Part shown: piece after piece, positions 1 through 64,000 of the stretch
Layout: the number at the start of each line of letters is the position of its first letter
How positions within the stretch are numbered: position 1 is the first letter of the stretch
From: Escherichia coli
Lineage (GTDB): Bacteria; Pseudomonadota; Gammaproteobacteria; Enterobacterales; Enterobacteriaceae
Length of the DNA stretch: 64,000 nt
Assembly (NCBI RefSeq): GCF_044324875.1
Contig: NZ_CP172185.1
Reading direction: 5' to 3' (one strand)
Notes under the pieces: model-generated
What the model was told of the DNA's origin: nothing
Seen by the model: the letters and a program-made list of their open reading frames with translations, nothing else
The model's database searches: none
Made by a program: the position numbers and the translations under genes

Positions 1-415
1 TTAGCCCCGCTTTATCGTGCGTCAGGAAGCCAATGCCGTCGTAATAAGTGACGCCAGTAAATGCCATTCCCATTCCTGCGTCGCGGGATGAAGTCCACGT
101 CGTATTACGGGAGAGCAAATCCACCTCTCCTGACTGTAAAGCGGTGAAACGTTCTTTTGCTGTGAGCGGGGTATATTTCACTTTCGTATCGTCACCAAAT
201 ACAGCTGCCGCAACACCACGACAAACATCTACATCAATACCTGAAAACTTACCGTCTGCATCGGCATAAGAGAACCCAGGTAATCCATCACTGATCCCGC
301 ATTGCACAAAACCTTTCTTCTGTACGGCATCAAGCGTCGCGCCAGCATGCGCCTGATTTGCAACGGCAAGCAGCACGCTGGCGGCAGCCAGTGTGGCTAT
401 CATCATCTTTTTCAT
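1..415 (-). CDS. yhdW: Amino-acid ABC transporter periplasmic binding protein, 5' portion (gene runs off window start)
   Basis: Minus-strand frame open from ATG at 415-413 to position 1 with no stop (I translated it by hand: MKKMMIATLAAASVLLAVANQAHAGATLDAVQKKGFVQCGISDG...). Signal-peptide-like N-terminus; matches recollection of YhdW downstream of acrEF-yhdV. Not in ORF track because truncated. Confidence 0.8.
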   Translation of the reverse strand, partial: MKKMMIATLAAASVLLAVANQAHAGATLDAVQKKGFVQCGISDGLPGFSYADADGKFSGIDVDVCRGVAAAVFGDDTKVKYTPLTAKERFTALQSGEVDLLSRNTTWTSSRDAGMGMAFTGVTYYDGIGFLTHDKAGL

Positions 416-845
416 AATGCTTCCTGTGAGGCGAAAATTATCGTTATAGGACGTTTGGGAAACGTCTTTTACCTGTCTGTGGCCATCCTCTTATAAGCAA
501 AAGTAGTGCCAGCTTTTGCGCACGATTTCGCGTCGCAATAAGCTGAGTGTAGACAGGAAATAATAAAAACAGCGCCCCGCAATGGTGCTAAAATGAAACA
601 TGCGCCACATTTTGGCGCAAAATATTTACGCGTTTTTTACTAAGCAGAATAATGATTGTTAGCGTGAGTATATTTCTGGTAGGAAGTGTGAAAATTAAAT
701 TGATGCGTTATTTCGAAAGCAGCGAAATAACGCGATATAACATGCTAAATCAGCAGGGAATTACCCAGCAGAATATAGCAATATTTTATCTTATGGAGAG
801 ATACTGTATCGTTAAACAGAGTGCGGTACTCCGCGCCCTGTGCAG

Positions 846-1067
846 TTATTTCGACAGAGCGATGATCCCCATCGTCAGGCCAGCAACAGCTGCTGCCCCG
901 CCAGCAATAGCCCCAGCCGTTTCCCAGTTATCCTGAGTCGTGCCTTTCATACAGGTATTAGTGTGAACCAGTCGACCCTGATCGTCATAAACCGGAACGC
1001 AGGGCGAATCGTGAGCACAGCCCGCCAGCAATGCGGTGAGCAATGCCACAGGAATTAATCTTTTCAT
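846..1067 (-). CDS. yhdV: Small lipoprotein YhdV
   Basis: ORF track 846..1067 (73 aa) MKRLIPVALLTALLAGCAHD...; lipobox LAGC; position downstream of acrF as in K-12. Confidence 0.85.
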   Translation of the reverse strand: MKRLIPVALLTALLAGCAHDSPCVPVYDDQGRLVHTNTCMKGTTQDNWETAGAIAGGAAAVAGLTMGIIALSK

Positions 1068-1280
1068 AGTGTTACCTCAGTAATAAACGCTAACGCTTAA
1101 TAAGTTAACTCTCTTATTAACGAGCTGAATGCCATTTTATCACCGAAGGTTATAAATCTTGCGGAATGAATAATGACAAATTATGTGAATTGTAAAAATA
1201 GTGAAGGGAGCGGGAACTATAGAAAGTTTTTAAAGAGTGAGAAGAAGAATATCTTATTAATTTTTATGGGTTTCACTGAA

Positions 1281-1308
1281 AATAATAAAGGCACCCGAAA
1301 GTGCCTTT
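1281..1308 (-). terminator. Intrinsic terminator downstream of acrF
   Basis: Hairpin aaaggcac-ccgaaa-gtgccttt (1287-1308); on the minus strand the stem is followed by a T-rich run (plus-strand aataataa 1281-1288). Confidence 0.6.
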
Positions 1309-1319
1309 ATGTTTCTGAT

Positions 1320-4300
1320 TTATCCTTTAAAGCAACGGCGGATCACCACAAAGAACACTGGCACGAAGAAGATTGCCAGCAACGTTGCAGAAACCATCCC
1401 GCCCATTACCCCGATACCCACTGCGTTCTGCGCGCCACTGCCGGCACCGTTACTGATAGCTAGCGGTAATACGCCGAGAATAAAGGCGAGAGAGGTCATC
1501 AGGATAGGACGCAGACGCATACGTACTGCCATTAGTGTCGCTTCAACAACACCTTTACCCTCTTTCTCCATGAGATCTTTAGCGAACTCAACAATCAATA
1601 TAGCGTTTTTAGCCGACAAGCCAATTGTCGTTAGCAAGCCCACCATAAAGTAGACGTCATTTTTTTGATTAAAGAGTGTCGCCGCCAGTAGCACGCCGAC
1701 AATCCCTAACGGCACGACCAACATAACCGAGACAGGAATTGACCAGCTTTCATAGAGTGCAGCAAGGCACAGGAAAACAACCACAAAGGAAATTGCTACC
1801 AGAGCGGGAGCCTGGTTTCCCGATAAGCGTTCCTGATATGACATACCCGTCCAGTCATAACCAATGCCAGCTGGTAATTGTGATGCAAGGTTTTCCATCA
1901 ACGCCATGGCATCGCCGGAACTGGTTCCTGGCGCGGCTTCCCCCTGAATCTCCATTGACGGCAGACCGTTGTAGCGCTCCAGTCGCGGAGAGCCATACAC
2001 CCAATGTGCAGTGGTAAAGGCCGAGAATGGTACCATTTCGCCGTTGGCGCTGCGGACATAAAGTTTATGGACATCTTCTGGCAGCATACGGAATTTGGCA
2101 TCCGCCTGAACATACACCTTTTTCACGCGACCACGGTCAATGAAGTCGTTAACGTAAGTCCCACCCAACGCCGTTGAAATGGTCTGATTGATGTCAGAAA
2201 GTGAAACACCTAATGCCTGCGCCTTTTCCTGGTCAACTTCCAGTTTAAACTGCGCGGTGTCTTCCAGACCATTAGGACGCACGCTGACTAAGCTGGCAGG
2301 ATGTTGCGCCGCCATACAAAGCAACTGGTTACGGGCCTGGGTTAGGGCATCGTGACCCAGCCCAGCCTGATCAATTAACTCAAAGTCGAAACCCGTTGCC
2401 GTGCCCAGTTCAACAATGGCTGGCATATTGAATGGAATGACAAAACCGTCGCGGATCTTGCCCAATTCCATTTTGGCACGATGGATTACTGCTTCCGCAC
2501 TGTTTTCGTCACCACTACGCTCTTCCCACGGTTTCAGACTGACGAAGGCCATACCGGCGTTTTGTGCCTGGCCGCTGAAGCTAAAGCCGTTAACCGTAAA
2601 GACACTTTCAACGTTCGCTTTTTCGTTCTTCAGATAGTAATCCGTCACTTGATCCAACACTTTTTGCGTCCGCTCTTGCGTCGCGCCAGCGGGTAACTGA
2701 ATCATGGTCAGAAAGACACCCTGATCCTCTTCAGGTAAGAAGGAAGACGGAAGGCGTAAAAACAACACCACCATTCCTGCAACAATCAGCGCATAGATCA
2801 GTAAATATCGTCCTGTGGAACCGAGGATTTTGCCGACGCTGTTGGTGTAGTGGTTAACGCTATGATCGAAGGTGGTATTAAACCAGCCGAAGAAACCGCC
2901 CTTATTTTCGTGATGCTCAGCAGAGACGGGTTTGAGCAGTGTTGCACATAACGCTGGGGTAAGAATCAATGCCACCAGAACAGAAAGCGCCATTGCCGAA
3001 ACGATGGTGATAGAGAACTGGCGGTAAATTGCCCCAGTAGAACCGCCGAAGAATGCCATTGGAATAAATACCGCTGACAGCACCATCGCGATACCCACCA
3101 GTGCGCCCTGGATTTGCGACATTGATTTTTCCGTCGCTTCTTTTGGCGGGAGCTTATCCTCCATCATCACGCGCTCGACGTTCTCCACCACCACTATCGC
3201 ATCATCGACGAGCAGCCCGATGGCAAGCACCATCCCGAACATCGTTAGTGTATTGATGGAGTAACCAAAAGCGGCGAGGATGGCAAACGTCCCTAACAAC
3301 ACTACGGGTACCGCAATGGTGGGGATCAGCGTTGCTCGCATATTCTGCAAGAACAGATACATCACCAGGAACACCAGCATAATGGCTTCGAACAGCGTTT
3401 TTACCACTTCGTGAATAGAAAGCTGGACGAATGGCGTGGTGTCATAAGGGTAGAGAACCTTCATTCCCTGTGGGAAGAATGGCTGTAATTCCGCCAGTTT
3501 TGCCTTAATGGCTTTCGCGGTATCGAGAGCATTCGCGCCGGTTGCCAGCTTAATACCCAGGCCCGCCGCCGGTTTTCCGTTGATGCGAGCGATAACGTTA
3601 TAGTTTTCACCGCCAAGTTCAACCCGTGCGACATCTTTCAGGCGTACCACCGAGCCGTCACTGTTTACGCGCAGGGTCACTTTGCCGAATTCTTCCGGAT
3701 TTTTTAACCGCGTTTGAGCAATAATCGAGGCATTCAACTGTTGCCCTGGTAACGCTGGCGTTCCGCCCAACTGTCCGGCAGCGATCTGGTCGTTCTGTAC
3801 CCTTAACTGGTTAATCACATCAACCGGCGTCAATTTATATTTGTTTAGCAGATCGGCGTCCAACCAGATACGCATCGCATACTGTGCGCCGAAAAGTTGT
3901 ACGTCACCGACGCCATTCAGACGGCTAAGCGTATCTTTAACGTTAGAGGCCACATAGTCCGAGATATCGTCCTGTGTGGTGCCTGGGTTATCAGAGACAA
4001 AGCCCGCCACCATCAAATAGCTGCTACTGGACTTTTCAACACTGATCCCCTGCTGCTGTACCTCCTGCGGCAGCAACGGCGTGGCGAGCTGGAGTTTGTT
4101 CTGCACCTGCACTTGCGCGATATCTGGATCGGTCCCAGACTGGAAGGTAAGGGTAATTGTCACGCTACCGGCGGAATCGCTGGTGGAGGACATATACATC
4201 AGGTTATCGATACCGTTCATATTCTGTTCGATAACCTGCGTCACCGTATCCTGCACGGTCTGCGCATCAGCGCCCGGATAGTTTGCTGAAACAGAAACCG

Positions 4301-4424
4301 CAGGCGGTGCAATGGTTGGGTATTGGGCGACGGGCAATTGTAGGATCGCCAGTGCGCCCGCCATCATCAGAATAATGGCCAGCACCCATGCAAATATCGG
4401 TCGTCGAATAAAAAAGTTTGCCAT
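1320..4424 (-). CDS. acrF: RND multidrug efflux permease AcrF
   Basis: ORF track 1320..4424 (1034 aa) [23 protein letters not shown]...; AcrB/AcrF family 12-TM transporter; length matches AcrF. Confidence 0.96.
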
Positions 4425-4435
4425 GTCAGATTGCC

Positions 4436-5593
4436 TTACTTCGATGCAGAATCTGCGGGGGTATCGGTAGTGGCTTTAACCTGCTCTCCCGGACGCGCTT
4501 TTTGCAGGCCGCTGACAATGACTTGATCGCCAGATTTCAGACCTTCGCTAATCAACCATTTATCGCCAATCGCCTGACTGGCAACGACAGGGCGCGCTTC
4601 CACCTGACTTTTATCGTTAACAATCAGCACGGTTGCATCACCACGCGGTGTGCGGCTAACGCCTTGTTGCGGGATAAGAATGGCGTCAGGTTGGACGCCT
4701 TCATCAATCCGTGCACGCACAAACATACCCGGCAAAAGCGTATGTTGCGGGTTAGGGAAGACAGCACGTAGGGTTATGGAGCCGGTGCTTTCATCAACGG
4801 TCACATCAGAGAATTGCAGCGTACCTTTCAGGGGATAGGTTTGACCGTTTTCCATGACCAACTCTACGTTGCTGGTGGCGTTTTCCTTATGCAAATTTCC
4901 TTGCTCTACGGATTGCTTCAGCCTCATAAAATCGTTGCTGGATTGGGTCACATCAACGTAGATAGGATCGAGCTGCTGGACAGTCGCCAGTTCAGTCGTT
5001 TGCCCATTAGTGACAAGAGCGCCTTCGGTCACGGTCGATTTGCCGATACGTCCGCTAATTGGCGCAGTCATTTTGGTATAAGCGAGATTGATGAGAGCGC
5101 TTTCGACCGTGGCTTTTGCGGCAATCACGGCGGCATCGGCCTGGCGAGCATCAGCAATGGCCTGGTCGTACTCCTGCTGACTGATGTATTTCGTACCCAC
5201 GAGCGGAACGTAACGTTTTACCGTCAAATGCGCGATGGCGGCGGCGGCTTCACTTTTCGCCAGTTCGCCTTTCGCGCTGTCATAACTTGCCTGATAGGTC
5301 GCGGGATCGATCTGGTACAGGGACTGGCCTGCTTGCACATCGCTGCCTTCAGTGAAATTGCGACTCAGTACGATCCCGCTAACCTGTGGGCGAACTTCGG
5401 CTATACGGTAAGCATTGGTGCGGCCTGGTAATTCAGTCTTAACTTCTAACGGGGCCGTTTTCACAATATGAACGGTAACCTGCGGTTCACCGACGTGAGC
5501 TTTCTCTTCTCCCTTATCGTTACAACCGGCGATTAAAGCCGCGGAGATCAGAATAAAGGAGGGCAGGAGGAAAAACCTGGCATGTTTCGTCAT
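4436..5593 (-). CDS. acrE: Periplasmic adaptor (membrane fusion) lipoprotein AcrE
   Basis: ORF track 4436..5593 (385 aa) [24 protein letters not shown]...; lipobox; 11 bp upstream of acrF. Confidence 0.95.
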
Positions 5594-5991
5594 TACTATT
5601 CCTCAAAAAACCAAAAGCGCGTTATTTACCCAAAAAGGCAACGCGTTAACTCGCAGAAAGAAAAATACAGTTCGCTATCCTACAAATTATCATTCGTCGA
5701 TGTAAGGAATAGTTATGAATACTGGCGTCTCAAGGCACATAAACACAAAAAAAGATTAATATTCTACTGTTTTATTTTGACGCGGGTTGAAAGAGGTAGA
5801 ATCAAATCCTCGTAAATTGAAATATATATTGATAGAGTGAATGTATTTTAGGTAAATAATAAACGTTATTTATTTGACGATTTATAGCAACTCAATATTA
5901 GCCTCTCGTATAAATATACATTAGGTGATAGATTAACCTTCGCTATTTTCTCATCCTGTGTCGAATATATTTATTTCCTGAATAATTAATC

Positions 5992-6654
5992 ATGGCAAAA
6001 AGAACCAAAGCTGAAGCCCTGAAGACCCGGCAAGAACTGATTGAAACTGCCATCGCCCAGTTTGCGCAGCGTGGCGTAAGCAAGACGACGCTCAACGACA
6101 TTGCCGACGCCGCTAACGTTACGCGTGGCGCTATCTACTGGCACTTCGAGAACAAGACCCAACTGTTTAATGAGATGTGGTTGCAACAGCCTTCATTGCG
6201 GGAGTTAATCCAGGAACACTTGACGGCTGGATTAGAGCATGACCCGTTTCAGCAATTGCGTGAAAAATTGATTGTCGGCTTGCAATATATTGCCAAAATT
6301 CCCCGCCAGCAGGCGTTGCTGAAAATCTTATATCATAAATGTGAATTTAATGATGAGATGCTGGCCGAGGGGGTAATACGCGAAAAGATGGGCTTTAATC
6401 CGCAGACTCTACGCGAAGTATTGCAGGCATGTCAGCAACAAGGTTGTGTAGCAAATAATCTCGATTTAGATGTTGTGATGATTATTATTGATGGTGCCTT
6501 CAGCGGAATTGTTCAAAACTGGTTAATGAATATGGCGGGTTATGATCTTTATAAACAAGCACCCGCACTGGTCGATAACGTATTAAGAATGTTCATGCCA
6601 GATGAAAACATAACGAAATTAATTCATCAAACGAATGAATTAAGTGTCATATAA
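5992..6654 (+). CDS. acrS: TetR-family repressor of acrEF/acrAB (AcrS/EnvR)
   Basis: ORF track 5992..6654 (220 aa) MAKRTKAEALKTRQELIETAIAQFAQRGVSKTTLNDIADAANVTRGAIYWHF (TetR HTH); divergent from acrE; ATG confirmed at 5992. Confidence 0.93.
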   Translation: MAKRTKAEALKTRQELIETAIAQFAQRGVSKTTLNDIADAANVTRGAIYWHFENKTQLFNEMWLQQPSLRELIQEHLTAGLEHDPFQQLREKLIVGLQYIAKIPRQQALLKILYHKCEFNDEMLAEGVIREKMGFNPQTLREVLQACQQQGCVANNLDLDVVMIIIDGAFSGIVQNWLMNMAGYDLYKQAPALVDNVLRMFMPDENITKLIHQTNELSVI

Positions 6655-6656
6655 AT

Positions 6657-6836
6657 TCACATTCTGTCCTGAAAATTCAGTTCGTCACAGTTAACCAGTT
6701 TTAGTGGATTAACTGAGTTCATATTGCGGCATTTGTCTGTTTCTGTTGCCAGCAGTTCAATCCACTGCATCAGTAAAGTATCAAACAGAAAAACGAAGAC
6801 AGCGAAAACGACGAGCCACCAATACTTGCGAATCAT
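6657..6836 (-). CDS. yhdU: Small membrane protein YhdU
   Basis: ORF track 6657..6863; internal Met start chosen (MIRKYWWLVVFAVFVFLFDTLLMQ..., 59 aa, hydrophobic helix); position between acrS and yhdJ as in K-12. Confidence 0.65.
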   Translation of the reverse strand: MIRKYWWLVVFAVFVFLFDTLLMQWIELLATETDKCRNMNSVNPLKLVNCDELNFQDRM

Positions 6837-6919
6837 TACCTGAGCCTGTGCATGTTTAACCAAGTCTGGCAGGAAATATACACGAAATGAATAATCTGAA
6901 AACCAGGCTTACACTTCCT

Positions 6920-7804
6920 TTACTTTGCAATGAGATCGGGGTCAACTTCGCTTAACCTGCTTCGTTTTGACAGGTTGCCGGTCTTTCTTTTTTTCACTTT
7001 CGCCAGTTCTTCCGCAGAGTAATGCGACGCGACATCCAGCCGTCGAAGCCCCATTTTGATGTACTCGCTGTTAATCTCAATACCAATGAATTTTCGCCCG
7101 CTGGCGACGGCTACGGCACCGGTAGTAAAGCTACCAGAAAACGGGTCGAGAACGATATCGCCTGGGTTGGAAGAGGCGAGAATAATGCGTTTCAGTAAGG
7201 CTTCCGGTTTTTGCGTCGGGTGATTCTCATATTCATCCATCAAATAACGCACGCGCGGAAAATCCCAGACGTTACCCGGTACTTTTTGATGATTGTAAGG
7301 CTGTGGAGGATTTTTGCGATAATCGATCAACGCGCGCTGCGATCCGGTTTTGGCTTCTACCAGAATAGCATCACCGTTGAACGTGTAGTTCTTTGCGTCT
7401 TTCACCATCATCAGGATGGGTTCGTACATGGAGCCGTAGTGTTTTTTCGCCTGCACTCCAGAACTGTCATATGACCAGACGATGCGACTTTTGATGGTAA
7501 AAAGCTTGCGGCACTGGAGATCGATAAAGGGCATGTTTTCCGTGCTGTTCATGATGTACATGCTGCCCTGCTTTTTCAGAACGCGGTGGCACTCTTCAAT
7601 CACTTCAAACAGCCAGTCGATAAACAGATCTTCTTTCCAGGCTTCGATCAGACCATCAAAATTTTTACCGATGTTATACGGTGGGTCGGCAAAGATCAGA
7701 TCGACACTTTCGGCGGGGATCTTTTTAAGTTCGGTTAATGCATCACCCTGGATGATGGTCTTTGCTTCATTACCAAATCGGGTCGGTTCACATCCTGTTC
7801 TCAT
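6920..7804 (-). CDS. yhdJ: DNA adenine (N6) methyltransferase YhdJ
   Basis: ORF track 6920..7810 (296 aa); contains DPPY motif (FADPPYNIG) and C-terminal FAGSFTTG-like SAM motif; start set at third codon (MRTGCEP...) to give 294 aa; alternative start 7810. Confidence 0.9.
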   Translation of the reverse strand: MRTGCEPTRFGNEAKTIIQGDALTELKKIPAESVDLIFADPPYNIGKNFDGLIEAWKEDLFIDWLFEVIEECHRVLKKQGSMYIMNSTENMPFIDLQCRKLFTIKSRIVWSYDSSGVQAKKHYGSMYEPILMMVKDAKNYTFNGDAILVEAKTGSQRALIDYRKNPPQPYNHQKVPGNVWDFPRVRYLMDEYENHPTQKPEALLKRIILASSNPGDIVLDPFSGSFTTGAVAVASGRKFIGIEINSEYIKMGLRRLDVASHYSAEELAKVKKRKTGNLSKRSRLSEVDPDLIAK

Positions 7805-7828
7805 GGTCACTCCCTTTGTGACACCTAT

Positions 7829-7865
7829 AAAAAAGGCGCTTCCCCATGCCGAGTAGCGCCTTTTT
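7829..7865 (-). terminator. Intrinsic terminator after fis
   Basis: Hairpin ggcgct-(14 nt)-agcgcc at 7835-7860 flanked by A-run (7829-7834) and T-run (7861-7865); bidirectional in form. Confidence 0.7.
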
Positions 7866-7889
7866 AATCAAGCATTTAGCTAACCTGAA

Positions 7890-8186
7890 TTAGTTCATGC
7901 CGTATTTTTTCAATTTTTTACGCAGCGTACCACGGTTGATGCCCATCATCAGCGCAGCACGGGTCTGGTTACCACGGGTGTATTGCATCACCATGTCCAA
8001 CAGGGGCTGTTCTACTTCAGCCAGTACCAGCTCATAGAGGTCATTCACATCCTGACCGTTCAGTTGAGCAAAATAGTTCTTCAGTGCCTGTTTAACCGAG
8101 TCACGCAGGGGTTTTTGGGTTACCTGATCCTGAGAGTTAACGGTAGAAACGGTCAGTACGTCAGAATTTACGCGTTGTTCGAACAT
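7890..8186 (-). CDS. fis: Nucleoid-associated protein Fis
   Basis: ORF track 7890..8186 (98 aa) [98 protein letters not shown], matching Fis as I recall it. Confidence 0.98.
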
Positions 8187-8211
8187 AGTTCTGTCAGCTC
8201 TTTATTTCTGT

Positions 8212-9177
8212 TTACGCAAAATTTTCGAAGTATGCCTCCAACGCCTCCAGCTGTTCGCTGGCATCCTCAATGGCGTTGAATGTGCGCCGAAACTGGTCAT
8301 TTGGAGCGTGTTCCTGGAGATACCAGGAAACGTGTTTACGTGCAATTCGGTACCCTTTTGCCGGACCATAAAAGTCATGCAGTTCCCGAACGTGCGCGCA
8401 AAGCAAGCGCTTAACCTCTGCCAAAGGCAGCGGGGGCAGCAACTCCCCAGTGTCCAGATAATGCTGGATTTCCCGAAAGATCCAGGGTCTTCCCTGAGCT
8501 GCGCGGCCTATCATCAGGGCATCCGCCCCTGTATAGTCGAGCACAGCTCTGGCTTTAAGCGGGTCAGTAATGTCGCCATTCGCGATAACCGGAATGGAAA
8601 CTTTCTGCTTAACTGCCCGAATACTGTCGTACTCAGCTTCTCCATTGAACAAACAGGCGCGTGTACGGCCATGAATGGTCAGAGCCTGAATGCCACAGTC
8701 TTCAGCCAGTTGGGCAATCTCTTCGCAGTTACGGTGTTCCGGTGCCCAGCCGGTGCGAATCTTCAGGGTAACAGGAACGTCCACTGCATTGACGACCTCG
8801 GTAAGGATCGATTTAACGACATCCGGGTACTGCAAGAGGGCTGAACCTGCGAGCTTGCGATTCACTTTTTTAGCCGGGCAACCCATATTGATATCAATAA
8901 TCTGGGCACCGCTTTCCACGTTAATACGTGCTGCATCTGCCATTTCTTTCGGATCGCTACCAGCAATTTGCACGGTGCGAATACCGGGTTCATCAATGTG
9001 CACCATCCGTAAACGAGATTTGTCGCTTTCCCAAACCTGTGGGTTAGAAGACATCATCTCGGATACTGTCAATCCGGCTCCCATCTCGTAGCACAACGTC
9101 CGAAAAGGTCTGTCTGTAATGCCAGCCATGGGCGCTGCGATCAGGCGATTTCTGAGCTGATATTGTCCGATGCGCAT
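8212..9177 (-). CDS. dusB: tRNA-dihydrouridine synthase B
   Basis: ORF track 8212..9177 (321 aa) [26 protein letters not shown]...; co-operonic upstream of fis. Confidence 0.95.
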
Positions 9178-9420
9178 GAGTTAAGAAATGACCATACTGT
9201 GACTGCAAGGCGGCGTATATTACGCATTTTTTGCACGAGATGAAAGGCCAAACTTTGACCAATCCTCTGAGATGGATCAAAGAATTGCATTTAAAATGAG
9301 CGTGGTGCAATAATTACTCATAAAAATCATCATATTAGAAAATGGTGACTAAAATTTACACTCAAAGAAATTTGAGTAAGTTCTCAATTTTTCTTTATGA
9401 ATGAAAATTTTGGCACGCAA
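9178..9420 (-). promoter_or_regulatory. dusB-fis promoter region (approximate)
   Basis: AT-rich 328-bp gap upstream of dusB with repeated A/T tracts; position corresponds to the growth-phase regulated fis promoter. Individual sites not mapped. Confidence 0.45.
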
Positions 9421-9505
9421 ATTTGCGTAAATAATCGGCAAATTTACGTGCCTTTTGTGAGCTTGCTCGCACTTCGCCCCGCGTCACCCTACGGCGATGC
9501 GAAGG

Positions 9506-10387
9506 TTAATTCTTACGACCGGTAATGCGGCACCACTCTTCTTTTTCCACGACCGGGTCCAGAGCGAAGCTGTCGGCATAAGCTTCGCAAACGCTCTCTG
9601 CCTGGCTTGCCAGAATACCGGAAAGGCCCAGCAAACCGCCTGAAACTGGCAGGACGCTGATTAACGGTGCCAGTTCACGTAATGGGCCTGCAAGGATGTT
9701 AGCGACCACCACGTCGGCTTTCATTTCTTCTGGCTGATCTTTCGGTAAGTAGAGTTCCAGGCGGTCAGAGACGCCATTACGTTCAGCGTTGTCGCGGCTG
9801 GCCTGAATCGCCTGCGGATCAATATCAATACCAATGGCTTTTTCTGCACCCAGTTTCAGCGCCGCGATAGCCAGAATGCCGGAACCGCAGCCAAAGTCGA
9901 TGACTGTTTTACCGGTTAAATCGAGGCTGTCGAGCCATTGCAGGCACAGAGAGGTAGTTGGATGGGTACCCGTACCAAACGCCAGCCCTGGGTCTAACAT
10001 CACGTTGACGGCGTTTTCGTCCGGCACATCACGCCAGCTTGGGCAGATCCACAGTCGTTCACCAAAGCGCATCGGGTGGAAATTATCCATCCATTCGCGC
10101 TCCCAGTCTTTATCTTCCAGTTGTTCGATTTTATGCGCGAAGCCTGCGCCGAGCAGCGGATGGTTTTCCAGAATCGCCACCACGTCGTTCATATCGGTTT
10201 CAGCATCGAACAGACCAATCACATCGGTGTCGCCCCACAGGCGCGTTTCGCCCGGCAGCGGCTCAAATACTGGCGTATCGTGGGTATCCTGAAAAGTGAT
10301 AGAAACGGCACCCGCTTCCATCAGCGCATCGCTAAGATCTTCCGCGTTCGCGCCGGTGGTGTTCAGTTTCAGTTGGATCCAAGGCAT
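9506..10387 (-). CDS. prmA: Ribosomal protein L11 methyltransferase
   Basis: ORF track 9506..10387 (293 aa) [34 protein letters not shown]...; SAM-MTase motifs ([13 protein letters not shown]). Confidence 0.95.
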
Positions 10388-10398
10388 GGCAAAACTCT

Positions 10399-11850
10399 TT
10401 ATTTATCAGTAGTCAAAACGGTAGCTTGCGGGACGGATGTACCGAAACGGTTTCCGACCATGAAAGCCAGCAAACTTAGTAGTAACGAGGGCACGATAGG
10501 GTGGAAGCCCAGGTACTGAATATTCAGCGTCGCGAGTACGGCATACAGTACGCCGCCAACAATCATCGCACTTAGCGCGCCTTTGGCGTTGGCGCGTTCC
10601 CAGTAAAGACCCAGTACCAGCGGCCACAGGAAAACGGCTTCCAGCCCACCGAAGGCCAGCAAATTCAGCCAGATGATCATTTCTGGCGGCTTCCAGGCGG
10701 CAAGCAGCAGCAACGCACCGAGAACTAACGTAATTACCGCCGACATCCGCTTCAGACGCGTCTCGTTTTGCATTTGATCCGGACGGATATTCAAATAGAG
10801 ATCTTTAATGATCGTAGCGGAACTTTGCAGCAACTGGGCATTGATCGTCGACATGATCGCAGCCATAGGTGCAGCCAGGAAGATCCCGGCAGCAAACGGT
10901 GGCAACACTTTTACCATTAACGTCGGGATCACCAGGTCCGGTACGGTGAGATCGGGGATCACCGCCCGACCTAACGCTCCGGCCAGGTGCATACCGAACA
11001 TCAGGATTGCGACCACAATCGTACCGATGATGATCCCCCGATGTACGGCTTTGCTGTCTTTATAAGAGATACAGCGCACCGCAGTATGCGGCAGGCCAAT
11101 CACGCCAAAACACACCAGCACCCAGAACGACGTCATAAAGGCAGGCGACAGAATATCGTCAGCGCCTTGTGGCGTAACCAGTTGCGGATCGATGGTTTGC
11201 AGCGTCTCTACCGCATTGCTTAAGCCGCCAGCAGCATGGACCACGCCAATAAGCAGCACAATGGTGCCAATCAGCATCACCAGCCCTTGCATGGTGTCGT
11301 TCAGCACGCTGGCGCGAAAGCCGCCGAAGGCGGTGTAGAGCGCAATGCTGATGCCAAAAATCAGCAAACCTGTTTCATAAGGAATACCCGCCGCGGTTTC
11401 CAGCAGACGCGCACCGCCGATAAACTGCACGGTCATCGCACCAACGAACGCAACCAGCAAACTTAAACTCGCCAGCCACACCAGCAGACGACTCTGGTAG
11501 CGGGCAAATAGCATATCGTTCAGCGTCACCGCATTGTAGCGGCGCGCAAGAATCGCGAACTTCTTGCCGAGAATACCGAGCGAAAGCCAGACCGCAGGAA
11601 GTTGAATCATCGCCAGCAATACCCAACCCAGGCCGTATTTATAAGCAGCTCCAGGCCCGCCGATAAACGAACTGGCACTGATATAGGTCGCGGTGAGCGT
11701 CATCGCCAGCACAATACCGCCCATAGAGCGGCTACCGAGGAAATACTCATTAAGGAAGGTGCCGGTGCTCCGTTTACGCATCGCATAAACAGAGATACCG
11801 AACACCACCACCAGATAGGCGACCAGCGGTAGAATCACTTCAAGCTGCAT
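10399..11850 (-). CDS. panF: Sodium/pantothenate symporter
   Basis: ORF track 10399..11856; start set at [13 protein letters not shown]... (483 aa); SSS-family transporter; 11 bp upstream of prmA. Confidence 0.93.
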
Positions 11851-12082
11851 CGTCATCCTCCAGTGGGATATCGCGATAGATAAATTTCACCATCGCCCAG
11901 CACAGTCCAATAAACAGCAGCGGCGTCAGGATGCAGGCCATCTCAAACCAGCGCGGAAAGCCGGTAAAACCGGGGGCAACGCCAGGTAAGTAAGCGGCTA
12001 CTAACCATACCGCCAGATACAAAAGGGTCAGCCCCAGCGCCCAGCGCGCCTCTTTATGGGCCTGAACAAAACGAGTGTCCAT
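11840..12082 (-). CDS. yhdT: Small inner-membrane protein YhdT (DUF997)
   Basis: ORF track 11840..12082 (80 aa), two hydrophobic segments; 3' end overlaps panF start by 11 nt. Confidence 0.85.
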   Translation of the reverse strand: MDTRFVQAHKEARWALGLTLLYLAVWLVAAYLPGVAPGFTGFPRWFEMACILTPLLFIGLCWAMVKFIYRDIPLEDDDAA

Positions 12083-12144
12083 TTTTTGTCCCTGATGGGT
12101 GAAGAAAGCGGGGATTGTACCTTATGGGGGTTGTCGATCCCCAG

Positions 12145-12172
12145 TAATAAAAAAGGCCGGAAAATCCGGCCT
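12145..12172 (-). terminator. Intrinsic terminator downstream of accC
   Basis: ggccgg-aaaatc-cggcc hairpin (12155-12171); on minus strand followed by T-run (plus aaaaaa 12149-12154). Confidence 0.65.
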
Positions 12173-12190
12173 TTTGACGCTTTTGCAGTC

Positions 12191-13540
12191 TTATTTTTCC
12201 TGAAGACCGAGTTTTTTCTCCAGATAGTGGATATTAGTACCACCATGCTGGAAGTTCTCGTCATTCATGATGCGGATCTGCAGATCAACGTTGGTTTTGA
12301 TACCGTCGATGATCAGCTCCTGCAGCGCATTCTTCATGCGGGCAATCGCCACGTCACGGTTTTCACCGTAGCAAATCAGCTTACCGATCATTGAGTCATA
12401 GTACGGCGGTACGGTGTAGCCCGCGTAGATATGAGACTCCCAACGTACGCCAAAACCGCCAGGTGCGTGGAAACGGGTGATTTTGCCCGGACTTGGCAGG
12501 AAGGTGTTCGGATCTTCGGCGTTGATACGACATTCCACCGCATGGCCGCGAACGTGAACTTCTTCTTGCTTGATCGACAGCGGTTGACCGGCAGCGATAC
12601 GCAGCTGTTCTTTGATCAGGTCAACGCCGGTGATCATTTCGGTAACCGGATGTTCTACCTGAATACGGGTGTTCATTTCGATGAAATAGAACTCGCCGTT
12701 TTCGAACAGGAACTCGAAAGTACCTGCACCGCGATAGCCGATATCAACACACGCTTTAGCGCAACGTTCGCCGATGTAGCGACGCAGTTCCGGGGTAATG
12801 CCCGGTGCTGGTGCTTCTTCGACCACTTTCTGGTGGCGGCGTTGCATGGAGCAGTCACGTTCCGCCAGATAGATAGCGTTGCCCTGACCGTCAGCCAGTA
12901 CCTGAATCTCGACGTGGCGAGGATTTTCCAGGTATTTCTCCATGTAAACCATATCGTTGCTGAAAGCAGCTTTCGCTTCCGCACGGGTCATGGAGATGGA
13001 TTGTGCCAGTTCAGCGTCGCCGCGCACTACGCGCATACCGCGACCACCGCCGCCGCCGGAGGCTTTGATAATCACCGGATAACCAATGCGTTTAGCAATG
13101 GCGCGGTTTTTATCCATATCGTCGCCCAGCGGGCCGTCAGAACCCGGTACGCAAGGAACGCCTGCTTTTTTCATCGCCGCGATTGCGGATACTTTGTCGC
13201 CCATCAGGCGAATGGTTTCTGCTTTCGGGCCGATGAAGATAAAGCCGGAGCGCTCAACCTGCTCGGCAAAGTTGGCGTTCTCGGAGAGGAAGCCGTAACC
13301 CGGATGGATTGCTACTGCGCCGGTGATTTCAGCGGCGCTGATGATTGCCGGGATGTTCAGATAACTTTTTACTGATGGAGCAGGGCCGATACAGACCGTT
13401 TCATCTGCCAGTAATACGTGTTTTAGATCGCGATCCGCGCTGGAGTGCACAGCGACAGTCTTGATGCCCAGTTCTTTACAGGCACGAAGAATACGCAATG
13501 CAATCTCGCCGCGGTTGGCAATAACAATTTTATCCAGCAT
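12191..13540 (-). CDS. accC: Biotin carboxylase subunit of acetyl-CoA carboxylase
   Basis: ORF track 12191..13579; start set at internal Met [33 protein letters not shown] (449 aa), 10 bp after accB stop. Confidence 0.96.
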
Positions 13541-13550
13541 GTTCGCCTCG

Positions 13551-14021
13551 TTACTCGATGACGACCAGCGGCTCGTCAAATTCTACCGGTTGTCCACTTT
13601 CGACCAGAATTGCTTTCACGGTACCGGATTTGTCCGCTTCGATCTGGTTCATCATTTTCATGGCTTCAACGATGCACAGGGTATCGCCCACGTTGACTTT
13701 CTGACCCACTTCGATGAACGCTTTCGCGTCCGGGCTTGGGGTGCGGTAGAAAGTACCAACCATCGGGGAACGTACGATGTGACCACTGATTTCCGCTGCT
13801 GCTGGCGCTTCCATTGAAGGAACGGTCGCCGGAGCGGCTGCGTTAGATTGAGCTGGCTGCTGCATCATTGGTGCAGCGTAAGCTTGTTGCATCACAGGGA
13901 AACTTGCGGCAGGAGCTGCACGGCTAATGCGTACTGACTCTTCGCCTTCAGAAATTTCCAGTTCGGAGATGCCTGATTCTTCAACCAGCTCGATCAGTTT
14001 TTTAATCTTACGAATATCCAT
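13551..14021 (-). CDS. accB: Biotin carboxyl carrier protein
   Basis: ORF track 13551..14021 (156 aa) [34 protein letters not shown]...; biotinylation motif [10 protein letters not shown]; Ala/Pro-rich linker. Confidence 0.97.
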
Positions 14022-14998
14022 GAGTGGGTTCCGTACTCTTTGTTTAGTGTGATTGTGACAGGCGTTTCACCGCCGTCTGTAAAGCGTATGCCCCGACAGC
14101 TGTATGCATAGCGATAAATTCCAGCAGGCCGGGACGCCGGTCTATTTTGCCCCAGAGTGTCAATGTTAGACTTGACGGACATTGTGCAGCGATCTGCTGC
14201 TATCCTCCGGCAAAAAACAAAATATACCTTCGTTGCGCCAATGTCACCTTTTCCGCAGCGCAAAAACTGCGTCAGGGAGGACGAGGTCGCACATTATAAC
14301 GATTTCGTAGCAATTGGCAGCTAAATACTGGTCTTATCAGGGAAGATAATCAACAGCTAACATGTAAATAACCTTCAACACCGTGTAATTTGCAACAAGC
14401 CGCACAATTCACGAAATTAGCGCCATCATCGACGGAACTTCTTATAACGTAAGGTGAAAAGCTGTAAAGCCAGCCCTGCGAAGATGAGGGGCTGCAATGA
14501 GATAATCTTCACAGACCACAAATAATCTAGGGATGCCAGGATCGCGACAAGATAGACGACATTACGCAGCGGTTGCTGAGGATTACGCAATTTTCACTTC
14601 ATCGTCTGGATAGATGTGAATGCTAAAGCACGCAAAATCAACCGTCTGACAATGCTCAGCATCAAATACGTTCGAGTGGTTAATTTGTAGGCAAATAAAA
14701 TCAGATTATTCACCCCATGGTACCAGAAATCAGTAACAGGTTAAGCGTAGCGTCGCCCAGGCAAAGCACCATAAACCTAACAGGCGACGGAGGCGTATCA
14801 ATAATGGCTGTTTAGTGGAGTAACAGTGCGCATCAATTTATGGTCAGTCGAAATCATGACTTTCCAGTTTGGATGATGTTGTACAACTTCATGACCAAGA
14901 TGTTCGACGAAAGCTGTCCGGCTAACCGCTTTTCCCGTTAACCGATTGAATAATGATTTCAAAATGAGTTCCCTCTCTTATTAATCCTTGCTAAATGG

Positions 14999-15973
14999 TT
15001 AGTTAACCTTCACCAGCGTGCGACCCTGGATCTGGTTATTAATGATGGCCTCGGCAAACTTCGGTGCCTCTGCCAGAGATATCTCTTTTGCCGCCTGGGT
15101 ATAGAATGATTCCGGTAAATCGGCGACCAGTCGCTGCCAGGCTTGTGCGCGGCGTGCTGGTGGCGTCATCACTGAATCCACCCCCTGTAAACGGACATTA
15201 CGCAGAATAAATGGCATGACCGTGGTTGGCAGAGTAAAACCACCCGCCAGACCACAGGCCGCCACGCAGCCGCCGTAATTCATTTGCGCCAGCACTTTTG
15301 CAAGCACTTTGTCGCCAACGGTGTCAATTGCCCCAGCCCAGACTTGTTTTTCCAGAGGACGGGATTCGGCAAACTCATCGCGAGGGAGAATACGGCTGGC
15401 TCCTAAACTTTTCAGATATTCATGGGTACTTTCGCGACCAGAAACGGCAACGACCTGATAACCCAACTTATGCAGCAGCGCCACGGCGGTACTGCCGACG
15501 CCACCACTGGCACCCGTCACGACAATCTCCCCATCCTGCGGGCGAACACCGGCATCTTCCAGTGCCATCACACACAGCATGGCGGTAAAACCGGCAGTAC
15601 CGATAATCATTGCTTTACGCGCGTCCAGCCCTTGCGGCATGGCAACCAGCCAGTCACCTTTCACTCGCGCCTGCTCCGCCAGCCCACCCCAGTGGTTTTC
15701 ACCAACGCCCCAGCCAGTGAGTAATACGTCCTGACCGGCATGAAAACGCGGATCTTCGCTGGTGCGTACAGTTCCGGCAAAATCGATCCCAGGAATCATC
15801 GGAAAATTACGGATGATTTTTCCCTTACCGGTAATCGCCAGCGCATCTTTGTAGTTCAGGCTCGACCAGTGAACATCAACCGTGACATCGCCCTCCGGCA
15901 GGCAACTTTCGTCCAGAGTCTTTACCGATGCGAGAGTTTTGCCGTCCTGCTGTTCTAAAAGTAACGCCTGCAT
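14999..15973 (-). CDS. acuI: Acrylyl-CoA reductase / quinone oxidoreductase-like (YhdH)
   Basis: ORF track 14999..15973 (324 aa) MQALLLEQQDGKTLASVKTLDESCLPEGDVTVDVHWSSLNYKD...; MDR-superfamily, nucleotide-binding GASGGVGS. Confidence 0.9.
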   Translation of the reverse strand: MQALLLEQQDGKTLASVKTLDESCLPEGDVTVDVHWSSLNYKDALAITGKGKIIRNFPMIPGIDFAGTVRTSEDPRFHAGQDVLLTGWGVGENHWGGLAEQARVKGDWLVAMPQGLDARKAMIIGTAGFTAMLCVMALEDAGVRPQDGEIVVTGASGGVGSTAVALLHKLGYQVVAVSGRESTHEYLKSLGASRILPRDEFAESRPLEKQVWAGAIDTVGDKVLAKVLAQMNYGGCVAACGLAGGFTLPTTVMPFILRNVRLQGVDSVMTPPARRAQAWQRLVADLPESFYTQAAKEISLAEAPKFAEAIINNQIQGRTLVKVN

Positions 15974-16124
15974 AAGTGGTCCTCATGTGCATGATGGATT
16001 GGAAAATAATTTCTGAAGACTATACTCGCTAATGGAAAAGCAAAGCCGATGAAGCGCAATAAATTGCGAGATAAATCTGATTTGCTAGTATGCCCGCTTC
16101 CTCACTATCGGAGTTAACACAAGG

Positions 16125-18065
16125 ATGAGATTAACGACGAAATTTTCGGCCTTTGTTACGCTGCTCACCGGGTTAACAATTTTTGTGACTTTGCTGGGCT
16201 GTTCGCTAAGTTTCTACAATGCCATTCAGTATAAGTTTAGTCATCGCGTTCAGGCGGTGGCGACGGCAATTGATACCCACCTTGTGTCGAATGACTTCAG
16301 CGCATTAAGGCCACAAATTACCGAATTAATGATGTCGGCAGATATCGTTCGTGTAGACCTGCTGCATGGTGATAAACAGGTATATACCCTGGCCAGAAAT
16401 GGAAGTTATCGTCCGGTTGGCACCAGCGATCTGTTTCGCGAACTGAGCGTTCCGTTGATAAAGCATCCGGGGATGTCGCTGCGTCTGGTTTATCAGGATC
16501 CGATGGGCAACTATTTCCATTCGTTGATGACCACCGCGCCGCTCACGGGGGCGATTGGCTTTATCATTCTTATGCTCTTTCTGGCGGTACGCTGGTTACA
16601 ACGGCAACTTGCCGGGCAAGAATTGCTGGAAACCCGGGCTACTCGTATCTTAAACGGTGAGCGTGGCTCTAATGTTTTGGGAACCATCTATGAATGGCCG
16701 CCCAGAACCAGCAGTGCGCTGGATACGCTGCTTCGTGAAATTCAGAACGCACGCGAACAACACAGCCGTCTTGATACGCTGATCCGCTCTTATGCCGCCC
16801 AGGACATGAAAACCGGCCTCAATAACCGACTCTTCTTCGATAATCAGTTAGCAACGTTACTGGAAGATCAGGAGAAAGTAGGTACCCACGGGATCGTGAT
16901 GATGATTCGTCTTCCGGATTTCAATATGTTGAGCGATACCTGGGGGCACAGCCAGGTTGAAGAACAGTTCTTCACTCTGACGAATCTGCTGTCGACATTT
17001 ATGATGCGCTACCCTGGCGCACTGCTGGCGCGTTACCACCGCAGTGATTTTGCTGTGCTGTTACCGCACCGGACGTTAAAAGAGGCAGAGAGCATCGCCG
17101 GTCAGTTAATCAAAGCCGTCGATACCTTGCCGAACAATAAAATGCTCGATCGCGACGATATGATCCACATTGGTATCTGCGCCTGGCGTAGTGGTCAGGA
17201 TACCGAGCAGGTAATGGAACATGCAGAGTCTGCCACGCGTAATGCGGGATTGCAGGGCGGCAATAGCTGGGCTATTTACGATGACTCGTTGCCTGAAAAA
17301 GGACGCGGTAATGTTCGCTGGCGTACGCTTATCGAGCAAATGCTCAGTCGCGGCGGCCCGCGCCTTTATCAAAAACCGGCGGTTACTCGCGAAGGTCAGG
17401 TTCATCATCGCGAACTCATGTGCCGCATCTTCGATGGTAACGAAGAGGTTAGCTCGGCGGAGTATATGCCGATGGTCTTGCAGTTTGGCTTATCGGAAGA
17501 GTATGACCGCCTGCAAATCAGCCGTCTTATTCCACTATTGCGTTACTGGCCTGAGGAAAATCTGGCGATTCAGGTTACTGTTGAGTCGCTGATTCGCCCG
17601 CGTTTTCAGCGTTGGCTGCGAGATACGTTAATGCAATGTGAAAGATCGCAACGAAAACGCATAATTATTGAACTTGCAGAGGCCGATGTAGGTCAACATA
17701 TCAGTCGCTTACAACCTGTTATTCGTTTAGTGAATGCTTTAGGGGTACGGGTAGCCGTCAACCAGGCTGGTTTGACGCTGGTAAGCACCAGTTGGATCAA
17801 AGAACTTAATGTTGAGTTACTCAAGCTCCATCCGGGGCTGGTCAGAAACATTGAGAAGCGAACGGAGAACCAGCTGCTGGTTCAAAGCCTGGTGGAAGCC
17901 TGCTCCGGGACCAGCACCCAGGTTTACGCCACCGGCGTGCGTTCGCGAAGCGAGTGGCAGACCCTGATTCAGCGCGGTGTTACAGGTGGGCAAGGGGATT
18001 TTTTCGCGTCCTCACAGCCACTTGATACTAACGTGAAAAAATATTCACAAAGATACTCGGTTTAA
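16125..18065 (+). CDS. csrD: CsrB/CsrC sRNA decay regulator (degenerate GGDEF-EAL protein)
   Basis: ORF track 16125..18065 (646 aa); N-terminal TM segments; length and position (divergent from acuI, upstream of mreB) match CsrD; ATG confirmed at 16125. Confidence 0.92.
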   Translation: MRLTTKFSAFVTLLTGLTIFVTLLGCSLSFYNAIQYKFSHRVQAVATAIDTHLVSNDFSALRPQITELMMSADIVRVDLLHGDKQVYTLARNGSYRPVGTSDLFRELSVPLIKHPGMSLRLVYQDPMGNYFHSLMTTAPLTGAIGFIILMLFLAVRWLQRQLAGQELLETRATRILNGERGSNVLGTIYEWPPRTSSALDTLLREIQNAREQHSRLDTLIRSYAAQDMKTGLNNRLFFDNQLATLLEDQEKVGTHGIVMMIRLPDFNMLSDTWGHSQVEEQFFTLTNLLSTFMMRYPGALLARYHRSDFAVLLPHRTLKEAESIAGQLIKAVDTLPNNKMLDRDDMIHIGICAWRSGQDTEQVMEHAESATRNAGLQGGNSWAIYDDSLPEKGRGNVRWRTLIEQMLSRGGPRLYQKPAVTREGQVHHRELMCRIFDGNEEVSSAEYMPMVLQFGLSEEYDRLQISRLIPLLRYWPEENLAIQVTVESLIRPRFQRWLRDTLMQCERSQRKRIIIELAEADVGQHISRLQPVIRLVNALGVRVAVNQAGLTLVSTSWIKELNVELLKLHPGLVRNIEKRTENQLLVQSLVEACSGTSTQVYATGVRSRSEWQTLIQRGVTGGQGDFFASSQPLDTNVKKYSQRYSV

Positions 18066-18243
18066 CCTGCCGTTTAATCCGTTTTCACGTAGAATAACGC
18101 GCGCTGCGTCTCATGGGAGTGTGCTTGTCTGCTCGCCAGATTGTTGCAGCACATATGCAGATGAATGACCTTACGCGGTTGCAAACAGGCGAGGAATGCT
18201 GCTGATGCATTAAGCCTTTCTGGACTCAGGCAGAGATTTGTAA

Positions 18244-19413
<1,170 letters not shown>

Positions 19414-19478
19414 TCGGATGCAGGCAGGGGAAGCGTCTGTTTACCCTGCCTGGTCTGATACGAGAATACGCATAACTT

Positions 19479-21070
<1,592 letters not shown>

Positions 21071-21078
21071 AGGTTTCT

Positions 21079-21672
21079 ATGACTTCTCTGTATTTAGCTT
21101 CCGGTTCTCCGCGTCGTCAGGAGTTACTTGCGCAACTTGGCGTAACCTTTGAACGTATTGTTACGGGCATTGAGGAGCAGCGTCAGCCGCAGGAGAGCGC
21201 GCAGCAGTATGTTGTGCGTCTGGCGCGCGAGAAAGCACAGGCGGGTGTCGCGCAAACGGCGCAGGATCTCCCGGTGTTGGGTGCGGATACTATCGTTATC
21301 CTGAATGGAGAAGTGCTGGAGAAACCGCGCGGCGCAGAGCATGCGGCGCAGATGTTGCGCAAATTATCGGGGCAGACCCATCAGGTGATGACGGCAGTGG
21401 CGTTGGCCGACAGTCAGCACATTCTCGATTGCCTGGTGGTCACCGATGTGACTTTCAGAACGTTAACAGACGAAGACATCGCGGGCTATGTCGCCAGCGG
21501 TGAACCGTTAGATAAAGCAGGTGCATACGGTATTCAGGGGCTGGGTGGCTGTTTTGTCAGGAAGATAAATGGCAGCTATCACGCCGTAGTCGGCTTACCG
21601 CTGGTTGAAACGTATGAATTATTAAGTAATTTTAACGCACTGCGTGAGAAAAGGGATAAACATGACGGCTGA
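21079..21672 (+). CDS. yhdE: Maf-family nucleoside triphosphate pyrophosphatase (YhdE)
   Basis: ORF track 21019..21672; start set at [22 protein letters not shown] (197 aa); Maf signature SGSPRR. Confidence 0.92.
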
Positions 21673-23131
21673 ATTGTTGGTAAACGTAACGCCTTCGGAA
21701 ACGCGAGTGGCGTATATTGATGGCGGTATTCTGCAGGAAATTCATATTGAACGTGAGGCGCGACGCGGAATAGTAGGCAATATCTACAAGGGTCGTGTAA
21801 GTCGTGTACTTCCGGGTATGCAGGCGGCTTTTGTAGATATTGGGCTGGATAAAGCCGCGTTTCTTCATGCATCCGATATCATGCCGCACACTGAATGTGT
21901 GGCGGGTGAAGAACAAAAGCAATTCACGGTACGCGACATCTCGGAACTGGTCCGTCAGGGGCAAGATCTGATGGTGCAGGTGGTGAAAGATCCGCTTGGC
22001 ACTAAAGGTGCGCGCCTGACTACCGATATCACGCTGCCTTCTCGCTATCTGGTGTTTATGCCAGGGGCTTCTCACGTTGGGGTTTCCCAACGTATTGAAA
22101 GCGAATCAGAACGTGAACGCCTGAAAAAAGTGGTCGCAGAGTATTGCGACGAGCAGGGCGGGTTTATCATCCGTACCGCAGCGGAAGGGGTTGGCGAGGC
22201 TGAACTGGCCTCCGATGCCGCTTATCTGAAACGCGTCTGGACCAAAGTTATGGAGCGTAAAAAGCGCCCGCAGACTCGTTATCAGCTGTACGGCGAACTG
22301 GCGCTGGCGCAGCGTGTTCTGCGTGATTTCGCCGACGCCGAACTCGACCGCATTCGCGTTGACTCACGCCTGACTTACGAAGCATTGCTGGAGTTTACCT
22401 CGGAGTACATTCCCGAGATGACCAGCAAGCTGGAGCATTACACCGGACGCCAGCCGATTTTCGATCTCTTTGATGTCGAAAACGAAATTCAGCGAGCGCT
22501 GGAACGCAAAGTAGAACTGAAATCCGGTGGCTATCTGATTATCGACCAGACCGAAGCGATGACCACCGTAGACATCAATACCGGGGCGTTTGTCGGTCAT
22601 CGCAATCTGGACGACACCATTTTCAATACCAATATTGAAGCGACGCAGGCTATCGCTCGCCAGTTACGGTTGCGTAATCTGGGCGGGATTATCATTATTG
22701 ATTTCATCGATATGAATAATGAAGATCACCGCCGCCGCGTGCTGCACTCGCTGGAGCAGGCGTTGAGCAAAGACCGGGTGAAAACCAGCGTTAATGGTTT
22801 TTCGGCGCTGGGGCTGGTGGAGATGACGCGTAAACGCACCCGCGAAAGCATTGAGCACGTACTATGTAACGAATGCCCAACCTGCCACGGTCGCGGAACG
22901 GTGAAAACCGTGGAAACGGTATGCTATGAAATCATGCGCGAGATTGTTCGTGTACACCATGCTTATGATTCCGACCGTTTCCTGGTCTATGCTTCTCCGG
23001 CAGTAGCTGAAGCCTTGAAAGGTGAAGAGTCACACTCGCTGGCGGAAGTGGAAATTTTCGTTGGCAAACAGGTTAAAGTACAAATTGAACCGCTCTATAA
23101 CCAGGAGCAGTTTGACGTCGTAATGATGTAA
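21662..23131 (+). CDS. rng: Ribonuclease G
   Basis: ORF track 21644..23131; start set at [31 protein letters not shown] (489 aa); S1 domain plus RNase E/G catalytic core; overlaps yhdE end. Confidence 0.95.
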
Positions 23132-23198
23132 ACAGATGCTGGGCCGCCATCCGGCAAAGGGTTTTTGAGTCACATTTTTAGCAGACAAGGAGTGACGG

Positions 23199-26100
23199 GT
23201 GAGGCGATTGCCGGGGATATTACTGCTTACTGGAGCCGCGCTCGTTGTGATCGCTGCCCTGCTGGTTAGCGGCCTGCGTATTGCTTTACCGCATCTTGAT
23301 GCCTGGCGTCCGGAAATCCTCAACAAAATAGAATCCGCGACTGGCATGCCGGTAGAAGCCAGTCAGCTCTCAGCCAGCTGGCAGAATTTTGGCCCGACGC
23401 TTGAAGCACACGACATCCGTGCAGAACTAAAGGATGGCGGCGAATTTTCGGTTAAACGCGTTACTCTTGCGCTAGATGTCTGGCAGAGCCTGTTACATAT
23501 GCGCTGGCAGTTTCGCGACCTCACTTTCTGGCAGCTGCGCTTTCGCACCAACACTCCTATCACCAGCGGCGGTGGTAATGATAGCCTGGAAGCCAGTCAC
23601 ATCAGCGATCTGTTTCTTCGTCAGTTCGACCATTTTGATCTCCGCGACAGTGAAGTCAGTTTCCTGACGCCATCCGGTCAGCGCGCCGAGCTGGTGATCC
23701 CACAACTCACCTGGCTGAACGATCCACGTCGACACCGTGCAGAAGGCCTGGTAAGCCTCTCCAGCCTTACCGGACAGCACGGCGTGATGCAGGTGCGCAT
23801 GGATTTGCGCGATGATGAGGGGTTGTTAAGCAATGGTCGCGTCTGGCTCCAGGCGGATGACATCGACCTGAAGCCGTGGCTCGGTAAATGGATGCAGGAC
23901 AATATTGCGCTGGAAACGGCACAGTTCTCCCTTGAAGGCTGGATGACGATCGACAAAGGCGATGTAACCGGCGGTGACGTCTGGCTGAAACAGGGCGGTG
24001 CCAGCTGGTTGGGCGAGAAGCAAACGCATACGCTGTCGGTGGATAATCTGACCGCGCATATTACGCGTGAAAATCCAGGCTGGCAGTTCTCTATTCCCGA
24101 TACACGGATCACGATGGACGGCAAACCCTGGCCGAGCGGAGCATTGACGCTGGCCTGGATACCGGAACAGGACGTTGGCGGCAAAGACAATAAACGCAGT
24201 GACGAACTCCGGATTCGCGCCAGTAATCTGGAGCTGGCAGGCCTGGAGGGCATACGCCCGCTGGCCGCGAAACTTTCACCTGCACTGGGTGATGTTTGGC
24301 GCTCCACACAACCGAGCGGCAAGATTAACACTCTGGCGCTGGATATCCCGCTTCAGGCGGCAGACAAGACCCGTTTTCAGGCATCGTGGAGCGATCTGGC
24401 CTGGAATCAATGGAAATTATTACCGGGTACGGAACACTTCTCCGGGACGCTTTCCGGCAGCGTAGAAAATGGTTTGCTTACCGCGTCGATGAAACAGGCA
24501 AAGATGCCTTACGAAACGGTATTCCGTGCGCCACTGGAAATCGCCGACGGCCAGGCAACGATAAGCTGGCTGAACAATGACAAAGGTTTCCAGCTGGATG
24601 GGCGTAATATTGACGTTAAAGCCAAAGCCGTCCATGCGCGCGGCGGTTTTCGTTACCTGCAACCAGCTAACGATGAACCCTGGCTGGGTATTCTGGCTGG
24701 CATCAGTACCGATGATGGTTCACAAGCCTGGCGCTATTTCCCGGAAAACTTGATGGGTAAAGACCTGGTTGATTACTTAAGTGGCGCGATTCAGGGCGGA
24801 GAAGCGGATAACGCGACGCTGGTTTATGGTGGCAATCCGCAACTCTTCCCCTATAAACACAATGAAGGTCAGTTTGAAGTGCTGGTGCCGCTGCGCAACG
24901 CGAAGTTTGCCTTCCAGCCGGACTGGCCTGCATTAACTAACCTTGATATTGAACTGGACTTTATTAACGACGGTTTATGGATGAAAACCGATGGCGTTAA
25001 TCTGGGCGGCGTGCGTGCGAGTAATCTCACCGCAGTGATCCCTGACTACTCGAAAGAAAAACTGCTGATTGACGCTGACATTAAAGGTCCGGGTAAAGCC
25101 GTCGGCCCTTACTTTGATGAGACACCGCTGAAAGATTCTCTGGGTGCAACCCTGCAAGAACTCCAGCTCGACGGCGATGTGAATGCTCGCTTACATCTCG
25201 ATATTCCGCTGAACGGCGAACTGGTAACCGCGAAAGGTGAAGTGACGCTGCGTAATAACAGTCTGTTTATCAAACCACTCGACAGCACCCTGAAAAATTT
25301 GAGCGGTAAATTCAGCTTTATCAATGGCGATTTGCAAAGTGAACCACTGACAGCAAGCTGGTTTAATCAGCCGTTGAACGTGGATTTTTCCACCAAAGAA
25401 GGGGCAAAAGCCTACCAGGTTGCGGTGAATCTCAACGGTAACTGGCAACCAGCGAAAACCGGCGTTCTGCCTGCAGCGGTGAACGAAGCATTAAGTGGCA
25501 GCGTGGCGTGGGATGGTAAAGTGGGCATTGATCTGCCTTATCATGCTGGCGCGACCTATAACGTAGAGCTAAACGGCGATTTGAAGAATGTGAGCAGTCA
25601 CTTACCTTCACCGTTAGCCAAACCTGCGGGTGAACCACTGCCGGTAAACGTTAAAGTTGATGGCAATCTCAACAGCTTTGAGTTAACCGGACAGGCTGGT
25701 GCAGATAACCATTTCAATAGCCGCTGGTTGCTTGGTCAAAAGCTGACGCTCGACCGTGCTATTTGGGCGGCAGACAGTAAAACGCTCCCGCCGTTGCCGG
25801 AACAAAGTGGCGTTGAACTCAATATGCCGCCGATGAATGGTGCCGAGTGGCTGGCCCTGTTCCAGAAAGGCGCGGCGGAGAGTGTCGGTGGTGCAGCGAG
25901 TTTCCCACAACACATAACGTTACGTACGCCTATGTTGTCGCTGGGAAATCAGCAATGGAATAACCTGAGTATTGTTTCGCAACCGACGGCAAATGGCACC
26001 CTGGTTGAGGCGCAAGGGCGTGAAATCAACGCCACGCTGGCGATGCGTAATAACGCGCCGTGGCTGGCGAATATCAAATATCTTTATTACAACCCGAGCG

Positions 26101-26999
26101 TGGCGAAAACTCGTGGTGATTCAACACAGTCATCACCTTTCCCGACAACGGAGCGCATTAACTTCCGTGGCTGGCCGGACGCCCAAATACGATGCGCAGA
26201 GTGCTGGTTCTGGGGGCAAAAATTCGGGCGCATTGACAGTGATATCACCATTTCTGGCAATACATTAACGCTGACCAATGGACTGATTGATACTGGTTTC
26301 TCGCGGCTTACTGCCGATGGTGAATGGGTTAACAATCCGGGAAATGAACGCACCTCGCTGAAAGGAAAACTGCGTGGGCAGAAAATTGATGCCGCCGCAG
26401 AATTTTTTGGTGTCACGACGCCCATACGCCAGTCGTCATTTAATGTGGATTACGATTTACACTGGCGCAAAGCACCCTGGCAACCAGATGAGGCGACGTT
26501 GAATGGCATCATTCATACTCAACTGGGCAAAGGCGAAATTACCGAAATCAATACCGGACATGCCGGGCAATTGCTGCGCTTATTGAGCGTTGATGCCCTG
26601 ATGCGTAAGCTGCGTTTTGATTTCAGAGACACCTTTGGTGAAGGGTTCTATTTTGACTCCATTCGCAGCACCGCGTGGATTAAAGACGGCGTTATGCACA
26701 CCGACGACACGCTGGTGGATGGCCTGGAAGCGGACATTGCCATGAAAGGGTCGGTAAATCTGGTGCGTCGCGACCTGAATATGGAAGCGGTTGTCGCACC
26801 AGAGATTTCTGCGACGGTGGGCGTGGCTGCGGCTTTTGCGGTTAACCCCATTGTTGGCGCGGCAGTGTTTGCAGCCAGTAAAGTGCTGGGGCCGCTGTGG
26901 AGCAAAGTCTCCATTTTGCGCTATCACATTTCGGGTCCGCTGGACGATCCGCAAATCAACGAAGTGTTGCGCCAACCGCGTAAAGAAAAAGCGCAATGA
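23199..26999 (+). CDS. yhdP: AsmA-like inner-membrane-anchored periplasm-spanning protein YhdP
   Basis: ORF track 23199..26999 (1266 aa), GTG start; N-terminal TM anchor (LLLTGAALVVIAALLVSGL); size and position match YhdP. Confidence 0.93.
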   Translation: MRRLPGILLLTGAALVVIAALLVSGLRIALPHLDAWRPEILNKIESATGMPVEASQLSASWQNFGPTLEAHDIRAELKDGGEFSVKRVTLALDVWQSLLHMRWQFRDLTFWQLRFRTNTPITSGGGNDSLEASHISDLFLRQFDHFDLRDSEVSFLTPSGQRAELVIPQLTWLNDPRRHRAEGLVSLSSLTGQHGVMQVRMDLRDDEGLLSNGRVWLQADDIDLKPWLGKWMQDNIALETAQFSLEGWMTIDKGDVTGGDVWLKQGGASWLGEKQTHTLSVDNLTAHITRENPGWQFSIPDTRITMDGKPWPSGALTLAWIPEQDVGGKDNKRSDELRIRASNLELAGLEGIRPLAAKLSPALGDVWRSTQPSGKINTLALDIPLQAADKTRFQASWSDLAWNQWKLLPGTEHFSGTLSGSVENGLLTASMKQAKMPYETVFRAPLEIADGQATISWLNNDKGFQLDGRNIDVKAKAVHARGGFRYLQPANDEPWLGILAGISTDDGSQAWRYFPENLMGKDLVDYLSGAIQGGEADNATLVYGGNPQLFPYKHNEGQFEVLVPLRNAKFAFQPDWPALTNLDIELDFINDGLWMKTDGVNLGGVRASNLTAVIPDYSKEKLLIDADIKGPGKAVGPYFDETPLKDSLGATLQELQLDGDVNARLHLDIPLNGELVTAKGEVTLRNNSLFIKPLDSTLKNLSGKFSFINGDLQSEPLTASWFNQPLNVDFSTKEGAKAYQVAVNLNGNWQPAKTGVLPAAVNEALSGSVAWDGKVGIDLPYHAGATYNVELNGDLKNVSSHLPSPLAKPAGEPLPVNVKVDGNLNSFELTGQAGADNHFNSRWLLGQKLTLDRAIWAADSKTLPPLPEQSGVELNMPPMNGAEWLALFQKGAAESVGGAASFPQHITLRTPMLSLGNQQWNNLSIVSQPTANGTLVEAQGREINATLAMRNNAPWLANIKYLYYNPSVAKTRGDSTQSSPFPTTERINFRGWPDAQIRCAECWFWGQKFGRIDSDITISGNTLTLTNGLIDTGFSRLTADGEWVNNPGNERTSLKGKLRGQKIDAAAEFFGVTTPIRQSSFNVDYDLHWRKAPWQPDEATLNGIIHTQLGKGEITEINTGHAGQLLRLLSVDALMRKLRFDFRDTFGEGFYFDSIRSTAWIKDGVMHTDDTLVDGLEADIAMKGSVNLVRRDLNMEAVVAPEISATVGVAAAFAVNPIVGAAVFAASKVLGPLWSKVSILRYHISGPLDDPQINEVLRQPRKEKAQ

Positions 27000-27072
27000 T
27001 TTGACGAGGGCGCGTAATTGCCCCAATCTCATATGATAATCGTTGCCAAAGGCCAACGAGCCAGAACATAAC

Positions 27073-27107
27073 CGTAGGCCGGACAGGGCGTTCACGCCGC
27101 ATCCGGC
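27073..27107. repeat. REP (repetitive extragenic palindromic) element
   Basis: cgtaggccggacagggcgttcacgccgcatccggc is the reverse complement of the canonical GCCGGATGCGGCGTGAACGCC...CCGGCCTACG REP motif; lies between yhdP and tldD. Confidence 0.85.
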
Positions 27108-27139
27108 AGCCGTAAAAAATCCTCTACTGCAGTAACTAA

Positions 27140-28600
<1,461 letters not shown>

Positions 28601-28646
28601 TAATTTCACTATTTTCAGAAGGATAATTAATCCTTCTACGTGCACG

Positions 28647-28690
28647 AACGGTCCCCTCGCCCCTCTGGGGTTAGGGTGAGGGGAACCCGT
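28647..28690. repeat. G/C-rich imperfect palindrome (REP-like hairpin) between convergent tldD and aaeR
   Basis: acggtcccctcgcccctctggggttagggtgaggggaacccgt; CCCCTC / GAGGGG arms; a related copy occurs after nanA (47323-47357). Confidence 0.5.
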
Positions 28691-28727
28691 TGGCACAGGT
28701 TTGTACAACGTAACAGTATAATATTAA

Positions 28728-29657
28728 TTACTTCTCTTTCCCGCGCCCGTGCATCTCCTGAAACAATTTACCGACCTCAACAAAATAATCCGTCAGCGAG
28801 TTGATCACGACCTGTACCTTCAGCGGCAGCTTATCTTTTTCGGTATATAACGCATAAACCGGGCGTGGATCTGACTGATAACGCGGCAGCAGGATCTCCA
28901 GCTCCCCACGATTGATCTCGTTGATCACCCACATCAGCGGCACGTAGGCGATCCCGGCACCCGCCGTCAGCCAGCGCACCAGCGTCATCGGATCATTAGT
29001 CACAAATCTTCCTTGTGGGATCAGGCGAGTCGAGATCCCTTCCGGTGCGATCAGTTCAAATTCATTGTCGGGCCGCACGCTGTATTCAAGCCATGAATGA
29101 CTACTCAAATCGGCGGGTTTTTCCGGTATGCCGTATTGTGTGAGATAGCTTTTCGCGGCGCACACCACCATCGGCATCGCGCCCAGACGGCGGGAAAACA
29201 GGCTGGAATCCTGCAACGCGCCGACGCGGATCACCACATCCAGACCGTCGGCAATCAGGTCGGGGGCAGGAATTCCGGTAACCAGATTGACGCTCAAACC
29301 TGGGTATTCTTTCAGCATTTTTGCTGTCAGCCCGGCGAGAACATTTTGTGCCATAGTTGAAGAACAGCCAATGCGCAGCGTCCCGATGGGGGTGTTATTG
29401 AAGGCATACAGTTGCTCATGAACATCCTGCACTTCATGGAGCATCCGACGGCAGCCCTGGTAGTAAATTCTGCCGGCTTCAGTCAGGCCAATGCTGCGTG
29501 TACTACGGTTTAACAGCTTTACCTGCAACTCATCTTCCAGTTTTGACACCGTCTGACTGATGGACGAAACGCTCATCTGTAGCTGTCTGGCGGCGGCGGT
29601 AAAAGAGCCAAATTCAACTACTTTGGCAAACACCGACATGCGTTTTAGTCGTTCCAT
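28728..29657 (-). CDS. aaeR: LysR-family transcriptional activator AaeR
   Basis: ORF track 28728..29657 (309 aa) MERLKRMSVFAKVVEFGSFTAAARQLQMSVSSISQTVSKLE (LysR HTH); divergent from aaeXAB. Confidence 0.93.
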   Translation of the reverse strand: MERLKRMSVFAKVVEFGSFTAAARQLQMSVSSISQTVSKLEDELQVKLLNRSTRSIGLTEAGRIYYQGCRRMLHEVQDVHEQLYAFNNTPIGTLRIGCSSTMAQNVLAGLTAKMLKEYPGLSVNLVTGIPAPDLIADGLDVVIRVGALQDSSLFSRRLGAMPMVVCAAKSYLTQYGIPEKPADLSSHSWLEYSVRPDNEFELIAPEGISTRLIPQGRFVTNDPMTLVRWLTAGAGIAYVPLMWVINEINRGELEILLPRYQSDPRPVYALYTEKDKLPLKVQVVINSLTDYFVEVGKLFQEMHGRGKEK

Positions 29658-29839
29658 TATTCACTCTGACTTAAAAGTGATTTAGATCACATAATATAGA
29701 TAACAGCATAACAGTTACGCTAATATATTAAATATCAATCTACAGCAATGTTGCTCTCGCCCGGCTTTCCATGCCCTTCTCTGCGGCGACAGATGCTGAA
29801 AATAATAACGCCTGCTCTCTCTATACAACCAAGGTCAAC

Positions 29840-30043
29840 ATGAGTCTGTTTCCCGTTATCGTGGTGTTTGGGCTGTCCTTCCCACCGATATTTTTTGAAT
29901 TGCTTTTATCACTGGCGATTTTCTGGCTGGTGCGCCGGGTACTTGTGCCAACAGGTATCTACGACTTTGTCTGGCATCCGGCGTTGTTCAACACCGCGCT
30001 CTATTGCTGCTTGTTTTATTTGATATCGCGACTGTTCGTTTGA
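29840..30043 (+). CDS. aaeX: Small membrane protein AaeX
   Basis: ORF track 29771..30043; start set at [31 protein letters not shown] (67 aa). Confidence 0.85.
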
Positions 30044-30050
30044 GGTTGAA

Positions 30051-30983
30051 GTGAAAACACTAATAAGAAAATTCTCCCGTACGGCCATCACGGTCGTATT
30101 AGTCATTCTGGCCTTCATCGCAATTTTTAATGCCTGGGTCTATTACACCGAATCCCCGTGGACGCGTGACGCGCGCTTTAGCGCTGACGTCGTTGCGATC
30201 GCGCCGGACGTTTCTGGACTTATCACCCAGGTGAATGTTCATGATAACCAGCTGGTGAAAAAAGGACAGGTACTGTTCACCATCGACCAGCCGCGCTATC
30301 AAAAGGCGCTTGAGGAAGCGCAAGCCGATGTTGCTTATTATCAGGTACTGGCACAGGAGAAACGCCAGGAGGCAGGACGTCGTAACCGTCTCGGTGTGCA
30401 GGCGATGTCCCGCGAAGAGATCGACCAGGCCAACAACGTACTACAAACAGTTCTGCATCAGTTAGCGAAAGCGCAGGCGACCCGCGATCTGGCAAAACTG
30501 GATCTTGAACGCACGGTGATCCGCGCGCCAGCAGATGGCTGGGTGACCAACCTCAACGTCTATACCGGTGAGTTTATTACCCGTGGATCAACGGCGGTTG
30601 CGCTGGTGAAACAGAACTCCTTCTATGTACTGGCCTATATGGAAGAAACTAAGCTGGAAGGGGTGCGCCCTGGGTATCGTGCAGAGATCACGCCGCTTGG
30701 CAGTAACAAAGTGCTAAAAGGGACTGTTGATAGTGTTGCCGCAGGGGTCACCAACGCCAGCAGCACGCGTGACGACAAAGGGATGGCGACCATCGACTCT
30801 AACCTTGAATGGGTGCGTTTGGCGCAACGTGTTCCGGTTCGTATTCGTCTCGACAACCAGCAAGAGAACATCTGGCCTGCGGGCACCACTGCTACAGTGG
30901 TGGTCACTGGCAAACAAGATCGCGACGAAAGCCAGGATTCGTTCTTCCGTAAAATGGCCCATCGCCTGCGTGAGTTTGGTTAA
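30051..30983 (+). CDS. aaeA: p-hydroxybenzoic acid efflux pump membrane-fusion subunit AaeA
   Basis: ORF track 30051..30983 (310 aa); HlyD-like adaptor with N-terminal TM. Confidence 0.93.
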
Positions 30984-30988
30984 TCACG

Positions 30989-32956
30989 ATGGGTATTTTC
31001 TCCATTGCTAACCAACATATTCGCTTTGCGGTAAAACTGGCGACCGCCATTGTACTGGCGCTGTTTGTTGGCTTTCACTTCCAGCTGGAAACGCCACGCT
31101 GGGCAGTACTGACAGCGGCGATTGTTGCCGCCGGTCCGGCCTTTGCTGCGGGAGGTGAACCGTATTCTGGCGCTATTCGCTATCGTGGCTTTTTGCGCAT
31201 CATCGGCACATTTATTGGCTGTATTGCCGGACTGGTGATCATTATTGCGATGATCCGTGCACCATTATTGATGATTCTGGTGTGCTGTATCTGGGCCGGT
31301 TTTTGTACCTGGATATCCTCGCTGGTACGAATAGAAAACTCGTATGCGTGGGGGCTGGCCGGTTATACCGCGCTGATCATTGTGATCACCATTCAGCCGG
31401 AACCATTGCTTACGCCGCAGTTTGCCGTCGAACGTTGTAGCGAGATCGTTATCGGTATTGTGTGTGCCATTATGGCGGATTTGCTCTTTTCTCCGCGATC
31501 GATCAAACAAGAAGTGGATCGAGAGCTGGAAAGTTTGCTGGTCGCGCAATATCAATTAATGCAACTCTGTATCAAGCATGGCGATGGTGAAGTTGTCGAT
31601 AAAGCCTGGGGCGATCTGGTGCGACGCACCACGGCGTTACAAGGTATGCGCAGCAACCTGAATATGGAATCTTCCCGCTGGGCGCGGGCCAATCGACGTT
31701 TAAAAGCGATTAATACGCTATCGCTGACGCTGATTACACAATCCTGCGAAACTTATCTTATTCAGAATACGCGCCCGGAATTGATCACTGATACTTTCCG
31801 CGAATTTTTTGACACGCCGGTAGAAACCGCGCAGGACGTCCACAAGCAGCTCAAACGCCTGCGGAGAGTTATCGCCTGGACTGGGGAACGGGAAACGCCT
31901 GTCACCATTTATAGCTGGGTCGCGGCGGCAACGCGTTATCAGCTTCTCAAGCGCGGCGTTATCAGTAACACAAAAATCAACGCCACCGAAGAAGAGATCC
32001 TGCAAGGCGAACCGGAAGTCAAAGTAGAGTCAGCCGAACGTCATCATGCGATGGTTAACTTCTGGCGAACCACACTTTCCTGCATTCTGGGGACGCTTTT
32101 CTGGCTGTGGACGGGCTGGACTTCCGGCAGTGGTGCAATGGTGATGATTGCGGTAGTGACGTCACTGGCAATGCGTTTGCCGAATCCACGCATGGTGGCG
32201 ATCGACTTTATCTACGGGACGCTGGCAGCGCTGCCGTTAGGGCTGCTCTACTTTTTGGTGATTATCCCTAATACTCAACAGAGCATGTTGCTGCTGTGTA
32301 TTAGCCTGGCAGTGCTGGGATTCTTCCTCGGTATAGAAGTACAGAAACGGCGACTGGGCTCGATGGGGGCGCTGGCCAGCACCATAAATATTATCGTGCT
32401 GGATAACCCGATGACTTTCCATTTCAGTCAGTTTCTCGACAGCGCATTAGGGCAAATCGTCGGCTGTGTGCTCGCGTTCACCGTTATTTTGCTGGTGCGG
32501 GATAAATCGCGCGACAGGACTGGACGTGTACTGCTTAATCAGTTCGTTTCTGCTGCTGTTTCCGCGATGACTACCAATGTGGCACGTCGTAAAGAGAACC
32601 ACCTCCCGGCACTTTATCAGCAGCTGTTTTTGCTGATGAATAAGTTCCCAGGGGATTTGCCGAAATTTCGCCTGGCGCTGACGATGATTATCGCGCACCA
32701 GCGCCTGCGTGATGCGCCGATCCCGGTTAACGAGGATTTATCGGCGTTTCACCGACAAATGCGCCGCACAGCAGACCATGTGATATCTGCTCGTAGCGAT
32801 GATAAACGTCGTCGGTACTTTGGCCAGTTGCTGGAAGAACTTGAAATCTATCAGGAAAAGCTACGCATCTGGCAAGCGCCACCGCAGGTGACGGAACCGG
32901 TTCATCGGCTGGCGGGGATGCTCCATAAGTATCAACATGCGTTGACCGATAGTTAA
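30989..32956 (+). CDS. aaeB: p-hydroxybenzoic acid efflux pump subunit AaeB
   Basis: ORF track 30989..32956 (655 aa); polytopic membrane protein; 5 bp after aaeA. Confidence 0.93.
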
Positions 32957-32959
32957 GTC

Positions 32960-32988
32960 AAAACCGACGCCAAAAGCGTCGGTTTTTT
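32960..32988 (+). terminator. Intrinsic terminator after aaeB
   Basis: ccgacgc-caaaa-gcgtcgg hairpin followed by tttttt (32983-32988). Confidence 0.8.
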
Positions 32989-33047
32989 CATGGCTATACT
33001 TAGCGATGAACGGCAGAACTCGCCGCGAAACGTGACGGTGGCAACAG

Positions 33048-33320
33048 ATGAATATTTATACCTTTGATTTTGATGAGATTGAGAGTCAGGAGGATTTTTA
33101 TCGCGACTTCAGCCAAGCCTTTGGTCTGGCGAAAGATAAGGTACGCGATCTCGACTCACTATGGGATGTGTTAATGAACGATGTCCTGCCGCTACCACTT
33201 GAGATTGAATTTGTTCATCTGGGAGAGAAAACGCGTCGCCGTTTTGGCGCGTTAATATTGCTGTTTGATGAGGCAGAGGAAGAGCTGGAAGGGCATTTGC
33301 GTTTTAATGTTCGTCATTAG
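33048..33320 (+). CDS. yhcO: Barstar-like ribonuclease-inhibitor family protein YhcO
   Basis: ORF track 33048..33320 (90 aa) [46 protein letters not shown]...; acidic, barstar-like. Confidence 0.85.
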
Positions 33321-33322
33321 CG

Positions 33323-33348
33323 CAAAAAAAAGCCCCCGAACCGGGGGC
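33323..33348 (-). terminator. Intrinsic terminator after yhcN (shared with yhcO)
   Basis: gcccccg-aac-cgggggc hairpin (33332-33348) preceded on plus strand by aaaaaaaa (T-run on minus strand). Confidence 0.75.
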
Positions 33349-33375
33349 AATATCGTCGGACAAGACGATGAGGGT

Positions 33376-33639
33376 TTATTTGTACAGTTCAGCCGTAGCG
33401 TGCCAGGTGTCACCGCTACGAGCTTCAGTAATCTGGTAGGCCGTTGCGCCTTTCTCTTCCGCTTTTTTGTTCAGCATTTCACGCATATCCATTGGCGAAG
33501 ACGCCACACCACTTACGGATACGGTCCCGATTGCTTCACGATTTTGTGCTTGTGCAGCATCAATGGAGTCGGCAGCGAATGCACCGAAAGAGAGAACAGA
33601 AAGTACGCTTAATGCAGCAACAGTGGTTTTGATTTTCAT
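33376..33639 (-). CDS. yhcN: Stress-induced periplasmic DUF1471 protein YhcN
   Basis: ORF track 33376..33690; start set at MKIKTTVAALSVLSVLSFGAFA (signal peptide, 87 aa). Confidence 0.85.
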   Translation of the reverse strand: MKIKTTVAALSVLSVLSFGAFAADSIDAAQAQNREAIGTVSVSGVASSPMDMREMLNKKAEEKGATAYQITEARSGDTWHATAELYK

Positions 33640-34003
33640 GATTTTTACCTCGACATAATCTTTTAGCTGGGCCTTTGTTTCGTGACCCATATCACAAAAT
33701 CAAGTATACACTAATTATTGAACTAATTAATACCACGCTAACTGTTTCAGTTGATACTAAGTGTTAAAAATGTGAGTTTTAATAACAAAAAAGAATTAAA
33801 AACACGGTTATTTATTATTAATTCTATTGTTTTCAATTAGATAATGAATTTTGCATAATGTGCTTTTTTTACCGTATGTATTCATTGTGTGAATGACATG
33901 TCGCAGTAAAACGCACTATTCGTTAAATTAATCGGAGAGGAAAGCAGGGGGTTGAGAGGGATAAGCAACATTTTCCCCGCCGCCAGAAGCGACGGGGCAG
34001 AGA

Positions 34004-34477
<474 letters not shown>

Positions 34478-34499
34478 TCACCCGATATGGTGGTTGATA

Positions 34500-34540
34500 C
34501 AACATTATTGTGCATACAGATGAATTTTTATGCAAACAGT
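34500..34540 (-). promoter_or_regulatory. Putative ARG boxes (ArgR autoregulation) in argR promoter
   Basis: ttgtgcatacagatgaatttttatgcaaacagt contains two adjacent TGAAT/ATTCA-like half sites (tgaatttttatgca; tgcatacagatgaat) about 30-60 bp upstream of argR. Confidence 0.5.
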
Positions 34541-34833
34541 CAGCCCTGAAGAAGGCTGAAATAATGTTATGAAAGAGCGGGATTTTATCAAATTTCGTTA
34601 TTGAGAAACATGCCTGCGTCACGGCATGCAAATTCTGCTTAAAAGTAAATTAATTGTTATCAAATTGATGTTGTTTTGGCTGAACGGTAGGGTATATTGT
34701 CACCACCTGTTGGAATGTTGCGCTAATGCATAAGCGACTGTTAATTACGTAAGTTAGGTTCCTGATTACGGCAATTAAATGCATAAACGCTAAACTTGCG
34801 TGACTACACATTCTTGAGATGTGGTCATTGTAA

Positions 34834-35847
<1,014 letters not shown>

Positions 35848-35863
35848 TTGATTAGCGGATAAT

Positions 35864-35895
35864 AAAAAACCGGAGCACAGACTCCGGTTTTTTGT
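35864..35895. terminator. Bidirectional intrinsic terminator between convergent mdh and degS
   Basis: aaaaaa-ccggag-cacaga-ctccgg-tttttt (A-run, perfect 6-bp stem, T-run). Confidence 0.85.
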
Positions 35896-35909
35896 TTTGA
35901 GCGCACGAC

Positions 35910-36977
35910 TTAATTGGTTGCCGGATATTCCTGAATGGTGACCTGCAGCGTTAACTGCTTATCATCACGCATCACTACAACCGGGATCACCGAGCCAGGG
36001 CGAATTTCCGCCACCTGATCCATCGTCTCCAGAGCAGAGATGGCCGGTTTGTTATCCACCGAAATAATCAAATCGTTGACCTGAATACCCGCATTCGCCG
36101 CCGGGCCGTCAGGTGACACTTCATTAACCACGATCCCTTGCAGTTGATCTATACCACCGCCCTGCGCGTGCAGTGGTGCGATCTCACGTCCGCCGATACC
36201 AATGTAGCCGCGGATCACGCGACCATCGCGGATCAGCTTATCCATAATTTTGGTTGCTAACTGGAAAGGAATCGCAAAGCCGATGCCTTCCGGCGTTTCG
36301 CCATCGTTACTCTTATCAAACGATAGCGTGTTAATGCCCATCAGTTCGCCCAGCGAGTTCACCAGCGCGCCGCCAGAGTTACCGTGGTTAATGGAAGCAT
36401 CAGTTTGCAGGAAGTTTTGCCGCCCGGTTGGGTTCAGACCAATTCGACCCGTGGCACTAATAATCCCCTGGGTAATGGTCTGCCCGAGGTTGTACGGGTT
36501 ACCGATCGCCAGTACCACGTCGCCAATGTGCGGTACGCGACGTGCATTGATTGGAATAGTAGGTAAACCGCCAGTGGCATTAATTTTAAGTACCGCCAGA
36601 TCGGTTAGAGAGTCAGATCCCACCAGCAATGCTTCAAATACACGTCCATCCTGTAAGGCGACGATGATCTGATCGGCGTCGTTGATGACGTGTTTATTGG
36701 TGATGATATAACCGCGTTGATCCATGATTACACCGGATCCCAGGGTGCGGATCTCAAGCTGGTTGTGAGAGTTGGTGTTCAAACCTCGGTTGTAAACGTT
36801 AACCACCGCTGGCGCGGCGCGGCGAACCGCCAGATTATAGCTGGCAGGCGTCTCATCGGTACTGTCAAATTGCGGAGTGGAAAGCGGGTTAAGGCTGCGC
36901 AGCGAAGGCATGGCAACCAGCAGAATAGCGCCGACAATTAATCCAATCGCAACGGAACGTAAGAGCTTCACAAACAT
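35910..36977 (-). CDS. degS: Periplasmic serine endoprotease DegS
   Basis: ORF track 35910..36977 (355 aa); N-terminal TM anchor, trypsin-like domain (GNSGGAL) and one PDZ domain. Confidence 0.95.
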   Translation of the reverse strand: MFVKLLRSVAIGLIVGAILLVAMPSLRSLNPLSTPQFDSTDETPASYNLAVRRAAPAVVNVYNRGLNTNSHNQLEIRTLGSGVIMDQRGYIITNKHVINDADQIIVALQDGRVFEALLVGSDSLTDLAVLKINATGGLPTIPINARRVPHIGDVVLAIGNPYNLGQTITQGIISATGRIGLNPTGRQNFLQTDASINHGNSGGALVNSLGELMGINTLSFDKSNDGETPEGIGFAIPFQLATKIMDKLIRDGRVIRGYIGIGGREIAPLHAQGGGIDQLQGIVVNEVSPDGPAANAGIQVNDLIISVDNKPAISALETMDQVAEIRPGSVIPVVVMRDDKQLTLQVTIQEYPATN

Positions 36978-37066
36978 GATGGAGGCGTCATTAAAAAAGG
37001 GAACGGCAGCAGCATACCACGAGTTAACCGGACATCACACGTCAGCCTGATGCCCGGTTTACGACA

Positions 37067-38434
37067 TTAACGCATCAGCAGATAGATGCTTTCATTGCCG
37101 CGTACAATTTGCAGGGCGATGATGGCCGGTTTTGCCGCCAGCACTTTACGCATTTCAGCAATCGAGTTCACCCGATCGCGGTTGACGCCAATGATCACAT
37201 CGTCTTTTTGCAAGCCTGCCTGAGCAGCTGGGCTTCCTTTGACAACCTCATCGATCTTAATACCTTTGCCGCCATCTTTTAGCTGACCATCGCTCAACGT
37301 TGCACCTTCAAGCGCTGGCGTGATCATTTCAGCGCTGGCCGACGAAGAGGTGCTGGTATCGAGCGTCACTTCTACTTCCAGTGGTTTGCCGTTACGCAGC
37401 AGGCCAAGCTTCACTTTCGTGCCCGGCTCGGTGGTTGCGATACGAGAGCGCAACTCAGCAAAGCTATTCAGCGGTTTGCCGTTGAGGCTGGTAATAATAT
37501 CGCCCGCTTTGATGCCCGCTTTTGCCGAGCCAGAACCTGGCAACACTTCGCTGACAAACGCGCCACGCTGCACGTCAAGGTTGAAGGCTTTGGCGATATC
37601 GGCACTCATCTCTGTGCCTTTGATGCCTAACAGACCGCGTTTGATTTCACCAAAGTCGATAAGCTGCTGCGCCAGTGTTCGCGCCATATTACTGGGGATG
37701 GCAAATCCAATCCCGACGCTCCCGCCACCAGGCGCAAGGATTGCCGTGTTGATGCCAATTAACTCACCGTTAAGATTTAACAGTGCACCGCCGGAGTTAC
37801 CGCGGTTAATGGAAGCATCTGTCTGGATAAAGTTTTCCAGACCTTCAAGATTCAACCCACTGCGGCCTAATGCTGACACAATGCCAGAGGTGGCGGTTTG
37901 CCCAAGGCCAAATGGGTTACCGACCGCCACGGCAAAATCACCGACGCGCAATTTATCGGAGTCGGCAATAGCGATTTGCGTTAATTTGCTCGGGTTTTGA
38001 ATTTGCAACAGGGCGATATCGCTCTGGTCATCGCTACCAATCAGTTTTGCATCAAACTCGCGCCCATCATTGAGCTGGATACTGATTTTCTGTGCCTGAT
38101 TAATCACATGGTTGTTGGTAAGCACATAGCCTTTACTGGCGTTGATGATGACACCGGAGCCTAAACCTTCGAAGGGTTGTGCAGGTTGATCCGGTAAATC
38201 ATCACCAAAAAACTTTTTGAATTCTTCCGGGATTTTCTGTCCCTGACTGGCCGTTCCTTCCACCCGTACGCTCACCACTGCCGGAAGCACTTTTTCCAGC
38301 ATTGGGGCCAGACTGGGGAGAGGGGCCTGATCGGCAACCTGGCCTGGAATCGACGCAACGGCCTGAAATGACGCCGAGAGAGTTAACCCGACACTTAACG
38401 CTAATGCACTCAACAGCTGGGTTTGTTTTTTCAT
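37067..38434 (-). CDS. degQ: Periplasmic serine endoprotease DegQ
   Basis: ORF track 37067..38476; start set at MKKQTQLLSALALSVGLTLSASFQAVA (signal peptide; 455 aa); GNSGGAL catalytic motif, two PDZ domains. Confidence 0.95.
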   Translation of the reverse strand: MKKQTQLLSALALSVGLTLSASFQAVASIPGQVADQAPLPSLAPMLEKVLPAVVSVRVEGTASQGQKIPEEFKKFFGDDLPDQPAQPFEGLGSGVIINASKGYVLTNNHVINQAQKISIQLNDGREFDAKLIGSDDQSDIALLQIQNPSKLTQIAIADSDKLRVGDFAVAVGNPFGLGQTATSGIVSALGRSGLNLEGLENFIQTDASINRGNSGGALLNLNGELIGINTAILAPGGGSVGIGFAIPSNMARTLAQQLIDFGEIKRGLLGIKGTEMSADIAKAFNLDVQRGAFVSEVLPGSGSAKAGIKAGDIITSLNGKPLNSFAELRSRIATTEPGTKVKLGLLRNGKPLEVEVTLDTSTSSSASAEMITPALEGATLSDGQLKDGGKGIKIDEVVKGSPAAQAGLQKDDVIIGVNRDRVNSIAEMRKVLAAKPAIIALQIVRGNESIYLLMR

Positions 38435-38587
38435 TATTCCTGCTCTCGTACCTGAATGATAAGAAAAGAGATTCAAAACAGTTTGATGTTATTGAATTTT
38501 CAGACGGCTAACAATGAGACACCAGATTAAATGATAGTCGGGGAGGGGGAGAAGAGGAGGGCGCAATGGCTGCGCCCGAAAAATAAA

Positions 38588-38986
38588 TTAGTCGCGCTTC
38601 GCGCCAGTACGCAGCAGGCCGGACGCGCCTTCAGAATAGTCGCGAGGCATCTGCACCGGTGCCTGATCGTTGCTGGCTTCAGACTCTGCCAGACGATTAC
38701 GGAACGGGTTTGCTTCAGCAGACAGTTCCGGCAGCAGGCTGCTGGAGCTTTTCGCCATGTGTTGATACAGCTGGCGATAGTCGTGCGCCATGGTATCCAG
38801 TAATTCCGCGCTGCGGGCAAAGTGGCTGACCAGCTCTTCGCGATACTCGTCCAGTTCAGCTTTATTCTTTTCCAGTTCGTACTGCAACGCCTGTTGCTGG
38901 CGTAGTTTACGATTACCAAAACGCATGGCCACAGCACCAATAATGATGCCGACGACTAACCCAATTAGCGCATATTCCCAGGTCAT
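38588..38986 (-). CDS. zapG: Z-ring associated inner-membrane protein ZapG (YhcB)
   Basis: ORF track 38588..38992; start set at MTWEYALIGLVVGIIIGAVAMRFG (132 aa); N-terminal TM then coiled coil. Confidence 0.9.
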   Translation of the reverse strand: MTWEYALIGLVVGIIIGAVAMRFGNRKLRQQQALQYELEKNKAELDEYREELVSHFARSAELLDTMAHDYRQLYQHMAKSSSSLLPELSAEANPFRNRLAESEASNDQAPVQMPRDYSEGASGLLRTGAKRD

Positions 38987-39178
38987 GAACATCTCCCGTT
39001 GTCTTTTGTTTCCGTAGGGTGTTGGCTTCAGGCTCCATGCCTGCGGCTGATTATGCCACTATAACCGTTAATTCCACAGAAGTGGAATCCCGACTGCATA
39101 TCGCGTAGTGTAGAACGGCCTTTTTTCGTCAACCGTGAACAACGGCGCACCGATTATTCAAGGAATAACAATAAGATC

Positions 39179-40306
39179 ATGCAAAGCGTTACCCCAACAT
39201 CGCAATACCTGAAGGCGCTCAATGAAGGCAGCCATCAACCCGACGACGTTCAAAAAGAGGCCGTCAGCCGCCTGGAAATTATTTATCAGGAACTCATCAA
39301 TAGCACGCCACCAGCCCCCAGGACGAGTGGGCTAATGGCGCGGGTTGGTAAGCTGTGGGGTAAACGTGAAGACACAAAGCATACGCCAGTGCGTGGCTTA
39401 TATATGTGGGGCGGGGTAGGACGCGGGAAAACCTGGCTGATGGACCTTTTCTATCAAAGCCTGCCGGGAGAGCGGAAACAGCGTCTGCACTTTCACCGTT
39501 TTATGCTGCGGGTACATGAAGAGCTAACTGCTTTGCAGGGGCAGACCGATCCGCTGGAAATTATTGCCGATCGCTTTAAAGCAGAAACTGACGTGCTCTG
39601 TTTTGACGAATTTTTTGTTTCTGATATTACCGATGCCATGCTACTTGGCGGTCTGATGAAAGCCCTGTTCGCCCGCGGTATTACCCTGGTAGCGACGTCA
39701 AATATTCCGCCGGACGAACTTTATCGAAATGGCCTACAACGTGCGCGTTTTTTGCCTGCAATCGATGCCATTAAACAGTATTGTGATGTAATGAACGTGG
39801 ACGCTGGTGTTGATTATCGACTGCGTACACTCACTCAGGCGCATCTGTGGCTTTCGCCCCTCAACGATGAAACCCGGGCGCAAATGGATAAACTATGGTT
39901 GGCGCTGGCGGGGGCGAAACGAGAAAATTCACCGACGTTAGAAATCAACCATCGGCCATTGGCGACAATGGGCGTCGAGAACCAGACGCTGGCGGTCTCT
40001 TTTACTACGCTGTGCGTCGACGCCCGCAGTCAGCATGACTATATTGCGCTCTCACGCCTCTTTCACACGGTCATGTTGTTTGATGTACCAGTTATGACGC
40101 GGTTGATGGAGAGCGAAGCGCGGCGCTTTATTGCGCTGGTGGATGAGTTTTACGAGCGCCATGTCAAATTAGTGGTGAGTGCAGAAGTGCCGCTGTATGA
40201 AATTTATCAGGGCGAGCGGCTGAAGTTTGAGTTCCAGCGTTGCCTGTCACGTCTGCAAGAGATGCAAAGCGAAGAGTATTTGAAGCGTGAGCATTTAGCG
40301 GGTTAA
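39179..40306 (+). CDS. zapE: Cell-division ATPase ZapE (YhcM, AFG1-like)
   Basis: ORF track 39179..40306 (375 aa); Walker A GGVGRGKT present; ATG confirmed. Confidence 0.93.
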   Translation: MQSVTPTSQYLKALNEGSHQPDDVQKEAVSRLEIIYQELINSTPPAPRTSGLMARVGKLWGKREDTKHTPVRGLYMWGGVGRGKTWLMDLFYQSLPGERKQRLHFHRFMLRVHEELTALQGQTDPLEIIADRFKAETDVLCFDEFFVSDITDAMLLGGLMKALFARGITLVATSNIPPDELYRNGLQRARFLPAIDAIKQYCDVMNVDAGVDYRLRTLTQAHLWLSPLNDETRAQMDKLWLALAGAKRENSPTLEINHRPLATMGVENQTLAVSFTTLCVDARSQHDYIALSRLFHTVMLFDVPVMTRLMESEARRFIALVDEFYERHVKLVVSAEVPLYEIYQGERLKFEFQRCLSRLQEMQSEEYLKREHLAG

Positions 40307-40437
40307 AACCTGCCACAAATCACAAAAAGGGGTCGATCTTTGACCCCGACTTCTCTATAATCCTGCGACCCCACGTTACAAGAAAGTTTTTTTCCCAAAA
40401 CTTTTTGTGTGCTGGCATAGGCTATTCGAAGGGGTAG

Positions 40438-40953
<516 letters not shown>

Positions 40954-40965
40954 TCGGGATTATAG

Positions 40966-41361
<396 letters not shown>

Positions 41362-41393
41362 TTGGCTTCTGCTCCGGCAGAAAACAATTTGCG

Positions 41394-41421
41394 AAAAAAC
41401 CCGCTTCGGCGGGTTTTTTTA
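41394..41421 (+). terminator. Intrinsic terminator of rplM-rpsI operon
   Basis: aaaaaa-cccgc-ttcg-gcggg-ttttttt. Confidence 0.9.
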
Positions 41422-41515
41422 TGGCCTAAGTCCGAATCCAGCCTCTTTTCCTTCTCACTACAGCATTATTCTCTGTAAACGGTATTTTCCTCGCACTATA
41501 GAAAAGGATATCGCG

Positions 41516-42310
41516 ATGGGATTTTTTAATACATTGTTTAATAAGAAAGAATCATTAACGCTGTCGAATAAATGGGAATTCTTTATTACCACGGTGGAAG
41601 ATAATGTAACGGGCATACGTGTAGATATTGGCGCAATTGAGGACGAAAAATTTGATCGTCTTATCCACACATGGTTTTTACGTGTCCGTTATACTGACTG
41701 TTATGAAAACGGTTTTCCGCAACCTGATGAAACACAGCGTTTAAATCGTATTGAGGACTGGCTTGAGGCGCAGGGTAAAACACTACCGATCTGGCTAGTG
41801 GGTGTGGTTACGCAACAAGGTTCACGCGATTTTGTTTTCCAGTCAGAAAAAGACCTGGACTGGGAAAAGACATTGGATAAATTGTTGGCAGGTGGCCCGG
41901 AGCTCGCTTGCAGCTTTAATGAGAGTAAAAACGACCACGGAAATTACTACCGCCAGTTTTTGTATCCAACCAAATACGACTGGAACTGGATACACGATTC
42001 CCGAGTATGCCGCGGGTTACTGGAGCATGGTGACGATTTGACTCTCCCACGCACCATCGATTATTACGCGACATTGCCGACAGAAACTGCGGCCCACGCC
42101 TTTGTGGAGGACGTGACGAAATTGCCATATGGCATCACGCTGGTGAGCATTCGGATGAACGACCAACAACCGGAGTATATGGCGTCATTGATTAACACTG
42201 ATGCTCCGGAACAATGGCATATGACCGATATCACATGCCAGCTTACCGATTTGGCGGAAAAGCATGGAGGTAGTTTTGATGGCTGGGGCGCACCGATAGC
42301 AACGGCATAA
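41516..42310 (+). CDS. Hypothetical protein, 264 aa; putative DUF695 (N-terminal) + RraB-like (C-terminal) domains; not present at this locus in K-12 as I recall it
   Basis: Long ORF 41285..42310 in track; the upstream part overlaps rpsI and its terminator, so start set at first ATG after the terminator (41516), which has an AAGGA RBS 7 bp upstream. Translation MGFFNTLFNKKESLTLSNKWEFFITTVEDNVTGIRVDIGAIED...LTDLAEKHGGSFDGWGAPIATA. Domain call is from motif resemblance by memory, not from a search. Confidence 0.8.
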   Translation: MGFFNTLFNKKESLTLSNKWEFFITTVEDNVTGIRVDIGAIEDEKFDRLIHTWFLRVRYTDCYENGFPQPDETQRLNRIEDWLEAQGKTLPIWLVGVVTQQGSRDFVFQSEKDLDWEKTLDKLLAGGPELACSFNESKNDHGNYYRQFLYPTKYDWNWIHDSRVCRGLLEHGDDLTLPRTIDYYATLPTETAAHAFVEDVTKLPYGITLVSIRMNDQQPEYMASLINTDAPEQWHMTDITCQLTDLAEKHGGSFDGWGAPIATA

Positions 42311-42578
42311 AGGTTTAAAACAACATTCCCGGTGGGGACTAAGTCAAGCATTTCAGACTAAAGCGCATCTCTTTTTCCCCATTTCCGGCATCGACTCACC
42401 ACAAAGGTCGCAAAATCTGGTAAACTATCATCCAATTTTCTGCCCAAATGTCGGGTATTGCTCATTTTTTGTTTAATTTTCGAACAAAGAGAGTCGTTCC
42501 TTACTGGGTAACACAACTTCTGACTGGCCACCTGGTGGCTGGTAGCAGTAAAAATTCTGACTATACCTGGAGGTTTTC

Positions 42579-43217
42579 ATGGCTGTCGCTGCCAACAAAC
42601 GTTCGGTAATGACGCTGTTTTCCGGTCCTACTGACATCTATAGCCATCAGGTCCGCATTGTGCTGGCTGAGAAAGGTGTAAGTTTCGAGATCGAACACGT
42701 GGAAAAGGACAATCCGCCTCAGGATCTGATTGACCTCAACCCGAATCAGAGCGTTCCGACCCTGGTGGATCGTGAGCTGACCCTGTGGGAATCTCGCATC
42801 ATTATGGAATATCTGGATGAGCGTTTCCCGCATCCGCCACTGATGCCTGTTTACCCGGTAGCTCGCGGTGAAAGCCGTCTGTACATGCATCGCATCGAAA
42901 AAGACTGGTACACGCTGATGAACACCATCATCAACGGTTCAGCTTCTGAAGCAGATGCCGCACGTAAGCAACTGCGCGAAGAACTGCTGGCGATTGCGCC
43001 GGTCTTCGGTCAGAAGCCGTACTTCCTGAGCGATGAGTTCAGCCTGGTCGATTGCTACCTTGCTCCGCTGCTGTGGCGTCTGCCGCAACTGGGTATCGAG
43101 TTCAGCGGCCCGGGTGCGAAAGAGCTGAAAGGCTATATGACCCGCGTCTTTGAGCGTGACTCTTTCCTTGCTTCTTTAACTGAAGCTGAACGTGAAATGC
43201 GTCTGGGCCGGAGTTAA
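42579..43217 (+). CDS. sspA: Stringent starvation protein A
   Basis: ORF track 42579..43217 (212 aa) MAVAANKRSVMTLFSGPTDIYSHQVRIVLAEKGVSFEIEHVEKDNPPQDLIDLNP...; GST-like fold. Confidence 0.97.
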   Translation: MAVAANKRSVMTLFSGPTDIYSHQVRIVLAEKGVSFEIEHVEKDNPPQDLIDLNPNQSVPTLVDRELTLWESRIIMEYLDERFPHPPLMPVYPVARGESRLYMHRIEKDWYTLMNTIINGSASEADAARKQLREELLAIAPVFGQKPYFLSDEFSLVDCYLAPLLWRLPQLGIEFSGPGAKELKGYMTRVFERDSFLASLTEAEREMRLGRS

Positions 43218-43222
43218 TCTGT

Positions 43223-43720
43223 ATGGATTTGTCACAGCTAACACCACGTCGTCCCTATCTGCTGCGTGCATTCTATGAGTGGTTGCTGGATAACCAGCTC
43301 ACGCCGCACCTGGTGGTGGATGTGACGCTCCCTGGCGTGCAGGTTCCTATGGAATATGCGCGTGACGGGCAAATCGTACTCAACATTGCGCCGCGTGCTG
43401 TCGGCAATCTGGAACTGGCGAATGATGAGGTGCGCTTTAACGCGCGCTTTGGTGGCATTCCGCGTCAGGTTTCTGTGCCGCTGGCTGCCGTGCTGGCTAT
43501 CTACGCCCGTGAAAATGGCGCAGGCACGATGTTTGAACCTGAAGCTGCCTATGATGAAGATGCCAACATCATGAATGATGAAGAGGCATCGGCAGACAAC
43601 GAAACCGTTATGTCGGTTATTGATGGCGACAAGCCAGATCACGATGATGACACTCATCCTGACGATGAACCACCGCAGCCACCACGTGGTGGTCGACCAG
43701 CATTACGCGTTGTGAAGTAA
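43223..43720 (+). CDS. sspB: ClpXP adaptor SspB
   Basis: ORF track 43223..43720 (165 aa) MDLSQLTPRRPYLLRAFYEWLLDNQLTPHLVVDV...; C-terminal ...GGRPALRVVK ClpX-binding tail. Confidence 0.97.
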   Translation: MDLSQLTPRRPYLLRAFYEWLLDNQLTPHLVVDVTLPGVQVPMEYARDGQIVLNIAPRAVGNLELANDEVRFNARFGGIPRQVSVPLAAVLAIYARENGAGTMFEPEAAYDEDANIMNDEEASADNETVMSVIDGDKPDHDDDTHPDDEPPQPPRGGRPALRVVK

Positions 43721-43724
43721 TACT

Positions 43725-43757
43725 AAAACAGGCCCTGGCGGCCTGTTTTGTCTTTTT
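43725..43757. terminator. Bidirectional intrinsic terminator between convergent sspB and dcuD
   Basis: aaaa-caggcc-ctggc-ggcctg-tttt(g)tcttttt. Confidence 0.85.
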
Positions 43758-43763
43758 AATCGC

Positions 43764-45131
43764 TTAATAAAATAGCGTGATAGTGGCAATCATATTCACC
43801 ACGAAACCGACTGCCATGGGGATCGCTGTCCGCTTCACTACCGCAAAAGGCGAAACGCCTGCAATTCCTGACGTAACGACCACCACCGCAGTAATCGGCG
43901 AAACAGCGCGCGCTAGCGTCGTGGCAAAATGCATCGGCATAATCATTACAACCGCTGGTACATGTAGTCCGGCTGCGATATTCGGAATAAGACTGGCAAA
44001 TGACATAAACGGCGCATTGCCTGAGCCCATCACAATGGCACAAATGGCAATGACCAGCGCCATAATAATCATCACGCCAATACCGCCCAGGCCAGAATGC
44101 TCCGCACCCCTGATAACCGCATCGACAGTGCCAATCGTCGTTAAGCCTTTCGCAAATATTTCACCCGCGACCACCAGCGTTACCACGTTGGCAAACTGCG
44201 TACCCATGCCGTCAAAAAACGCCTGCACATCGTCCATTGTTTCGCGCAAGTTATGCTTGCGGAAGAACTCAACAAACATCGTCACCGTCAAACTCAGTAA
44301 CATCACCACCACCAGATGCAGTTCTGACTGCATCAGCCCGACGTGGGCAAGGAACAGCGAGCCGAGCATCAGGATTAACGGCATCACAGGTAAAATGGCG
44401 TAATAGAGCGGCGGGACATTATCGAGAGCTTTTTGCTCTGCCTGTTCGTGATTGATATTTTTATCTTTTTTGTCGAAAGCGCGTTGCACGAAAAAGTGGG
44501 AGATCGCCACCGAGATAATGACGCAAGAGGCGACCGGAAGCTGGTAGTGGAAGAAGTAAGTGGCAATTTTCATTCCTGCTACCTGGGCAGCAAAAATGGA
44601 GTTCGTTTCCAGAATCCCCCACTCAATGGACATGGTGGTTGCGATAACCGCCACCGCAGAGAGACGACTTACTCCCAGACTCACCAGCGTCGGAAATAAG
44701 GTGACCATCAGCAACATACCCAGACCGGAGGCGCTGGTAATAAACTGCGCCATGATTTGGCCGATGACGTAAGTTGCCGACAGAATAATATACGGCGAGC
44801 GAATAAGTTTTAACGGGCGGCTTAACAAGCTCACCATCGCACGACTGGCCCCTATGCGCTCCATATAGCGGGCATAACCGCCCACTGCCATAATCGACAG
44901 CCCCAATCCGGCAATGCGGTTGGACAGCATGCGCAGGATTTCATTATAAATATCGACGATCAAGTAGCCGCTGCTTTTGGCGGGATCGAGCACACCACCG
45001 AACCCTAACCAGACACCGCACATCATCAGGAAGATACCTGCGGCAGCCAGCACCACCTGAGGTTTGTAGTTTTTCAGGATCAAATAGCCCATCGTAATTA
45101 ATACGATGACAGATATAATTATGCCGAACAT
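43764..45131 (-). CDS. dcuD: Putative C4-dicarboxylate transporter DcuD (DcuC family)
   Basis: ORF track 43764..45149; start set at [27 protein letters not shown] (455 aa); polytopic membrane protein; divergent from nanR. Confidence 0.9.
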
Positions 45132-45510
45132 TGTTGAACTCCGTGTCAAAAGAAAACGGTCAATCCCATAAACGGCAGATTGAAAACAATGATGTTATAT
45201 TTTTTGCAAGGCTATTTATGGTGCGGATGTCGTGTTTTTAATTGTAGATGAGGTGATTTTTCATTAAAAAATATGCGCTTATGATTATTTTGTAAGAACA
45301 CATTCATAATATTCATAATACTTGTTAATAGTCTTATGAATAATTCAATCGGGATGTTTTTATCTGCGTTACATTAATTTTTCGCAATAGTTAATTATTC
45401 AGTTAATTATAGTAATGATGAGGCACAAAGAGAAAACCCCGCCATTTCCCCCTACTTTCAATCCTGTGATAGGATGTCACTGATGATGTTAATCACACTG
45501 ACCTTACAGA

Positions 45511-46302
45511 ATGGGCCTTATGAACGCATTTGATTCGCAAACCGAAGATTCTTCACCTGCAATTGGCCGCAACTTACGCAGCCGCCCGCTGGCGCGTAAA
45601 AAACTCTCCGAAATGGTGGAAGAAGAGCTGGAACAGATGATCCGCCGTCGTGAATTTGGCGAAGGTGAACAATTACCGTCTGAACGCGAGCTGATGGCGT
45701 TCTTTAACGTCGGGCGTCCTTCGGTGCGTGAAGCGCTGGCAGCGTTAAAACGCAAAGGTCTGGTGCAAATAAACAACGGCGAACGCGCTCGCGTCTCGCG
45801 TCCTTCTGCGGACACCATCATCGGCGAGCTTTCCGGTATGGCGAAAGATTTCCTTTCTCATCCTGGCGGGATTGCCCATTTCGAACAATTACGTCTGTTC
45901 TTTGAATCCAGCCTAGTGCGCTATGCGGCTGAACACGCCACCGATGAGCAAATCGATTTGCTGGCAAAAGCACTGGAAATCAACAGTCAGTCGCTGGATA
46001 ACAACGCGGCATTCATTCGTTCAGACGTTGATTTCCACCGCGTGCTGGCGGAGATCCCCGGTAACCCAATCTTCATGGCGATCCACGTTGCCCTGCTCGA
46101 CTGGCTGATCGCCGCACGTCCAACCGTGGCTGATCAGGCTCTGCACGAGCATAACAACGTTAGCTATCAACAGCATATTGCGATCGTTGATGCGATCCGC
46201 CGCCACGATCCCGATGAAGCCGATCGTGCGTTGCAATCGCATCTCAACAGCGTCTCTGCTACCTGGCACGCCTTCGGTCAGACCACCAACAAAAAGAAAT
46301 AA
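45511..46302 (+). CDS. nanR: GntR/FadR-family repressor of sialic acid catabolism NanR
   Basis: ORF track 45511..46302 (263 aa) [76 protein letters not shown]... Confidence 0.96.
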
Positions 46303-46365
46303 TGCCACTTTAGTGAAGCAGATCGCATTATAAGCTTTCTGTATGGGGTGTTGCTTAATTGATCT

Positions 46366-46388
46366 GGTATAACAGGTATAAAGGTATA
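46366..46388 (+). promoter_or_regulatory. NanR operator: three direct GGTATA repeats in nanA promoter
   Basis: ggtataacaggtataaaggtata (GGTATA at 46366-71, 46375-80, 46383-88), about 36 bp upstream of nanA ATG; matches the known NanR-binding repeat. Confidence 0.85.
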
Positions 46389-46423
46389 TCGTTTATCAGA
46401 CAAGCATCACTTCAGAGGTATTT

Positions 46424-47317
46424 ATGGCAACGAATTTACGTGGCGTAATGGCCGCACTCCTGACTCCTTTTGATCAACAACAAGCACTGGATAAAGCGAG
46501 TCTGCGTCGCCTGGTTCAGTTCAATATTAAGCAGGGCATCGACGGTTTATACGTGGGTGGTTCTACCGGCGAAGCCTTTGTACAAAGCCTTTCCGAGCGT
46601 GAACAGGTACTGGAAATCGTCGCCGAAGAGGCGAAAGGCAAGATTAAACTCATCGCCCACGTCGGTTGCGTCAGCACTGCTGAAAGCCAACAACTTGCGG
46701 CATCGGCTAAACGTTATGGCTTCGATGCCGTCTCCGCCGTCACGCCGTTCTACTATCCTTTCAGCTTTGAAGAACACTGCGATCACTATCGGGCAATTAT
46801 TGATTCGGCGGATGGTTTGCCGATGGTGGTGTACAACATTCCTGCCCTGAGCGGGGTAAAACTAACCCTGGATCAGATCAACACCCTGGTTACGCTGCCT
46901 GGTGTCGGCGTGCTGAAACAAACCTCTGGCGATCTCTATCAGATGGAGCAGATCCGTCGTGAACATCCGGATCTGGTGCTCTATAACGGTTACGACGAAA
47001 TTTTCGCCTCTGGTCTTCTGGCGGGCGCTGATGGTGGTATCGGTAGTACCTACAACATCATGGGCTGGCGTTATCAGGGTATTGTGAAGGCTCTGAAAGA
47101 AGGCGATATCCAGACCGCGCAGAAGCTGCAAACCGAATGTAATAAAGTCATTGATTTACTGATCAAAACGGGCGTATTCCGCGGCCTGAAAACGGTCCTG
47201 CATTATATGGATGTGGTGTCTGTGCCGCTGTGCCGCAAACCGTTTGGTCCGGTAGATGAAAAATATCTGCCAGAACTGAAGGCGCTGGCCCAGCAGTTGA
47301 TGCAAGAGCGCGGGTGA
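46424..47317 (+). CDS. nanA: N-acetylneuraminate lyase
   Basis: ORF track 46424..47317 (297 aa) [52 protein letters not shown]... Confidence 0.97.
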
Positions 47318-47322
47318 GTTGT

Positions 47323-47357
47323 TTCCCCTCGCTCGCCCCTACCGGGTGAGGGGAAAT
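47323..47357. repeat. G/C-rich imperfect palindrome downstream of nanA (same family as 28647-28690)
   Basis: tttcccctcgctcgcccctaccgggtgaggggaaa; shares cccctcgc...cccct...gggtgagggg with the tldD-aaeR element; possible terminator/attenuator between nanA and nanT. Confidence 0.5.
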
Positions 47358-47425
47358 AAACGCATCTGTACCCTACAATTTTCATACCAAAGCGTGTGGG
47401 CATCGCCCACCGCGGGAGACTCACA

Positions 47426-48916
47426 ATGAGTACTACAACCCAGAATATCCCGTGGTATCGCCATCTCAACCGCGCACAATGGCGGGCATTTTCCGCTGCC
47501 TGGTTGGGATATCTGCTTGACGGTTTTGATTTCGTTTTAATCGCCCTGGTACTCACCGAAGTACAAGGTGAATTCGGGCTGACGACGGTACAGGCAGCAA
47601 GCCTGATCTCCGCAGCCTTTATCTCTCGCTGGTTCGGTGGCCTGATGCTCGGCGCTATGGGTGACCGCTACGGGCGTCGGCTGGCAATGGTCACCAGTAT
47701 CGTTCTCTTCTCGGTCGGGACGCTGGCCTGCGGTTTTGCGCCAGGCTACATCACCATGTTTATCGCGCGTCTGGTCATCGGCATGGAGATGGCGGGTGAA
47801 TACGGTTCCAGCGCTACCTATGTCATTGAAAGCTGGCCAAAACATCTGCGTAACAAAGCCAGTGGTTTTCTGATTTCAGGCTTCTCTGTGGGGGCCGTGG
47901 TTGCCGCTCAGGTCTATAGCCTGGTGGTTCCGGTCTGGGGCTGGCGTGCGCTGTTCTTTATCGGCATTTTGCCAATCATCTTTGCTCTCTGGCTGCGTAA
48001 AAACATCCCGGAAGCGGAAGACTGGAAAGAGAAACATGCAGGCAAAGCACCGGTACGCACAATGGTGGACATTCTCTACCGTGGTGAACATCGCATCGCC
48101 AATATCGTGATGACGCTGGCGGCAGCTACTGCGCTGTGGTTCTGCTTCGCCGGTAACCTGCAAAATGCCGCAATCGTCGCTGTACTCGGGCTGTTATGCG
48201 CCGCAATCTTTATCAGCTTTATGGTACAGAGTACGGGCAAACGCTGGCCAACGGGCGTAATGCTGATGGTGGTCGTGTTGTTTGCTTTCCTCTATTCATG
48301 GCCGATTCAGGCACTGCTGCCAACGTATCTTAAAACTGAACTTGCTTATAACCCGCATACTGTCGCCAATGTGCTGTTCTTTAGTGGCTTTGGTGCGGCG
48401 GTGGGGTGCTGCGTCGGTGGCTTCCTCGGTGACTGGCTGGGAACCCGCAAAGCGTACGTTTGCAGTCTGCTGGCCTCACAGCTGCTGATTATTCCGGTAT
48501 TTGCGATTGGTGGCGCAAACGTCTGGGTGCTCGGTCTGTTACTGTTCTTCCAGCAAATGCTTGGTCAGGGCATCTCCGGGATCTTACCGAAACTGATTGG
48601 CGGTTATTTTGATACCGACCAGCGTGCAGCGGGCCTGGGCTTTACCTACAACGTTGGCGCATTGGGCGGCGCACTGGCCCCAATCCTCGGCGCGTTGATC
48701 GCTCAACGTCTGGATCTGGGGACGGCACTGGGCTCGCTCTCGTTCAGTTTGACGTTTGTGGTGATCCTGCTGATTGGTCTGGATATGCCTTCTCGCGTTC
48801 AGCGTTGGCTGCGCCCGGAAGCGTTGCGTACTCATGACGCTATCGACGGCAAACCATTTAGCGGTGCCGTGCCGTTTGGCAGCGCCAAAAACGATTTAGT
48901 CAAAACCAAAAGTTAA
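47426..48916 (+). CDS. nanT: Sialic acid:H+ symporter NanT (MFS)
   Basis: ORF track 47396..48916; start set at [39 protein letters not shown] (496 aa). Confidence 0.95.
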
Positions 48917-48963
48917 TCCTGTTGCCCGGTCTCTGTACCGGGCCTTTCGCTAAGGGAAGATGT

Positions 48964-49649
48964 ATGTCGTTACTTGCACAACTGGATCAAAAAATCGCTG
49001 CTAACGGTGGCCTGATTGTCTCCTGCCAGCCGGTCCCTGACAGCCCGCTCGATAAACCCGAAATCGTCGCCGCCATGGCATTAGCTGCAGAGCAGGCGGG
49101 TGCGGTCGCCATTCGCATTGAAGGTGTGGCAAATCTGCAAGCCACGCGTGCGGTGGTGAGCGTGCCGATTATCGGGATTGTAAAACGCGATCTGGAGGAT
49201 TCTCCGGTACGCATCACGGCCTATATTGAAGATGTTGATGCGCTGGCGCAGGTGGGCGCGGACATTATCGCGATTGACGGCACCGACCGACCGCGTCCGG
49301 TGCCTGTTGAAACGCTACTGGCACGTATCCACCATCACGGTTTACTGGCGATGACCGACTGCTCAACGCCGGAAGACGGTCTGGCATGCCAAAAGCTGGG
49401 AGCCGAAATTATTGGCACCACGCTTTCTGGCTATACCACACCTGAAACGCCAGAAGAGCCGGATCTGGCGCTGGTGAAAACGTTGAGTGACGCCGGATGT
49501 CGGGTGATTGCCGAAGGGCGTTACAACTCGCCTGCTCAGGCGGCAGATGCGATGCGCCACGGCGCGTGGGCGGTGACGGTCGGTTCTGCTATCACACGTC
49601 TTGAACACATTTGCCAGTGGTACAACACAGCGATGAAAAAGACGGTGCT

Positions 49650-49653
<4 letters not shown>
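48964..49653 (+). CDS. nanE: N-acetylmannosamine-6-phosphate 2-epimerase
   Basis: ORF track 48922..49653; start set at ATG 48964 ([30 protein letters not shown]..., 229 aa). Confidence 0.95.
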
Positions 49654-50986
<1,333 letters not shown>

Positions 50987-51004
50987 AACTTAGTTCGTTT
51001 TAAA

Positions 51005-51031
51005 GATTCTCCAGACAGTGTCTGGAGAATT
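51005..51031. repeat. Palindrome gattctccagac-agt-gtctggagaatt in yhcH/yhcG convergent gap
   Basis: Perfect 11-bp arms (attctccagac / gtctggagaat) around a 3-nt spacer; related to the two palindromes inside yhcG (51761-51834). Confidence 0.7.
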
Positions 51032-51045
51032 CGAAACCGCTGAAA

Positions 51046-52134
51046 TTAACGGCGTCTATAGCCTTCCTCTAGCACCGCCTGTGTTCGAACGAGTTCATCT
51101 GCGAGTCGTTTCTCATCAGGTAGTTGCATCTTATATTCGCTTGCCAGAACGGTGTTAGGCAAACCTGCCAGAGCATAATGCGCTTCGCCGGCTCCTTTCT
51201 CTGCACAGAGAATCAGACCGATGGGCGGATTTTCATCCGGTAGCGTCCAGTGATCTTTGGCGTAGTTGAGATACATATTCATCTGTCCGGCATCGCTATA
51301 GCTGAATTTGCCCACTTTTAGATCGACGATTAGCAGGCAGCATAAACGGCGGTGGAAAAACAGCAGATCGACACGAAACCAGTTATCATCAATGCGTAAC
51401 CTTCGCTGCCGACCAACAAAGGCAAAATCATCCCCAAGTTCCAGCATGAAATCCATCAGGTGGTTGATCAGCGCCTCCTCGAAATCAGATTCTGAATATT
51501 CATCTTTCAATTCCAGAAATTCGAGCACAAAGGGATCGCGTATCGCCTGCTGCGGAAGAATATGCGTCTCGGTAGGAGCGTGTTGTTGCAGCATGGCTGA
51601 TTTGTCATGTGACAGTAGTGTTCGCTCATAAAATTGGGTCGCAATTTGCCGCTCTAGCTGGCGAACAGACCAGCCACAGCGGAGCGTCTCTTTTTCATAA
51701 AAGCTACGAGCGTCAGCGTTTTTAACAGAAAGCAAACGGACGTAAGTGGACCAGGGCCGGGGGAAAGATTTGGCAGACAGCGTCTGCCAAATCTTTCCCG
51801 ATGGGAATTCTGCAGACGGTGTCTGCGGAATTTCAACATGTTGAAAAAAGAGGTAAAAAAGTCTCATTTGGCGCAAGTTTTTTGCAGAGAACCCACGCTT
51901 ATACCTTAGACATAAATCCTTTGATAGTCGCTTGATTAGCTGCGCACCATACGCAGCCCTGGCCTCGCCACCTTGTTCAAATTCGACAATTCGTCGGCCA
52001 ATTTCCCAGTATGTCGCGGTCATCAGCGCGTTAACGCTACGTACCGTTTCCGTCCGGGCGCTATCGACCAGGTGAATAATACCGTCGTGGATTTGCTGGT
52101 AGCCTGTTGAGGTTCTCTCTGAGAGCGATTCCAT
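51046..52134 (-). CDS. yhcG: DUF1016-family putative PD-(D/E)xK nuclease YhcG
   Basis: ORF track 51046..52134 (362 aa) MESLSERTSTGYQQIHDGIIHLVDSARTETVRSVNALMTATYWEIGRRIVEFEQ...; ATG confirmed at 52134; convergent with yhcH. Confidence 0.85.
   Translation of the reverse strand: MESLSERTSTGYQQIHDGIIHLVDSARTETVRSVNALMTATYWEIGRRIVEFEQGGEARAAYGAQLIKRLSKDLCLRYKRGFSAKNLRQMRLFYLFFQHVEIPQTPSAEFPSGKIWQTLSAKSFPRPWSTYVRLLSVKNADARSFYEKETLRCGWSVRQLERQIATQFYERTLLSHDKSAMLQQHAPTETHILPQQAIRDPFVLEFLELKDEYSESDFEEALINHLMDFMLELGDDFAFVGRQRRLRIDDNWFRVDLLFFHRRLCCLLIVDLKVGKFSYSDAGQMNMYLNYAKDHWTLPDENPPIGLILCAEKGAGEAHYALAGLPNTVLASEYKMQLPDEKRLADELVRTQAVLEEGYRRR
51761..51834. repeat. Two adjacent palindromes inside the yhcG coding sequence
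   Basis: P1 51761-51799: gggaaagatttggcagac-agc-gtctgccaaatctttccc (perfect 18-bp arms). P2 51803-51834: gggaattctgcagac-ggt-gtctgcggaatttc (14-bp arms, 2 mismatches). Both share the CAGAC-N3-GTCTG core with the intergenic copy at 51005-51031. Confidence 0.8.
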
Positions 52135-52317
52135 TATCTGTCCCTTTATATGGCGCTGCGTTGAATAATGGAATCAGCTATACGCCGGGCATCTACCGGT
52201 AACAATCCAGATGTGCGTATTACATTGGTTTTCTTCAGATTATGCGAGGCGCTTTCCAGTACGAAAGGAGAATTTCAGCGCCGACTCTTTTCTGAGGAGG
52301 CGGCGCTGGGACAGAGT

Positions 52318-53748
<1,431 letters not shown>

Positions 53749-56700
53749 TTACTGCGCCTGCACGCGCAACTCTGCTGCGCTACGACTACGGTGACCCAGC
53801 AGTGCTTTTACATCACTGGACTTCGGTTTAACCAGCGCAAATTTAGTGGCGAAGGTTGACCAGTTCGCCAGAATCTCTTCACCACGCTGGGAACCGGTAT
53901 GCTGCACATGCTCGGTGATAAGTCCACGCAGATGCTCTTCATGGATCGCCAGATCGTCAACGCTTAAGACCTCGACCAGTTCCGGGTTAACGCGTTTGCG
54001 GAAATCGCCGCTTTCATCGAGAACGTAAGCGAAGCCGCCGGTCATGCCCGCGCCGAAGTTAACGCCGGTTTTACCGAGAATACAGACAATACCGCCTGTC
54101 ATATATTCACAGCCGTTGTCGCCAATGCCTTCTACCACGGTGATAGCACCGGAGTTACGCACGCCGAAACGTTCACCCGCGCGGCCTGCGGCATACAGAC
54201 GACCTCCGGTCGCGCCATACAGGCAGGTGTTGCCGATAATGCTTGCTTCATGGCTGCGGAAGGCTGAGCCAACCGGAGGACGAATGGCGATTAAGCCGCC
54301 CGCCATGCCTTTACCAACATAGTCGTTGGCATCACCGGTCAGGTACAGTTCCACGCCGCCCGCGTTCCACACGCCGAAGCTCTGGCCTGCGGTGCCGTTG
54401 AAGTACGCTTTGATCGGATCGGCTGCCAGACCCTGATCGCCGTGCGTCTGGGCGATATAGCCTGAAAGCGACGCGCCGACAGAACGGTCGGTGTTGCGAA
54501 TATCGAACCAGAAGGTTTTGCTCTGACGCTCATCGACAAACGGTTTTGCCTGTTGCAGCAACTGCGCGTTCAGCAGACCGTTATCAAACGGCGGGTTGTT
54601 TTCGGTGCAGTAAAGTGCCTTACCAGCATGCGGCTCGGCAGTCTCCAGCAGCTTCGACAGTGCCAGTTTCTGCTGTTTGGCGGTGAAACCGTCCAGCTCT
54701 TTCAGCAGGTCGGTGCGACCAATCAGATCCACCAGACGCGTTACCCCCAGTTGTGCCATCAGCTCGCGGGTTTCTCGGGCGATAAACTCAAAGTAATTAG
54801 TCACCTTGAACGGCAGGCCGTGATAGTGATTCTTACGCAGTTTGTCATCCTGAGTTGCAACACCCGTAGCGCAGTTGTTCAGATGGCAAATACGCAGATA
54901 TTTACAACCGAGCGCCACCATCGGGCCAGTGCCGAAGCCGAAGCTTTCTGCGCCGAGAATCGCCGCTTTGATGATATCGACACCCGTTTTCAGGCCGCCA
55001 TCAACCTGCAAACGAATTTTATGACGTAAACCGTTGGCAACCAGCGCCTGTTGGGTTTCCACCAGGCCGAGTTCCCACGGACAGCCTGCGTATTTCACCG
55101 ATGAAAGCGGACTTGCGCCGGTGCCGCCGTCATAGCCTGCGATGGTGATCAAGTCCGCATAAGCTTTCGCCACGCCAGTCGCGATGGTGCCGACGCCCGG
55201 TTCGGACACCAGCTTCACGGAGATCATCGCTTTCGGGTTAACCTGCTTGAGGTCGAAAATGAGCTGCGCTAAGTCCTCGATAGAATAGATATCGTGGTGC
55301 GGCGGCGGGGAGATCAGCGTCACGCCCGGCACCGAATAGCGCAGTTTGGCAATGTAAGGAGTGACTTTATCACCCGGCAACTGACCTCCTTCGCCCGGCT
55401 TCGCGCCCTGGGCGACTTTAATCTGAATCACGTCAGCATTGACCAGGTACGCCGGAGTAACGCCGAAGCGACCAGAAGCCACCTGCTTGATGCGCGACAC
55501 TTTGTTAGTGCCGTAGCGCGCCGGATCTTCACCACCTTCACCGGAGTTCGAGTTACCGCCGATGCTATTCATCGCTTCCGCCAGCGCCTCGTGGGCTTCC
55601 GGGCTTAACGCGCCGATAGACATCGCAGCGGTATCGAAGCGTTTAAACAGTTCGCTTGCCGGTTCAACATCGGCAATGTTGACTGCGTTTTCACCCGGCG
55701 TAATTGCCAGCAGATCGCGCAGCGTGGTTGCCGGACGCTCATTAACCAGCTTCGCGTATTCCTGATAGTCGCTGTACTCGCCGCTTTGTACCGCCTGTTG
55801 CAGCGTGCGCACCACGTCCGGGTTGTAGGCGTGGTATTCGCCGCCGTGGACGTATTTCAGCAGGCCGCCCTGGCTGATGGGCTTACGCGCCAGCCAGGCA
55901 CGTTTCGACAGGTTCAGCAGATCCTGCTGGAAGTCTTCAAAGCTTGCCCCACCAATGCGGCTGACCGCTCCCTGGAAGCACAGGCCCACTACATCATCGT
56001 GTAGACCGACCGCTTCAAACAGTTTCGAGCAGCGGTAAGAGGCGATGGTGGAGATGCCCATTTTGGACATGATTTTGTACAAGCCTTTGTTGATGCCGTT
56101 ACGGTAGTTCAGCATCACTGTACGATAATCTTTGGCAATCGCATGGGTGTCTACCAGGCGGCCCAGCGTTTCATAGGCAAGGTATGGATAAATAGCCGTC
56201 GCACCGAAGCCCAGCAACACGGCGAAATGGTGCGGATCGCGGGCGCTGGCGGTTTCGACGATGATGTTGGCATCGCAACGCAGGCTTTGATCGACCAGAC
56301 GGGTCTGGATCGCGCCAACCGCCATCGGGGCTGGAACCGGCAGGCGATCTTTAGCGATATTCCGGTCGGAGAGCACCAGCAGCACGGTGCCGCTACGTAC
56401 CATTTTTTCGGCTTTGTCACACAGCTCTTTGACCGTCGCTTCGAGCGTTGTTTTAGTGACGTCAAAGGTGATATCCAGCGTATCTGCGCGGTAGTGCTCC
56501 TCTTTCATCGTCGTGAGCTGTTTGAAATCGGAGTAGAGCAGAATCGGCGATTTAAAGCTTAAACGGTGCGCCTGGCCTTCTGCTTCACAGAAGACGTTCA
56601 TTTCACGACCGATACTGGTGGCGAGCGACATAACATGCGCTTCACGCAGCGGGTCGATTGGCGGGTTAGTCACCTGGGCAAATTGCTGGCGGAAGTAGTC

Positions 56701-58302
56701 GTAAATGATGCGTGGCTGACTGGAGAGCACGGCGAATGGGGTGTCGTCGCCCATCGAACCGACCGCTTCCTGACCGTTTTCGCCCAGCACGCGAATTACG
56801 GAGTCCAGCTCTTCCGCGCTGTAGTTAAACTGTTTCTGGTAGCTGGCAAGTGTGTCGTCGTCCAGTTCGCGGCTACCTACTTCTTCATCGGGCAGATCTT
56901 CAAACGGTACCAGTCGGCGGACGTTTTTCTCCATCCACTCTTTATATGGATGGCGGCTTTTCAGATCGTCATCGGTTTCTGCCGAGTGCAGAATACGCCC
57001 ACTGCGGGTGTCGATAACCATCAGTTCGCCTGGCCCGACGCGGCCTTTTTCGACCACTTCGTCAGGCTGGTAATCCCAGATACCGACTTCAGAGGCGCAG
57101 GTGATGAGCTTATCTTTGGTAATGACGTAGCGTGCCGGACGCAGACCGTTACGGTCGAGGTTACAGGCGGCAAAACGACCATCGGACATCACGATGCCCG
57201 CCGGGCCATCCCACGGCTCCATATGCATGGAGTTAAAGTCAAAGAAGGCACGCAGTTCCGGGTCCATATCCGGGTTGTTCTGCCAGGCGGGTGGCACTAA
57301 CAGGCGCATGGCACGGATGATATCCATCCCGCCTGCCAGCAGCAGTTCCAGCATGTTATCCATGGAACTGGAGTCAGAACCGGTTTCGTTGACGAACGGC
57401 GCGGCGTCGTGCAGGTCAGGGATCAGCGGCGTCTGGAATTTATAGGTACGTGCACGCGCCCATTGGCGGTTACCGGTGATGGTGTTGATTTCACCGTTAT
57501 GCGCCAGATAGCGGAACGGCTGCGCCAGCGGCCAGCGCGGTACGGTGTTAGTGGAGAAGCGCTGGTGGAACAGGCAGATGGCCGATTCCAGACGCAGGTC
57601 CGCGAGGTCCAGGTAGAAGCGCGGCAGATCCGCCGGCATACACAGACCTTTATAGATGTTCACCAGATTCGACAGGCTACAGACGTAGAAGTCTTTGTCG
57701 GCTTCGAGACGCTTTTCAATGCGGCGGCGGGCGATAAACAGACGGCGCTCCATATCGCGCGGACGCCAGCCTGCCGGGGCGTTCACAAAAATTTGCTCAA
57801 TGCGTGGCAGAGAGGAGAGGGCGATTTCACCCAGCACGCCTTCGTTAGTGGGGACATCACGCCAGCCCACAATCGACAACGTTTCGCGTTGCAGCTCTTC
57901 TTCAACGATGCGGCGTGCGGCAGCGGCGAGTTCAGGATCTTTATTCAGGAAGAGCATCCCGACGGCGTAGTTTTTTGCTAAACGCCAGCCGCGCTCCTGC
58001 GCAACGATGCGAAAAAAGCGATCCGGTTTTTGTAACAGCAAGCCGCAACCGTCACCGGTTTTACCATCGGCGAGAATCGCGCCACGGTGCTGCATGCGGG
58101 CCAGTGCGTGTATTGCAGTACGCACTACCTTGTGGCTAGGTTCGCCTTCTATGTGGGCGATCAGGCCGAAACCACAGTTATCCCTCTCAAGGGATTTATC
58201 GTACAACATATCGTGAACCTCCCCCAGGCTCTGCGGGAACCCCACTTCCGAACCGCTGCGCACGGGCACAGAAAGAGCGTGGCGACGGGGTTTGCGTGTC
58301 AT
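53749..58302 (-). CDS. gltB: Glutamate synthase (NADPH) large subunit
   Basis: ORF track 53749..58317; start set at MTRKPRRHALSVPVRSGSEVGFPQSLGEVHDMLYDKSLERDNCGFGLIAH (1517 aa; Ntn Cys after propeptide). Confidence 0.96.
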   Translation of the reverse strand: MTRKPRRHALSVPVRSGSEVGFPQSLGEVHDMLYDKSLERDNCGFGLIAHIEGEPSHKVVRTAIHALARMQHRGAILADGKTGDGCGLLLQKPDRFFRIVAQERGWRLAKNYAVGMLFLNKDPELAAAARRIVEEELQRETLSIVGWRDVPTNEGVLGEIALSSLPRIEQIFVNAPAGWRPRDMERRLFIARRRIEKRLEADKDFYVCSLSNLVNIYKGLCMPADLPRFYLDLADLRLESAICLFHQRFSTNTVPRWPLAQPFRYLAHNGEINTITGNRQWARARTYKFQTPLIPDLHDAAPFVNETGSDSSSMDNMLELLLAGGMDIIRAMRLLVPPAWQNNPDMDPELRAFFDFNSMHMEPWDGPAGIVMSDGRFAACNLDRNGLRPARYVITKDKLITCASEVGIWDYQPDEVVEKGRVGPGELMVIDTRSGRILHSAETDDDLKSRHPYKEWMEKNVRRLVPFEDLPDEEVGSRELDDDTLASYQKQFNYSAEELDSVIRVLGENGQEAVGSMGDDTPFAVLSSQPRIIYDYFRQQFAQVTNPPIDPLREAHVMSLATSIGREMNVFCEAEGQAHRLSFKSPILLYSDFKQLTTMKEEHYRADTLDITFDVTKTTLEATVKELCDKAEKMVRSGTVLLVLSDRNIAKDRLPVPAPMAVGAIQTRLVDQSLRCDANIIVETASARDPHHFAVLLGFGATAIYPYLAYETLGRLVDTHAIAKDYRTVMLNYRNGINKGLYKIMSKMGISTIASYRCSKLFEAVGLHDDVVGLCFQGAVSRIGGASFEDFQQDLLNLSKRAWLARKPISQGGLLKYVHGGEYHAYNPDVVRTLQQAVQSGEYSDYQEYAKLVNERPATTLRDLLAITPGENAVNIADVEPASELFKRFDTAAMSIGALSPEAHEALAEAMNSIGGNSNSGEGGEDPARYGTNKVSRIKQVASGRFGVTPAYLVNADVIQIKVAQGAKPGEGGQLPGDKVTPYIAKLRYSVPGVTLISPPPHHDIYSIEDLAQLIFDLKQVNPKAMISVKLVSEPGVGTIATGVAKAYADLITIAGYDGGTGASPLSSVKYAGCPWELGLVETQQALVANGLRHKIRLQVDGGLKTGVDIIKAAILGAESFGFGTGPMVALGCKYLRICHLNNCATGVATQDDKLRKNHYHGLPFKVTNYFEFIARETRELMAQLGVTRLVDLIGRTDLLKELDGFTAKQQKLALSKLLETAEPHAGKALYCTENNPPFDNGLLNAQLLQQAKPFVDERQSKTFWFDIRNTDRSVGASLSGYIAQTHGDQGLAADPIKAYFNGTAGQSFGVWNAGGVELYLTGDANDYVGKGMAGGLIAIRPPVGSAFRSHEASIIGNTCLYGATGGRLYAAGRAGERFGVRNSGAITVVEGIGDNGCEYMTGGIVCILGKTGVNFGAGMTGGFAYVLDESGDFRKRVNPELVEVLSVDDLAIHEEHLRGLITEHVQHTGSQRGEEILANWSTFATKFALVKPKSSDVKALLGHRSRSAAELRVQAQ

Positions 58303-58883
58303 ACGCGCGCCTCGCATTCGCCCCCTTGTTGTCCTTTTCGCATCGGTTAATACGGTGAAGAGGGGATCTCAATTACTGCATAAATATGATGAGCAGGCTG
58401 CTCATCCAGAAAGCTTCCAGCGGATTTCCAACTTATCGGGAAAGCTGATACAGGTCAAATGGCAAGCTTATTGGTACAGAAATGTGCTTTAGCGCAAAAT
58501 TCTTTATTAATTGGCTGAAATTAAAATAGATTTTCTATTTAAGGCTAAAAGGGAAGTCGTTAGAGAAACATCCAATTCCTGACTGTCATAAAGGCGTGTT
58601 AACCCTTATCCTGCCTTGAACTGACGAGAAAACCAGCATTTTATACTGCCTTAATTGGTAATGACGTTTCATGCTACTGTTTTTGCCTAAAATCCATAAG
58701 GAGATAAAAAAATCTGACACAAGATAAGCAAAAATGATTTATGTGATCATGCATGAAATTTCGGTAATTTTGATTGATTATGCAGTTGATAAAAGCGGGC
58801 CGGGACGATTGATCCAGGTCATCGCCGAATTGAGCTAAAAATGGCAGGCTTTGGCCTCTTTTCAAGGCGCGGTCTATCAGATT

Positions 58884-59813
58884 ATGCAGTTACAGAAATT
58901 AGTCAATATGTTTGGTGGTGATCTCACCCGTCGTTATGGGCAAAAGGTGCATAAGCTGACGCTGCACGGCGGTTTTAGCTGCCCTAACCGTGACGGTACC
59001 ATCGGGCGTGGTGGCTGCACATTCTGTAATGTTGCCTCGTTTGCCGATGAAGCGCAGCAACATCGTTCCATTGCCGAACAACTGGCGCACCAGGCGAATT
59101 TAGTTAACCGCGCTAAACGCTATCTGGCCTACTTTCAGGCGTATACCAGCACCTTTGCGGAAGTTCAGGTGCTGCGTTCTATGTATCAGCAGGCGGTGAG
59201 CCAGGCCAATATTGTCGGTTTGTGTGTTGGTACCCGCCCGGACTGCGTGCCGGATGCAGTGCTGGATCTGCTTTGTGAATATAAAGACCAGGGCTACGAA
59301 GTGTGGCTGGAGCTGGGGCTACAAACCGCCCACGACAAAACGCTACATCGCATCAACCGCGGCCATGATTTTGCCTGTTATCAGCGTACAACCCAGCTGG
59401 CACGTCAGCGCGGGCTGAAGGTGTGTTCCCACTTAATTGTCGGCCTGCCTGGCGAAGGGCAGGCTGAATGTTTGCAAACGCTGGAGCGAGTGGTTGAAAC
59501 CGGCGTGGACGGCATAAAGCTGCATCCGCTGCATATTGTGAAAGGCAGCATTATGGCGAAAGCCTGGGAAGCGGGGCGTTTGAACGGTATTGAACTGGAG
59601 GATTACACGCTCACTGCCGGAGAAATGATTCGCCATACGCCACCGGAAGTGATCTACCACCGCATTTCCGCCAGCGCCCGTCGCCCGACGTTGCTTGCTC
59701 CGCTGTGGTGCGAAAATCGATGGACGGGAATGGTCGAGCTGGATCGTTATCTGAATGAACATGGCGTACAGGGATCGGCGCTGGGACGTCCGTGGCTACC
59801 TCCAACGGCGTAG
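58884..59813 (+). CDS. yhcC: Radical SAM family protein YhcC
   Basis: ORF track 58851..59813; start set at MQLQKLVNMFGGDLTRRYGQKVHKLTLHGGFSCPNRDGTIGRGGCTFCN (309 aa; Cys-rich radical-SAM-like motif). Confidence 0.88.
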   Translation: MQLQKLVNMFGGDLTRRYGQKVHKLTLHGGFSCPNRDGTIGRGGCTFCNVASFADEAQQHRSIAEQLAHQANLVNRAKRYLAYFQAYTSTFAEVQVLRSMYQQAVSQANIVGLCVGTRPDCVPDAVLDLLCEYKDQGYEVWLELGLQTAHDKTLHRINRGHDFACYQRTTQLARQRGLKVCSHLIVGLPGEGQAECLQTLERVVETGVDGIKLHPLHIVKGSIMAKAWEAGRLNGIELEDYTLTAGEMIRHTPPEVIYHRISASARRPTLLAPLWCENRWTGMVELDRYLNEHGVQGSALGRPWLPPTA

Positions 59814-59908
59814 GCCATTGAGGGGAATTCCGCATTTCTCACACAATTTATAACGTAACTGTCAGAATTGGGTATTATTGGGGCAGGTTGTCGTGAAGGA
59901 ATTCCCTA

Positions 59909-62245
59909 ATGAAGCAAATTCGTCTGCTGGCGCAGTATTATGTTGACCTGATGATGAAGTTAGGTCTGGTGCGCTTCTCAATGTTGCTGGCGCTGGCCCT
60001 CGTCGTTCTTGCCATTGTGGTACAAATGGCGGTAACCATGGTGCTGCATGGTCAGGTCGAAAGCATTGATGTTATTCGTTCTATCTTCTTTGGTTTGCTG
60101 ATTACGCCGTGGGCGGTCTACTTTCTATCGGTGGTCGTCGAGCAACTGGAGGAGTCACGGCAACGTCTGTCACGGCTGGTGCAAAAACTGGAGGAGATGC
60201 GCGAGCGCGATTTGAGCCTCAACGTTCAGTTAAAAGATAATATTGCCCAGCTAAATCAGGAAATCGCCGTTCGTGAAAAAGCGGAAGCAGAACTGCAGGA
60301 AACCTTCGGCCAACTGAAAATTGAAATCAAAGAGCGCGAAGAGACACAAATTCAGCTCGAGCAGCAATCCTCATTCTTACGTTCCTTCCTTGATGCTTCA
60401 CCCGACCTGGTTTTTTATCGTAACGAAGATAAAGAGTTTTCTGGCTGTAACCGCGCGATGGAGCTGCTGACCGGAAAAAGCGAAAAACAACTGGTTCACC
60501 TGAAACCTGCTGATGTTTACTCACCGGAAGCCGCTGCGAAAGTCATTGAAACTGATGAAAAAGTGTTCCGTCATAATGTGTCACTGACCTATGAGCAGTG
60601 GCTGGATTATCCCGACGGACGCAAAGCCTGCTTTGAAATTCGTAAAGTGCCGTACTACGACCGCGTGGGTAAACGTCACGGTTTGATGGGCTTTGGTCGC
60701 GACATTACCGAGCGTAAGCGGTATCAGGATGCGCTTGAACGGGCCAGCCGCGACAAAACGACGTTTATCTCCACCATCAGTCACGAATTGCGTACACCGC
60801 TGAATGGTATCGTCGGCCTGAGCCGCATTCTGCTGGATACCGAACTCACCGCCGAGCAGGAAAAATATCTCAAAACCATCCATGTTTCGGCCGTCACGCT
60901 CGGGAATATCTTCAACGATATTATCGACATGGATAAGATGGAACGGCGTAAGGTCCAGCTTGATAATCAGCCGGTTGATTTCACCAGCTTCCTTGCCGAT
61001 CTGGAAAATCTCTCCGCATTGCAGGCGCAACAAAAAGGATTGCGCTTTAATCTGGAGCCTACGCTGCCATTACCGCATCAGGTCATTACCGACGGGACGC
61101 GTTTGCGGCAGATCCTGTGGAATCTCATCAGTAACGCCGTCAAATTCACCCAGCAAGGCCAGGTTACCGTGCGCGTGCGCTACGATGAAGGCGATATGCT
61201 GCATTTTGAAGTGGAAGACTCTGGTATCGGCATTCCGCAGGATGAGCTGGATAAAATCTTTGCCATGTATTACCAGGTGAAAGACAGTCATGGCGGTAAA
61301 CCTGCCACCGGCACCGGTATTGGTCTGGCCGTTTCTCGTCGTCTGGCGAAAAATATGGGCGGCGATATTACGGTTACCAGCGAACAGGGCAAAGGTTCTA
61401 CCTTTACGTTGACGATCCACGCACCGTCGGTGGCTGAAGAGGTCGATGATGCGTTTGATGAAGACGATATGCCTTTACCGGCGCTGAATGTGCTGCTGGT
61501 GGAAGACATTGAACTGAACGTGATTGTCGCGCGTTCTGTGCTGGAAAAATTAGGTAACAGCGTTGATGTCGCCATGACCGGCAAGGCGGCGCTGGAGATG
61601 TTTAAACCGGGCGAATACGACCTGGTATTGCTGGATATTCAGTTGCCAGATATGACCGGGCTGGATATCTCTCGTGAACTGACGAAGCGTTATCCGCGCG
61701 AGGATTTACCGCCGCTGGTGGCCTTAACCGCTAACGTGCTGAAAGACAAGCAAGAGTACCTCAATGCTGGAATGGATGATGTGCTGAGTAAGCCGCTTTC
61801 TGTTCCGGCGCTAACCGCGATGATCAAGAAATTCTGGGATACCCAGGATGATGAGGAAAGTACGGTGACGACAGAAGAGAACAGTAAATCAGAAGCATTG
61901 CTCGATATTCCCATGCTGGAACAGTATCTCGAACTTGTAGGACCGAAGCTGATCACCGACGGGTTAGCGGTGTTTGAGAAGATGATGCCGGGCTATGTCA
62001 GCGTGCTGGAGTCGAATCTGACGGCGCAGGATAAAAAAGGCATTGTTGAGGAAGGACATAAAATTAAAGGTGCGGCGGGGTCAGTGGGGTTACGCCATCT
62101 GCAACAGCTGGGTCAGCAAATTCAGTCTCCTGACCTTCCCGCCTGGGAAGATAACGTCGGTGAATGGATTGAAGAGATGAAAGAAGAGTGGCGTCACGAC
62201 GTAGAAGTACTGAAAGCGTGGGTGGCAAAAGCCACTAAAAAATGA
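59909..62245 (+). CDS. arcB: Aerobic respiration control sensor kinase ArcB
   Basis: ORF track 59909..62245 (778 aa); two N-terminal TM segments, PAS, HisKA (STISHELRTPLNGI), receiver and HPt domains. Confidence 0.97.
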   Translation: MKQIRLLAQYYVDLMMKLGLVRFSMLLALALVVLAIVVQMAVTMVLHGQVESIDVIRSIFFGLLITPWAVYFLSVVVEQLEESRQRLSRLVQKLEEMRERDLSLNVQLKDNIAQLNQEIAVREKAEAELQETFGQLKIEIKEREETQIQLEQQSSFLRSFLDASPDLVFYRNEDKEFSGCNRAMELLTGKSEKQLVHLKPADVYSPEAAAKVIETDEKVFRHNVSLTYEQWLDYPDGRKACFEIRKVPYYDRVGKRHGLMGFGRDITERKRYQDALERASRDKTTFISTISHELRTPLNGIVGLSRILLDTELTAEQEKYLKTIHVSAVTLGNIFNDIIDMDKMERRKVQLDNQPVDFTSFLADLENLSALQAQQKGLRFNLEPTLPLPHQVITDGTRLRQILWNLISNAVKFTQQGQVTVRVRYDEGDMLHFEVEDSGIGIPQDELDKIFAMYYQVKDSHGGKPATGTGIGLAVSRRLAKNMGGDITVTSEQGKGSTFTLTIHAPSVAEEVDDAFDEDDMPLPALNVLLVEDIELNVIVARSVLEKLGNSVDVAMTGKAALEMFKPGEYDLVLLDIQLPDMTGLDISRELTKRYPREDLPPLVALTANVLKDKQEYLNAGMDDVLSKPLSVPALTAMIKKFWDTQDDEESTVTTEENSKSEALLDIPMLEQYLELVGPKLITDGLAVFEKMMPGYVSVLESNLTAQDKKGIVEEGHKIKGAAGSVGLRHLQQLGQQIQSPDLPAWEDNVGEWIEEMKEEWRHDVEVLKAWVAKATKK

Positions 62246-62357
62246 CCCCGGCTAGACCGGGGTGCGCGAATACTGCGCCAACACCAGGGAAATCTTGGCT
62301 GCGCCGTAAATTATTATGATGAGTTACAAGGGCACAGCACTGTTTTTCAGGCCGCAC
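62237..62357 (-). ncRNA. arcZ: ArcZ (SraH/RyhA) small regulatory RNA
   Basis: Reverse complement of 62237-62357 reads GTGCGGCCTGAAAAACAGTGCTGTGCCCTTGTAACTCATCATAATAATTTACGGCGCAGCCAAGATTTCCCTGGTGTTGGCGCAGTATTCGCGCACCCCGGTCTAGCCGGGGTCATTTTTT, which matches the ArcZ sequence as I recall it, including its terminator; 3' end overlaps the arcB stop codon. Confidence 0.88.
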
Positions 62358-62474
62358 GCAGTTAAGATAGCAAAACTTAAATGATTTGTTACATGAATCA
62401 GTTAAATGTGTGATGCGTAGCATTTTTATTAAAAAAATTAATGTGTTTCAGTCAATTGCGAAAGGATGATCACA

Positions 62475-63128
62475 ATGAAGAAAATTGGCGTAATTCTGAG
62501 CGGATGCGGCGTCTATGACGGTTCTGAAATTCATGAAGCGGTGTTGACGTTGTTAGCTATTTCACGCAGCGGTGCACAGGCGGTCTGCTTTGCACCGGAT
62601 AAACAGCAGGTTGATGTTATCAACCATTTAACGGGCGAAGCGATGACGGAAACGCGCAATGTGCTGATTGAAGCGGCACGAATAACGCGCGGTGAAATCC
62701 GTCCTCTGGCCCAGGCCGATGCCGCTGAACTGGATGCGTTGATTGTGCCGGGGGGGTTTGGCGCGGCGAAGAATTTAAGCAATTTTGCCAGTCTTGGTCG
62801 CGAATGCACCGTTGACCGTGAATTAAAGGCGCTGGCACAAGCGATGCATCAGGCCGGAAAACCGCTTGGTTTTATGTGTATTGCCCCGGCGATGCTGCCG
62901 AAAATTTTCGATTTCCCGCTGCGTTTGACCATCGGTACTGATATCGATACCGCAGAAGTGCTGGAAGAGATGGGTGCGGAGCATGTGCCGTGTCCTGTCG
63001 ATGATATCGTGGTTGATGAAGACAACAAGATTGTCACCACCCCGGCATATATGCTGGCGCAGAACCTTGCAGAAGCGGCGAGCGGCATTGATAAGCTGGT
63101 TTCCCGCGTGCTGGTCCTGGCGGAATGA
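62475..63128 (+). CDS. elbB: Glyoxalase/DJ-1-like protein ElbB (YhbL)
   Basis: ORF track 62466..63128; start set at [23 protein letters not shown] (217 aa). Confidence 0.9.
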
Positions 63129-63853
63129 GTAAAAGCCGCTTAACGGTGTTTAGTTTCATTCGCCGTTTTCTTTTGCGGTTAATGGTTGTCCTCGCCGTTT
63201 TTTGGGGCGGGGGCATCGCGTTGTTTAGCGTTGCGCCTGTTCCTTTCTCAGCGGTAATGGTCGAGCGACAGGTCAGCGCCTGGCTGCATGGCAATTTTCG
63301 TTACGTGGCACATTCTGACTGGGTCAGTATGGATCAAATCTCGCCGTGGATGGGACTGGCGGTGATTGCCGCAGAAGATCAGACATTTCCTGAGCACTGG
63401 GGCTTTGATGTCGCTTCCATTGAGAAAGCCCTGGCGCACAACGAGCGCAATGAAAACCGTATTCGCGGTGCTTCAACGATTTCTCAGCAGACGGCCAAAA
63501 ATCTCTTTTTATGGGATGGGCGTAGCTGGGTTCGAAAAGGGCTGGAAGCTGGATTAACGCTGGGGATAGAAACTGTCTGGAGCAAAAAGCGTATCCTGAC
63601 GGTTTACCTGAATATCGCCGAATTTGGCGACGGTGTGTTTGGCGTCGAAGCTGCGGCACAACGTTATTTCCACAAACCCGCGAGCAAACTTACCCGCTCG
63701 GAAGCTGCATTACTGGCAGCTGTATTACCTAATCCACTTCGTTTCAAAGTCTCCGCGCCATCGGGCTACGTGCGTGGCCGTCAGGCGTGGATTTTACGGC
63801 AGATGTATCAGTTAGGCGGTGAGTCGTTTATGCAACAGCACCAGCTTGATTAA
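63125..63853 (+). CDS. mtgA: Monofunctional biosynthetic peptidoglycan transglycosylase
   Basis: ORF track 63125..63853 (242 aa); N-terminal TM, glycosyltransferase-51 motifs ([23 protein letters not shown]); overlaps elbB stop by 4 nt. Confidence 0.95.
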
Positions 63854-64000
63854 GCTTCGCGCGAAGTGAGGGCCAGCGTTTTGCTCTCACGAGGTTGCAG
63901 ATCTTTCTGCAGGGCAATAGCCAGCGCCGGTTGGGCGATAAATCGTTTCCATAACCGCTCTTGCTTACGCAGACAACACCACTTCGACCAGGTCGCCAGT
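63850..64000 (-). CDS. yrbL: 3' end of a convergent gene, probably yrbL (runs off window end)
   Basis: Minus-strand frame open from window end to TAA at 63852-63850 (hand translation ...[27 protein letters not shown]); K-12 gene order places yrbL convergent to mtgA. I do not recall the YrbL sequence itself. Confidence 0.5.

Follow-up and report, generated by a model that had tools for sequence, protein, structure and literature searches.

An intact acrEF–acrS locus with an uninterrupted divergent spacer in Escherichia coli

The AcrAB and AcrEF multidrug pumps both use TolC (PMC4462101). Expression of acrEF is very low in the laboratory, and it rises upon inactivation of hns as well as in the presence of an upstream IS element (PMC4462101, PMC6599122). 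The spacer between envR and acrE of K-12 has been flagged as bound by H-NS (PMC3946193). IS-activated acrEF alleles are known from laboratory work, and in K-12 delta-acrB strains insertions of IS1, IS2 and IS5 as well as SNPs have been selected in the zone from -86 to -163; the activating insertions are IS1 at -138, IS2 at -86/-90 and IS5 at -94/-163, and the activating SNPs are -86 G>A and -92 T>G (PMC9783932). All these positions are taken from that study and counted from the ATG of acrE. The regulator encoded beside the pump, AcrS/EnvR, has acrAB rather than acrEF as its main reported target of repression, and EnvR binding to the acrAB operator and repression activity have been reported for both E. 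coli and Salmonella (PMC9780535). A clinical ST131 strain yielded transcripts of both acrE and acrS (PMC6509150), and a Salmonella clinical isolate expressed acrEF/envR at a high level (PMC9780535), indicating that silence of this locus is not universal.

The locus described here lies in a stretch of E. coli DNA of 64,000 nucleotides, which was analysed as a whole and is called the window below. It consists of acrF (1320..4424, minus strand), encoding an RND inner-membrane permease of 1034 aa, acrE (4436..5593, minus strand), encoding a periplasmic adaptor lipoprotein of 385 aa, and acrS/envR (5992..6654, plus strand), encoding a TetR-family regulator of 220 aa. The identities and coordinates assigned to these genes by the initial annotation are correct, as the ORF list, the NCBIfam models and the RefSeq gene names beneath the best nucleotide matches (acrF, acrE and acrS) agree. 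Against the NCBIfam models, AcrF scored 1862.8 bits with TIGR00915 for the RND permease subfamily (cut-off 940; match over residues 1-1033), AcrE scored 282.7 with TIGR01730 for the RND adaptor subfamily (cut-off 94.9), and AcrS scored 433.8 bits with NF007430, the equivalog model for the regulator of the acrEF/envCD operon (cut-off 274). PF00873 is recorded for the exact AcrF protein and PF00440 (TetR_N) for AcrS.

All three genes are intact, with full-length ORFs and no internal stop in any of them. AcrF has D407, D408, K939, R970 and T977 in the expected sequence contexts; these are the proton-relay residues, which we take, by way of known motifs, to be the counterparts of AcrB D407, D408, K940, R971 and T978. 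The lipobox of AcrE, LIAGC, is intact as well. acrE adjoins acrF upstream on the same strand with a gap of only 11 bp, has a Shine-Dalgarno-like GAGGA at -11..-7 (5600..5604, minus strand), and forms with acrF a two-gene operon specifying both adaptor and RND permease for a multidrug pump that depends on TolC and is paralogous to AcrAB. The 3′ end of this operon carries a terminator-like hairpin 10 bp past the acrF stop codon (1285..1310, minus strand), in which a stem of 11 pairs precedes the minus-strand sequence TATTTTCAGT. acrS lies next to acrE in divergent orientation, and the description of an intact operon with acrS divergent from it is confirmed. When the genes are compared with those of K-12, nucleotide identities are 97.9% for acrF, 98.5% for acrE and 97.7% for acrS, with 8, 5 and 2 amino acid differences, respectively. 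The two in AcrS are H27R and M220I; the G at window position 6071, the middle base of acrS codon 27, is common to strains 042 and 118UI, both of which match the window exactly from 5992 to 6191 and therefore also have R27. The 24-bp acrAB operator of AcrR/AcrS had no match within the window at up to three mismatches.

The acrE-acrS divergent intergenic region (5594..5991) is exactly 398 bp long, as first annotated, and is free of IS sequence. Its GC content is 31.2% against 51.5% for the window, bearing out the earlier description of it as AT-rich, and the lowest values in 200-bp windows are 26-28%. On alignment to K-12 MG1655, the two spacers are equal in length and 96.2% identical, with 15 substitutions and no indels; all of the substitutions fall between 5723 and 5955, and the 129 bp adjacent to acrE are exactly the K-12 sequence. 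Indels relative to K-12 were likewise absent from acrF, acrE and acrS. By megablast, positions 1-27113 of the window align with K-12 (3,419,455-3,392,344) as a single collinear block, showing that no IS is present there, in line with the initial annotation. A 0.9-kb extra segment at 41.4-42.3 kb of the window, once suspected to be an IS, proved to be a DUF695 gene. Short inverted and direct repeats within the spacer are AT-rich, imperfect and chance-like. When 5400-6200 was scanned against Rfam at E<=1, all matches were at chance level, far under the gathering scores; across the whole window, the scan at the gathering threshold detected ArcZ only.

The zone from -86 to -163, where the known activating events occurred, corresponds to 5679..5756 on the minus strand (PMC9783932) and is uninterrupted and wild type here; the mapping of coordinates was checked with the GTAGG pentamer, which sits at -90..-86. 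Neither activating SNP is present in the window (-86 is G and -92 is T), wild-type bases occupy the published IS target sites, and none of the 15 substitutions falls on an activating position. A weak -10-like hexamer, TAGGAT, lies at -89..-84 (5677..5682, minus strand). With the known -86 G>A mutation it would read TAGAAT, suggesting that this hexamer is a candidate promoter element. Scanning the spacer with the sigma-70 consensus gave no sites against 1.7 expected in shuffled sequences, a result that fits weak promoters but is not evidence of silence. In a PWM comparison of the acrE strand, no sigma-70-like site exceeded its K-12 score.

This form of the locus is not peculiar to the strain. 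Strains 118UI and GMF054 match the spacer, along with 200 bp to its left and right, at 100% identity, the latter strain being 99.2% identical to the window over 1100-7000; a draft assembly, GCA_044080575.1, has 100% identity across window positions 1-7424; and 513 genomes carry the spacer allele at >=99% identity. The exact AcrF protein was found on 161 public E. coli contigs, and the exact protein sequences of the pump recur on 161-178. Judging from this distribution, the 15 substitutions in the spacer evidently represent a natural, common allele, and, being identical to copies in public genomes, the locus is an ordinary one. An insertion or promoter-up mutation, sought by alignment to the reference, was thus missing on four counts, namely the lack of any indel, the wild-type state of -86, -92 and the IS targets, the lack of a better sigma-70-like site, and the common natural allele.

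Gene identity and intactness, together with the absence of an IS and of any known activating change, are direct observations. As for expression, this is most probably an ordinary wild-type acrEF-acrS locus, kept low by H-NS-type silencing and weak promoters. On the basis of the K-12 and Salmonella literature, silence or weak expression of the pump is a reasonable expectation; for the source strain itself, we infer low expression and H-NS silencing. The spacer is AT-rich with a GC content far under that of the window, as would be expected of an H-NS-silenced locus. The H-NS high-affinity motif TCGATAAATT, searched with up to two mismatches, gave 88 matches window-wide and none inside the spacer. 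In the mechanism proposed by analogy with K-12 and Salmonella, H-NS-type silencing together with weak promoters would keep expression of the operon very low. The operon would then serve as a latent back-up pump, to be switched on by an inserted IS or a point mutation located some 86-250 bp upstream of acrE, typically upon loss of AcrB.

The 15 spacer differences, some of which are inside proposed promoter hexamers, mean that the behaviour of K-12 may not transfer exactly. Shimada et al. (2014, PMC3946193) predicted an acrEF promoter, TTGAGT-19-AATAAT in K-12, and an envR promoter, TTAAAA-17-TATATT in K-12. The former maps to 5865..5895 on the minus strand, where its -10 hexamer reads AATAAC, and the latter to 5802..5830 on the plus strand, where its -35 hexamer reads TCAAAT; a new -35-like hexamer, TTGACG, is created on the acrS strand at 5874. 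Since polymorphism within the locus is also highest in the centre of the spacer among the nine alleles compared, a lineage-specific allele might shift basal transcription of acrEF, acrS or both, so that regulation would be unlike that of K-12 and not simply cryptic. This is unlikely, however, because changes in candidate sites on the acrE strand are neutral or weakening with none improved, the acrE-proximal 129 bp, taken as the location of all published activating events, are the same as in K-12, and the variation, in an allele widespread among natural isolates, resembles near-neutral drift in an AT-rich region. Slightly less likely still is the stronger proposal that the D/F-type spacer allele, with TTGACG gained and both predicted promoters altered, has rewired the divergent promoters of acrS and acrEF in comparison with K-12. 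If it were true, this allele would mark a lineage with a different set-point for acrS/acrEF and, through AcrS, for acrAB, and would represent natural regulatory divergence within an H-NS-bound spacer.

Activation of acrEF in trans despite a wild-type cis region, through a defect in hns, through SdiA or other regulators, or through loss of AcrB function, has precedents in the de-repression of acrEF by hns deletion (PMC4462101, PMC6599122) and in the report of SdiA as a regulator (PMC4462101). The hns and sdiA loci, acrAB with its promoter, and tolC all lie outside the window, nothing within the window supports such activation, and trans-activating defects are generally rare among natural isolates; this explanation is accordingly very improbable. 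That the pump, still in frame, is functionally impaired by the substitutions in AcrF and AcrE that do exist relative to K-12 is hardly credible, given the conserved proton-relay residues and lipobox and the recurrence of the exact proteins in public genomes, as expected of a maintained natural allele.

An ordinary wild-type locus, probably silenced, thus remains the preferred reading. Its only practical value is that of a baseline; the strain retains an intact AcrEF. Were AcrAB to be lost or inhibited, this pump could be activated through an IS insertion or a point mutation lying some 86-250 bp upstream of acrE, a route that is well documented.

A screen of 5426 complete E. coli genomes found the same intact layout in about 96% of them. 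IS-interrupted spacers exist naturally in other genomes, with IS5 at -163/-166, IS1 at -110 or IS1 at about -240, and natural genomes with IS-activated or IS-disrupted acrEF include N1024/N779/N780, STEC346, RM9088 and Res13-Lact-PEA12-26. Laboratory alleles activated by IS were reportedly described by Kobayashi in 2001 and by Jellen-Ritter and Kern in 2001. The spacer and locus targeted in all such alleles are the same as those in the window. However, they bear IS5 at -163/-166, IS1 at -110 together with an acrS deletion, or IS1 at about -240, whereas the window has none; in another form, unlike the window, IS1 takes the place of acrS and the spacer along with the 5′ end of acrE. The AcrAB-AcrR system, the major paralogous pump locus, likewise combines a divergent TetR-family regulator gene with genes for an adaptor and an RND permease. 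AcrF scores 1965 against the AcrB equivalog (cut-off 2150) and AcrE scores 609 against the AcrA equivalog (cut-off 765), both under the cut-offs, so the two are paralogues of AcrB and AcrA and the pump is not AcrAB. In K-12 MG1655, acrEF (b3265-b3266) and envR/acrS (b3264) have the same gene order and orientation, the same 398-bp spacer length and 11-bp acrE-acrF gap, and the same flanking genes, namely yhdV and, at the opposite end, yhdU-yhdJ-fis; the amino acid differences (8 in AcrF, 5 in AcrE and 2 in AcrS) are natural polymorphisms. By synteny and near-identity, the locus is orthologous to K-12 acrEF rather than to acrAB, and represents a textbook example, already known, of a back-up efflux operon in the wild-type form that is usual for it.

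The acrEF-acrS locus belongs to the AcrEF/AcrS family by every criterion that could be tested. In the six-frame ORF list, acrF (1320..4424, minus strand, 1034 aa) and acrE (4436..5593, minus strand, 385 aa) are followed by a gap of 398 bp (5594-5991) and the divergent acrS, or envR (5992..6654, plus strand, 220 aa), and none of the three frames contains an internal stop codon. Against NCBIfam models, the 220-aa protein scores 433.8 bits with NF007430, the equivalog for the acrEF/envCD operon regulator (curated cut-off 274), and the 1034-aa and 385-aa proteins score 1862.8 with the RND permease subfamily TIGR00915 (cut-off 940) and 282.7 with the RND adaptor subfamily TIGR01730 (cut-off 94.9), respectively. 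The latter two do not reach the AcrB and AcrA equivalog cut-offs of NCBIfam, as expected because they are the paralogues AcrF and AcrE. AcrF retains D407, D408, K939, R970 and T977, corresponding to the proton relay of AcrB with a one-residue shift past position 408; AcrE carries the lipobox LIAGC, and its gene is preceded by a GAGGA ribosome-binding site. A hairpin terminator-like site followed by a T-run (1310->1285, minus strand) lies 10 bp past the acrF stop codon. Exact copies of all three proteins occur on 161-178 public E. coli contigs.

The initial annotation had described an intact acrEF operon with a divergent acrS and an AT-rich promoter region free of IS elements, and this description holds on comparison with K-12 MG1655. 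acrF (66 substitutions, 97.9% nucleotide identity, eight amino acid changes), acrE (17, 98.5%, five changes), the spacer (15, 96.2%) and acrS (15, 97.7%, two changes, H27R and M220I) are all equal in length to their K-12 counterparts, with no indels. Window 1-27113 aligns to K-12 as one collinear block, and therefore IS elements are absent in and near acrEF-acrS. The spacer has a GC content of 31.2% versus 51.5% for the window, with 200-bp minima of 26-28%.

Further along the window, the tldD-yhdP intergenic region of K-12 has a stretch of about 211 bp (3,392,133-3,392,344) that is missing or rearranged at ~27050-27113, where overlapping alignment ends suggest a repeat. Some 0.9 kb absent from K-12 lie between rpsI and sspA (41442-42335); this segment is not an IS and carries a gene whose product is annotated with a DUF695 domain. 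Used as a query, it was matched over at least 80% of its length in just 48 of the 5426 complete E. coli genomes, including IAI39, CE10 and AR_0013. At 52189-52318, gltD and yhcG are nearly adjacent, without the K-12 genes gltF-yhcA-yhcD-yhcE::IS5-yhcF (~7.1 kb) between them; most genomes (3140/5426) have this junction. The ArcZ sRNA gene (62250-62357, minus strand; Rfam RF00081, 120.8 bits) lies beside arcB, in its K-12 position as expected.

All 15 spacer substitutions fall within 5723-5955, leaving K-12-identical ends of 129 bp on the acrE side and 36 bp on the acrS side. In a panel of nine alleles, the spacer has a constant length of 398 bp, 118UI and GMF054 carry the same allele as the window, and the 46 variable columns lie almost entirely at -130 to -373 from the acrE ATG, with -1 to -129 nearly invariant. 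This pattern suggests that a constrained leader or core promoter may adjoin a freely drifting AT-rich block. The K-12 spacer is H-NS-flagged and has predicted promoters for acrEF (TTGAGT-19-AATAAT) and envR (TTAAAA-17-TATATT) (Shimada et al. 2014, PMC3946193). The corresponding window sites read TTGAGT-19-AATAAC and TCAAAT-17-TATATT; if the predicted promoters are real, both would be weaker than in K-12. A consensus scan returned no promoter-like sites in the spacer. When window and K-12 alleles were scored with an approximate sigma-70 PWM, no acrE-strand site in the window spacer exceeded K-12, and a few acrS-strand sites were altered, some upward and some downward.

In laboratory evolution of K-12 delta-acrB, acrEF was reported to be activated by IS1 at -138, by IS2 at -86/-90 with duplication of GTAGG, by IS5 at -94 and -163, and by the SNPs -92 (T>G) and -86 (G>A) (PMC9783932). 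Position -N corresponds to window 5593+N, a mapping checked by the presence of GTAGG at -90..-86, and at all of these activating positions the window is wild type. In our reading, -86 G>A may act by changing the -10-like hexamer TAGGAT (-89..-84) to TAGAAT, a better match; the authors themselves suggested altered Nac binding (PMC9783932). The comparison with a reference, proposed at the outset as a check for an insertion or promoter-up mutation, has thus revealed neither, and the locus is outside the IS- or mutation-activated class.

The genes acrE and acrF would be co-transcribed from the spacer, and their products act as adaptor and RND permease of a TolC-dependent pump, whose reported substrate range is AcrAB-like (PMC4462101). 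K-12 acrEF is expressed at a very low level and is elevated by hns inactivation or an upstream IS (PMC4462101; PMC6599122), and the main reported target of AcrS/EnvR is acrAB, with a switch between both pumps proposed (PMC9780535). Since the cis region is wild type at all positions known to matter, low acrEF expression is most likely in this strain, and the pump would be a latent, weakly expressed back-up. The wild-type cis region supports the earlier view of a cryptic pump, but 'cryptic' should be taken as 'weakly expressed', because a clinical ST131 strain was found to transcribe acrE and acrS (PMC6509150).

The locus is already known, its identical sequence is public, and it offers nothing new. 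Megablast locates 80% or more of 1100-7000 at a single place in 5193 of 5426 complete E. coli genomes, and the matched genomes share the order acrF, acrE, acrS, yhdU, yhdJ; about 4% of the 5426 are without an intact collinear acrF-acrE-acrS stretch. The top match in 64 records has only 60-80% identity and is probably the paralogous acrAB locus. With 200 bp added on each side, 80% or more of the spacer lies at a single place in 5214/5426 genomes, 513 genomes match it at 99% identity or more, and 118UI and OZ392436 match it at 100%; a spacer-region match is absent in 178. The draft assembly GCA_044080575.1 shows no difference from window 1-7424 (100.000% identity). The closest complete RefSeq E. 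coli genomes reach only 99.1% (1-25000) and 98.5% (25001-50000), so that complete genomes cover the source lineage poorly. The window alleles resemble those of strains such as 042, 118UI and IAI39, presumably of phylogroup D/F.

IS-bearing loci in other genomes were sought with a composite query, in which an acrE/acrF anchor in both orientations was combined with IS1, IS2 and IS5 so that such loci rank above intact ones. This screen for IS1, IS2 and IS5 brought up dozens of genomes with an IS inside or beside acrE, acrF or acrS. Junction mapping placed IS2 within acrF in 23CRST009, IS1 in place of acrS, the spacer and the acrE 5′ end in Res13-Lact-PEA12-26 (CP062876), IS1 at -110 with deletion of acrS and yhdU in STEC346, IS1 at about -240/-246 in RM9088, and IS5 at -163/-166 in N1024 (CP189540); N779 and N780 give match coordinates identical to N1024, pointing to the same IS5 site. 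The IS5 site of N1024, a natural isolate, is that selected in laboratory evolution (PMC9783932). The zone hit in N1024, STEC346, RM9088 and others is unbroken in the window.

Follow-up and report, generated by a model that had tools for sequence, protein, structure and literature searches.

The best-described counterpart of the gene considered here is YhdJ (b3262) of Escherichia coli K-12, also called M.EcoKII, for which the primary paper is Broadbent et al. 2007 (J Bacteriol 189:4325). M.EcoKII is an orphan methyltransferase whose target is ATGC(m6A)T and which is silent in K-12 (PMC4444293; PMC13337833). Both the K-12 enzyme and its Salmonella orthologue place m6A at the second A of ATGCAT and thereby protect DNA from NsiI (PMC4444293; PMC9239280). 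The cloned K-12 enzyme is active (PMC4444293), as is YhdJ in vivo in Salmonella (PMC9239280), and deletion of the gene, which is dispensable, has no clear phenotype (PMC4444293; PMC9239280). ATGCAT methylation was undetected in K-12 ER2796 (PMC4444293) and also, according to published methylomes, in E2348/69 and in three environmental strains. In Salmonella, more YhdJ sites are methylated in mid-exponential than in late stationary phase, and only 61% of them are ever methylated (bioRxiv 10.64898/2026.01.27.702048).

Other described enzymes resemble YhdJ in class, in circumstances or in sequence. CcrM of Caulobacter is, like YhdJ, an orphan, and M.RsrI and M.MboIIA are other β-class m6A methylases; CcrM, however, targets GANTC, is essential and cell-cycle regulated and possesses an extra C-terminal domain, whereas YhdJ is dispensable. 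Dcm is likewise a chromosomal orphan conserved in enteric bacteria, its target is shared with a plasmid-borne system that occurs in its own species (EcoRII), and its deletion, as with yhdJ, has little phenotype. Unlike YhdJ, Dcm is an expressed m5C enzyme, and experiments have demonstrated that it protects against the post-segregational killing exerted by EcoRII. The third counterpart is EcoT22I, an ATGCAT enzyme. Plasmid pEC22 (NC_025058.1) is named as encoding MR.EcoT22I in a publication known here through a later paper that cites it (Elhai 1994, via PMC5052281), and relatives of M.EcoT22I adjoin AvaIII/NsiI-type ATGCAT endonucleases.

The yhdJ gene and its place behind fis

In the window, that is, the whole 64-kb stretch of E. 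coli DNA that was analysed, the minus-strand CDS at 6920..7804, which runs from an ATG at 7804 to a stop codon included at 6920, encodes 294 aa and is yhdJ, an orphan β-class N6-adenine DNA methyltransferase of the M.EcoKII type. The protein matches the NCBIfam equivalog NF008572 (PRK11524) with 587.5 bits, against a cutoff of 292, along profile positions 1-294 of 294, and Pfam PF01555 (N6_N4_Mtase) with 215.6 bits, against a cutoff of 26.7 (E=1e-63), from aa 34 to 251 and profile positions 1-218 of 221. The RefSeq annotation of AR_0013 has yhdJ at the matching coordinates. This is the same gene as in K-12, from another strain: the two proteins are 98% identical over 294 residues, the flanking genes are shared, and the spacer between fis and yhdJ is 100% identical. 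The allele differs by six conservative substitutions (H19Q, A24T, A70E, A224S, I235V and T293A), of which A224S brings back the residue that the restriction-linked relatives discussed below have at this position.

The start codon is the ATG, which both RefSeq and the NCBIfam profile use. The ORF finder listed a longer ORF from a GTG at 7810; this is not the real start because it lies inside the Shine-Dalgarno sequence AGGGAG (7810..7815, minus strand), 5 nt upstream of the ATG. RNA folding of the fis-yhdJ region places this Shine-Dalgarno sequence within the loop of a small hairpin.

Both motifs were read directly from the codons. Catalytic motif IV, DPPY (aa 40-43), is encoded by GAC CCA CCG TAT at 7676..7687 (minus strand) and is invariant in 13 of 13 aligned family members, and the SAM-binding motif I, DPFSGSFTTG (aa 220-229), is encoded at 7118..7147 (minus strand). 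The position of DPPY on the N-terminal side of the SAM-binding motif is the β-class order. The GSF variant of motif I is common to the restriction-linked relatives, including the pEC22 methylase, and the motif aligns with the FGVGTTG region of CcrM. Fold class and motif order are shared with CcrM (PDB 6PBD), the best PDB match (E=2e-32), but YhdJ scores 135.5 bits against the CcrM equivalog NF050803, below its cutoff of 830, and the term "CcrM-like" is valid only at the level of enzyme class.

As to the reaction, motif I would bind S-adenosylmethionine and the DPPY loop would carry out N6 methylation of the second adenine of the palindrome ATGCAT after base flipping, the specificity of this allele being predicted from its identity to the K-12 protein. 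A pattern count located one such site in the 5' part of yhdJ itself (7738..7743); it is probably incidental, because Salmonella yhdJ has no such site (PMC9239280 Table 2).

The upstream neighbour is fis (7890..8186, minus strand; NCBIfam Fis equivalog, 180.9 bits, and annotation), the last gene of the dusB-fis operon, whose stop codon lies 85 nt from the yhdJ start. The intrinsic terminator of this operon occupies 7829..7865 (minus strand), as indicated by RNA folding and conservation. It consists of an A-tract, a GGCGCU stem, a 14-nt loop, an AGCGCC stem and U6, the U-tract ending 24 nt 5' of the yhdJ ATG. The hairpin has 11 + 3 bp, and the 96-nt region has an MFE of -29.5 kcal/mol (z = -3.1). 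A simple scan for terminators overlooked it, since that scan admits loops of at most 8 nt. The terminator is kept across five genera, and also in L024, a relative that lacks yhdJ and in which similarity ends directly after the U-tract.

Downstream and on the same strand lies yhdU (6657..6836, minus strand; DUF2556, 59 aa), identified by Pfam PF10831 (E=4e-36), annotation and synteny, which follows yhdJ in Escherichia, Salmonella and Citrobacter. A promoter scan found a promoter-like site (6902-6875, minus strand) in the 83-nt spacer between the two genes. In an Rfam scan for structured RNA at the yhdJ locus, only ArcZ appeared in the window, far off.

The gene order dusB-fis-yhdJ-yhdU-acrS is colinear with K-12 and AR_0013 and also occurs in Salmonella, Citrobacter and E. 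fergusonii, and the arrangement of fis, 85 or 88 nt, and yhdJ is found in these three and in Intestinirhabdus. The entire window is colinear with annotated K-12 and AR_0013 DNA. The original prediction had described an orphan yhdJ known from K-12, carrying DPPY and sitting tightly and conservedly behind the dusB-fis terminator, and all of this stands; the literature and standard annotation already cover yhdJ, the sequence that it targets, its orphan nature and its place after fis. That yhdJ lies on the minus strand is a detail absent from that prediction.

Orphan status and relatives in mobile restriction cassettes

The absence of a restriction partner from the window, claimed from the start, is confirmed. 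Colinearity with K-12 and AR_0013 reveals no annotated restriction gene across the 64 kb, and the adjacent restriction gene that had been named as the contrary observation does not exist, since the neighbours are fis and yhdU. The only nuclease-like gene in the window is yhcG (51046-52134), 43 kb from yhdJ. Relics of a partner were sought by tblastn with four restriction (R) and two controller (C) proteins from distant hosts and with the R and C proteins of pEC22 and C. freundii. At E ≤ 1 these cognate proteins gave no accepted match in the window or in the four orthologous loci (Salmonella, Citrobacter, Intestinirhabdus and E. fergusonii). An Acinetobacter R protein (aa 123-164) aligned with the region opposite yhdU (E=0.86 over the whole window), and this was rejected as a chance match because the position is wrong for a colinear relic. 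Nucleotide similarity between the window and pEC22 is restricted to the methylase gene. Thus, of the components of an EcoT22I-type cassette, the family methylase is present at yhdJ, and the convergent endonuclease gene of about 345 aa and the HTH_3 controller are absent.

PADLOC matched YhdJ only to generic Type II methylase models and YhdU to KwaA at chance level (E=0.005); membership of yhdJ in a known multigene defence system was rejected. The idea that past restriction had left a deficit of ATGCAT was likewise rejected, the 64-kb window containing 12 sites where 11-27 are expected, depending on the model, that is, neither avoidance nor enrichment.

The missing genes are found beside relatives of YhdJ elsewhere. 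Restriction-linked methylases that are 65-74% identical to YhdJ are located on plasmids, satellites and islands, in Marinobacterium, Photobacterium, Nostoc, Acinetobacter plasmids, a C. freundii satellite and E. coli plasmids. In this layout the methylase stands tail-to-tail with a conserved ORF of 343-346 aa, whose family NCBI calls "type II restriction endonuclease", and every complete cassette found has its R and M genes side by side, overlapping tail-to-tail. An HTH_3 controller lies beside the ORF in six of nine loci (Marinobacterium, three Acinetobacter plasmids and two Citrobacter loci). The methylases of the enteric cassettes are 71-74% identical to YhdJ and are carried by small plasmids in E. 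coli, Klebsiella and Enterobacter and by a P4-like satellite in Citrobacter.

M.EcoT22I of pEC22 illustrates the resemblance. It is 73% identical to YhdJ and of the same length class, shares with it unchanged DPPY and DPFSGSFTTG motifs and a basic KKRKT tail, and also passes the YhdJ NCBIfam equivalog; PGAP even gives the plasmid gene the name "yhdJ". The targets match as well, both being ATGCAT. On pEC22, however, the methylase gene overlaps a 343-aa endonuclease gene tail-to-tail, and a 69-aa HTH controller gene precedes the endonuclease, whereas chromosomal YhdJ lacks both genes, has a C-terminus shorter by about 13 aa and occupies a fixed site behind fis. In a neighbor-joining tree of 13 taxa, for which we chose a cyanobacterial root, the orphans of the fis locus form a single clade in 199 of 200 bootstraps, and its sister group consists of the restriction-linked methylases of enteric bacteria. 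By sequence comparison, the closest relatives of chromosomal yhdJ are the methylase halves of mobile EcoT22I-type systems.

This relationship indicates that yhdJ began as the methylase of an EcoT22I/AvaIII-type controller-restriction-methylase cassette and was captured a single time, immediately after the fis terminator, by the common ancestor of Escherichia, Salmonella, Citrobacter and Intestinirhabdus. Of that cassette the methylase has been retained under purifying selection, while its restriction and controller partners have gone completely. Probably no endonuclease reads the ATGCAT mark in this genome, so that methylation would have no restriction consequence. As for the vehicle, PICIs are known to integrate at the 3' end of fis (PMC10111431), and the C. 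freundii cassette is carried by a P4-like satellite. Related satellites with the same AlpA protein are inserted in other genomes between sugar-utilization and other genes, not at fis, and the C. freundii island has only the methylase gene in common with the window. The arrival of yhdJ on a fis-targeting satellite is without support.

Expression behind the terminator

A crude consensus scan found no sigma-70-like site on the minus strand at 7805-8400, a result compatible with a weak or non-sigma-70 promoter inside fis, and no promoter belonging to yhdJ itself turned up in the stretch that separates the end of fis from the terminator, which from so crude a scan is weak negative evidence. Because the start lies only 24 nt past a strong terminator and no promoter-like site precedes it, yhdJ would be transcribed mainly by read-through from the growth-phase-regulated dusB-fis operon. 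Read-through would explain both the undetectable methylation in K-12 and other E. coli strains and the partial methylation in Salmonella, which is higher in exponential phase.

Published data bear on this proposal. Relocated dusB-fis operons raise the transcription of downstream genes in exponential phase (PMC4751926). Against it, in K-12 CSH50 deletion of dusB-fis did not significantly change yhdJ expression, in a comparison whose engineered control already carried a cat cassette between fis and yhdJ (PMC4751926). The fis terminators of Salmonella and E. coli are nearly identical; therefore, the terminator alone fails to explain why Salmonella methylates its sites and K-12 does not. Taken as a whole, yhdJ is very probably a solitary Type II β-class methyltransferase, M.EcoKII, that derives from a captured cassette and would be expressed by read-through.

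Why yhdJ is retained

Of 5426 complete E. coli genomes, 5417 (99.8%) contain yhdJ, as do 57620 of 57705 Salmonella genomes (PMC10111431), and five genera have kept the ORF undamaged together with every motif. All orphan pairs tested show a dN/dS of 0.05-0.12, as low as for the neighbouring genes and the restriction-linked methylases, which denotes purifying selection. A selective benefit, if there is one, is an inference.

One candidate benefit is immunity: ATGCAT sites methylated in advance would blunt the establishment of EcoT22I-family plasmids and satellites, or their post-segregational killing. This idea concerns the reason for retention and is compatible with the capture of a cassette methylase rather than opposed to it. 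It agrees with the circulation of cognate C-R-M cassettes in E. coli, Klebsiella, Enterobacter and Citrobacter, and with purifying selection on a gene that has no known physiological phenotype. Only 3 of the 5426 complete E. coli genomes have the cognate C and R genes, which in all three lie on small plasmids together with a methylase of their own, while the orphan is nearly universal. The precedent of Dcm and EcoRII and a general model (PMC3424554) point the same way, although the parallel between YhdJ-EcoT22I and Dcm-EcoRII is an analogy only. Against it, yhdJ is silent in K-12 and several wild strains, methylation as incomplete as the roughly 61% of sites in Salmonella would give no restriction protection, and the literature searched contained no connection between YhdJ and EcoT22I. 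On balance, immunity is a possible but tentative answer. A more specific form of it appears somewhat doubtful, namely that the yhdJ genes of Escherichia, Salmonella and Citrobacter are domesticated methylases of the M.EcoT22I type that selection retains as a "vaccine" against ATGCAT-cutting cassettes, and that leakage at the fis terminator couples their expression to the surge of fis transcription in early exponential phase.

Unlikely, by comparison, is the proposal that YhdJ acts, as Dam and CcrM do, in epigenetic regulation and that ATGCAT methylation controls transcription or replication under other conditions. The orphan is conserved across genera and shares the β class with CcrM, ATGCAT is the most condition-variable motif of the Salmonella methylome (PMC9239280), and its methylation varies with growth phase (bioRxiv 10.64898/2026.01.27.702048). 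However, deletion of yhdJ in Salmonella altered 12 genes in LB, of which only one has a methylated site, and none in SPI-2 medium, and caused no defect in growth, motility or virulence (PMC9239280). In addition, differentially methylated ATGCAT sites were not associated with expression changes (bioRxiv 10.64898/2026.01.27.702048), the CcrM equivalog score falls far short of its cutoff, and ATGCAT is neither avoided nor enriched in the window.

Still less probable is that yhdJ is a functionless leftover, the silent remnant of a decayed restriction system drifting to loss. Silence in K-12, the lack of a deletion phenotype, the rare E. coli strains in which yhdJ was lost through IS1-associated deletions and the truncation at codon 151 in most strains of S. 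Paratyphi A (PMC9239280) would fit such a course. So would the high dN between E. coli and Salmonella, 0.15 as compared with 0.02-0.03 for dusB and prmA. This reading is largely refuted by the low dN/dS and by the conservation of gene, ORF and motifs described above, and the enzyme is active both when cloned and in vivo in Salmonella. Finally, that YhdJ serves as the modification partner in a working system, with the endonuclease encoded at another place in the genome, outside the window, is hardly credible even though no complete RefSeq E. coli genome is identical to the window (best 99.3-99.6%), because R and M are adjacent in every complete cassette found, cognate R genes in E. coli sit on rare plasmids that bring their own methylase, and a silent methylase could not shield the chromosome from an active endonuclease.

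The preferred reading thus remains that of a captured cassette methylase kept under purifying selection. For cloning hosts meant to be free of methylation, inactivation of yhdJ is needed for certainty, as in ER3413. For the biology of these bacteria, the gene poses the puzzle of a methylase that is silent in E. coli and without phenotype in Salmonella, yet intact under purifying selection across genera, and its link to mobile ATGCAT cassettes, together with the near absence of the cognate endonuclease in E. coli, makes one answer directly testable. If the "vaccine" idea were true, the early-exponential fis burst would coincide with the time of fastest replication and plasmid uptake, and YhdJ would have towards EcoT22I-type cassettes the role that Dcm has towards EcoRII, which would answer why a silent, phenotype-less methylase is so conserved.

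The yhdJ gene and its surroundings

The gene lies on the minus strand, at 6920-7804, and encodes a protein of 294 aa. The ORF list contains a second in-frame start, a GTG at 7810, upstream of the ATG at 7804. The ATG is the true start, because a ribosome-binding site, AGGGAG (7810-7815, minus strand), precedes it with a 5-nt spacing, the GTG falls inside this site, and the ATG is also where RefSeq and the family profile start. The coordinates of the original prediction, which did not state the strand, are thus exact. Its assignment as yhdJ is confirmed by an end-to-end match to the NCBIfam YhdJ equivalog NF008572 (587.5 bits, cut-off 292) and by 98% identity (288/294) to K-12 YhdJ, and the protein scores 215.6 bits against Pfam N6_N4_Mtase (cut-off 26.7). 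The DPPY motif that had been predicted occupies residues 40-43 (7676-7687, minus strand) and is followed by the SAM-binding motif DPFSGSFTTG at residues 220-229 (7118-7147, minus strand). This beta-class motif order is shared with CcrM, whose structure 6PBD is the top YhdJ match among solved structures (E=2e-32). As a member of this family, YhdJ would use SAM to methylate the N6 position of the second adenine of ATGCAT on both strands. The coding sequence of yhdJ itself contains one ATGCAT in its first 70 nt (7738-7743); it is probably incidental, because Salmonella yhdJ has none.

The window is colinear with K-12 at ~3.349-3.420 Mb, in reverse orientation and with ~98% identity. The genes dusB (8212-9177), fis (7890-8186), yhdJ and yhdU (6657-6836) are on the minus strand, and acrS (5992-6654, plus strand) converges on them. 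The 85-nt spacer from the fis stop to the yhdJ start is 100% identical in K-12, in AR_0013 (the closest complete E. coli genome) and in the window, and holds a canonical intrinsic terminator (7829-7865, minus strand) made of an A-tract, a GGCGCU/AGCGCC stem lengthened by A-U pairs, and U6. A simple terminator scan missed it because the 14-nt loop exceeds the 8 nt that the scan permits.

The entire 64-kb window aligned to annotated K-12 or AR_0013, and no restriction enzyme is among the annotated genes, in agreement with the claim that yhdJ has no restriction partner there. The sole nuclease-like gene is yhcG (51046-52134, minus strand; 362 aa, with DUF1016_N and YhcG PDDEXK nuclease domains), at a distance of 43 kb from yhdJ and with no relation to the EcoT22I endonuclease family. 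The PADLOC matches of YhdJ were all to generic Type II methylase models, and nothing meaningful was found among the yhdJ neighbours.

Other features of the window were recorded. The gltF-yhcA-yhcD-yhcE-yhcF block (~7 kb, a cryptic fimbrial cluster), present in K-12, is absent between yhcG and gltD (~52190-52317), and an ORF additional to K-12 lies between rpsI and sspA (41442-42335; DUF695 in the AR_0013 annotation). Both the 8.5-kb sugar-utilisation insert of AR_0013 (yhdT-accC) and its IS4 copy by mdh are missing, and acrF (1320-4424, minus strand), annotated as frameshifted in AR_0013, is an intact ORF of 1034 codons. The ArcZ small RNA (62250-62357, minus strand; Rfam RF00081, 120.8 bits) is the only Rfam family at gathering score.

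Conservation of the fis-yhdJ locus

DNA of yhdJ was found in 5417 of the 5426 complete E. coli genomes, with at least 80% of the gene covered in 5387. The rare E. coli without yhdJ have IS1-associated deletions that run from yhdJ through acrEF up to the yhdW amino-acid-transporter gene. In strains 58-3 and LR-25, IS1 adjoins a deletion of yhdJ (or of the part beyond its 5' stub), yhdU, acrS, acrEF and yhdV; the 66-codon stub in LR-25 is mis-annotated as 'RsmD family RNA methyltransferase'. A 1651-bp acrS-to-dusB query was at least 80% covered in 5281 E. coli genomes, versus 5387 for yhdJ alone, and its matching places outnumbered the records by 116. These figures point to insertions or rearrangements inside the region in ~100 strains; published PICI satellites, for which the 3' end of fis is an integration site (PMC10111431), may account for them.

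The dusB-fis-yhdJ order, with a spacer of 85-88 nt, recurs in Salmonella, Citrobacter portucalensis, Intestinirhabdus alba and E. fergusonii, and a Salmonella survey placed yhdJ downstream of fis in 57620 of 57705 genomes (PMC10111431). The fis terminator is kept in all the aligned spacers, with compensatory stem changes in Intestinirhabdus, so that the conserved placement proposed originally holds in all these genera. A relative with an identical Fis protein and no yhdJ (locus L024) also keeps the terminator, and similarity ends directly after the U-tract, which places the start of the yhdJ segment, on this comparison, directly behind the fis terminator.

The downstream gene yhdU (DUF2556) accompanies yhdJ in Escherichia, Salmonella and Citrobacter, and is not with it in Intestinirhabdus or in any restriction cassette. 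It may be transcribed independently of yhdJ, because a sigma-70-like match (TTTTCA-16 nt-TATATT; 6875-6902, minus strand) lies in the yhdJ-yhdU spacer just upstream of yhdU.

EcoT22I-type cassettes and the descent of yhdJ

Database searches returned enterobacterial orthologues of YhdJ (77-98% identity) and proteins ~70% identical in distant hosts, i.e., Shewanella, Marinobacterium, Photobacterium, Acinetobacter and the cyanobacterium Nostoc. At each distant-host locus examined, the methylase gene has a tail-to-tail overlap with a second gene, whose 343-346-aa product has no Pfam domain and which is usually preceded by the gene of a 69-78-aa HTH_3 protein; this is the classic controller-restriction-methylase layout. 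The first four partner ORFs found, of which one is truncated at a contig end, are mutually 50-56% identical and have in common the long invariant block SDARLFEIVS...RTGRTNANDGGIDFV...FQVTE. Members of the family carry the NCBI name 'type II restriction endonuclease' in Anabaena, Oleiphilus, Cronobacter, Yersinia, Citrobacter, Enterobacter and E. coli. The YhdJ target, ATGCAT, is also the recognition sequence of EcoT22I, AvaIII (from Anabaena) and NsiI. The same cassette is present on small plasmids of E. coli, Klebsiella and Enterobacter, including pEC22 (NC_025058.1), which was published as encoding MR.EcoT22I (Elhai, Cai and Wolk 1994, as cited in PMC5052281 and PMC5034289). The homology between YhdJ and EcoT22I is very probably recorded in REBASE, and a literature search found no papers linking the two.

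Cassettes were also observed on satellites and islands. In C. freundii CP056244.1, an EcoT22I-like cassette and a PvuRts1I-like/SRA nuclease are carried by a P4-like satellite (AlpA, ASH, D5 primase). Both lie downstream of the primase, in the variable cargo region where sister satellites have a retron-type reverse transcriptase and GmrSD. In the marine gammaproteobacteria Marinobacterium and Photobacterium, the island that holds the cassette is small, encodes a large serine recombinase and splits a ChlI/Mg-chelatase (ComM-like) gene, leaving a 436-447-aa part and, on the other side, a 67-74-aa ChlI fragment.

The window YhdJ shows 73% identity with the pEC22 methylase, 74% with that of the C. 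freundii island and 65-68% with the non-enteric cassette methylases. DPPY, a basic KKRKT tail and the unusual GSF form of motif I are common to all of them. The six orphans at the fis locus group as a single clade in a neighbour-joining tree (199/200 bootstraps), sister to the enteric cassette methylases and nested among those of other phyla. Nucleotide similarity between the window and pEC22 is limited to the interior of the methylase gene, and neither the window nor the orthologous loci from four other genera showed any trace of an endonuclease or controller gene. The simplest reading would be that the methylase, either alone or in a cassette whose restriction and controller genes were lost afterwards, was captured once, long ago, directly behind the fis terminator and was then retained under purifying selection. 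Pairwise dN/dS among the orphans is 0.05-0.12, with dS saturated, and is similarly low in cassette methylases (0.04) and neighbouring genes; dN between E. coli and Salmonella is high for yhdJ (0.15) compared with dusB and prmA (0.02-0.03). Such a capture fits the general model in which orphan methylases come from degraded restriction systems (PMC3424554).

Activity, expression and retention of YhdJ

YhdJ is catalogued as an orphan methyltransferase conserved in enteric bacteria (PMC4444293; PMC13337833), as had been said of K-12; the original prediction is supported on every point, and both gene and finding were already known. When overexpressed, YhdJ (M.EcoKII) methylates the second A of ATGCAT and shields DNA from NsiI; in K-12 with an intact chromosomal yhdJ this methylation was undetected, and deletion of the gene gave no phenotype (PMC4444293). 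ATGCAT methylation was not seen in EPEC E2348/69 and three environmental E. coli strains. In Salmonella Typhimurium yhdJ is active: ~500 sites are methylated, all of them lost on yhdJ deletion, which hardly alters transcriptome, growth, motility or virulence (PMC9239280). A 2026 preprint reported that just 61% of the Salmonella YhdJ sites are ever methylated, with a larger number methylated in mid-exponential than in late stationary phase (bioRxiv 10.64898/2026.01.27.702048).

The yhdJ start codon is 24 nt behind the U-tract of a strong terminator, and a crude consensus scan found no sigma-70-like site between it and the end of fis. From this anatomy, yhdJ would probably be transcribed by polymerase leaking past the fis terminator, and that this read-through drives its expression has roughly even odds. 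The idea fits the silence in E. coli, the partial and exponential-phase-biased methylation in Salmonella, and the finding that relocated dusB-fis operons increase transcription of downstream genes in exponential phase (PMC4751926). Against it, the spacer alignment shows near-identical terminators in E. coli and Salmonella, which therefore cannot account for the difference between them, and, measured against an engineered control strain, yhdJ expression was not significantly altered when dusB-fis was deleted (PMC4751926).

As for why yhdJ is kept, the most attractive hypothesis is that it may protect against EcoT22I-type cassettes still in circulation, by analogy with Dcm and EcoRII (PMC3424554). 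The cognate controller and restriction genes are rare, being found in 3 of the 5426 complete E. coli genomes and only on plasmids, of 4.4-6.2 kb, each with its own methylase. A silent or partially methylating YhdJ, however, should protect poorly. That YhdJ acts as a 'vaccine against EcoT22I-type cassettes', expressed through fis read-through, is considered unlikely, and would be of moderate interest if true.

Follow-up and report, generated by a model that had tools for sequence, protein, structure and literature searches.

What does the short overlap between yhdT and panF in Escherichia coli say about the relation between the two proteins that these genes encode? PanF, the textbook bacterial uptake system for pantothenate (vitamin B5), is taken to be a carrier of one subunit. 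The initial annotation of the window, that is, of the whole 64,000-nt stretch of E. coli DNA that was analyzed (assembly GCF_044324875.1, contig NZ_CP172185.1), had read the overlap as a sign of translational coupling, and YhdT as a possible accessory subunit of the transporter. Taken alone, the overlap is unremarkable as gene architecture, and it has already been annotated. The following analysis considers its conservation, the distribution of the gene pair across bacteria and the features of the YhdT protein.

Both genes lie on the minus strand. The yhdT coding sequence (11840..12082; open reading frame list and RefSeq annotation) encodes an 80-aa protein of the DUF997/YhdT family, a predicted helical hairpin with two transmembrane (TM) helices. 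YhdT matches the Pfam profile PF06196 (DUF997) with an E-value of 2.8e-28 and 98.1 bits (cutoff 26.3), and NCBIfam NF007918 with 167.6 bits (cutoff 107) over residues 1–80, its full length, which places it within the family by both profiles. Read from the sequence, its start codon probably occupies 12082–12080, with a Shine–Dalgarno (SD)-like AGGGA at 12093–12089, 6 nt upstream (12080..12093, minus strand), that looks weaker than the SD of panF; the TGA stop codon occupies 11842–11840. The panF coding sequence (10399..11850; Pfam, NCBIfam and RefSeq start) encodes a 483-aa sodium/pantothenate symporter of the SSS family (TC 2.A.21), which matches Pfam SSF with an E-value of 6e-146 and the PanF model TIGR02119 at equivalog level, with 758.8 bits (cutoff 328.05). 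Its start codon is the ATG at 11850–11848, the same as in RefSeq, and it has the canonical spacing of 6 nt from a GGAGG SD (11857..11861, minus strand), which itself lies within the yhdT codons for Leu-Glu-Asp (CTG GAG GAT).

The two genes share 11 nt, ATGCAGCTTGA (11840..11850, minus strand), which form codons 1–3 of panF together with the first two bases of codon 4. In the other frame, ATGCAGCTTGA supplies the last codons of yhdT and its TGA stop. The RefSeq annotation of E. coli gives the identical 11-nt overlap (panF 3100–4551 and yhdT 4541–4783 of locus L001); open reading frames, sequence and annotation thus all bear out the original observation that yhdT ends 11 nt within panF. The span first assigned to the overlap, 11840–11856 (17 nt), is 6 nt too long: it was drawn from an upstream in-frame ATG (11854..11856, minus strand) that opens the longest panF reading frame (485 aa) and is probably not used. 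This ATG abuts GGAGG without a spacer, is unconserved in other genera and is not the RefSeq start, and the true end of the overlap is 11850.

Conservation of the overlap had been proposed as a check, and sequence comparisons showed that the genes overlap by exactly 11 nt at 80 of the 81 Enterobacterales loci, the sole exception being Izhakiella, with 17 nt. Among 59 distinct junctions, codon 3 of panF takes eight forms (AGT, ACT, AAT, CTT, CCT, GGT, TTT and GCT), and all 59 keep the T at its wobble position, with which the yhdT stop codon begins. Because the exact length recurs in 80/81 loci and the stop-forming T is held constant despite the variation of codon 3, the overlap is more than a product of chance. 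The consensus cTgGaggA is near-invariant at the same junctions, and in Serratia and Symbiopectobacterium, where the encoded amino acids are altered (Leu-Gly-Asp, CTGGGAGAC), the purine run at the panF SD is kept. The 2-kb region is found at an identity of at least 95% in 5425 of 5426 complete E. coli genomes, and the 11-nt overlap is also present in Aeromonas (L102), in a Pasteurellaceae-like locus (L082) and in L094.

The further claim that such an overlap implies translational coupling stood only in part. The geometry allows it, since the SD and AUG of panF lie inside yhdT and the yhdT stop codon follows the panF AUG by 8 nt, but panF has a strong GGAGG of its own and no occluding RNA structure. 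Folding of the single junction sequence gave no significant RNA structure (z = -0.75), and RNAalifold found zero consensus pairs across the junctions of 29 Enterobacterales species; on these grounds, a conserved hairpin that would hide the start of panF was rejected. Translationally coupled pairs of the ATGA/TGATG type likewise lie on one strand, carry the downstream SD and AUG within the upstream gene and have stop and start inside one ribosome footprint. They commonly overlap by 4, 1 or 8 nt, compared with 11 nt in yhdT–panF, where re-initiation would need a backward ribosome movement of about 8 nt. Longer overlaps have been described as rare, and a spacing of -8 to +10 nt has been treated as predictive of termination–reinitiation (Huber et al, 2023; PMC10666635). 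The co-directional yhdT and panF, with their 11-nt overlap, fall just beyond this range. Strict translational coupling of the two genes is, on this sequence evidence, only plausible.

In all 81 Enterobacterales loci, a DUF997 gene lies directly upstream of an SSS gene, and in 16/16 lineages outside this order, sampled from either gene, it lies directly upstream of a PanF-type symporter gene. Spacing in these lineages ranges from -11 to +43 nt (15 of the 16 within -11 to +11 nt), and some carry non-overlapping pairs with gaps of +8, +11 and +43 nt. Given this range, what is conserved is tight adjacency, rather than one coupling geometry. The sample drawn from the DUF997 side comprised 11 distant cluster representatives with 32–44% identity to YhdT, and in each case (11/11) the DUF997 gene is followed directly by an SSF gene in the same orientation. 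The neighboring genes are unrelated in four of these DUF997–SSF loci (L085, L091, L095 and L097), and in locus L096 a type III pantothenate kinase gene lies immediately upstream of the pair. TIGR02119 PanF was the best NCBIfam match in each of the seven genes tested downstream of a distant DUF997 member; against its cutoff of 328, three full-length symporters scored 640–679 bits and one scored 311 bits. The sample drawn from the PanF side comprised five loci outside the Enterobacterales (Cytobacillus, Bacillus sp., Cetobacterium, Fusobacterium and Aeromonas), and a DUF997 reading frame was found directly upstream in 5/5 (hmmsearch E-values of 2e-28 to 3e-35; identity 47–65%), compared with 0/2 control loci of non-PanF SSS genes. 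The adjacency of DUF997 and PanF-type SSS genes thereby spans Pseudomonadota, Bacillota, Fusobacteriota and metagenomic lineages. Natural DUF997–SSS fusion proteins were absent among 100 cluster representatives, and the sole long DUF997 match (P0174, 637 aa) proved to be a junk repeat protein. The absence of fusions may stem from topology, as the C-terminus of YhdT is predicted to be cytoplasmic and the N-terminus of PanF periplasmic.

YhdT itself has the features of a maintained protein. Across 76 Enterobacterales genes, the dN/dS of yhdT is about 0.16, with synonymous sites saturated, and the gene is clearly under purifying selection at the protein level. The AF2 model (pLDDT 91.4) places helices at residues 3–31 and 44–67 and predicts, with confidence, a two-helix hairpin, with both termini predicted to be cytoplasmic by the positive-inside rule. 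In an alignment of 49 diverse DUF997 members, E11, W26, P43, W45, F46 and C50 vary little or not at all, and an acidic tail, D-x-P-L-E/D-D, is conserved at the C-terminus; YhdT has both the two-TM hairpin and the characteristic E11, W26, P43-x-W45-F46 and C50 motif of the family. Literature searches on the function of DUF997 or YhdT returned nothing relevant. The PDB held no relative of DUF997 (best E-value 0.095, spurious), no entry with DUF997 and no PanF structure, and a Foldseek search with the YhdT hairpin gave no meaningful match.

The two genes remain neighbors in bacteria as far apart as E. coli, Bacillus and Fusobacterium, which makes a partnership of YhdT with PanF the most likely reading. 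We consider it probable that YhdT is a small PanF partner, either an accessory subunit or an assembly or stability factor, and that yhdT–panF forms one transport module. The earlier suggestion of an accessory subunit thus gains comparative support, as every lineage sampled has DUF997 immediately ahead of an SSS gene of the PanF type, but falls short of proof, and searches of the literature found no report of a YhdT–PanF complex, of a clean genetic test or of an accessory subunit of PanF. The overlap, its conservation, the pairing of the genes across the family, the purifying selection on YhdT and its hairpin fold are results of this analysis, whereas a physical association of the two proteins, any dependence of PanF activity on YhdT and a coupling of their translation are inferences. 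In the Keio collection, the yhdT deletion is synthetic-lethal with panB, panC, panD and panZ, exactly as is the panF deletion (Cote et al, 2016; PMC5120140), and the authors ascribed the effect of yhdT to disruption of panF. A fused chain, PanF-(G4S)6-YhdT, was modeled by AF2 with 22 paired rows and reached a pTM of 0.83, a value that comes from summary scores of a single fusion without a control. This exceeds the ceiling of 0.81 (483/593) expected if PanF alone were placed, and the YhdT segment has a pLDDT of about 93, although AF2 is prone to place hydrophobic helices against each other whether or not they interact and may have done so here.

In the arrangement that we propose, yhdT and panF would constitute a two-gene module of one transport system, in which YhdT, an inner-membrane hairpin of two TM helices, would associate with the 483-aa Na+/pantothenate symporter PanF. 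Both genes would lie on one co-transcribed mRNA, in which the panF ribosome-binding site (GGAGG, 6 nt, AUG) is spelled by the codons for the acidic tail conserved at the C-terminus of YhdT. Since the stop codon of yhdT follows 8 nt after the AUG of panF, ribosomes ending yhdT translation would come to rest atop the panF initiation region. Re-initiation at panF might then occur, with the SD drawing the ribosome a few nucleotides back; or else ribosomes may start panF de novo at the strong SD that this gene itself carries. By both routes, a single mRNA would give rise to YhdT and PanF, at one site of the membrane and at rates tied to each other.

Small partners of SSS transporters are known from other systems, and three of these come closest to YhdT. 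One is DUF4212 (TIGR03647, “putative solute:sodium symporter small subunit”), which partners SSS large subunits of the VC_2705 family (TIGR03648). DUF4212 proteins have about 85 aa and two TM helices and, as with YhdT, are encoded directly upstream of an SSS permease, an arrangement that DUF997 shares at all loci sampled. Both families have a conserved Trp in TM1, followed by a G-G-F-[PK]-L-G-F-W-F loop in DUF4212 and G-[FL]-P-x-W-F in DUF997; beyond the loop the two sequences part (A-Q-Q-G-S versus E-x-S-C), and the SSS partner of YhdT belongs, unlike that of DUF4212, to the PanF clade (TIGR02119). An hhalign comparison of DUF997 with DUF4212 gave a probability of 58% and an E-value of 9.7e-5 over 47 columns, scores of a kind that TM composition can inflate, with the TM1 Trp, the G-[FL]-P loop and TM2 in register. 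Control comparisons against DUF485 gave 5% and 3%. E. coli YhdT scores 9 bits against Pfam DUF4212 (PF13937), below the cutoff of 30, and weak matches to this profile occur in 6/49 DUF997 members (best E-value 0.0027). These profile comparisons are suggestive of a remote similarity between DUF997 and DUF4212.

DUF485/YjcH is another small inner-membrane protein with two TM helices, encoded immediately upstream of the ActP-type acetate/monocarboxylate SSS permease. It differs from YhdT in the SSS clade and substrate of its partner, and the E. coli yjcH–actP overlap measures 4 nt (ATGA). Homology of DUF485 to DUF997 was considered and rejected, with hhalign values of only 3–5% and no detectable relationship. 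DUF485 and DUF4212 genes are cofit with the adjacent SSS permeases; RB-TnSeq cofitness indicates that DUF4212 is needed for transporter activity, and on cofitness DUF485/YjcH was proposed as a transporter component (bioRxiv 10.1101/072470). Among eukaryotes, MAP17 (PDZK1IP1) is a small membrane protein at the periphery (TM13) of the SSS-fold transporters, human SGLT2/SGLT1, that is needed for robust activity or expression; it has been described as an essential auxiliary subunit of SGLT2, and the literature is divided on whether it activates SGLT2 or promotes its surface expression (PMC10803289). In fold comparisons with the PDB, the PanF model was matched best by SGLT chains out of MAP17 complexes. 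MAP17 differs from YhdT in being eukaryotic, with a single TM helix, an unrelated sequence and a gene that does not lie beside that of the transporter, and it serves as an analogy only.

A bolder reading extends these likenesses. DUF997 and DUF4212 would have diverged within a single ancient family of hairpin subunits with two helices, whole clades of bacterial SSS transporters, that of PanF included, would be obligate heterodimers and not the carriers of one polypeptide that they are commonly depicted as, and the synthetic lethality of yhdT would reflect a true requirement for YhdT rather than polarity. We regard this as possible but doubtful. If it held, the YhdT–PanF heterodimer would be a bacterial counterpart of SGLT2–MAP17.

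Three explanations compete with YhdT as an accessory subunit or assembly factor. The one that survives best, although we judge it unlikely, holds that YhdT is a regulator of PanF, for example an inhibitory or gating partner tuned to CoA or pantothenate status, or a transient chaperone of membrane insertion. The comparative evidence indicates a functional linkage without giving its sign or stoichiometry, the acidic cytoplasmic tail D-x-P-L-E/D-D could be a regulatory surface, and opinion is likewise split over how MAP17 acts on SGLT2 (PMC10803289). Nothing separates a regulator from a stable subunit; the yhdT deletion, however, resembles a loss of uptake rather than a gain, a comparison that polarity confounds (PMC5120140).

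We consider it still less likely that the overlap reflects mere operon compaction, in which a start or stop codon drifted and the overlap was then frozen by dual coding, and that YhdT is a membrane protein that shares a transcript with panF by chance and has a role unrelated to pantothenate transport. Bacterial genomes abound in short overlaps between genes on the same strand, and this junction shows no conserved RNA structure. An 11-nt overlap is hard to alter without harming one of the two termini, a constraint that could be enough to account for its fixed length and for the unvarying wobble T. Heteromeric complexes are 4.5-fold enriched among E. coli gene pairs with a spacing of -8 to +10 nt, but only about 30% of tightly spaced pairs encode subunits of a complex and about 70% do not (PMC10666635). 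Against compaction stands the recurrence of DUF997 beside PanF-type SSS genes in several phyla, at -11 to +43 nt and among otherwise varying neighbors, together with the contrast between 5/5 loci sampled from the PanF side and 0/2 non-PanF controls and the additional pantothenate kinase gene in one locus. Least probable is a yhdT that acts as a translated leader, delivering ribosomes to the panF start or unmasking it, with a dispensable polypeptide: the position of the panF SD and AUG inside yhdT with a stop codon 8 nt downstream, the seemingly weaker SD of yhdT and the yhdT deletion that phenocopies the panF deletion (PMC5120140) would fit such a leader, but the dN/dS of about 0.16, the residues invariant across phyla, the high-confidence hairpin, the retention of DUF997 in pairs separated by a gap (+8, +11 and +43 nt) and a panF start that is not occluded by RNA structure all argue against it.

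If YhdT is indeed required by PanF, it should be part of any heterologous expression, transport assay or structural study of the symporter, and metabolic models as well as screens that dismissed yhdT phenotypes as polar would need to be revisited. A domain of unknown function spread over several phyla would gain a role and would become the third bacterial small hairpin partner of LeuT-fold SSS transporters, after DUF4212 and DUF485. The parallel to human SGLT2–MAP17 would then suggest that small partners are general in the SSS family.

The surrounding locus sets the pair apart on one side and extends it on the other. Past accC, an intrinsic terminator hairpin (12151..12175, minus strand; AAAAGGCCGGATTTTCCGGCCTTTT followed by a T run, with 11 pairs, six of them G–C) divides accBC from yhdT–panF–prmA, and a promoter scan between this terminator and yhdT found no sigma-70 consensus promoter. 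The next gene on the same strand, prmA (9506..10387, minus strand), begins 11 nt past the panF stop codon, and its synteny with yhdT–panF is retained, among the loci examined, only in Gammaproteobacteria.

In the window, the minus strand carries accB, accC, yhdT, panF, prmA, dusB and fis in this order. The region is E. coli chromosome, and a 2-kb query on the yhdT–panF junction matched 5425 of 5426 complete E. coli genomes at an identity of at least 95% (top match 99.7%). The yhdT gene (11840–12082, minus strand; 80 aa) ends with a TGA stop at 11842–11840, and panF (10399–11850, minus strand; 483 aa in the RefSeq annotation), which encodes the sodium/pantothenate symporter, starts with an ATG at 11850–11848. 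In the yhdT frame, the minus strand reads ...CTG GAG GAT GAC GAT GCA GCT TGA at the junction, and the two genes have 11 nt in common (ATGCAGCTTGA), an overlap that is identical in RefSeq. ORF coordinates, junction sequence and RefSeq thus bear out the statement of the initial annotation that yhdT ends 11 nt inside panF; the overlap is real, already annotated, and ordinary as a bacterial architecture. The end coordinate given for it, 11856, does not hold, as it belongs to an upstream in-frame ATG (11854–11856, minus strand), which lies 6 nt before the annotated panF start and opens the longest ORF (485 aa). We rejected this ATG as the panF start because it follows the Shine–Dalgarno (SD) sequence GGAGG (11861–11857, minus strand) without a spacer and other genera do not conserve it; for the annotated ATG the spacer is 6 nt, which is ideal. 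The upstream ATG could lead ORF-based gene callers to place the panF start wrongly.

Scanning a single genome from each species yielded 80 Enterobacterales loci (81 with the E. coli reference) from genera including Escherichia, Kosakonia, Raoultella, Siccibacter, Photorhabdus, Xenorhabdus, Pantoea, Mixta, Serratia and Symbiopectobacterium. The overlap proved conserved, measuring exactly 11 nt in 80 of the 81 loci and 17 nt in Izhakiella. The consensus of 59 distinct junctions is cTgGaggA-N5-aTG-N5-TGA. Across them, panF codon 3 is AGT, ACT, AAT, CTT, CCT, GGT, TTT or GCT, encoding eight amino acids, and its third base, with which the yhdT stop codon begins, is T in all 59. In Serratia and Symbiopectobacterium (loci L048, L060, L062 and L079), the conserved Glu of the P-L-E-D tail of YhdT is replaced by Gly (CTGGGAGAC or TTAGGAGAC); Leu-Gly-Asp (CTGGGAGAC) stands in place of Leu-Glu-Asp, and the purine-rich panF SD is kept. 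These tails are a visible case of the SD of a downstream gene constraining the upstream protein. Taken together, the nearly invariant overlap length, the fixed wobble T and the kept SD show that the dual-coded junction is under selection; the patterns alone do not give the reason.

Outside Enterobacterales, the pairing was sampled from both partners. Starting from DUF997, the family of YhdT, we located 11 distant cluster representatives from an exhaustive HMMER search on their contigs, and all 11 have a gene of the sodium:solute symporter family (SSS/SSF) directly downstream on the same strand. The accBC...prmA-dus synteny is retained at two of these loci (L082 and L087), and at four others (L085, L091, L095 and L097) the neighbours of the pair are entirely different. 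PanF (TIGR02119) was the best NCBIfam match of the downstream protein in 7/7 cases tested, with three scores well over the cutoff and one slightly under it (311 vs 328). The metagenomic locus L096:755–3457 consecutively encodes a type III pantothenate kinase (PF03309), a DUF997 protein and an SSF protein, with overlaps of 20 nt (kinase/DUF997) and 4 nt (DUF997/SSF), and resembles a compact module for taking up and phosphorylating pantothenate. In the reverse direction, tblastn against PLSDB records returned five non-Enterobacterales PanF loci (47–65% identity; Cytobacillus, Bacillus sp., Cetobacterium, Fusobacterium and Aeromonas), each with a DUF997 ORF directly upstream (hmmsearch E 2e-28 to 3e-35). 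No DUF997 was present at two non-PanF SSS loci, from Vibrio (30% identity) and Haladaptatus (29%).

The spacing between yhdT stop and panF start in 16 non-Enterobacterales lineages was −11 (three, including Aeromonas), −8 (two), −4 (five), −1, +3, +8 (two), +11 and +43 nt. Close adjacency thus characterises the whole family, across several phyla, and its 11-nt variant is specific to certain lineages, namely Enterobacterales, Aeromonas, a Pasteurellaceae-like locus (L082) and another gammaproteobacterial genome (L094).

In this last genome (L094:3001–4700, CP028897.1), yhdT is intact with the 11-nt overlap, and the downstream SSF gene is split into three consecutive fragments of 238, 101 and 160 aa, probably a panF pseudogene or sequencing frameshifts. 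Among public records, a “Chryseobacterium sp. 18061” contig (L007) and a “Pseudomonas lundensis” protein (P0097) bear enterobacterial yhdT, which are labelling problems, and PLSDB files several 4–5 Mb chromosomes as plasmids (matches H9–H11, H15 and H19–H21).

Pfam assigns the yhdT product to DUF997 (E 2.8e-28), and it also fits the NCBIfam equivalog model for YhdT. Across 76 Enterobacterales orthologues, codons 1–74, the part outside the overlap, have a median pS of 0.69, a pN of 0.22 and a dN/dS of ~0.16, and such evolutionary evidence indicates that yhdT is translated. Residues E11, W26, P43, W45, F46 and C50 and a C-terminal motif, F-x-D-x-P-L-[DE]-[DE], are conserved in an alignment of 49 DUF997 members (identity down to 29%). 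The AlphaFold2 model of YhdT is a confident hairpin (pLDDT 91.4; helices 3–31 and 44–67), and the distribution of Lys and Arg (three at the N-terminus, one in the loop, two at the C-terminus) suggests that both ends are cytoplasmic.

These data make it very probable that YhdT/DUF997 serves PanF-type symporters as a dedicated functional partner. It would most likely act as a small subunit in the membrane or as an assembly factor, a reading that we favour with some reserve and that allows for rival regulatory roles. Genetic data bear on this question. A Keio deletion reportedly leaves the last six codons and the stop in place, so that deletion of yhdT would leave the ATG of panF intact, with the greater part of the SD, and polarity is not a given. 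Recombination genes aside, the yhdT and panF deletions were the only ones synthetic lethal with all of panB, panC, panD and panZ, which the authors attributed, for yhdT, to panF disruption (Cote et al, 2016; PMC5120140). The same paper once prints “ydhT” for yhdT and states the overlap as 10 nt (actual 11).

We modelled the pair as a single fused chain, PanF-(G4S)6-YhdT, in AlphaFold2 with 22 paired rows and took summary scores from this one fusion (pTM 0.83; YhdT segment pLDDT ~93). Since placing the 483 PanF residues alone would cap pTM at 483/593 = 0.81, the program places YhdT with some confidence, and the model weakly supports a YhdT–PanF association. Its top PDB matches were the SGLT2 and SGLT1 chains of MAP17 complexes (TMq 0.71). 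MAP17 is a small protein that human SGLT2 needs and that binds TM13 (PMC10803289). For DUF4212 and DUF485 (YjcH), small proteins encoded beside other SSS permeases, RB-TnSeq cofitness led to their proposal as components of these permeases (Price et al, bioRxiv 10.1101/072470), and E. coli yjcH and actP also overlap, by 4 nt. YhdT is probably a further small hairpin partner of an SSS transporter. We saw no DUF997–SSS fusion among the DUF997 relatives from the HMMER search, no solved structure of DUF997 or PanF in the PDB, and no paper in the literature searched that proposes or tests YhdT as a PanF partner.

A distant kinship of DUF997 with the DUF4212 small subunits is also suggested, a possibility that we hold at rather low confidence. 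Six of the 49 DUF997 members have weak Pfam matches to DUF4212, and YhdT itself scores under the DUF4212 family threshold. Profile–profile comparison by hhalign gave a probability of 58% (E 9.7e-5), aligning the TM1 Trp, a G-[FL]-P loop motif and TM2, and two control comparisons with DUF485 gave 5% and 3%. The DUF4212 proteins were fetched with a seed sequence that served as a hook only and was assigned to DUF4212 by Pfam (E 5.5e-40). Weak matches to DctQ, the small membrane subunit of TRAP transporters and another secondary-transporter accessory subunit, occurred in 14 of the 49 members (best E 0.0042) and may reflect only transmembrane composition.

The initial annotation had drawn two inferences from the overlap, translational coupling and YhdT as a transporter accessory subunit, and the latter is the more valuable. 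Coupling is plausible, and we regard it as tentative. The geometry would allow termination–reinitiation: the panF AUG, 8 nt before the yhdT UGA, would lie under a ribosome that terminates there, and the SD could move this ribosome into position. The fold of the 121-nt junction is no more stable than that of shuffled sequence (z = −0.75), a 29-species junction alignment lacks consensus base pairs, and the SD that panF itself possesses is strong; in these three features we found nothing that enforces dependence of panF on yhdT translation. Overlaps of −4, −1 and −8 nt predominate and longer ones are rare, the range from −8 to +10 nt is treated as predictive of coupling, and heteromeric complexes are 4.5-fold enriched in such E. 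coli pairs (30.4% vs 6.8%) (Huber et al, 2023; PMC10666635).

Upstream of yhdT, a strong intrinsic terminator follows accC (12151–12175, minus strand), and the interval from there to yhdT (within 12083–12190, minus strand) yielded no sigma-70 consensus promoter; it contains a small second GGGG...CCCC hairpin and a TACAAT box. Readthrough and a non-consensus promoter are candidates for transcription of yhdT–panF–prmA. The 11-nt gap between the panF stop and the prmA start (10388–10398, minus strand) belongs to the class of +9 to +12 nt, which forms a small peak of intergenic distances specific to E. coli (Huber et al, 2023; PMC10666635). The sole Rfam gathering-level match within the window is the ArcZ sRNA (62250–62357, minus strand; RF00081, 120.8 bits).

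Follow-up and report, generated by a model that had tools for sequence, protein, structure and literature searches.

The closest described counterparts of the locus studied here are the promoter and leader of the accBC operon, the msrP-msrQ genes and two pseudogenes of Escherichia coli K-12. The accBC promoter, followed by a long autoregulated leader, has reportedly been described by Li and Cronan (1992/1993) and by James and Cronan (2004). MsrQ (YedZ), which binds haem, is the membrane partner of MsrP, a periplasmic methionine sulfoxide reductase. In MG1655, yrdF (b4697, 3404495-3404637) and yrdE (b4646, 3404638-3405031) are annotated as pseudogenes, and both are listed as such in a J Bacteriol paper (PMC7648144). 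The construct yrdE-kan serves as a linked marker for mre alleles.

The window analysed is a stretch of 64,000 nucleotides of an E. coli genome (contig NZ_CP172185.1 of assembly GCF_044324875.1), in which the gap between acuI and accB had drawn attention through its length and had been proposed, in an earlier note, to harbour an unannotated sRNA or a small protein. This interval is almost certainly made of two pseudogene remnants, hereafter yrdF' and yrdE', followed by the original msrQ-accB spacer with the accBC promoter and its long leader. The gap is ordinary and already explained, the yrdF and yrdE pseudogenes being present in the K-12 reference annotation. Compared with K-12 yrdE and yrdF, the window displays the same locus, length and strand, and strain-level substitutions are the sole difference. 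Because annotated pseudogenes and a well-studied promoter and leader account for its length, the gap is unfit as a candidate sRNA or small-protein locus.

The acuI-accB interval and its two pseudogenes

According to the list of open reading frames, the gap covers positions 14022-14998, that is the 977 bp previously stated, and both flanking genes are on the minus strand: accB downstream (14021->13551, a 156-aa ORF) and acuI, or yhdH, upstream (15973->14999, a 324-aa ORF that bears the acuI/yhdH label in all the E. coli loci fetched). Further out, accC has its end at 13540, beyond accB, and csrD is located on the plus strand from 16125 onwards. The K-12 orientation of the locus is the reverse of that of the window. 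The sole ORF of at least 60 aa touching the interval is an 89-aa ORF with a TTG start (13994-14263, minus strand) that overlaps the accB start, as had also been noticed from the sequence, and the next-largest ORFs of the interval have 55, 54 and 54 aa. The comparison with the K-12 yhdH-accB region, which had been suggested as a check, led to MG1655 positions 3404459-3405435, an interval of the same 977 bp that contains the two annotated pseudogenes and aligns without gaps, with 27 substitutions (about 97% identity). A match to the interval was found in 5425 of 5426 complete E. coli genomes, with at least 80% of it at one place in 5420 of the 5426 and an identity of at least 95% in nearly all of them. 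Considering the same length in K-12 and this near-universal presence, the 977-bp length is real and a fixed property of the species.

On the acuI side, a spacer of 36 bp (14963-14998, minus strand) carries the purine-rich stretch GAGAGGGAA 5' of the TTG start of yrdF', and its layout is identical ahead of an intact gene of 277 aa found at the same place in another E. coli locus. The product of this intact gene (WP_000838294.1, present in some E. coli) is named “DUF1444 domain-containing protein” by PGAP, and yrdF' (143 bp, 14962-14820, minus strand) corresponds to codons 1 to about 48 of it, the remaining ~229 codons being absent from the window. With the intact protein as a tblastn query, 45 of 48 residues were identical (E = 7e-29), and MG1655 yrdF maps base for base onto yrdF'. 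The name DUF1444 is a PGAP label. The Pfam profile PF07285 (DUF1444) matched the intact allele, scored as a 276-aa protein, over profile positions 15-254 of 264, with 16 bits and E = 0.009, which is below the gathering threshold of 23.8, and a Pfam search with the 54-aa remnant of the window gave no PF07285 match. The DUF1444-like family is tiny, with 12 database clusters, and one 63%-identical member is located among KfrA and Aca2 genes, a neighbourhood which suggests a mobile origin of the gene.

The remainder of the distal part is occupied by yrdE' (394 bp, 14819-14426, minus strand), which corresponds to msrQ (yedZ) codons ~67-196 and onto which MG1655 yrdE maps base for base. The tblastn comparison of K-12 MsrQ with the window revealed residues 69-95 at 89% and residues 101-195 at 63% identity (E = 7e-38), the matches being split over two minus-strand frames with internal stops. 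Over residues 69-195, yrdE' thus retains 63-89% amino-acid identity with MsrQ, and it occupies the ancestral msrQ slot directly upstream of accB; it differs from MsrQ by the loss of the N-terminal ~66 codons, by stops and a frameshift, and by the lack of an adjacent msrP. Instead of an uninterrupted frame of ~196-211 codons, it displays two in-frame stops and one frameshift, a +1 shift near codon 100. No MsrP similarity was found by tblastn within the interval of the window. Three conserved MsrQ histidines, His91, His151 and His164, which we take to be the haem ligands, are replaced by Arg, Arg and Asp in the window, compared with Arg, Arg and His in K-12 yrdE'; the Asp at position 164 sets the window apart from K-12, as does an additional TGA behind codon 95. 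yrdE' is therefore no working gene. In other genomes PGAP describes the same stretch as “frameshifted; internal stop; missing N-terminus”, and its labels at the interval in some genomes are “sulfoxide reductase heme-binding subunit YedZ” and “cytochrome b family protein”, each with a pseudogene flag. The conceptual yrdE' peptide of 129 aa matched no Pfam family at E <= 0.1, so that the identification rests on BLAST and synteny.

Synteny of msrPQ and the two alleles of the interval

The distribution of msrQ was surveyed with the K-12 MsrQ as query, using one genome per species, and the 80 loci obtained were annotated with marker proteins. The order csrD, (acuI), msrP, msrQ, accB, accC was retrieved in 75 of the 80 msrQ loci, five of these 75 ending before accB. 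An intact msrP-msrQ pair is located between acuI and accB in more than 70 other Enterobacterales species, the full order being csrD (on the opposite strand), acuI, msrP, msrQ, accB, accC and yhdT, with acuI absent in a few. The genera with accB-linked msrPQ include Citrobacter, Salmonella, Klebsiella, Raoultella, Enterobacter, Kosakonia, Kluyvera, Leclercia, Buttiauxella, Erwinia, Chimaeribacter and Prodigiosinella, among others. The same linkage is present in three divergent Escherichia lineages, namely Escherichia sp. E1V33, E. whittamii and “E. coli E69”, where the msrQ stop and the accB ATG lie 404 bp apart; in the window, the yrdE' stop is separated from the accB ATG by the same 404 bp. 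Among the surveyed loci, the arrangement hprRS-hiuH-msrPQ-zinT was observed only in K-12, in Escherichia sp. MOD1-EC7003 and in E. albertii.

At the DNA level, yrdE' is 78.4% identical to the accB-linked msrQ of Escherichia, against 74.7% to the working msrQ of E. coli itself, and its 3' end is still that of the accB-linked genes (...KKFRQWWR*), apart from a TGG that has become TGA in E. coli. Between the hiuH-linked working msrQ and the accB-linked genes, homology ends at codon ~194. Since yrdE' is closer to the accB-linked genes and has kept their 3' end, it is the positional ortholog and the fossil of the ancestral msrQ. A nonsense codon at R141 (CGA to TGA) is common to both E. coli alleles and to E. 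albertii, and the inactivation is therefore older than the split between these two species.

Two alleles of the interval coexist in E. coli. The long allele, found in 667-670 of the 5426 genomes (about 12%), consists of the intact 277-aa gene, a 5' remnant of msrP of ~90 bp and msrQ from about codon 93, and the same architecture is found in E. albertii. The short allele, shared by the window, K-12 and about 88% of E. coli, has the DUF1444-like gene joined at its codon ~48 to msrQ codon ~67. A derivation of the short allele by deletion of the long one was considered and ruled out: msrQ codons 67-92 are retained in the short allele and missing from the long allele in both E. coli and E. albertii. 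For the same reason, no simple step leads from one allele to the other in either direction, and the history of the alleles would need an unsampled intermediate or an old polymorphism. A metagenome-assembled contig carries acuI, a 78%-identical homologue of the DUF1444-like gene and an intact msrP N-terminus, a gene order that would be expected for the precursor.

Several other candidates were rejected during this comparison. A stretch of the long allele, GCCGCACTGCCGCCTG, was at one point taken for a remnant of msrQ and was found to align better to the signal-peptide region of msrP. A fuller E. coli allele, with the DUF1444-like gene, msrP and msrQ together, was sought, and the one split match examined proved to be a long allele with an IS1 insertion. 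A recombination joint was also considered between the tail of K-12 MsrQ (LRSLFNRL) and the N-terminus of the DUF1444-like protein (LKSLFNRL); the DNA is ~16/24 identical as counted by eye, the protein E-value is 0.5, and the likeness is probably due to chance.

The following scenario could accommodate these observations. In the common ancestor of the sampled Enterobacterales, msrP-msrQ would have been located between acuI and accB, and, in the Escherichia lineage, a small gene (DUF1444 according to PGAP) would have entered between acuI and msrP. Behind hiuH, beside the hprRS two-component system, a copy of msrP-msrQ that begins at the msrP start and ends at msrQ codon ~194 would then have been established. 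The accB-linked copy would subsequently have decayed, with the R141 nonsense mutation of msrQ arising before the E. coli/E. albertii split and with deletions removing msrP. Finally, a deletion joining the DUF1444-like codon ~48 to msrQ codon ~67 would have given rise to the short allele. The order of these events is what we infer; what was observed are the homologies and their coordinates, the synteny, the inactivating mutation common to both species and the contrast in diversity presented below.

Under this scenario, yrdE' records that, in E. coli and E. albertii, the repair genes msrPQ left the neighbourhood of accB for the HOCl-responsive hprRS-hiuH locus. With yrdE' marking the ancestral msrPQ site, it is conceivable that the move behind hiuH put msrPQ under the control of HprRS in E. 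coli, while Salmonella, with its accB-linked copy, uses Cpx. In Salmonella, msrP has indeed been described as regulated via Cpx and not via the HprRS homologue (PMC10083560). The relocation of msrPQ fits this published difference between E. coli (HprRS) and Salmonella (Cpx) in the regulation of msrP.

Neutral and constrained DNA, and candidate products of the distal part

Sequence diversity was determined in a sample of nine short-allele E. coli genomes. Segregating sites amount to 10.9% in yrdE' (pi = 0.041) and 7.0% in yrdF', compared with 8.9% at acuI third codon positions and 6.4% at accB third codon positions, and they fall to 1.0% in the 404-bp spacer (pi = 0.0026). Fisher tests showed no difference between the pseudogenes and the acuI third positions (p = 0.72) and placed the spacer below yrdE' (p = 4e-10); the spacer is also below the accB third positions (p = 8e-4). 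A second contrast comes from the comparison with K-12: on the gene strand, the 27 positions at which the window and K-12 differ are confined to the first 534 nt of the interval, and the last 443 nt contain none (p = 7e-8). Because pseudogenes at the neutral rate adjoin a constrained spacer, the interval can be split into a distal part of 573 bp that, judging by its diversity, behaves as junk, and a proximal part of 404 bp that behaves as functional non-coding DNA under strong purifying selection. The locus consequently offers a clean natural control, in which neutral pseudogenes adjoin a constrained non-coding accBC leader. The earlier note was right that nearly 1 kb is too much for an accBC leader alone, the promoter and leader being contained in the accB-proximal 404 bp; its suggestion of an unannotated sRNA or small protein found no support, since the other 573 bp are the yrdF' and yrdE' remnants evolving at the neutral rate.

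It is very improbable that the interval encodes a small protein, for which two ORFs were considered. The one that had been pointed out earlier, a 22-codon ORF (MMLYNFMTKMFDESCPANRFSR, 14873-14941), was found on the plus strand, antisense to yrdF', as part of a 33-codon ORF starting from 14840; no Shine-Dalgarno sequence was seen ahead of it, in line with the previous remark that it had no obvious ribosome-binding site. The other is a chimeric minus-strand ORF of 54 codons (14962-14798), which begins at the yrdF' start and then runs out of frame into yrdE'. Both are intact in the nine short-allele genomes, and the chimeric ORF keeps the native start and the ribosome-binding region of the DUF1444-like gene, with the purine-rich stretch before its TTG, and is called “hypothetical protein” by PGAP in some genomes (WP_000838301.1, WP_000838287.1). 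Their substitutions nevertheless argue against a coding function: in the nine genomes, 1 synonymous to 3 nonsynonymous changes were counted in the 22-codon ORF and 3 to 10 in the 54-codon ORF, where no constraint is visible, against 27:11 in acuI and 10:0 in accB. Neither ORF has a Pfam match. As a weak additional point, the novel translated small ORFs of Stringer et al. have no entry at K-12 34044xx-34049xx in the part of the table that was available, whose completeness is uncertain.

The possibility that the distal part (14426-14998) encodes an independent sRNA on either strand, its homology to pseudogenes being incidental or its sequence having been exapted, is just as hard to sustain. The hairpin cagccctgcgaagatgaggggctg, previously placed at ~14470-14493, is indeed present within 1 nt of that position, at 14471-14494, and is of modest stability (-14.5 kcal/mol, z = -1.97, with 7 of 200 shuffled sequences folding as well). 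It lies inside yrdE', at the msrQ codons for QPLIFAGL, its arms CAGCC...GGCTG are also found in working Escherichia msrQ genes, and no T-run follows it. Published Term-seq data (Adams et al. 2021, PMC7815308) provide two further gene-strand features that could favour an sRNA: a Rho-dependent region located 60 nt beyond the acuI stop (K-12 3404518, window 14939), and a weak orphan 3' end at K-12 3404827 (window 14630), inside yrdE'. The latter indicates some level of transcription in the pseudogene region, but both features are best read as termination or decay of acuI read-through, and on the strand opposite the genes the tables of that study list no 3' end at the interval. No terminator-like site was found in 13900-15100, and the diversity of the distal part equals that of third codon positions. 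Scanned against Rfam at E <= 10, positions 13500-15500 yielded sub-threshold matches only, those to ssnA, sR5 and isrG being dismissed as chance, and in the distal part itself no family was matched apart from ssnA, at 13 bits. Moreover, inserting a kan cassette into yrdE is a routine way of obtaining a marker. The distal part is therefore still to be read as the remnants of two genes.

The accBC promoter and leader

The ancestral msrQ-accB spacer (404 bp, 14425-14022, minus strand) contains the accBC promoter and leader, and was aligned over 13 sequences from four genera. Its distal part (14425-14358, minus strand) includes a TTTACA hexamer at 14368-14363, and is followed by a core promoter block, GGTTGATTATCTTCCCTGATAAGACCAGTATTTAGCTGCCAATTGCTACGAAATCGTTATAATGTGCGAC (14357-14283, minus strand), which is near-invariant in Escherichia, Citrobacter, Salmonella and Klebsiella. 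The promoter scan located the best match of the region in this block: CTGCCA (14320-14315) and TATAAT (14298-14293), separated by a 16-nt spacer and together agreeing with 10 of the 12 consensus positions. Both hexamers are invariant in the 13 sequences of the four genera. The predicted start of transcription from this promoter is near 14287, so that the leader would measure about 265 nt (14286-14022). A second and weaker candidate combines the TTTACA hexamer with TATCTT (14347-14342) over a 15-nt spacer, with a putative start near 14334 and a leader of about 313 nt, a length which presumably agrees with the classical mapping of the accBC start. The arrangement was compared with the accBC promoter and leader of Li and Cronan: a sigma-70-like promoter conserved across genera and an untranslated leader of 265-313 nt were found, and nothing different was detected.

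Within the leader, 3 segregating sites were counted in 265 nt among the nine E. coli genomes, and its conservation exceeds that of synonymous sites (1.0% against 6.4-8.9%, p <= 8e-4). The 13-sequence alignment delimits conserved blocks at 14250-14210 and 14085-14022 (minus strand). A small hairpin of 4 bp with an 8-nt loop (14202-14199 with 14190-14187, minus strand) is paired in 12 of 12 sequences, and one of its pairs covaries, being GC in six sequences, AU in three and UA in three. Besides these features, the leader bears a likeness to Rfam RF02764, Ysr190 (Yersinia sRNA 190), over 14318-14219 on the minus strand, a segment that includes the -10 box and reaches ~70 nt into the leader. In the window this match reaches 25.3 bits (E = 0.39), below the gathering score of 66, and the msrQ-accB spacers of Chimaeribacter and Prodigiosinella reach 49.9 and 37.8 bits, respectively. 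Each of the three matches is on the gene strand and falls in the spacer that separates accB from msrQ or yrdE'. The E. coli leader shares with Ysr190 its genomic position, the 5' ~35 nt and a U-rich 3' end; it differs by a score far below the gathering score, by model helices that are mostly unformed and by a match that takes in the -10 box. Given this shared position, the Yersinia “sRNA 190” is the promoter-proximal part of the accB leader.

Whether the constraint on the leader also reflects a function of the RNA was considered as a reading that does not conflict with the main explanation. The first ~70-115 nt, which are invariant, might form a functional cis-regulatory RNA, for instance an element serving the self-repression of AccB and thus a target of its autoregulation, and might release a short leader-derived RNA. 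We regard this as conceivable though doubtful. In its favour stand the low diversity of the leader relative to synonymous sites, the Ysr190 matches in the homologous spacer of Yersiniaceae-related genomes, the invariant blocks GAAAAGGTGACA and GAAGGTATATTTTGTTTTTTGCC together with the covarying 4-bp hairpin, and a 3' end 63 nt upstream of accB, recorded by Term-seq as a low-level Rho-independent end at K-12 3405373, that is window 14084 (PMC7815308). The structural evidence points the other way: the E. coli match to Ysr190 (25 against 66 bits) has many broken pairs, the E. coli leader folds no more stably than shuffled sequences (z = -1.6 and -0.7), and the RNAalifold consensus is weak (-12.75 kcal/mol) with a single covarying pair. 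The Ysr190 model furthermore includes TATAAT, so that part of the conservation it captures is that of promoter DNA. An intrinsic attenuator located before the U-tract of the leader was also considered and rejected, its folds being no better than those of shuffled sequences and its support from RNAalifold being weak.

Two minor observations concern the conserved segments of this spacer. The start of the accBC leader is conserved from Escherichia to relatives of Yersinia, where it is catalogued as Ysr190. Inside the core promoter block, a conserved upstream stretch, TGATAAGACCAGTATTT (14339-14323, minus strand), contains on its opposite strand the motif CTGGTC, which we take to recall a FadR half-site.

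Genomic position of msrPQ and the MsrQ tail

The arrangement acuI-msrP-msrQ-accB was retrieved in about 75 of the 80 species sampled (loci L006-L085, with msrQ at ~6001-6588 in most of them), and three divergent Escherichia lineages (L007-L009) are among the species having msrP-msrQ between acuI and accB. A msrP-msrQ pair linked to hprRS-hiuH was found among these species only in K-12 (msrPQ locus L004, 3479-5119), Escherichia sp. MOD1-EC7003 (L006) and E. albertii (L011). The accB-linked and the hiuH-linked copies are homologous from a point near the msrP start codon to msrQ codon ~194. Citrobacter portucalensis and Citrobacter sp. wls619 display, besides the accB-linked pair, a second and more divergent msrPQ pair (L076 and L085, 4996-6600), whose MsrQ identity is 73-75% and which adjoins a different two-component system with about 36% identity to HprR.

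The hiuH-linked MsrQ bears an extra C-terminal tail, …LRSLFNRLRKQVHNKLSV in K-12 (L004 5062-5119), the start of which shares 7 of 8 residues with the N-terminus LKSLFNRL of the DUF1444-like protein (window 14962-14939), the corresponding DNA being identical at only about 16 of 24 positions when compared by eye. This likeness is probably due to chance. It is located exactly at the breakpoint of the msrPQ relocation.

Short and long alleles of the acuI-accB interval

The two E. coli alleles of this interval differ reciprocally in their content. The short allele, present in the window and in K-12, has kept msrQ codons 67-92, which are absent from the long allele, whereas only the latter contains the rest of the DUF1444-like gene and a 5' remnant of msrP (window 14719-14819 compared with L002 3198-4053, a long-allele locus). 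Since each allele retains material missing in the other, and since E. albertii has the same long architecture as long-allele E. coli, the comparison implies either that the two alleles arose from an unsampled ancestor by separate deletions or that the polymorphism is old. In one E. coli genome with the long allele, strain 23AR0998, an IS1A insertion separates the DUF1444-like gene from the msrQ remnant (L094 5303-6000).

Among complete E. coli genomes, about 12% carry, as does E. albertii, an intact copy of the orphan-like gene of 277 aa (L002 3366-4196, minus strand) that PGAP labels DUF1444. The score of its product against Pfam DUF1444 was under threshold, and only 12 database clusters were found. 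The gene and its homologues were also located in L092, L093, L094, L095 (1-540), L096 (3898-4731) and the metagenome-assembled contig L098 (1005-1835), where it is flanked by acuI and an intact msrP. A homologue with 63% identity has KfrA and Aca2 genes as neighbours, a setting that looks mobile.

Directly past accC, a gene for an "aldose 1-epimerase family protein" was observed in strains HM670 and 806883-9-2019 (L001 1-578 and L002 1-578, compared with L003 1-561); the same place is occupied in K-12 and the window by yhdT-panF (yhdT 11840-12082, panF 10399-11856).

The accBC upstream region

Three features on the gene strand of the interval appear in published Term-seq tables (window 14084, 14630 and 14939, i.e. 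K-12 3405373, 3404827 and 3404518): a pair of low-level "orphan" 3' ends and a region of Rho-dependent termination; no such feature is listed on the opposite strand (PMC7815308). The Rfam family Ysr190 ("Yersinia sRNA 190") corresponds to the promoter of accB together with the 5' leader (window 14219-14318, minus strand; L062 6702-6803; L072 6704-6805), and its model contains the TATAAT box; Ysr190 may be a leader fragment and not a stand-alone sRNA gene.

Within E. coli, segregating sites amount to 1.0% in the 404 bp upstream of accBC (14022-14425), against 6.4% and 8.9% at synonymous positions of accB and acuI, respectively. Parts of this region, at about 14160-14090, vary freely between genera. 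In Escherichia, Citrobacter, Salmonella and some Klebsiella, msrQ and accB are separated by about 404 bp. In Enterobacter, Raoultella, Kosakonia, Kluyvera and others (L020, L023-L026, L033, L036, L039-L042 and others; msrQ end ~6588, accB start ~7309) this spacer measures about 720 bp, which leaves roughly 300 additional bases upstream of accB.

Follow-up and report, generated by a model that had tools for sequence, protein, structure and literature searches.

A single Y-type REP element between yhdP and tldD in Escherichia coli

INTRODUCTION

REPs are among the best-known repeats of bacteria, and the element between malE and malF is the paradigm of a REP that acts as a stabilizer of the 3′ end of an mRNA. 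Published accounts describe REP-containing mRNAs as stabilized, with decay that depends on ATP and on RhlB with PNPase (osmC and yghA), and they also describe REPs as facilitating Rho-dependent termination. When located in 3′ untranslated regions, REP stem-loops appear as abundant metastable decay intermediates (Romero 2014). A REP is defined by a GTAG tetranucleotide and a bulged hairpin, the K-12 strain has a total of 584 REPs of which 84 are single, and variation in BIME copy number from strain to strain is established (Ton-Hoang 2012; PMC3333891). At the DNA level, the insertion sequence IS1397 has a published specificity for palindromic units.

The element examined here and its locus are already known. 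In K-12, the region between yhdP and tldD was named the REP245 cluster (Romero et al. 2014; PMC4681348; reference sequence U00096.2), and it is also a BIME-2 gyrase site. We analyzed a 64-kb stretch of E. coli DNA (hereafter the window) in which a first-pass annotation had marked a REP in the gap between these two genes as a potential recombination or transcript-stability site. Our analysis offers several refinements: the probable position of the element in the tldD leader, an Escherichia-specific insertion that carries it, a split between alleles with one and seven REPs, and natural insertions of IS1397.

RESULTS

The window carries one canonical Y-type REP

Window positions 27073 to 27107 read cGTAGGCCGGACAGGGCGTTCACGCCGCATCCGGC, and the reverse complement of this sequence differs from the classic REP consensus GCCGGATGCGGCGTGAACGCCTTATCCGGCCTAC at only 2 of 34 positions. 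This is the sole match to the REP consensus in the 64 kb, and no match was found in any of 100 dinucleotide-preserving shuffles. We also built a covariance model from 18 aligned REPs of the Y, Z2, and short types taken from other genomes (K-12, cryptic-clade Escherichia, E. whittamii, Escherichia sp. E1V33, and several Citrobacter), leaving out the window copy. When the 64 kb were scanned with filters off, the model scored positions 27072–27112 of the plus strand at 55.4 bits (E = 1.1e-15), whereas the runner-up match reached 9.4 bits (E = 0.77).

The element at 27074–27107 is a canonical Y-type REP, or palindromic unit, present as a single copy that consists of GTAG followed by a 30-nt imperfect palindrome. 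A fuzzy scan fits the Y reference, along with a near-identical reference labelled Z1, and does not fit Z2. The consensus derived from this locus is likewise the Y consensus. In sequence, structure, location, and copy number, the features that define a Y-type REP were all found, namely the stem-loop palindrome, the GTAG, the stem mismatch, the Y consensus, an extragenic location, and high copy number. Two of these, the GTAG and the stem mismatch, are needed for binding and processing by the REP-associated transposase TnpA_REP (RAYT). The coordinates of the element and its neighbors are collected in Table 1.

The REP belongs to a high-copy dispersed family. A 43-nt query spanning it matches no fewer than 40 sites per genome in 5,425 E. 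coli genomes, and 1,490 records contain the exact 43-mer around the window REP with an identity of at least 99%. Neither fuzzy scans nor an unfiltered covariance-model scan of the 64 kb found a second REP. Loose core matches near positions 59249 and 62845 were rejected as REPs, as they lack the palindrome and are apparently ordinary coding sequence. One REP per 64-kb window seems low for E. coli when set against the 584 REPs of K-12.

The first-pass annotation had called this a canonical REP, and the 2 mismatches in 34 positions, the absence of matches in 100 shuffles, and the score of 55.4 bits agree with that call; a formal motif scan thus excludes a poor match to the consensus. Its view of the REP as an ordinary feature was also sound, since this is a common dispersed repeat at a catalogued locus, and the gap in which it placed the REP is indeed there, as 155 bp between the two open reading frames. 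It had given the limits as 27073–27107, of which the end is correct, whereas the start lies one base outside the GTAG. The orientation that it gave, reverse complement, holds in the older Stern/Gilson convention but not in the GTAG-first convention, under which the REP lies forward on the plus strand and is sense for both yhdP and tldD (Ton-Hoang 2012; PMC3333891).

Table 1. Features in and around the yhdP–tldD gap of the window
Feature	Position	Strand	Basis or comment
yhdP CDS, 1266 aa	23199-26999	+	ORF list; annotation in NZ_CP042899.1
Conserved block after yhdP stop	27001-27035	+	Conservation and transfer of K-12 TSS
Escherichia-specific insertion, ~80 bp, with REP	27040-27122	+	Alignment with REP-free Citrobacter gaps
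Small second palindrome, TCGTTGCCAAAGGCCAACGA	27040-27059	+	Sequence, MFE and centroid folds
Extra-palindromic motif, GAACATAACC	27064-27073	+	GTAG side; precedes every Y REP of the K-12 BIME-2
Y-type REP	27074-27107	+	Consensus match, inverted repeat, RNA and DNA folds, covariance model
GTAG of REP	27074-27077	+	Foot of stem, 5′ side
Outer stem	27078-27083/27102-27107	+	6 bp
Internal loop 3x3, CAG/GCA	Between outer and inner stems	+	RNA fold
Inner stem	27087-27090/27095-27098	+	4 bp
Apical loop TTCA	27091-27094	+	RNA fold
3′ flank AGCCG	27108-27112	+	Conserved in Y REP alignment
Putative tldD leader segment with CTACT...AGTAG inverted repeat	27124-27146	+	Conserved in Escherichia and Citrobacter
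tldD CDS, 481 aa	27155-28600	+	ORF list; annotation in NZ_CP042899.1

The annotated record NZ_CP042899.1 is identical to the window over the stretch compared.

The hairpin and its maintenance

The arms of the inverted repeat span 27078–27091 and 27094–27107. The RNA hairpin of the plus strand has a predicted free energy of −20.5 kcal/mol (z = −2.06), and the DNA hairpins of the two strands come to about −10.5 kcal/mol (z = −1.7 and −1.0). The hairpin is therefore modestly more stable than shuffled sequence. When the gap is folded as a whole, no unusual structure is observed (z = −0.70).

Eleven Y REPs from this locus yield the consensus CCGTAGGCCGGATAAGGCGTTCACGCCGCATCCGGCAGCCG. The window variant, GGACAGGGCG, has two differences from it, T13C and A15G, both at bulge positions. 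T13C is unique to the window and breaks a seventh outer pair that the remaining ten copies retain. Single-occurrence Y-type REPs of E. coli resemble the window copy in having the GTAG and the 30-nt mismatched palindrome, an extragenic location, and Y sequence. The window copy departs from them by the T-to-C and A-to-G changes in the bulge region, which turn a 2x2 internal loop into a 3x3 loop.

Across the 11 Y REPs, 97.5% of the hairpin cells are paired, whereas control pairing with slid partners gives 21%–54%. Compensatory changes, from C-G to U-A, are seen at two pairs. This maintenance of pairing is supportive of a conserved hairpin but falls short of proof, since the aligned sequences are related. 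In a cryptic-clade genome labelled E. coli SCPM-O-B-8794, two Y copies have GGTG...CACC in place of GGCG...CGCC. This double compensatory change is common to neighbors in the array, a pattern suggestive of concerted evolution.

A GC-rich hairpin located 78 nt beyond the stop codon of yhdP might be taken for a Rho-independent terminator of this gene. However, no T or U tract follows the stem on its 3′ side on either strand, the plus strand reading AGCCGTAAAAAA, and a terminator scan called nothing at the REP. The element thus lacks what defines an intrinsic terminator, and its sequence is that of a dispersed repeat family member. We consider this explanation extremely improbable.

A conserved block upstream of the REP is probably the tldD promoter

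The yhdP stop codon ends at 26999, 74 nt upstream of the REP GTAG. Directly after it, TTGACG (27001–27006) is separated by a 17-bp spacer from CAATCT (27024–27029). The sequences TTTGACG and AATTGCC.CA..CTC are conserved in all of the ~45 enterobacterial gaps examined, and the 30-nt block TTTGACG...AATTGCCCCAATCTCA is common to the gaps of Escherichia, Citrobacter, Kosakonia, Kluyvera, Phytobacter, Pseudocitrobacter, Pseudescherichia, and Salmonella arizonae.

RNA data are available for the K-12 allele (PMC4681348). At the REP245 cluster, a class I transcription start site (TSS) was detected by dRNA-seq (RVS_(I)-3390444), along with a sense RNA of 348 nt (3390096–3390444) that was equated with the candidate sRNA ECS187. 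An antisense signal (3390096–3390395) and a class III forward TSS (3390096) were listed as well. This antisense signal, at 3575–3874 of our K-12 locus L004, covers the REP array only and starts where the sense RNA ends. It could reflect real transcription, or it could be an artefact of palindromic multi-copy reads.

We take the offset from U00096.2 to U00096.3 at this locus to be +1978, a value that agrees with the coordinate of the aaeR–tldD spacer. Given this offset, the K-12 class I TSS maps to gap position 36, which is G27035 of the window and lies 6 nt after CAATCT. The K-12 sense RNA extends 2 nt beyond the stem foot of the final REP. The conserved block at 27001–27035 is probably the tldD promoter, since its conservation coincides with the K-12 class I TSS. 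By homology to the K-12 start site, the REP of the window would occupy +40 to +73 of a tldD leader of 120 nt. In the K-12 allele, the leader measures 394 nt. Reads that originate from REPs elsewhere and map to several places could have raised the RNA signal seen over the K-12 cluster.

A scan with the consensus sigma-70 promoter made no call at the 27001–27035 block and none at the REP. The −10 region of the block, CCCCAATCT, is poor for sigma-70. This sequence loosely resembles the sigma-32 consensus. When TTGACG-N14-CCCCAATCT is compared with TTGAAA-N13-15-CCCCATNT, there is no exact match, and we set the sigma-32 reading aside as a lead only, with no literature support. The one mention of tldD that was found in this connection concerns the aaeR–tldD spacer. 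A preprint on yhdP contains nothing on co-transcription.

The candidate sRNA label raises the alternative that the REP encodes an independent small RNA, either naRNA4-like or ECS187 itself. The K-12 REP245 cluster is listed under the latter name (PMC4681348), although the supplements of Shinhara 2011 that were searched gave no details of ECS187. The window matches the Rfam naRNA4 model (RF02564) with 31.4 bits (E = 0.0033), but this is far under the gathering threshold of 59.5 bits. The two have the REP hairpin in common, both as sequence and as fold, yet the window has one hairpin of a 77-nt model and is not a member of that family. This partial similarity is presumably accounted for by the derivation of naRNA4 from REP325. 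Most REP-associated RNAs of this kind are regarded as metastable decay intermediates (Romero 2014), and the K-12 RNA reads as a leader fragment, not a separate gene, because its 5′ end is the tldD TSS. An independent small RNA is therefore very improbable.

Other parts of the gap

A small palindrome, TCGTTGCCAAAGGCCAACGA, sits just upstream of the REP and, like it, inside the Escherichia-specific insertion described below. E. whittamii has TCATTG...TAATGA at this site, which is apparently a compensatory change, and Escherichia sp. E1V33 has a 7-bp deletion there but retains a palindrome. The reading of the left flank (27029–27063) as a collapsed Z2 REP was not supported, since alignments of equal or better quality were obtained with 496 of 2,000 shuffles. 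This flank shares only GAACATAACC with the linkers of BIME-2.

Just upstream of the tldD start codon, the CTACT...AGTAG inverted repeat folds as a weak hairpin that may influence ribosome access. The open reading frames across the gap are merely mechanical (29–48 aa, plus one of 189 aa in antisense), and nothing speaks in their favor.

Single-REP and seven-REP alleles among E. coli genomes

Of 5,426 complete E. coli genomes, all but one (5,425) contain this region. The K-12 locus, its REP245 cluster or BIME-2, is orthologous to that of the window and has the same flanks, but its gap measures 429 bp rather than 155 bp and contains seven alternating Y and Z2 REPs. It equals the window sequence plus three Y-Z2 units of ~91 bp, for a difference of +274 bp. 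The counterparts of the window REP in the K-12 array are its terminal Y REPs, which are likewise flanked by GAACATAACC-GTAG on the left and AGCCGTAAAAAA on the right. A BIME-2 is made of tandem alternating Y/Z2 pairs, an arrangement that is found in the K-12 allele but not in the window. The window thus carries a single-REP allele, either collapsed or never expanded, of what in K-12 is a seven-REP BIME-2, and its REP is the anchor of this expansion or collapse polymorphism.

A query composed of the unique left flank, Y, and Z2 (coverage cut-off of at least 80%) found the Y+Z2 BIME-2 junction at this locus in 1,853 of 5,426 genomes (34%). We then measured the gap in 60 genomes taken at even steps down the ranking. 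Single-REP length was observed in 39, a length of exactly +274 bp in 20, and IS1397 in the remaining one. No intermediate gap lengths were found in this sample, in which the O157:H7 genomes have the single-REP allele. These data prompt the tentative suggestion, which we regard as doubtful at present, that the gap is a stable two-state locus, with about one-third of genomes having the seven-REP BIME-2 and most others having one Y REP. One of the 5,433 yhdP–tldD junction matches is in a record typed as a plasmid.

The seven-REP allele bears on another explanation for the element, namely that its main role is topological and is exerted as DNA, through binding and cleavage by gyrase. According to Sutormin et al. 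(2019; PMC6379681), the tldD–yhdP BIME-2 of K-12 (307 bp) has 35, 13, 3, and 10 gyrase cleavage sites (Cfx, RifCfx, Micro, and Oxo, respectively). It is one of two notable BIME-2 hot spots described there, and Y REPs are reported to be cut by gyrase more often than Z2 REPs. In K-12, the seven-REP array ranks with the strongest chromosomal sites of gyrase cleavage that are independent of transcription. The window, however, has one Y REP and no array. Among the intervals of single-REP size (17–37 bp) that were inspected in the table of PMC6379681, one has 1 cleavage site and the others have 0, and strong gyrase binding is described for BIME-2 and atypical BIMEs rather than for lone REPs. The lone REP is probably not a strong gyrase site, and a mainly topological role in the window is unlikely.

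The REP lies in an Escherichia-specific insertion

A degenerate pattern for the start of tldD was used to collect 50 enterobacterial loci for comparison. REP-free gaps of 72–106 bp were found in Kosakonia, Kluyvera, Phytobacter, Pseudocitrobacter, Pseudescherichia, and several Citrobacter. When the Escherichia gaps are aligned with REP-free Citrobacter gaps of 75–77 bp, they show an insertion of ~80 bp at about 27040–27122. The REP is part of this Escherichia-specific insertion. E. whittamii and Escherichia sp. E1V33, whose flanking genes are ~92% identical, have one Y REP at the position seen in the window, and the cryptic-clade genome mentioned above (L011; ~94% identical) has five REPs.

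REP pairs are located elsewhere in the gaps of C. youngae/portucalensis, C. werkmanii/braakii, C. koseri, and Salmonella arizonae. Because these pairs occupy different positions in the gap, they were acquired independently. Four loci of the C. youngae/portucalensis group (L015, L016, L038, and L049) have a Y+Z2 pair at an insertion point unlike that of Escherichia. Compared with empty-site Citrobacter, CAGT is found on both sides of the pair in L016 and L049, and the pattern is less clear in L015 and L038. The CAGT flanks in L016 and L049 could be a target duplication or microhomology.

IS1397 has inserted into the REP more than once

Three genomes, JNE12-007, BH100 MG2014, and IAI39, have IS1397 between yhdP and tldD. 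Reading of the junctions places the insertion sequence in the apical loop of the orthologous REP in all three, and its orientation is the same in each. In JNE12-007 and BH100, IS1397 follows ...GGCGTTCAC with a duplication of TCAC, whereas in IAI39 it follows ...GGCGTT with a duplication of GTT. The two different target duplications and junctions indicate at least two independent insertion events. These loop insertions, with duplications of 3 or 4 bp, agree with the published specificity of IS1397 for palindromic units; the window itself is without the IS. They are natural evidence of in vivo recognition of the sequence as a REP. The yhdP–tldD junction has no full-length match in six genomes, and IS1397 explains three of the six.

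The suggestion of the first-pass annotation that this is a recombination site is well supported by the Y+Z2 junctions in 1,853 of 5,426 genomes, the alleles that differ by +274 bp, and the IS1397 copies in the loop.

DISCUSSION

Our best explanation is that the window has a single Y-type REP that came in with an ~80-bp Escherichia insertion between the tldD promoter and the ribosome-binding region, and we hold this to be very probable. In this position the REP would be transcribed twice over, as part of yhdP read-through RNA and as part of the tldD 5′ leader. A GC-rich RNA hairpin would be expected to stop 3′-to-5′ exonucleases, with PNPase needing RhlB to pass REPs. Transcripts that end or are cut downstream might then be trimmed back to about 27109, which, by homology to K-12, would leave a stable leader fragment of ~75 nt (27035–27109). 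The hairpin may also protect the upstream yhdP message and may cause mild attenuation of read-through into tldD via Rho. As DNA, the same sequence would be a substrate for RAYT/TnpA_REP, for the transposase of IS1397, and for the recombination by which BIME-2 arrays expand or collapse.

Among these effects, a barrier at RNA 3′ ends combined with a possible mild attenuator is, by analogy with described REPs, the most likely consequence at this locus, and we judge it somewhat probable. The transcript-stability role proposed in the first-pass annotation stands by homology only, through the K-12 sense RNA that runs from the class I TSS to 2 nt beyond the final REP. The REPs that serve as mRNA 3′ stabilizers at malE-malF, osmC, and yghA are similar to the one described here in that each is a transcribed hairpin located between co-directional genes and is expected to be a barrier to exonucleases. 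The window REP differs from them by also lying downstream of the next gene's own TSS, within the predicted 5′ leader.

The main alternative is that the REP is a selfish or neutral relic, left by RAYT-driven dispersal or by collapse of a BIME-2, with no measurable effect on yhdP or tldD. The element is missing from many related genera in which the promoter and leader blocks are conserved, E. coli tolerates one or seven REP copies or an IS1397 of 1.4 kb at the same spot, and the window copy has a substitution that breaks a pair. However, the hairpin is kept, with compensatory changes, in Escherichia that are ~92%–94% identical in the flanking genes, and the K-12 RNA ends coincide with the REP foot. 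Moreover, a neutral origin and an incidental effect on RNA are compatible with each other. The REP could be functionally neutral at this locus, and we regard the relic explanation as possible but not the expected one.

Taken alone, a single REP matters little. The practical value of the present comparison is that the element is placed in the putative tldD leader, downstream of a conserved candidate promoter, and that natural hits by IS1397 are documented. It is also clear that the picture derived from K-12, with seven REPs, a gyrase hot spot, and a leader of 394 nt, is not valid for most E. coli. With the seven-REP allele, the tldD leader is longer by 274 nt of REP hairpins. If the gap is indeed a two-state locus, and if the gyrase hot spot is missing from the single-REP allele and the fate of its tldD leader is different, then strains would have heritable differences in TldD expression and in local chromosome topology, the latter next to the mre-rng-yhdP region. 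The gap offers a natural series of alleles with 0, 1, 5, or 7 REPs, or an IS, that is suited to testing the effects of REPs on a downstream gene and on local supercoiling.

Follow-up and report, generated by a model that had tools for sequence, protein, structure and literature searches.

The window analyzed here, a stretch of 64,000 nucleotides from the Escherichia coli chromosome, carries the convergent genes tldD and aaeR, and between them lies a G/C-rich element whose conserved flanks and core together span about 57 nt (Table 1). The element (28640-28696) reads GTGCACGAACGGT-CCCCTCGCCCC-TCT-GGGG-TTA-GGGTGAGGGG-AACCCGTTGGCAC and forms a strong hairpin on either strand. It is intergenic, with the hairpin 52 nt past the stop of tldD and 44 nt past that of aaeR. 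The inverted arms TCCCCTCGCCC (28652-28662) and GGGTGAGGGGA (28674-28684) are 91% complementary. A 61-nt stretch around the element folds at -34.4 kcal/mol on the plus strand (z = -3.0; equalled by 1 of 200 shuffles) and at -31.3 kcal/mol on the minus strand (z = -3.0; equalled by 4 of 200). The original prediction had described a G/C-rich imperfect palindrome at this place, and the palindrome stands; its 43-nt string occupies 28648-28690, so that the start first given for it, 28647, was one base early. Within the window, the 31-mer core of the element occurs once (chance expectation 0), the arm signature CCCCTCRC..GYGAGGGG occurs twice (0 expected), the second time at 47325-47353 between nanA and nanT, and GGGTGAGGGG occurs twice (0.06 expected). 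The A/T-rich hairpin that precedes the element lacks a T run and was kept in every tldD-aaeR allele examined.

Table 1. Features of the window and of related loci. Coordinates are those of the window unless another locus is named.
Feature	Coordinates	Strand	Remarks
tldD	27155..28600	+	RefSeq annotation, identical genomes
A/T-rich hairpin AGAAGGAT-AATTA-ATCCTTCT	28617..28637		Perfect 8-bp stem, 17 nt past the tldD stop, just 5' of the BoxC unit
BoxC left flank GTGCACGAACGGT	28640..28652	+	Fits consensus GYGCAC..ACGGTC; pairs with the right flank (outer stem); alignment with 10 K-12 copies and nhmmer match
C-rich block CCCCTCGCCCC, 5' hairpin arm	28653..28663	+	Equals the C block of type A 'mm' copies, Holder Table 1
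First loop TCT	28664..28666	+	TTT in the K-12 orthologue; TCT found in other K-12 copies
GGGG, remnant of first G block	28667..28670	+	GGGGTGAGGG in K-12; the 6-nt deletion (TGAGGG) maps here, as a 6-column gap in the profile alignment
Second loop TTA	28671..28673	+	Defines type A (HPG1)
Second G block GGGTGAGGGG, 3' hairpin arm	28674..28683	+	
Right flank AACCCGTTGGCAC	28684..28696	+	GAA is family-conserved; CCGTT and GCAC pair with the left flank
aaeR	28728..29657	-	RefSeq annotation, identical genomes
nanA-nanT hairpin TTGTTTCCCCTCGCTCGCCCCTACCGGGTGAGGGGAAATAA	47319..47359	+	Arm motifs only in common with BoxC
ArcZ sRNA gene	62250..62357	-	Full-length Rfam match, 120.8 bits
133 allele, core			CCCCTCGCCCC TTT GGGG(A/T)GAGGG TTA GGGTGAGGGG; four G tracts
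127 allele, core			CCCCTCGCCCC TCT GGGG TTA GGGTGAGGGG; three G tracts
121 allele, core			CCCCTCGCCCC TCT GGGG TTA GGGG; two G tracts
ISEc13 in BoxC, EPEC1 tldD-aaeR	L102 134..1702		
ISEc13 in BoxC, E2348/69 zntA-tusA	L101 251..1819		

The element belongs to a family that is already known under several names. A family profile (nhmmer) was built from nine K-12 type A copies, with the orthologous tldD-aaeR copy left out, and it matched the window at 28639-28685 with E = 1.4e-12; the match runs from position 2 to position 54 of the 55 in the model and contains a single gap of six columns. When the window element and the K-12 copies were aligned, they had in common a 36-nt core, the left flank GYGCAC..ACGGTC and GAA on the right. 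The canonical unit consists of this left flank, the C block CCCTCGCCCC, a 3-nt loop, GGGGAGAGGG TTA GGGTGAGGGG and GAA. At the same place K-12 MG1655 carries CCCTCGCCCCTTTGGGGTGAGGGTTAGGGTGAGGGG, and its spacer reads ACGAACGGTC-CCCTCGCCCC-TTT-GGGGTGAGGG-TTA-GGGTGAGGGG-AACCCGTTGG. This K-12 site (3,390,494-3,390,529) is listed as TMECO no. 14, type A 'mm' (Holder 2015 Table 1, PMC4666352), and as HPGQ 37 at aaeR/tldD, group HPG1 (Kaplan 2016 Table 1, PMC5100583). TMECO, in turn, is equated both with BoxC, a palindromic repeat known from the 1990s, and with the PIT element that Hoyne and Maher described (Holder 2015, PMC4666352). For BoxC of Bachellier et al., later papers give a length of 56 bp and 32-33 annotated copies in K-12. 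Both the family and the exact locus have therefore been published before, and there is nothing new in the identity of the element.

A 49-nt query taken from the window element had matches in 5425 of 5426 E. coli genomes. The median number of places was 15 per genome (range 2-25), and a genome identical to the window at the tldD-aaeR locus had nine. The small dispersed repeat family proposed in the original prediction was thus borne out, with typically far more than two places per genome and conservation across strains, and comparison with described enterobacterial repeat families gave BoxC as the match. BoxC can be described as a dispersed intergenic repeat of about 56 nt in Escherichia and Enterobacter. 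A short motif containing GCAC flanks the core on both sides in about half of the examined copies, at a distance of about 9-13 nt on the left and 9-14 nt on the right; it may belong to the unit or to the target site.

Most parts of the unit were recognized in the window. The C-rich stretch of the published motif (CCCTCNCCC, followed by a loop of 3-6 nt) is present as CCCTCGCCC(C) at 28654-28663 followed by TCT, the second loop TTA is followed by a second G block of the form GGGTGAGGG, and GTGCACGAACGGTC and GAA are both found in the flanks. Like BoxC of Bachellier, the window element is an imperfect, G/C-rich, intergenic palindrome of a dispersed sequence family, present in multiple copies. It is the positional orthologue of TMECO no. 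14; the C block, the TTA loop and the last G block are the same in both, and its stem still has the G.T mismatch by which 'mm' is defined. With HPGQ 37 it shares the aaeR/tldD locus, the TTA middle loop and the hairpin state. However, compared with the canonical unit, the window allele is short by 6 nt and has lost the first G block (GGGNGAGGG), of which just GGGG is left. It thus fails the TMECO pattern CCCTCNCCC N3-6 GGGNGAGGG N3 GGGNGAGGG, so that no three-strand fold is possible, and it has three G3+ tracts, whereas HPG1 requires four (loops of 1-7 nt), which makes the canonical G-quadruplex state unavailable. 'Mutated' or degenerate TMECOs in other strains have been described in general terms (Holder 2015, PMC4666352).

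Membership in other families was also considered. The original prediction had set the element apart from canonical REP, rightly: no palindromic unit of the GCCGGATG..CTTATCCGGCCTAC type is present in it, and real REP units at other loci are unrelated in sequence. REP/BIME and BoxC are alike in being short palindromic intergenic repeats transcribed in 3' regions, and REP occupies the same tldD-aaeR spacer in Salmonella and Citrobacter and adjoins the zntA-tusA BoxC in one strain. We know of no RAYT transposase and no binding protein such as IHF or gyrase associated with BoxC. An Rfam scan of the window returned no family at gathering score besides ArcZ, and at a permissive threshold the best hit at the element was a chance match to Antizyme_FSE (E = 0.16). 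A weak profile match at 38306-38340 was set aside as chance, since it falls within a coding ORF and does not form a hairpin.

The shortened form is one of a series of alleles. Compared with K-12, six bases (TGAGGG) are gone from the G-rich arm of the window element, leaving three G tracts. Matches to the 171 bases around the element were obtained in 5425 of 5426 complete E. coli genomes; the BoxC element itself was found at tldD-aaeR in 5421. Spacer lengths were taken from an evenly spaced sample of 60 of the 5421 matching genomes: the spacer measured 127 nt in 31 (126 nt in one of these), 133 nt in 22 and 121 nt in six, and one was interrupted by an IS, which corresponds to allele shares of about 52, 37 and 10% for the 127, 133 and 121 forms. 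Two further variants were seen, one of them decayed and the other with a 1-nt deletion. The published G-quadruplex rule and the TMECO pattern are matched by the 133 allele alone; the K-12 and O157 alleles have four tracts. Alleles unable to form a triplex or G-quadruplex made up about 63% of this systematic 60-genome sample. The hairpin energies of the 133, 127 and 121 alleles were -36.1, -34.4 and -34.0 kcal/mol as RNA and -17.4, -18.1 and -17.0 kcal/mol as DNA, and the fold of the decayed allele (GPT21) reached just -27.8 kcal/mol. Given the three blocks of the family consensus, the simplest view is that the long form is ancestral and that the short forms arose by deletion between GGGNNA repeats; the direction, deletion as against duplication, and the mobility rest on this comparison with the family consensus. 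At zntA-tusA, the length of the BoxC copy is constant nearly everywhere, and its variants are REP/BIME or IS insertions. As this copy has no comparable length variation, the series at tldD-aaeR does not reflect a general hypermutability of the family.

The window holds a further hairpin of similar appearance. The original prediction had named a second copy of the element after nanA, TTCCCCTCGCTCGCCCCTACCGGGTGAGGGGAAAT at 47323-47357 between nanA and nanT, and its arm signature is real, as counted above; CCCCTCGC and GGGTGAGGGGAA are in common with BoxC. Its membership in the family was not supported. The nanA-nanT hairpin has no ACGGTC flank, carries a TCGC duplication and has a single G block, the BoxC profile reached only E = 0.32 over 12 nt, and the search that gave 15 places for the tldD element gave a median of one place per genome for this hairpin. 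Identity reached 99% or more in 5374 of 5408 genomes. The missing flanks, the profile score and the single copy speak against a BoxC copy; the hairpin may be an old relative of BoxC, and we advise against including it among the copies. The fold has an energy of -27.2 kcal/mol in the sense direction (z = -5.0) versus -18.8 kcal/mol in antisense (z = -1.6), and this strand asymmetry would suit an intercistronic element of the nanATEK operon that works at the level of RNA. The hairpin has no T run behind it, and no 3' end is listed after nanA (Adams 2021, PMC7815308).

We compared the tldD loci of 80 species with respect to the tldD-aaeR spacer, and found that structured repeats have commonly landed in it. 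In Enterobacter cloacae (DSM 26481, L030 5460-5553), a full TMECO lies on the minus strand 16 nt past the tldD stop, with the same GCACGGAGCAGTC flank, and a second, degenerate type B unit lies on the plus strand, giving a head-to-head BoxC-like pair. The other Enterobacter species examined do not have this pair, which suggests an independent insertion into the spacer. REP-like units occupy the spacer in Salmonella diarizonae, Citrobacter and Pseudocitrobacter, and plain hairpins or terminators occupy it in many other species; no TMECO was found at any further locus of the 80-species set. Simple CCCTCT..AGAGGG hairpins were observed right after tldD in several genera (L027, L029, L031 and L035, at about 5450-5490), for example CACCCTCTTTGCGCAAAGAGGGTG in Kosakonia. 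They resemble the BoxC stem minus the extra G block and could be hairpin-only remnants or unrelated terminators.

An empty site that would define the unit ends or a target duplication was looked for in E. albertii, in other genera, at adk-hemH and at zntA-tusA, and was not found in these. Homology between E. albertii (L018, 5444 onward) and E. coli stops exactly at the tldD stop, with no aaeR within 4 kb, and the place where E. coli has BoxC is thus a synteny breakpoint. The tldD-aaeR spacers of other genera are unrelated. BoxC at adk-hemH (spacer compared as L099 476-640 versus L098 476-606) is absent from about 46% of E. coli genomes, including E. coli 536, in which about 58 nt of other sequence replaces a K-12 segment of about 160 nt that holds both BoxC and the mapped adk terminator. 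These are alternative spacer haplotypes and not a simple insertion, and adk-hemH was rejected as a clean filled/empty pair.

BoxC was also observed as a target of ISEc13, a 1550-bp IS4-like element whose ends resemble those of Tn5. In EPEC E2348/69, ISEc13 lies inside BoxC at two loci in opposite orientations, with the target-site duplications (TSDs) CTGGGGTT and CGCTCCTCT. Ten more copies in CP148541.1 (L103-L112) all lie in palindromes composed of CCC(C)T, an 8-9 bp TSD and AGGG(G), where the flanks of two recombined copies were re-paired. Most of these ten targets are the apical loops of terminator-like hairpins, and a further BoxC is among them. A stem of at least five pairs centred on the TSD was present at 10 of the 12 ISEc13 sites, versus 26% of random positions (binomial P = 5e-5). 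ISEc13 thus inserts into BoxC and other CCCT-N8-9-AGGG palindromes. Among eight papers found to mention ISEc13, once each, none has it as a topic by title or abstract.

In this study, we concluded with a probability of roughly 80% that the tldD-aaeR hairpin is the window strain's shortened copy of BoxC, a neutral or selfish remnant that is transcribed through and is not a terminator. Based on the allele series, we propose a plausible course of events. One hexamer would have been lost from the G-rich arm, likely by slippage between GGGNNA repeats, a step that we infer, and one G block has stayed. The remnant is a stable imperfect hairpin on either strand, with about 11 G/C-rich pairs extended by pairing of the flanks, and no longer matches the three-block triplex and four-tract G-quadruplex patterns. 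It would be transcribed within the 3' regions of tldD and aaeR without stopping RNA polymerase, as the K-12 data suggest for the longer allele, and in K-12 the read-through from tldD is ended by Rho further downstream, within aaeR in antisense. Most likely, the element is a selfish or neutral repeat remnant without a dedicated function at this site, and its effects, if any, would be those common to stable hairpins in a 3'-UTR. In published work, the genes neighbouring copies of the family fall into no functional class.

It has to be considered whether the hairpin is instead kept by selection at the RNA level, as a 3'-UTR barrier to 3'-to-5' exonucleases for both mRNAs or as a buffer between converging polymerases, for which BoxC would have been co-opted. 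REP hairpins play such roles elsewhere. The hairpin is stable on both strands, its energy is kept across the 133, 127 and 121 alleles though the triplex and G-quadruplex potential is gone, it is present at this locus in nearly every E. coli genome searched, and in other genera its position is taken by a different hairpin, by a REP unit or by a terminator. The near-equal energy of the three alleles could accordingly reflect selection for the hairpin instead of neutrality, and a hairpin may be needed at this place, given that the element is near-fixed in E. coli and that most other Enterobacteriaceae have some hairpin there. However, deletion of a hexamer in a periodic G arm keeps the hairpin automatically, so that selection is not needed to explain the constant energy, and the decayed GPT21 allele persists with a much weaker fold. 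Furthermore, no stable 3' end was detected at the element in K-12, and no functional association was found for the family. We therefore regard maintenance by selection as unlikely on our analysis.

The original prediction held that the elements probably act as terminators or attenuators; a Rho-independent terminator or attenuator at this place would serve tldD and/or aaeR. A G/C-rich hairpin between convergent genes invites this reading, and the E. coli spacer has no other obvious terminator, but of the three marks of such a site, a G/C-rich hairpin, an immediately following U tract and a mapped 3' end, the element has the hairpin only. The hairpin is followed by AACCCGTTGG on the plus strand and by ACCGTTCGTG on the minus strand, neither of which is a U tract, and terminator and promoter scans called nothing at the element or at the nanA-nanT hairpin. 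No Term-seq 3' ends are listed at K-12 3,390,400-3,390,599 (Adams 2021, PMC7815308), where the transcript data describe K-12 with its 133 allele rather than the 127 allele, and the expression of tldD may be too low for Term-seq to register. Downstream of the element, a Rho termination region is placed at 3,390,148 (-), on the tldD strand and antisense to aaeR, with a Rho score of 5.99 and a significance of 5.5e-18, its position being approximate as 800-nt windows were used (Adams 2021, PMC7815308). The supplements of the SMRT-Cappable-seq and TERMITe papers contain no ends for tldD or aaeR.

Other copies of the family speak against termination as well, since transcription of adk and fimH runs past their own BoxC copies. 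For adk, which is well expressed, the 3' end at 497,939/40 follows a canonical terminator 60 nt beyond BoxC (497,843-878), and no 3' end is listed at BoxC itself; past the BoxC copy at fimH-gntP there is again a Rho region, in antisense to gntP (PMC7815308). As related by Holder 2015 (PMC4666352), direct tests of PIT elements by Maher and colleagues detected neither promoter nor terminator activity and no effect on RNA polymerase. A terminator or attenuator role is thus very improbable, and the reading as a BoxC remnant that is transcribed through is preferred.

Least probable of all, with hardly any chance of being right here, is that the element acts as non-B DNA or RNA in the manner proposed for TMECO and HPG1, through an intrastrand triplex or a G-quadruplex-hairpin-duplex switch: the motif gave hairpins and G-quadruplexes by circular dichroism, as reported in Kaplan 2016 (PMC5100583), triplex formation was demonstrated in vitro and TMECO loci vary more between strains than control loci (Holder 2015, PMC4666352), but in vivo DMS footprinting showed no triplex protection (Holder 2015, PMC4666352), and the window allele, with one G block and three G tracts, fails both published patterns, like the alleles of most sampled genomes. 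Judged from its sequence, the window allele is excluded from both the triplex and the G-quadruplex state.

A more speculative thought, to which we give little weight, is that the hairpin rather than the non-B structure is the selected feature of BoxC here, for example as a two-way protector of 3' ends between convergent genes. If this were true, the long search for a function of BoxC was aimed at the wrong structure. For the family as a whole, the allele series at tldD-aaeR calls for caution with genome-wide surveys of G-quadruplexes and triplexes that are based on K-12, since nearly two thirds of the sampled E. coli genomes carry alleles at this locus that are incapable of forming either.
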